A stretch of DNA of 17,458 nt from Candidatus Ratteibacteria bacterium (GTDB lineage Bacteria > Ratteibacteria > UBA8468 > B48-G9 > JAFGKM01). Location of the stretch: the NCBI GenBank assembly GCA_046296715.1, contig JBKBIN010000029.1:1-17458 (forward strand), written 5' to 3'. Shown piece after piece: positions 1-17,458 of this stretch (the first letter of the stretch is position 1; each line of letters starts with the position of its first letter). The notes beneath the pieces are model-generated. The model searched no databases and was not told the DNA's origin. It was given only the letters and a program-made list of their open reading frames with translations. The translations under genes were made by a program, and so were the position numbers.

Positions 1-35
1 GTGCTCATACAGAAAGAGCAAGAGAAAAGAAATAA
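1..35 (+). CDS. rpsS: 30S ribosomal protein S19, C-terminal fragment (5' truncated by window)
   Basis: Frame 3 reads ..AHTERAREKK-TAA (stop 33-35). This resembles the S19 'H + basic tail' end and sits in the canonical position just upstream of rplV. Confidence 0.7.
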   Translation, partial: AHTERAREKK

Positions 36-48
36 CGGGGAAGGAAAA

Positions 49-381
49 ATGATAGTAAGAGCAAAGGCAAAATATGTCAGAATTGGGCCACGAAAATTAA
101 GAAGTATAGTAGATTTGATTAAAGGGAAAGAAGTAGAAGAAGCGTTTGGGATCTTGCGAAATCTTAAGAAAAAGGGTGCAAAAATTCTTGAAAAAGTTGT
201 CAAAAGTGCAGTAAATAATGGGAAAAGTAAAGCAGAAGGGATTGAATGGAAAATAAAAAATATAATTATTGATGGAGGACCAATGTTAAAAAGATATAGA
301 GCAGCACCGATGGGTAGAGCGGTAATGGTTAGGAAAAGGACATCACATATTACTGTTATACTTGAAGGAGAGGAAGAATAA
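49..381 (+). CDS. rplV: 50S ribosomal protein L22
   Basis: MIVRAKAKYVRIGPRKLR...GGPMLKRYRAAPMGRA...KRTSHITV. The true start is ATG 49 after a purine-rich GGGGAAGGA. The ORF-track start at 1 is an over-extension. Confidence 0.97.
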   Translation: MIVRAKAKYVRIGPRKLRSIVDLIKGKEVEEAFGILRNLKKKGAKILEKVVKSAVNNGKSKAEGIEWKIKNIIIDGGPMLKRYRAAPMGRAVMVRKRTSHITVILEGEEE

Positions 382-1037
382 TGGGACAAAAAGTTAATCC
401 TATTGGGTTAAGAATTGGAATAGTTGAAGATTGGAGAAGTAAATGGTTTGCTTCAAAAAAAGAATTTAAAGATTTACTAAAAGAAGATATTCTAATAAGA
501 GATTATATTAAAAAGAGATATCCGAGAGGGACTATTTCCAAAATTGAAATTGAGAAAACAGATAAAATAAGGATAAAAATATACACTCCAAGACCAGGAG
601 TGGTTCTTGGTAGGAAAGGCGCTGAAATTAATAAGTTAAGAGATGAACTATATGAAATTTTTAAAAAACAGATAACCATTGACTGTATAGAAATTAATCA
701 ACCAGGAATAAGTGCTCAATTTCTTGCGGATAGTATAGTTATACAACTTGAAAAGAGAGTTCCACATAGGCAAGCGATAAAAAAAGCAATGGATCTTGCA
801 ATGCAATCTGGAGCAAAAGGGATAAAAGTAAGGATTTCAGGTAGAATTGCAGGTGTTGAAATAGCAAGAAGTGAACAATATATTATGGGAAAAGTTCCAC
901 TTCATACTTTAAGAGCAAAGATTGATTATGCAACAAGTACTGCTTTTACAAGAAGTGGAACAGTTGGAGTTAAAGTATGGATCTATCTTGGAGAGATTTT
1001 AGAAGAAAAAGGAGAACAAAATGCCACTAATGCCTAA
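381..1037 (+). CDS. rpsC: 30S ribosomal protein S3
   Basis: [26 protein letters not shown] and [14 protein letters not shown] motifs. TAATG overlap with rplV. Confidence 0.99.
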
Positions 1038-1440
1038 GAGAGTTAAATATAGAAAAATGCAGAGAGGAAGGACAAAAGGGAAAGCAACAAGAGGCAATAA
1101 TCTTTTTTATGGAGAATATGGTTTAAAAGTTCTTGAGCCAGGGTGGATAACTTCTGCTCAAATTGAAGCAGCAAGAATTGCAATAACTCATTATTTAAAA
1201 TCAAAAGGTAAACTTTGGATAAGAATTTTTCCTGATAAACCAGTAACCAAAAAACCGGCAGAAAGCAGAATGGGTAAAGGTAAAGGAGATGTTGAAAAAT
1301 GGGTTGCTGTGGTCTTACCGGGTAGAATAATTTTTGAAATTGCAGGTGTTTCTGAAGAACTTGCAAGAGAAGCATTAAGAAGGGCATCTCATAAGATTCC
1401 ATATAAATCAAAATTTGTTAAAAGATTGCTTGTTGGTTAA
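1021..1440 (+). CDS. rplP: 50S ribosomal protein L16
   Basis: [15 protein letters not shown] and [22 protein letters not shown] motifs. SD AAGGAG upstream. Confidence 0.99.
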
Positions 1441-1444
1441 AAAT

Positions 1445-1473
1445 TTGAAAATTTTTTTAAAAAATATTATAAT
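1445..1473 (+). promoter_or_regulatory. Candidate sigma70-type internal promoter upstream of rpmC
   Basis: TTGAAA (1445-1450), 17 nt spacer, TATAAT (1468-1473), in the only sizeable (68 nt) intergenic gap of the superoperon. Confidence 0.6.
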
Positions 1474-1508
1474 AATTTTTTGTTTTTGAAATTAAAAAGG
1501 TTAAGAGT

Positions 1509-1733
1509 ATGAAAAAAGAAGAACTAAAAAAGTGGAGGGAATCTACAAACCAAGAAATTGAAAATAAAATTGTTGAATTGGAAAAACAACTCTATGAATT
1601 AAGACATCAATTGACATTAGGGCAGTTGAAAAATTACTCACAAATTAAAGAAATAAAAAAAAATATTGCAAGATTAAAAACAATAATAAGAGAAAGAGAA
1701 CTTGGAGTTAAAAATGACAAAAAAACGAGTTGA
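1509..1733 (+). CDS. rpmC: 50S ribosomal protein L29
   Basis: LYELRHQLTLGQLKNYSQIKEIKKNIARLKTIIRERE matches the L29 pattern. Syntenic position. Confidence 0.97.
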   Translation: MKKEELKKWRESTNQEIENKIVELEKQLYELRHQLTLGQLKNYSQIKEIKKNIARLKTIIRERELGVKNDKKTS

Positions 1734-2004
1734 AAAAACTGGAATAGTTGTAAGTGATAAAATGGATAAAACAAGAGTTGTACTTGTTGAATTTATGACT
1801 CAACATCCACTTTATAAAAAGGTAATAAGAAAAAGGCGGAAGTTTATGGCTCATGATGAGGACAATATTACAAAAGTCGGTGATATTGTCAGAATAATAC
1901 AGACAAGACCATTAAGTAGACATAAAAGATGGAAGATTGTTGAAATTATTGGTAAAAAAGGAGTGACAATTGATTCAACTGAGAACAATGCTTCAGGTAG
2001 CTGA
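1714..2004 (+). CDS. rpsQ: 30S ribosomal protein S17
   Basis: [24 protein letters not shown] and [10 protein letters not shown] motifs. ATG 1714 follows GGAG (1704-1707). Confidence 0.97.
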
Positions 2005-2338
2005 TAATACAGGTGCAAAAAAAATAATGGTTATAGGATTCATTGGTAGTTCAAAGAAAAGATATGCTTATATTGGAGATGTTGTTGTTGCTACGGTAAA
2101 AAATGCACTTCCCGATGGAATAGTAAAAAAGAAAGAAAAAGTTAAAGCAGTTATTATAAGAACAAAAAAAGAAACAAAAAGAAAGGATGGAACAATTATA
2201 AGATTTGATCATAATAGTGCAGTTATAATTGACAATGAAGGTAATCCAAGAGGTACAAGAGTTTTTGGTCCAGTTCCAAGAGAATTAAGGGAAAAAAATT
2301 TTACAAAGATAATTTCTCTTGCTCCGGAGGTTATATAA
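1970..2338 (+). CDS. rplN: 50S ribosomal protein L14 (TTG start)
   Basis: [17 protein letters not shown] and [13 protein letters not shown]...IISLAPEVI motifs. SD AAGGAG upstream of the TTG. Confidence 0.99.
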
Positions 2339-2339
2339 A

Positions 2340-2663
2340 ATGAAATTTAAGTTGAAAAGAGGAGATATTGTCCAAGTAATAAAAGGAAAAGATAGAGGCA
2401 AAAAAGGTAGAATTTTAAAAGTTTTTCCAAAGGAAGGAAAAGTTCTTGTTGAGGGAATAAATTTTGTAAAAAAACATACAAGACCAAAAGCAGTTGACAG
2501 ACAAGGTGGAATAATTCAAATAGAAAAACCAATTTCAATAAGTAATGTTAATCTTTTCTGTTTAAAATGTAGTAAACCAACACGGTTGGGTATAAAATTT
2601 TTAGAAGATGGAACGAAAGTAAGATATTGTAAAAAGTGTAAAGAAATAATAGAGGAAAAGTAA
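2340..2663 (+). CDS. rplX: 50S ribosomal protein L24
   Basis: KOW motif KRGDIVQVIKGKDRGKKG, VEGINFVKKH and a C-terminal CxxC...CxxC. ATG 2340 follows GGAGG. Confidence 0.98.
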   Translation: MKFKLKRGDIVQVIKGKDRGKKGRILKVFPKEGKVLVEGINFVKKHTRPKAVDRQGGIIQIEKPISISNVNLFCLKCSKPTRLGIKFLEDGTKVRYCKKCKEIIEEK

Positions 2664-2664
2664 G

Positions 2665-3213
2665 ATGGAAGAACCGAGATTAAAAAAATTTTATAAAGAA
2701 AACGTGATTCCAAAATTAATGGAGAAGTTTAAATATAAAAATATTATGCAAGTTCCAAAAATTTTAAAAATAGTTTTAAATATGGGGATAGGAAGAGATG
2801 GCAAAGATGCAAAAGCAGTTGAATCAGCTCAAAAAGAACTTACTTTAATTGCTGGACAAAAAGCAGTTTTAACAAGAGCAAAAAAATCAATAGCAGGTTT
2901 TAATGTAAGAAAGGGTGATATTGTTGGAGTTATGGTAACATTAAGAGGCAACAGAATGTATGAATTTCTTGATAGGTTAATAACAGTTGCTTTGCCAAGG
3001 GTAAGGGATTTTGAAGGATTACCAAAAGATTCAACAGATGGAAGGGGTTCATATACAATTGGGATAAAAGAACATGTAATATTTCCTGAGGTAGATTATA
3101 ATACAATTTATAAAGTACAAGGGATGAATGTTACAATAGTTACTTCAGCAAAAACGCCAGAAGAAACAATATCTTTATTGCGTGAAATTGGTTTACCAAT
3201 AAGAAAGGAATAA
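2665..3213 (+). CDS. rplE: 50S ribosomal protein L5
   Basis: [34 protein letters not shown] and DGRGSYTIG motifs. Confidence 0.99.
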
Positions 3214-3215
3214 AA

Positions 3216-3401
3216 GTGGCAAGAAAATGTTTTTTCGAAAAACTTAAAAAAGGGGCAAAGTTTAAAGTAAGGGAAAGGAATAGATGTTGGAGGTGTGGAA
3301 GACCAAGAGGTTATTATAGAAAATTTGGTATTTGCAGGATTTGTTTTAGGGAACTTGCAGGAAAAGGAGAAATTCCGGGTGTAAAGAAAGCAAGTTGGTA
3401 A
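3216..3401 (+). CDS. rpsN: 30S ribosomal protein S14, short zinc-binding type Z (GTG start)
   Basis: 61 aa with [11 protein letters not shown]...[11 protein letters not shown]...PGVKKASW (four Cys ligands). Confidence 0.98.
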
Positions 3402-3412
3402 AGGAGGATTTT

Positions 3413-3808
3413 ATGACGATGACAGATCCAATAGCAGATATGCTAACAAGGATAAGGAATGCGAATATGGTATCAAAACCTTATGTTGATATACCTTTTA
3501 GTAAATTTAAAGTAAAAATACTTGATGTCCTTAAACAGGAAAAATATATAAAGGACTATGAATTAATTCAAGATAATTCGCGAAAGTATATTAGGGTTCA
3601 TTTACTTTATTTTGGGAAAAATAAAGCAATAACTGAGATAAAAAGAATAAGTAAACCAGGGAGAAGAGTTTATGTTTCTAAGGATGAAATACCTGTTGTA
3701 AAAAATAACTATGGCATAGCAGTTTTGACAACCTCAAAAGGAGTAATGAGTAATAAAAAAGCAAAAGAGTTGGGCATTGGAGGAGAATTACTTTTTTACA
3801 TATGGTAA
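3413..3808 (+). CDS. rpsH: 30S ribosomal protein S8
   Basis: MTDPIADMLTRIRNA, RISKPGRRVY, TTSKGVM and GGEL motifs. SD AAGGAGG at 3401-3407. Confidence 0.99.
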   Translation: MTMTDPIADMLTRIRNANMVSKPYVDIPFSKFKVKILDVLKQEKYIKDYELIQDNSRKYIRVHLLYFGKNKAITEIKRISKPGRRVYVSKDEIPVVKNNYGIAVLTTSKGVMSNKKAKELGIGGELLFYIW

Positions 3809-3821
3809 AAAGGAAAATTCT

Positions 3822-4388
3822 ATGGCAAGATTAGGCAAAAAACCAATTGATATTCCAGAAGGAGTAAATGTGAAGGTAGAAGATGGTAAGGTTTTTGTTG
3901 AAGGTAAAAAAGGAAAACTTGTTCAAGAGATTTTTCCAAATTTAAATGTGATCGTTGAGGACAAAAAGATATTGGTAAAAAATGAAGCAGATCCGAAAAA
4001 TAAAAAATTATATAGAAAAACAAATGCTCTTTGGGGTCTACTTAGAAGTTTAATTGCTAATATGATAAAAGGTGTAAATGAAGGTTTTGAAAAAATTCTT
4101 GAGATTCATGGAGTTGGATATAAAGGTGATGTAAAAGGTAATAAACTTATTCTTTCAGTTGGTTTTACTCATCCTGTTGAAATAGAAATACCAAAAGAAA
4201 TATCTGTAGAGGTTAGTAAAAATACAATAATATTTATAAGAGGAGCAGATAAACAAAAAGTCGGAGATTTTGCTGCAAGAGTAAGAAGTGTTTGTCCACC
4301 AGAACCATATAAAGGGAAAGGAATTAGGTATAGAGGTGAATATGTAAGACAAAAAGCAACAAAAGCAGGAGTAGAGGCGAAAAAATGA
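3822..4388 (+). CDS. rplF: 50S ribosomal protein L6
   Basis: [20 protein letters not shown] and [12 protein letters not shown] motifs. Confidence 0.99.
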
Positions 4389-4765
4389 AATTAACAAGAA
4401 ATGAAAAAAGGAAAAAAAGACATTTAAGAGTAAGGAAGAAAGTTAAAGGTTGTCCTGAAAGACCAAGGTTATGTGTTTTTAGAAGTCATAAACATATATA
4501 TGCTTCATTAATAGACGATAGTGTCATGCCTAATAGAGTTATTACAACTGTTTCAAGTTTATCATCAGAATTTAGAAAACTCGCTTCAGATAAAAAAATT
4601 CATGGTGGAAATGTAAAAGGAGCAGAAATAGTTGGTCAATTAATCGCAGAAAAAGCAAAATTACTTGGAATAGAAAAAGTAGTTTTTGATAGAGGTGGTT
4701 ATAAATATACAGGTAGAATTAAAGCATTAGCTGAATCTGCAAGAAAAGGAGGTCTAAAATTTTAG
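4385..4765 (+). CDS. rplR: 50S ribosomal protein L18
   Basis: [15 protein letters not shown] and [28 protein letters not shown] motifs. Confidence 0.99.
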
Positions 4766-5238
4766 AAAAGAACAATATTAATGGTGAAAAAATAGAAGAA
4801 AAACAAATTGTAATTGAGATTAGAAGAGTTACAAAAGTTACAAAAGGTGGGAAAAATTTAAGTTTTAGGGCGGTTGTTGTTGTTGGCAATGGACAGGGAA
4901 AAGGTGGCTTTGGAATTGGGAAAGCAAATGAAGTTCCTGAAGCAATAAGAAAAGCAGTTGAGCAAGCAAGGAAAAATATGATAGAAATTCCTTTGAAAGA
5001 TGGAACAATTCCACATGATGTAAAAAGTAAATTTGGTCCTTCAATTGTAATTTTAAAACCTGCTTCTAAAGGACATGGGATGGTTGCAGGAAGAACCGTA
5101 AGAGCTTTATTAGATGTCTGTGGGATAAAAGATATTACATGTAAATGCCTTGGCTCAACAAATCCAATAAATGTTTTATATGCAACAACAAAGGCATTAA
5201 GTAAAATAAAAGTAAGGAGCAAAGAAAATGAAACTTAA
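4759..5238 (+). CDS. rpsE: 30S ribosomal protein S5 (start uncertain; probable non-canonical ATT at 4759)
   Basis: Frame 1 is open from 4735 and reads [66 protein letters not shown]...[11 protein letters not shown]. The ORF track captured only the C-terminal 86 aa from ATG 4978. Identity is certain, the start is inferred. Confidence 0.93.
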
Positions 5239-5686
5239 TCAGTTAAAAGTGCCTTTTGGAGCAAAACATAAAAAGAAACGACTTGGAAGAGGGGATTCTT
5301 CTGGTCATGGTGGAACTTCAACAAGAGGTCATAAAGGACATAAAGCAAGAAGTGGATATAGATTATCATTTAATTTTGAAGGTGGACAAATGCCTTTGTT
5401 TAGAAGATTACCGAAAAGAGGTTTTACACATTTAAAAAAATATAAAATTGAAATAGTGAATTTAAATCAGATTGATAAATTATTCCAAGATGGAGAAGAA
5501 GTTACCATAGAAAAATTGAAAGAAAAATCTCTTATTAAAAAGGGCCAATATGTTAAAATACTTGGTGAAGGAAAATTGACAAAAAAATTAACAATTTATG
5601 CACACCAATTTTCTAAAAAAGCAAAAGAAAAAATAGAAAAAGTAGGAGGTAAAGTTAACATTGTTAAGGTGAAGGAAAATGTTTGA
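5228..5686 (+). CDS. rplO: 50S ribosomal protein L15
   Basis: RLGRGDSSGHGGTSTRGHKGHKARSG, FEGGQMPLFRRLPKRGF and VKILGEG motifs. Confidence 0.99.
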   Translation: MKLNQLKVPFGAKHKKKRLGRGDSSGHGGTSTRGHKGHKARSGYRLSFNFEGGQMPLFRRLPKRGFTHLKKYKIEIVNLNQIDKLFQDGEEVTIEKLKEKSLIKKGQYVKILGEGKLTKKLTIYAHQFSKKAKEKIEKVGGKVNIVKVKENV

Positions 5687-6992
5687 GGCTTTTAGAGATT
5701 TATTTAAAGTACCTGATTTAAAAAGAAAGATAGGTATAACAATTTTGCTTTTGACTGTTTATAGATTTGGATGTTATATACCTGTTCCTGGAATTAATGG
5801 TAAAGAACTTGCAAAGATATTTGAAAGTTCTGCAGGAACTCTTTTTTCTCTTGCAGATTTATTTTCTGGTGGTGCTTTAAGTCAGGCAACGATTTTTGCC
5901 CTTGGGATTATGCCATATATCAGTGTTTCAATTGTTCTTGAACTACTTGCGTCAGTTGTCCCTTTTTTTGAAAATATGTTGAAAAGTGGCGTTGAAGGAA
6001 GGAGAAAACTTACACAACTTACAAGATATGGAACAGTTGCTTTATGTATTTTTCAAGGTTTTGCAATTAGTTCTTTTCTTGAGAATCCTGAACACTTTGG
6101 TGGACTTATAATAGTTGCAAATCCAGGCTGGTTATTTCGTATTATAACAACTCTTACATTAACGACAGGAACAATTTTTCTTATGTATCTTGGTGAACAG
6201 ATAACGGAAAAAGGAATAGGAAATGGTATTTCTCTAATTATTACAACAAGTATTATATCAAGAATGCCAGTTGCATTTCATAGAATGGCAGGACTTGTAA
6301 GTGCAGGAGAAATAAATTTTTTTGTTGTTATTATACTTATTGCTTTAATTTTTGGAGTGGTTGCTGCTGCTATTTTAATAAATGAAAGTGAAAGAAGAAT
6401 TCCAATACAATATGCCAAAAGAGTAATTGGTAAAAGAGTATATGGTGGGCAGTCAACATATCTTCCAATAAAACTAAATCAAGGTGGAGTAATTCCTTTG
6501 ATTTTTGCAATTGCAATTTTAACTTTTCCAGCAACAATTCTTTCTTTTGCTCAAAACAAATTTTTAATCAAATTGTCCCAAATTTTATCTCCTACTCAGC
6601 CAGTAGGTATGTTTTTATATGCGATTTTAACAATCTTCTTTTGTTATTTTTATGCCGGAATTATTTTTAATCCTGATAATATTGCTGATGACCTTCAAAA
6701 GTATGGTGGATTTATACAGGGAATAAGACCTGGGAAATCAACAGCACTTTATCTTGAAAAGATTGTGAATAGATTAACTTTACCAGGTTCTATTATGCTT
6801 GCTGCTATTGCTCTTTTCCCGTATATTCTTATGCATATTTATAGAAAAATTCCTTATATTGTTGCAAGTATTTTTGGAGGCATTGGACTTTTAATAGTTG
6901 TTTCTGTTTTGATAGAAACAATAAGACAGATTGAAGCACATTTATTATTAAGACATTATCAGGGATTTATTAAAAAGGCAAAGATAAGATGA
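5679..6992 (+). CDS. secY: Preprotein translocase subunit SecY
   Basis: IFALGIMPYI, GEQITEKGIGNGISLII, GVIPLIFA and FIQGIRPGKST motifs. Multiple hydrophobic segments. Confidence 0.99.
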   Translation: MFEAFRDLFKVPDLKRKIGITILLLTVYRFGCYIPVPGINGKELAKIFESSAGTLFSLADLFSGGALSQATIFALGIMPYISVSIVLELLASVVPFFENMLKSGVEGRRKLTQLTRYGTVALCIFQGFAISSFLENPEHFGGLIIVANPGWLFRIITTLTLTTGTIFLMYLGEQITEKGIGNGISLIITTSIISRMPVAFHRMAGLVSAGEINFFVVIILIALIFGVVAAAILINESERRIPIQYAKRVIGKRVYGGQSTYLPIKLNQGGVIPLIFAIAILTFPATILSFAQNKFLIKLSQILSPTQPVGMFLYAILTIFFCYFYAGIIFNPDNIADDLQKYGGFIQGIRPGKSTALYLEKIVNRLTLPGSIMLAAIALFPYILMHIYRKIPYIVASIFGGIGLLIVVSVLIETIRQIEAHLLLRHYQGFIKKAKIR

Positions 6993-7630
6993 AAAATATA
7001 TTAATTTTACTTGGTCCACCTGGTGCTGGAAAAGGAACGGTTGGTGAGAGATTAAGTAAAATTTTAAATATTCCACTGATTTCAACAGGTGATTTATTAA
7101 GAGAAAATATTAAAGAGAAAACAGAGTTAGGATTAAAAGCAAAAAAATATATGGATAAAGGGGAACTTGTTCCTGATGAAATTGTAATTTCTATTTTATT
7201 AGAAAGAATAAGTGAGGATAATTGTAAAGATGGATTTATACTTGATGGTTTCCCAAGAAATATAAATCAGGCAAAAAATCTTGAAAAATTTATAAAAGAT
7301 GGTAAAATAAAAGTTATATATCTTCAGGCAGATGATGATTTTCTTATTAATCGTCTTTCAAACAGAAGAATATGTGAAAATTGTGGAGCAATATATCATT
7401 TAATAAATATACCACCAAAAGTTCAAGGAATTTGTGATAAATGTGGTGGTAAATTGATTCAAAGAGATGATGATAAAGAAGAAGTTGTTAGAAATAGATT
7501 GGCTGTTTATCATAAGTTAACTTCTCCTTTACTTGATTATTATAAAAGCAAAAATATTTTATTTAGTGTTCGTGGAGATGAAAAGTTAGAAGATATAGTA
7601 AAGCAAATAATTGAAATTTCAAAAATATGA
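6989..7630 (+). CDS. adk: Adenylate kinase (zinc-binding LID)
   Basis: P-loop GPPGAGKGT, STGDLLR, GFILDGFPR, and LID CENC...CDKC followed by QRDDD. Confidence 0.99.
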   Translation: MKNILILLGPPGAGKGTVGERLSKILNIPLISTGDLLRENIKEKTELGLKAKKYMDKGELVPDEIVISILLERISEDNCKDGFILDGFPRNINQAKNLEKFIKDGKIKVIYLQADDDFLINRLSNRRICENCGAIYHLINIPPKVQGICDKCGGKLIQRDDDKEEVVRNRLAVYHKLTSPLLDYYKSKNILFSVRGDEKLEDIVKQIIEISKI

Positions 7631-8358
7631 CCAAAAAGGAAATAGATATGGTTAGAACTTGTTGTAAAAAAGCAAGAGAAATAATTGAAGAGTTAAAGGA
7701 ATATTTAGTTGATGGTATTTCAACTTATGAAATTGAATTAAAAAGTATTGAATTAATGAAGAAGAAAAAAGTAGAGTCAGCTTTTAAAGGATATAGAGGG
7801 TATCCTGCAAATATATGTGTTTCAGTTAATTTTGAAGTTATTCACGGACTTCCAAAGAAGGGTAAAATATTAAAAAATGGAGATATTGTTTCACTTGATG
7901 TTGGAGTTAAATATAATGGTTTTTATGGTGATTGCGCAGACACTTTCCCTGTGGGTAAAATAGATGTAAAATATATTAAATTAATAAAAGTAACAAGAAA
8001 GGCATTTGAGAAAGCATTAAAAGAAGTTTATGCTGGTTCTAAAACTGGTAATATAGGTTATGTAATAGAAAATTATGCTCAAAAAAATGGTTTTTCAGTA
8101 ATAAAAGAGTTTGCAGGTCATGGTATAGGTAAAAATTTGCATCAATCTCCAGAAGTTCCGAATTTTGGGTATAAAGGCGAAGGAGACATTTTAGTTGAAA
8201 ACACAATTATAGCAATAGAGCCAATGATAGCAGAAGGAGAAGGAGAAACAGAAGTAATAGAAGATGGTTGGACAGTTGTTACAAAAGATAGGAAATATGC
8301 TGCTCATTACGAAAATTGTGTTCTTATAAAAAAAAATGGATATGAGGTATTAAGTTAA
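7627..8358 (+). CDS. map: Methionine aminopeptidase type I
   Basis: [45 protein letters not shown] and AAHYEN motifs. Confidence 0.98.
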
Positions 8359-8360
8359 AA

Positions 8361-8576
8361 ATGGCTAACGAAGAAAAAATTAGAATAGAAGGAGTAATCA
8401 AAAAGGTTTTACCAGCAACAAATTTTGAAGTAGAACTTGAAAATGGACACCAGGTTATTGCGCATTTATGTGGAAGAATGAGAATGAATTATATAAAAAT
8501 TGTTCCAGGTGATAAAGTTTTAGTTGAGATTTCACCATATGATTTAAAAAGAGGAAGAATTATTAAAAGATTATAA
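8361..8576 (+). CDS. infA: Translation initiation factor IF-1
   Basis: [46 protein letters not shown]. Confidence 0.99.
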
Positions 8577-8588
8577 AAGAGGTGGAAA

Positions 8589-8714
8589 ATGAAGGTTAGA
8601 GCTTCTGTAAAAAAAATATGTCCGAAATGTAAAATAATAAAAAGAAAAGGTATTATTAGAGTCATTTGCAGTAATCCACAAGATGGACCAAAACATAAAC
8701 AAAGACAAGGATAA
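8589..8714 (+). CDS. rpmJ: 50S ribosomal protein L36 (41 aa; not in ORF track)
   Basis: Hand translation gives [52 protein letters not shown] upstream. Confidence 0.98.
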
Positions 8715-8725
8715 GGAGGATAAAA

Positions 8726-9145
8726 ATGGCAAGAATTCTTGGAGTTGAGATACCAGATAATAAAAAGGTAAAAATTGCATTAACTTATATTTACGGAATA
8801 GGAGATAAAAGAGCAGAAGAGATTGTTAAAAATACAGGTGTTGACAGTGAAAAAAGAGTTAAAGAGTTAACAGAAGAAGAACTTGGTAAAATAACTTCTT
8901 TTATCCAAAAAAATTATAAAATAGAAGGTGATTTAAGACAGGAAATCGCACAAAATATTAGAAGATTAATTGATATAAATTGTTATAGGGGCATTAGACA
9001 TAAATTTTCTTTACCTGTGAGAGGACAGAGAACACGTTCAAATGCAAGAACAAGGAAAGGACCAAGAAAAACTGTAGGTGTTGTGAGAGATAAAGCAGCA
9101 AGAAAAGCATTGAAACAACAAAAACAACAAAAAGAAGAGAAATGA
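8726..9145 (+). CDS. rpsM: 30S ribosomal protein S13
   Basis: [19 protein letters not shown] and [26 protein letters not shown] motifs. SD AAGGAGG. Confidence 0.99.
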
Positions 9146-9156
9146 GGAGGTAAAAA

Positions 9157-9546
9157 GTGCCGAAAAAATATACAAAAAAGAGAAAAAAGAAAATTAATGT
9201 ACCAAAAGGGATTGCCCATATTAAAGCAACTTTTAACAATACTATTATAACTATTACAGATCAACAGGGTAATGTTTTATTATGGGGAAGTTCAGGAACA
9301 AGTGGTTTTAAGGGCACAAGGAAAGGAACTCCTTTTGCAGCTCAACTTGCAGCAGAAAATGTTGCAAAGAGAGCCCAAGCATTATATAACATGAAAGAAG
9401 TTGATGTAAGAGTAAAAGGTCCTGGTCCAGGTAGAGAAACAGCAATAAGAGCATTACAGAGTGCAGGTTTAAATGTTGTTTCTATTAAAGATGTAACTCC
9501 AATTCCTCATAATGGATGTAGACCGCCTAAAAGAAGGCGAGTATAA
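9157..9546 (+). CDS. rpsK: 30S ribosomal protein S11 (GTG start)
   Basis: [30 protein letters not shown] and [18 protein letters not shown] motifs. Confidence 0.99.
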
Positions 9547-9561
9547 TAAGGAGGGAAATTT

Positions 9562-10185
9562 ATGGCGAAATATATAAAACCATTATGTAAAATATGTAGA
9601 AAATATGGTGTAAAACTTTATCTAAAAGGAAGAAGATGCGAAAGTGACAAATGTGCTGTTGATCCAAGAAAAAGTAAGATAAGATTAATAAAACCAAAAA
9701 AGATGTCAGAATATGCACTTCAATTAAGAGAAAAAAATAAAGTTAAAATTTATTATGGAGTGATGGAGAGACAATTTAAGAGGTATTTTGAGATTGCTAA
9801 GAAACATAAAGGAGTTACTGGAGAGGTATTACTTCAATTACTTGAGAGACGACTTGATAATGTTATTTATAAAGCAAACTTTGCTTATTCAAGAAAAATG
9901 GCAAGGCAATTAATAAATCATAGATATGTAATTGTAAATGGGAAGAGAAATGATAGGCCAGGATATTTGGTTGAGGTTGGTGATATTATACAGATTAAAT
10001 TCAAAAATGAAAATATAATAAAAACGATTAAAGAATGTATTGAAGAGTATAAAACAAGGACAAAACCTTTATGGATGAAAGTAGATGAGGATAATTTAAA
10101 AATAGAAATATTAAGATATCCAGATAGAAGTGAAGTTTCAATTCCTGTTAATGAACAATTAATAGTTAATCTTTATTCAAAATAA
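9562..10185 (+). CDS. rpsD: 30S ribosomal protein S4 (zinc-finger N-terminus)
   Basis: CKICR...C...C, SEYALQLREK, LLERRLDNVIY, ARQLINH and EQLIVNLYSK motifs. Confidence 0.98.
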   Translation: MAKYIKPLCKICRKYGVKLYLKGRRCESDKCAVDPRKSKIRLIKPKKMSEYALQLREKNKVKIYYGVMERQFKRYFEIAKKHKGVTGEVLLQLLERRLDNVIYKANFAYSRKMARQLINHRYVIVNGKRNDRPGYLVEVGDIIQIKFKNENIIKTIKECIEEYKTRTKPLWMKVDEDNLKIEILRYPDRSEVSIPVNEQLIVNLYSK

Positions 10186-10200
10186 ATAGAGAGGTGAAAA

Positions 10201-11178
10201 ATGAAAGAATTTATTTATCCATCAACTTTTATATGGGAGAAAGAAACACTTAGAAAAAATTATGGGAAATTGATTATAGAACCACTTGAAAGAGGATATG
10301 GGGTTACAATAGGAAATGCTTTAAGAAGGGTTCTTCTTTCATCTATCCCTGGCATTGCAATTACTGGTTTAAGAATAAAAGGTGTTTTGCATGAGTTTTC
10401 AACTCTTGAAGGAATGAAGGAAGATATAGTAGAGGTAGTTTTAAATATTAAACAGATTGCTTTAAAGCCAATAATAAGTGAATATCCGCATACAATTACA
10501 GTTGAGATTTCGGATAAAGATGAAATATGTGCAGGTGATTTAGTAAACGATGGTTCAGTTGAGGTTATAAATAAAGATTTACATATTGCGACTATAGATC
10601 CAAGTAAAAAATATCAGTTTGAGATTGATATTACAAAAGGTTTCGGTTATTTACCTGTTGAAAAGATGAAACTTATGGTTAAAAATGTTCCTTTAGGAAC
10701 AATTCTTATAGATGGACTTTATTCACCAGTAAGAAAAGTTGTTTTTCATGTTGAGAATACAAGAGTTGAACAGTTTGTTGATTATGAAAAACTTATATTA
10801 GAGGTATGGACAACAGGAGCAGTTACTCCTGAAGAGAGTGTTAAACATGCGTGTGGACTCCTTAAAAAACAATTTGAACTTATTCTAAGTGGTCAGAAAA
10901 TAGGAGAAGAGGAGGAACTAATTGAAAAAAGAGAAATAAAATACGACCTTGATATACCAATTACAGAATTGAAACTTTCTACAAGAGTATATAATGCGCT
11001 TGAAAACAAAAATATAAAGACGTTAAGGGATCTTTTAAATACACCAATTGAAGTTCTTGAGGTAATTAAAAATCTTGGTAGAAAATCTATTGAAGAGATA
11101 GAGAATGCATTGAAAAAGATGGGATATTCTCTTAAAACTACTTCAGAAAGTGCTTCAACAAAAGGAGAGAAAAAATGA
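10201..11178 (+). CDS. rpoA: DNA-directed RNA polymerase subunit alpha
   Basis: EPLERGYGVTIGNALRRVLLSSIPG, VLHEFST and alpha-CTD LSTRVYNAL...NLGRKSIEEI motifs. Confidence 0.99.
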   Translation: MKEFIYPSTFIWEKETLRKNYGKLIIEPLERGYGVTIGNALRRVLLSSIPGIAITGLRIKGVLHEFSTLEGMKEDIVEVVLNIKQIALKPIISEYPHTITVEISDKDEICAGDLVNDGSVEVINKDLHIATIDPSKKYQFEIDITKGFGYLPVEKMKLMVKNVPLGTILIDGLYSPVRKVVFHVENTRVEQFVDYEKLILEVWTTGAVTPEESVKHACGLLKKQFELILSGQKIGEEEELIEKREIKYDLDIPITELKLSTRVYNALENKNIKTLRDLLNTPIEVLEVIKNLGRKSIEEIENALKKMGYSLKTTSESASTKGEKK

Positions 11179-11525
11179 GACATAAGCGAGATACAAAGAA
11201 AAAATTAGGTAGAAATAAATCACATAGAAAGGCCTTGATGAGAAATATGACAATAAGTTTTTTCCAAAATCAGAAATTAATAACAACTTTACCAAAAGCA
11301 AAACAATTAAAAAGAATTATTGAAAGATTAATAACTCTTGGGAAAAAAGGGACTTTGTCAGATATAAGAAAAATAAATCAATTTGTAAATCATCCTCAAA
11401 CAGTTAAAAAAATAGTTGATATTTCAAAAAAATATATAGACAGAAATGGTGGATATACTCAAATTATAAAAGTTGGCTTTAGAAGAGGTGATGGAGCTGA
11501 AGAAGCAATAATAAAACTTTTGTGA
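11175..11525 (+). CDS. rplQ: 50S ribosomal protein L17
   Basis: MRH...KLGRNKSHRKALMRN, TTLPKAK and RNGGYTQIIK...RRGDGA motifs. Confidence 0.99.
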   Translation: MRHKRDTKKKLGRNKSHRKALMRNMTISFFQNQKLITTLPKAKQLKRIIERLITLGKKGTLSDIRKINQFVNHPQTVKKIVDISKKYIDRNGGYTQIIKVGFRRGDGAEEAIIKLL

Positions 11526-11529
11526 AAAA

Positions 11530-11727
11530 ATGGAAAATAGAAATTTAAAAATGCTTGATTTAATTGATAAGAATAAAAATATTTATGAAGTGATAGTTGA
11601 GGTTTCAAGAAGGGCGCATGATTTAATTAAAGGGGCGCTACCTTCTGTAGAAGTTAAAAAAAATGAAAATTTAATACATATTGCAATAGAGGAATATTTA
11701 AGAAAAAATAAGGTGAAAAATGAATGA
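11530..11727 (+). CDS. rpoZ: Probable RNA polymerase subunit omega
   Basis: 65 aa. NIYEVIVEVSRRAHDLIKGALPSV...NLIHIAIEE follows the omega pattern (N/S-x-Y-x-hydrophobic...RA..L..GA.P.V.....A..E). Confidence 0.8.
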   Translation: MENRNLKMLDLIDKNKNIYEVIVEVSRRAHDLIKGALPSVEVKKNENLIHIAIEEYLRKNKVKNE

Positions 11728-12820
11728 TTTTTTTTCTCTTTTAAAATTAATGAAGGAAAAAGATGCATCTGATTTGCATTTGAAATTTGGAAGAAAACCT
11801 ATTTTAAGGATAAAAGGGGAGTTAGTAGAGGTTGAGGAATGGGAAGGGGTGTTAAATGCTGAAGTTCTTTTCAAAATTTTAGATTTAATTATGCCAGAAG
11901 AAGAAAAAGTTAATTTTAAGAAAGAAAAAGAATCAGATTTTGCTTTTGATAACCCAGAAGTTGGCAGATACAGAGTAAATGCTTTCTGGCAGCGTGGTTA
12001 TCCAGGTTTTGTAATGAGAAGAATTAAAGATAAAATACCAACAATTGAAGAACTTAATCTTCCACCTGTTATAAAAAAAATTGCTTTATATAATGATGGT
12101 CTTGTGCTTGTTACAGGACCTACTGGATGTGGTAAATCAACAACTCTTGCTTCTATGATAGAAATAATAAATAATGAGAGAGTTGAGCATATAGTTACTA
12201 TTGAGGATCCTATAGAGTATCTATATACAGATAAAAAGTCAATAATAAACCAAAGAGAAGTTGGGATAGATACACTTTCTTTTGCATCTGCTTTAAAACA
12301 TGTTTTAAGAGAGGACCCAGATATAATTTTAATTGGAGAATTAAGGGATGTGGATACATTTCAGGCAGCAATAAGTGCATGTGAAACAGGTCATCTTGTC
12401 TTCTCAACTTTACACACAATTGATACAATAACAACAATCACAAGAATACTTGATTTCTTTCCTTCAAGTCAACATGAACAGGTGAGGAAGATACTTGCCT
12501 ATCATTTAAGAGCAACAATATGTCAAAAACTTGTTCCGAAAAAAGATGGTAGTGGACTTGTTCCTGTTTGTGAAATTATGATAGTTACACCTGTGATTTC
12601 AAAGTTAATTCAGGATAACAAAATAAATAAACTCTATTCGGCAATGGCTGCTGATAAAGAAGAAGGAATGCTTACATTTAACAAACATCTTGTTCAATTA
12701 ATTCAGAATGATATAATAACTCAAGAAGTTGGTTTTGCTGCCTCTCCTTCTCCTCATACTCTTGAAATGAATTTAAGAGGGATATATCTTGACGAAGAGA
12801 CAAAGATTATTGGAGAATAG
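11720..12820 (+). CDS. pilT: Type IV pilus retraction ATPase, PilT/PilU family
   Basis: ASDLHL, Walker A GPTGCGKST, TIEDPIE (Asp box), NQREVG, LREDPDIILIGELRD (Walker B) and TGHLVFSTLHT (His box). Whether it is PilT proper or a PilU-like paralogue is not resolved. Confidence 0.92.
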   Translation: MNDFFSLLKLMKEKDASDLHLKFGRKPILRIKGELVEVEEWEGVLNAEVLFKILDLIMPEEEKVNFKKEKESDFAFDNPEVGRYRVNAFWQRGYPGFVMRRIKDKIPTIEELNLPPVIKKIALYNDGLVLVTGPTGCGKSTTLASMIEIINNERVEHIVTIEDPIEYLYTDKKSIINQREVGIDTLSFASALKHVLREDPDIILIGELRDVDTFQAAISACETGHLVFSTLHTIDTITTITRILDFFPSSQHEQVRKILAYHLRATICQKLVPKKDGSGLVPVCEIMIVTPVISKLIQDNKINKLYSAMAADKEEGMLTFNKHLVQLIQNDIITQEVGFAASPSPHTLEMNLRGIYLDEETKIIGE

Positions 12821-12854
12821 AGTATAATTTTAATCATCGCTATCCACAATTTAT

Positions 12855-12883
12855 TTTACAAATTTTTACTTCTATAGTAAACT
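12855..12883 (+). promoter_or_regulatory. Candidate sigma70-type promoter for the Cys-rich small gene
   Basis: TTTACA (12855-12860), 17 nt, TAAACT (12878-12883). The AT-rich context lowers specificity. Confidence 0.4.
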
Positions 12884-12912
12884 TAATAAAAAATTTTAAA
12901 GTAGGAGGGGAA

Positions 12913-13128
12913 ATGACTGAATGTTTAAATATTAAAAAGAATTTAAAAGATTGTGGCTGTTCTTATACAAGTTGTTCTAAAAGGGGTATTTGTTGTGAAT
13001 GTTTGAGGTCTCACTGGTCAAGAAAGGAACTTCCAGGATGTCTTTTCCCACCTGATGCTGAAAAAACATATAATAGGTCTCTTGAATATTTTATAAAGGT
13101 CTGGACTGAACGACTTAACTTAAAATAA
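12913..13128 (+). CDS. Small Cys-rich hypothetical protein (DUF6485-like, putative metal-binding)
   Basis: 71 aa with 8 Cys and a His: CGCSYTSCSKRGICCECLRSH...LPGCLFPPDAEKTYNRS. Strong SD AGGAGG. The family assignment is from recall and has not been searched. Confidence 0.8.
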   Translation: MTECLNIKKNLKDCGCSYTSCSKRGICCECLRSHWSRKELPGCLFPPDAEKTYNRSLEYFIKVWTERLNLK

Positions 13129-13136
13129 AGAAATAA

Positions 13137-13175
13137 CTTTTTAATTACCAAAAGGCATTTGAAGTAATTAAAAAG
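13137..13175. repeat. Perfect 12-bp inverted repeat / stem-loop just downstream of the Cys-rich gene
   Basis: CTTTTTAATTAC (13137-13148) and GTAATTAAAAAG (13164-13175) are exact reverse complements. The inner CAAA/TTTG can also pair around AGGCA. Confidence 0.75.
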
Positions 13176-13208
13176 GAGAGATTTTTAAATTTTTCTCATT
13201 GGTTTTAT

Positions 13209-13237
13209 TTGTAAAATTTTAATTTTTTGATTAAAAT
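13209..13237 (+). promoter_or_regulatory. Candidate sigma70-type promoter for purD
   Basis: TTGTAA (13209-13214), 17 nt, TAAAAT (13232-13237), 24 nt upstream of the purD ATG. Confidence 0.4.
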
Positions 13238-13261
13238 TACAATTATAAAAAGTGGGAAAAA

Positions 13262-14509
13262 ATGAGAATTTTAATAATAGGCAGTGGTGGAAGGGAACAT
13301 GCAATTTGCTGGAAAATAAAAAGTTATTCTGAAAATTATGAAATTTTTGCTATCCCTGGTAATGGAGGAATTGCTTTAATGGGAGAATGTATAAAGAAAG
13401 ATTTAGGTAATTTTGATGAGATATTTAAATTTGTTAAAGAAAAAAGAATTGATCTTATAATTGTAGGACCTGAGAATCCACTTTCAGAAGGTATTGTTGA
13501 TTTTTTTGTTGAAAAAGGGATTAAAATTTTTGGTCCAACAAAAAAAGCTGCCCTTCTTGAATCATCTAAGTGTTTTGCTAAGGAATTTATGAAAAAATAT
13601 AATATTCCAACTGCAGATTTTGAGATTTCAGATTCATTTGAAAAAAGTATAAAAATTATTGAAAAAAGAAAAGTCCCTTATGTAATAAAATTTGATGGAC
13701 TTGCTGCTGGGAAAGGAGTTAGAGTTATTGAAGGAAAAGAAGAAGGGAAGAATTATCTTGAGGAAATATTTATTAAAAAAATTTTTAAGGGTGAAAAAAA
13801 AGTTGTAATTGAAGATTGTTTAGTTGGGAAAGAATTATCATACTTGATCTTTACAGATACAAATACTTACATTCCTATGGTTCCAGCAAAAGATTATAAA
13901 AGAGTTTTTGATAATGATAAAGGTCCAAATACAGGAGGAATGGGTTGTTATTCACCACCTTATTATTTTAATGAGGAACTTGAAAATGAAATAAAGAAAA
14001 AGATTGTAGAACCAACATTAAAAGGACTTGAAAAAGAAAATATTGATTATAGAGGTGTCTTATATTTTGGTTTAATGATAACAAATAAAGGTCCTTATGT
14101 TCTTGAATATAATGTAAGATTTGGAGATCCTGAAACACAAGTTATTTTACCAAGGATGGAAGGTGATTTAGTTGAAGTTGTTGAAAGTATAATAGAAGGC
14201 AATTTAAATAAAATAGGTATAAAATGGAAGGAAGAAAAATCATTATGTGTAATTCTTGCTTCAAAAGGTTATCCAGGAGAATATGAAAAAGGTAAAGAGA
14301 TAAAAAATATTGATAGAGTAAAGGATGTGATTTTATTTCATGCTGGAACAAAAATTGAAAATGGTAAAATATTAACAGATGGAGGAAGGGTTTTAGGAAT
14401 TTGTAGTATTGACATAAATTTTGAAAAATTAAGAGAAAAAGTTTATAAAGCAGCAAAAACAATTGATTTTGAAGGAAAACACTACAGGAAAGATATAGGG
14501 TTACTATAG
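13262..14509 (+). CDS. purD: Phosphoribosylamine--glycine ligase (GAR synthetase)
   Basis: GSGGREHA, VGPE, LESSK, DGLAAGKGV, DKGPNTGGMG, EYNVRFGDPETQ, FHAGT and GGRVL motifs. Confidence 0.99.
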   Translation: MRILIIGSGGREHAICWKIKSYSENYEIFAIPGNGGIALMGECIKKDLGNFDEIFKFVKEKRIDLIIVGPENPLSEGIVDFFVEKGIKIFGPTKKAALLESSKCFAKEFMKKYNIPTADFEISDSFEKSIKIIEKRKVPYVIKFDGLAAGKGVRVIEGKEEGKNYLEEIFIKKIFKGEKKVVIEDCLVGKELSYLIFTDTNTYIPMVPAKDYKRVFDNDKGPNTGGMGCYSPPYYFNEELENEIKKKIVEPTLKGLEKENIDYRGVLYFGLMITNKGPYVLEYNVRFGDPETQVILPRMEGDLVEVVESIIEGNLNKIGIKWKEEKSLCVILASKGYPGEYEKGKEIKNIDRVKDVILFHAGTKIENGKILTDGGRVLGICSIDINFEKLREKVYKAAKTIDFEGKHYRKDIGLL

Positions 14510-14527
14510 ATAAAAAAGGAGGTTAAT

Positions 14528-15616
14528 ATGGAAAAAAGATTAAAAGCAGGAATTGTTGGAGCAGGTGGAATTGCTGACTATCATATTTCTGGTTATTTAA
14601 AAAGTGATGTAGAAGTAGTTGCAATAAGTGATATTGACACAGAGAAAGCTCGGATTAAAGCAGAAAAATTTAATATTAAAAATGTTTATTCTTCATACAA
14701 AGAAATGATAGAAAAAGAAGGGTTGGATATTGTCAGTGTTTGTGTTCCGAATAAATATCATGCTGAAATATCAATTGAGTGTTTAAAAAATGGTATAAAT
14801 GTATTTTGTGAAAAACCACCAGCATTAAATGCAAAAGAAACAGAAAAAATGGTTAAAGCAGCAAAAGATGCGAAAAAAATATTAATGTTTGATTTTAATA
14901 ACAGAGCAAGACCTGAAGCACAAGCACTTATGAAATACATTAAAAATGGAGATGTTGGAAAAATAAATTCAGCACAAGCATTATGGATAAGAAGATGTGG
15001 AATCCCAGGATTTGGCGGTTGGTTTACTCAAAAGGCACTTTCTGGTGGTGGACCTGTTATTGATTTGCTTCATATGATAGACCTTGCTTTATATTTTATG
15101 GAATTTCCAGAACCAGAATATGTACTTGCAAAAACATTTTATGATTTTTCAGGTAATCCTGATTTTAAAGGTCCTTGGGGAATACCCGATGTTGAAGGTG
15201 GAATAATGGATGTAGAAACAAGTTCTCATGCTTTCATAACATTTAAAACAGGACAGGTTCTATTTGCGAGAAATAGTTGGGCAGAAATGAATAAAAGAGA
15301 GGAAGTATCTGTTACATTTCAAGGGACAAAAGCAGGAGGAATGATTAGACGCCTTTTCGGGAGGGATGGAATAGATGATACAGCGATTGATGATTGTGAA
15401 CTTTATACTATGGAAAATGGCAAACCAGTAAATAGAAAAATAATAGTTGAACCAGATCCAAAGATGGGAAGAGAAAGGGCAGTAATAAATTTTGTAAATA
15501 CAATTAGAAAAGAAGAAGAGCCATTTTCAAAACCAGAAGAGGCGATAATCTTAATGAAAATAATTGATTCTATATACAAATCATCAGAACAAAATAAACC
15601 AGTTAAAATTGATTAA
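14528..15616 (+). CDS. Gfo/Idh/MocA family NAD(P)-dependent oxidoreductase
   Basis: Rossmann GIVGAGGIA, VCVPNKYH, CEKPPA and GGWFT...SGGGPVIDLLHMID motifs. SD AAGGAGGT. Confidence 0.93.
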   Translation: MEKRLKAGIVGAGGIADYHISGYLKSDVEVVAISDIDTEKARIKAEKFNIKNVYSSYKEMIEKEGLDIVSVCVPNKYHAEISIECLKNGINVFCEKPPALNAKETEKMVKAAKDAKKILMFDFNNRARPEAQALMKYIKNGDVGKINSAQALWIRRCGIPGFGGWFTQKALSGGGPVIDLLHMIDLALYFMEFPEPEYVLAKTFYDFSGNPDFKGPWGIPDVEGGIMDVETSSHAFITFKTGQVLFARNSWAEMNKREEVSVTFQGTKAGGMIRRLFGRDGIDDTAIDDCELYTMENGKPVNRKIIVEPDPKMGRERAVINFVNTIRKEEEPFSKPEEAIILMKIIDSIYKSSEQNKPVKID

Positions 15617-15674
15617 AACTAAACCTTTTTATTGAAAAATTTGTCTAAATTTCTTATAAGGGTAGAATTTATAA

Positions 15675-17237
15675 ATGAAAAAAAAATATTTTTATGTCTT
15701 TGGTTTAATCTTATTGATTTCCTGTAGTCCAAAGTATTATGAAAAATCAGTTGATAAAGAAGTTTTCCAGATAATAGACGAAAAGAAACAAAAAATTAAA
15801 AAAGATAAAATGCCTATAAACCTAAATGAAAATACTGAGAAAGAGACACTTATCTTATCTTTAAAAAACACTTTAATTTTTTCTGCAGAAAAAAACAGGG
15901 ATTATCAGACAGCAAAAGAAAATGTCTATATTTCTGTTTTGGATTTAATTTACCAAAGATATCTTTTTAGACCGAGAGCCACTTTAACAGGTAATATAAA
16001 CTGGTATAAAAATTCTGATGAGAAAATAAGTTCAAATTTAAATCTAAAAATTATTCAAACACTTTCAACAGCAGGTGAAATATCATTAAACATAGGAGAA
16101 GCAATTTTAAAGTATTTAACAGGAGATAAAGAAAAAGCATTTCAATCAATTTTGTCTTTAAATTTATTCCAGCCTCTTTTTAAAGGAACAGGAAGAAAAA
16201 TTGCTCTTGAAAATTTAATCCAAAGCGAGAGAAATGTTGTTTATCAAATAAGAGATTTTTTAAGATATCAAAAAAGTTTTTCAATTGACATCACGAAGGA
16301 CTATTTAAATCTTCTTCTTTATAAAAAAAGGATGGAAAACTATTATGCAAATTACATTAATCTTAAAACAACAAGAGAAAGGATAGAAATGCTTTCTGAT
16401 GCAGGAAGAATAGCACCATTTCAGGTTGACCAGGCAAGGCAGAATGAATATACTGCTTATCAAAGATGGATAGATGCACAAAATCTTTATTTTAGTTCTC
16501 TTGATTCTTTTAAAATTAAACTTGGGCTGTCTCCTTCCTTTAATCTTATTTTAGAGGATAAAGAAATTGAGGAACTTTTTGAAAAACCATTACCTGAAAT
16601 TAAACTTAATTTAACTGAGTATATAGATTATGCTCTCCAAAACCGTCTTGATTTAATAACAGAATATGAAAAAGTTGAGGATTCAAAAAGAAAAGTTGAA
16701 ATTGCTTTAAATAACCTGAAGAATGAGATTGATTTAAGCGTTTCTATAAAAAGTAGAGGAGATGTTAAAGCCAACCCAAATATTGATTTGAATAAACCAG
16801 AATATGATGTAGGGATAGATTTTAACATTCCTTTTAGTAAACTTCCTCAAAGAAATGAATATAAAAAGGCACTTATTCAATATGAAAGGACAAAGAGAAA
16901 CTTTGATAAGAAAATAGATATAGTTAAGAAAGAGATTATTGATAGTTATAGAAAGTTACAGGAGTCATATCAAAGTTATAATATTCAACTTACAAGTTTA
17001 AAACTTGCAGAAAAAAGAGTAGAAAGCACTGATTTATTATTACAGGCAGGAAGAGCAACAATAAGAGACCTTCTTGAAGCCCAAGAAGCATATCTATCAG
17101 CAAAAAATAATGTCATTAATTCAATTACAAGTTTTATTCTTGAATATTTGAATTTCCTTTATATAACAGAAAAACTTGAACTTGATGAAAGAGGAATATG
17201 GAAAGGAGACATAAATGAAATACTTGAAAATATTTAA
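15675..17237 (+). CDS. TolC-family outer-membrane efflux lipoprotein
   Basis: Signal peptide with lipobox LISC (Cys17). Outer-membrane efflux repeat features QPLFKG, ALQNRLDL, LAEKRVE...LLQAGRATIRDLLEAQ. Directly followed by an adaptor gene. Confidence 0.88.
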   Translation: MKKKYFYVFGLILLISCSPKYYEKSVDKEVFQIIDEKKQKIKKDKMPINLNENTEKETLILSLKNTLIFSAEKNRDYQTAKENVYISVLDLIYQRYLFRPRATLTGNINWYKNSDEKISSNLNLKIIQTLSTAGEISLNIGEAILKYLTGDKEKAFQSILSLNLFQPLFKGTGRKIALENLIQSERNVVYQIRDFLRYQKSFSIDITKDYLNLLLYKKRMENYYANYINLKTTRERIEMLSDAGRIAPFQVDQARQNEYTAYQRWIDAQNLYFSSLDSFKIKLGLSPSFNLILEDKEIEELFEKPLPEIKLNLTEYIDYALQNRLDLITEYEKVEDSKRKVEIALNNLKNEIDLSVSIKSRGDVKANPNIDLNKPEYDVGIDFNIPFSKLPQRNEYKKALIQYERTKRNFDKKIDIVKKEIIDSYRKLQESYQSYNIQLTSLKLAEKRVESTDLLLQAGRATIRDLLEAQEAYLSAKNNVINSITSFILEYLNFLYITEKLELDERGIWKGDINEILENI

Positions 17238-17458
17238 GAACAAAATTTTTTTAGGGTTTATTTTAATTCTCATCTTATTTTTTAGTTTTTCTTTTTTCAA
17301 CTCAAGAAGCAAAGAAGCAAAAAATATAGTAAGTTATATTGTGAAAAAAATTGACCTACCTATAACAATTCACGAATCTGGAAATCTTGTAGCTTTAAAG
17401 ACAACAAAAATAATTAATCAGGTTCCTGGAAGAAGGTCAATTCTTGAAGTAATAGAAG
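17215..17458 (+). CDS. Efflux periplasmic adaptor / membrane fusion protein (HlyD/MacA-like), 3' truncated; not in ORF track
   Basis: ATG 17215 after AAGGAG reads MKYLKIFKNKIFLGFILILILFFSFSFF...VKKIDLPITIHESGNLVALKTTKIINQVPGRRSILEVIE. It has an N-terminal membrane anchor followed by the MFP beta-barrel/lipoyl start, and overlaps the TolC gene end. Confidence 0.82.
   Translation, partial: MKYLKIFKNKIFLGFILILILFFSFSFFNSRSKEAKNIVSYIVKKIDLPITIHESGNLVALKTTKIINQVPGRRSILEVIE

Follow-up and report, generated by a model that had tools for sequence, protein, structure and literature searches.

How is an essential ribosomal protein made from a gene that has no canonical start codon? This question is raised by rpsE, the gene for ribosomal protein S5 (uS5), in a 17,458-nt stretch of DNA from a Candidatus Ratteibacteria bacterium (GCA_046296715.1, contig JBKBIN010000029.1), here called the window. 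The window contains the S10-spc-alpha ribosomal cluster of a 1.64 Mb genome with 28% GC, whose close relatives have record titles naming either Candidatus Ratteibacteria or Omnitrophota. A preliminary description of the locus had proposed that S5 synthesis begins at an AUU codon behind a Shine-Dalgarno (SD) sequence embedded in the end of the preceding gene, rplR. This proposal is now well supported by comparative evidence, and AUU is very probably the rpsE start codon.

The rplR-rpsE locus

Beginning right after the stop codon TGA at 4732-4734, the S5 frame stays open from 4735 to 5238. Its earliest in-frame ATG, GTG or TTG is the ATG at 4978. The ORF list and the Pfam placement agree that this codon lies in mid-protein, as had been claimed. 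PF00333 covers residues 16-78 counted from the ATT (Table 1), almost all of them upstream of 4978. Consequently, a start at 4978 would remove nearly all of the S5 N-terminal domain, and the 159-aa size computed earlier for S5 from ATT was confirmed. The protein carries both uS5 domains (PF00333 and PF03719), its gene follows rplR in the spc operon, and the single copy is intact. One rpsE match was found in the whole genome and no second rpsE copy with a normal start. When the 335 late-start ORFs of the genome are ranked by the coding score of the part that precedes their first canonical codon, rpsE comes first; the others are mostly antisense-looking frames.

Table 1. Features at the rplR-rpsE junction (window coordinates)
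Feature	Position	Strand	Remarks
rplR (uL18)	4385..4765	+	ORF; PF00861, E 1.7e-40
Shine-Dalgarno sequence AAAGGAGGT	4745..4753	+	9-nt match to the genome's own anti-SD
Spacer CTAAA	4754..4758	+	5 nt, A-rich
ATT, proposed rpsE start codon	4759..4761	+	7-nt overlap with rplR
In-frame TTA (4762-4764), rival start	4762..4765	+	8 nt from SD; overlaps rplR stop TAG (4763-4765)
rpsE (uS5), 159 aa from ATT	4759..5238	+	N-terminal domain 4804-4992; first canonical ATG 4978
Out-of-frame ATG mini-ORF (ATG GTG AAA AAA TAG)	4781..4795	+	chance, unconserved: 1/11 genus members
rplO (uL15)	5228..5686	+	own AAGGAG and ATG; 11-nt overlap with rpsE end

The last codons of rplR, Lys-Gly-Gly-Leu-Lys-Phe-stop, are the source of the SD, the spacer and the proposed rpsE start. 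The perfect SD core AAGGAGGT lies at 4746-4753 inside the end of rplR, and the anti-SD at the 16S 3' end is canonical (GATCACCTCCTTTCT). The junction site is weakly folded (-5.9 kcal/mol, z 0.79). On re-reading of the sequence, the positions given earlier for the TGA, the SD, the ATT, the TAG, the ATG at 4781 and the A6 run at 4787-4792 were all right. What had been overlooked is the in-frame TTA one codon on, which is the main rival start. Two in-frame candidates follow the SD.

The sequence was checked by comparing contigs, not raw reads, from public runs with the window. Run X1 had no differences over 1301 nt; it is not independent because it is possibly the source of the assembly. Run X2, from another study, had 44 substitutions and no gaps, and none of the 32 substitutions listed falls at 4739-4811. 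From run X3, a 61-nt contig over 4749-4809 was identical. An A7 run at 4787-4792, which had been named as evidence against the AUU start alongside an altered codon at 4759 or 4762, was not seen, and the contigs agree. This confirms that the missing canonical rpsE start is real and not an assembly error.

Two further observations concern the surroundings. The gene rpmD (uL30) is missing between rpsE and rplO (window 5228-5238), and PF00327 was found in 0 of the 65 phylum genomes searched versus 13 of 14 controls. After rplQ (window 11530-17237), further ORFs follow that we take, by eye, to be RNA polymerase omega, a PilT-type ATPase, a small Cys-rich protein, PurD, a Gfo/Idh/MocA oxidoreductase and a TolC-like protein.

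The junction across relatives

The phylum-level set comprises 65 genomes in five families, and families f1-f3 (52 genomes) form the order of the window. Of the 52 order genomes, 50 gave a readable rplR-rpsE junction, as did 9 of 13 outgroup genomes; G030 and G049, whose contigs lack this junction, the fragment G062, and G058, G059 and G064, which gave no S5 match, were left out. An ATT is present at the same place in all 50 order genomes and in one of the nine outgroup genomes, counts that come from kin and not from independent samples. Within the genus, all 11 members have the same junction. A canonical start at the aligned position in close relatives, named beforehand as a reason to doubt the AUU start, is not there.

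In 30 of the 50 order genomes, the junction is without a canonical codon ("ATT-only"). No canonical codon precedes the conserved core in 21 of these 30, and the other nine have one 6-22 codons downstream, where the SD energy is weak (0 to -5.8 vs about -12 kcal/mol). A few genomes have a GTG inside the S5 core itself. A canonical junction codon, which the preliminary description had missed, occurs in 20 of the 50 relatives. In 17 of them it is an ATG two codons further on, within TAATG or TGATG, and six of the 17 have a TTG as well; in the remaining three it is TTG alone. In total, TTG stands at the TTA position in nine genomes.

The distance from the rplR stop to the S5 core ranges from 44 to 68 nt and varies by whole codons only. 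No stop interrupts the S5 frame in any of the 50 genomes, while the other two frames contain stops in 33/50 and 49/50. This argues that the leader is translated from the junction and that the start lies there.

In outgroup family f4, TGATG is present without this SD (3/3), and f5 has a separate downstream ATG (6/6). Family f4 and genera g3, g5 and g6 have exactly TAATG/TGATG, and other relatives have TTGA. A FastTree phylogeny of L6, L18, S5 and L15, with its root on f5 and covering 58 genomes (G061 was omitted here but nowhere else), places the ATG-bearing genera in one clade (support 0.999) nested among ATT-only lineages, in a tree that is built from four short proteins and has some weak nodes (0.60-0.88), deeper ones among them. 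As one loss and one regain of the ATG are simpler than about five losses, the junction ATG was probably regained in the nested clade. The rplR stop is TAG in 27 of the 30 ATT-only genomes. TAG is the rarest stop in the genome (112/1204).

SD spacing and silent-site conservation

Two kinds of evidence bear on the choice of the codon. The first is spacing. In this genome, a perfect AAGGAGGT precedes 66 canonical starts, with a spacing of 3-7 nt in 65. Of these 66 starts, 17 have 5 nt, the spacing of the ATT, one has 8 nt and none has 11 nt; a second count gave a distribution of similar shape.

The second is silent-site conservation in L18. The A of the ATT is the silent third base of the penultimate L18 codon (Lys). 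This codon is AAA in 49/49 genomes and tops 26 conserved Lys columns (next 0.85), with a background AAA use that ranges from 0.24 to 0.92. The same codon is AAG in all six outgroup genomes with a separate ATG. Similarly, the first Gly codon, which builds the SD, is GGA in 48/50 (0.96) and tops 41 conserved Gly columns (next 0.74). The silent base of the spacer (third base of Leu) is A in 30/30 ATT-only genomes vs 4/17 genomes with a junction ATG, and the T that ends the SD in GGAGGT is present in 25/30 vs 4/17. The drop at these silent bases indicates that the constraint relaxes where an ATG is present. In the 17 ATG genomes, the A of the ATT is kept in all and the SD in 16.

No canonical in-frame codon precedes the essential domain, and an AUN codon stands, conserved, at the distance from a strong SD that this genome prefers. 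In E. coli, initiation is reported to reach 1-2% of AUG with AUU, AUC, AUA and CUG and 0.1-1% with the remaining 57 codons, UUA among them (10.1101/063800).

Chance motifs and gene-specificity

As a control, the SD-ATT-stop pattern upstream of the S5 core was sought in metagenomes. It was found in at least 119 stretches, and 80 of them were examined. Of the 80 loci, 78 have a canonical start before the core, and the ATT lies in the S5 frame in only 20. Of the two exceptions, one shares its junction with G035 of this order and the other has a broken frame. The L18 tail GGLKF-stop yields an SD and an ATT in many unrelated bacteria, so that the motif alone is not unusual and was rejected as proof of an AUU start. 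That a functionless SD and ATT arise at this place in many bacteria counts against AUU; the unusual part is the missing canonical start together with the silent-base conservation.

Among unrelated metagenome loci, L286, L302, L287 and L293 have a junction ATT in the S5 frame, and their first canonical codon is a TTG at the overlap or an ATG eight codons on. These are possible parallel or intermediate states. Acidobacterial rpsE genes (L062-L084, L119) mostly have TTG at the expected start with their own SD before it.

The non-canonical start is gene-specific, since five neighbour genes start canonically in the relatives: rpsH in 27/27, rplF in 28/28, rplR in 49/49, rplO in 47/47 and secY in 29/29. 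In the genome as a whole, no excess of SDs 4-5 nt before ATT, ATC or ATA was found. With both results, a lineage-wide relaxed use of start codons was rejected. A scan of 1577 ORFs, limited to ORFs of at least 70 codons that have an SD run of 6 or longer and whose first canonical codon comes 15 or more codons later, and therefore blind to subtler non-canonical starts, returned six SD-led ATT/ATC/ATA candidates: infC (ATC, the positive control), rpsE, a comF-like gene and three likely antisense frames.

The comF-like gene (L164:310-993; G000:C27:14009-14692) encodes a zinc ribbon and a phosphoribosyltransferase. In 7 of 10 genus members, it has no ATG, GTG or TTG before the zinc ribbon and an AAGGAG followed by ATT upstream. 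Other genera have an ATG TCT start; in this genus, that ATG is out of frame, and the region resembles a divergent sigma-70 promoter on the opposite strand. This gene may be a second case of a non-canonical start.

The initiation machinery was examined as well. IF3 is present in 61 of 65 phylum genomes, and infC is on another contig than rpsE. This gene itself appears to start with ATC, ATT or ATA; no canonical codon is found in 13 of 17 parsed loci (17 of 30 could be parsed). In the genome of the window (G000, contig C3, L150), infC has an apparent ATC start behind AAGGAG. By eye, and with positions mapped by motif, we take IF3 to keep the residues that match E. coli R25, Q33, R66 and Y75. The S9 tail ends in TKR. 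The usual bacterial base at tRNA position 33 is U; the initiator tRNA has C33 in 40/40 parsed loci (of 50) and also in outgroups whose rpsE starts with ATG. Its anticodon stem has two or three G-C pairs: in 26/40, A29-U41 replaces the first of three (G29-C41), an exchange that does not track the rpsE start codon. An altered initiation machinery as the cause was rejected, as IF3 is present, the S9 tail is TKR and the tRNA variants do not follow the rpsE start. A further feature of the initiator tRNA (L165:96-167; G000:C28:6895-6966, minus strand) is a U1-A72 pair in most of the order.

A probably trapped start codon

The explanation we regard as likely is an SD-led, rplR-coupled initiation of rpsE at AUU, on a codon trapped by the overlap with L18 and offset by an optimised site. 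Initiator fMet-tRNA would begin uS5 at the AUU (4759) to yield fMet-Leu-Glu-Lys at the N-terminus of the 159-aa protein. The SD would anchor 30S subunits, either fresh or just terminated at the rplR stop 4 nt downstream, in such a way that AUU occupies the P site. The perfect SD, the optimal spacing, the A-rich open spacer and re-initiation may together compensate for the weak codon.

The codon would be trapped because a change from ATT to ATG turns the terminal Phe of L18 into Cys. Two escapes are conceivable: the next codon may become TTG, or a TAATG/TGATG overlap may form. Both have been taken. As to the history, the L18 tail codes for a ready-made SD and ATT; the ancestor of the order may have lost a downstream ATG and then relied on the ATT. 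The overlap with the L18 Phe and the exits already taken favour a tolerated constraint over a selected switch, and with good probability the weak codon reflects constraint rather than selected regulation.

Two observations do not fit smoothly. First, published yields of 1-30% of AUG look low for a protein needed once per ribosome. In E. coli reporters, coupling is reported to double output, and the coupled, SD-led AUU of infC to reach a quarter of its AUG version (PMC3592434). A CAT reporter is described with about 4% for AUU (PMC3643588), and S. aureus AUU/AUA sites with a strong SD with about 10%, one with up to 30% (PMC13009471). An AUU mRNA reportedly competes worst at low temperature (PMC5499595). 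Second, the A of the ATT kept in every ATG genome is unpredicted by a purely trapped codon.

Alternative explanations

This persistence speaks for a rival in which the same AUU start is kept by selection. As in infC, the IF3 level or the IF3:30S ratio and 30S maturity would set S5 synthesis and, via coupling, that of rplO-secY. AUU has been kept across three families despite escape routes, and the SD, too, survives in nearly all ATG genomes (16/17). As IF3 is present in the phylum (61/65) and infC apparently has a non-canonical start, codon discrimination is probably active. Excess IF3 is reported to inhibit non-canonical starts and re-initiation (PMC2268962), and immature 30S subunits to evade IF3 proofreading (PMC6868393). 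An IF3-dependent regulation of rpsE is plausible. However, the 20 of 50 relatives with ATG or TTG at the junction argue against an indispensable regulatory role, and the L18 Phe overlap accounts for the persistence without regulation. Furthermore, more IF3 per 30S would lead to less S5, a positive and not a homeostatic feedback. If the weak codon is mainly a tolerated constraint, any IF3 sensitivity would be a side effect. Altogether, we consider selection for IF3 control unlikely. Even less likely is the extended version in which AUU acts as a selected sensor: 30S-protein synthesis would be placed under start-codon proofreading as a feedback on small-subunit assembly, written into silent L18 positions and possibly tuned by the C33 initiator tRNA. 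If it were true, mature, IF3-loaded 30S subunits would initiate S5 poorly, and IF3-poor or immature ones, arising from S5 shortage, better.

The preferred AUU start also has to be weighed against initiation at the adjacent UUA (4762), as a decayed form of the UUG start of relatives. Nine of the 50 relatives have TTG at this codon, and this is where the database proteins P0040 and P0042 begin, both of which match G020 across 40 residues. In acidobacteria, rpsE reads TTG followed by GAA/GAT AAG, much like TTA GAA AAG here. The Phe codon TTT, needed for TTA/TTG, is kept in 49/50 genomes, and the invariant A is at the same time position -3 of a TTA/TTG start; the A frequency at -3 of starts in this genome is 0.72. 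But the TTT conservation is equalled by two unrelated Phe columns, a spacing of 8 nt is rare for a perfect SD (1/66), and UUA has two mismatches to the initiator anticodon and belongs to the 57 weakest codons. A UUA start is therefore improbable.

Very improbable is a -1 slip at the end of rplR (AAA TTT TAG) that would fuse L18 to S5, or a later near-cognate start, e.g. the ATT at 4777. The S5 frame is indeed -1 relative to rplR, the rarest stop ends rplR in 27 of 30 ATT-only genomes, and NCBI records begin at codons +6, +15, +18 and +20. Programmed -1 frameshifting requires a slippery site X XXY YYZ and an SD 10-14 nt upstream of it. No conserved slippery site with such an SD was found in the junction sequences; the X XXY YYZ motif is absent, and re-pairing of tRNA-Phe on AUU would involve a mismatch. 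It is also implausible that a 50S protein would be covalently joined to a 30S protein. The later codons have weak SD energy and are not conserved. The out-of-frame ATG at 4781, offered earlier as an alternative start that would join the S5 frame by an indel or -1 slippage, was rejected, as it occurs in one of 11 genus members.

Finally, an assembly error or strain-private lesion hiding a true start (ATG 4781 with A7 at 4787, or ATG/TTG at 4759/4762) could be suspected from the homopolymer run and from a check that rests on contigs, but it has next to no probability and is already refuted by the junction conserved across independent genomes (11/11 genus members, with ATG 4781 in 1/11), by the absence of gaps in X1 and X2 and by the identical X3 contig over 4749-4809.

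Relation to known systems

The closest parallels to AUU initiation of rpsE are infC (IF3), with an AUU, AUC or AUA start and translational autoregulation, and E. coli pcnB with an AUU start, as reported in 10.1101/063800, PMC3592434 and PMC5499595. They share an SD-led AUN start that is conserved across a lineage, and E. coli infC is also described as coupled to an upstream stop, 3 nt away. In contrast to infC, rpsE encodes a stoichiometric ribosomal protein and not a proofreading factor, and a feedback on it is hypothetical. In addition, both its SD and its start lie inside the upstream coding sequence (7-nt overlap).

In Deinococcus-Thermus, rpsL (S12) is reported to start with CTG and dnaA with ATC (PMC2830850). 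Like rpsE, rpsL codes for a small-subunit ribosomal protein that is essential, and its non-canonical start is conserved within the lineage; it differs in the codon (CTG) and the gene, and its start is described as peptide-proven, whereas that of rpsE is inferred. The main text of PMC2830850 does not mention rpsE. S. aureus cvfC1 (AUU), ccpN and citZ (AUA) are described as combining a weak AUN codon with a strong conserved SD (PMC13009471). These genes encode regulators and an enzyme with throttled output; S5, in contrast, is needed about once per ribosome. The AUGA and UAAUG/UGAUG termination-reinitiation overlaps, as presented in PMC3592434, resemble the rpsE junction in that the start abuts the upstream stop and the SD is in the upstream gene; here, the overlap is 7 nt and the codon non-canonical. 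The literature searched yielded no paper that describes AUU initiation of rpsE or deals with translation in Ratteibacteria; supplementary start-site tables may contain rpsE cases.

Databases hold S5 forms of 86, 127, 141, 142, 143 and 153 aa for this lineage, and 86, 141, 142 and 153 aa for the window's own cluster. Of the records that were matched to ATT-only genomes, a single one from NCBI (P0010), an automated annotation, begins at the junction ATT. With a weak start codon that lies, together with its SD, inside the preceding gene, rpsE is usually truncated by gene finders. S5 is a phylogenetic marker, and it is called inconsistently in databases for this lineage.

With AUU as its probable start, an essential protein needed once per ribosome would join the short list of AUU-started bacterial genes. 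The case would also illustrate a route by which such starts originate: the conserved L18 tail offers a ready-made SD and ATT, and one order became dependent on them. The genomes with a regained ATG or TTG offer a natural series in which to compare how well a weak codon may be rescued by coupling and a strong SD. The same series bears on whether IF3 still discriminates during re-initiation.
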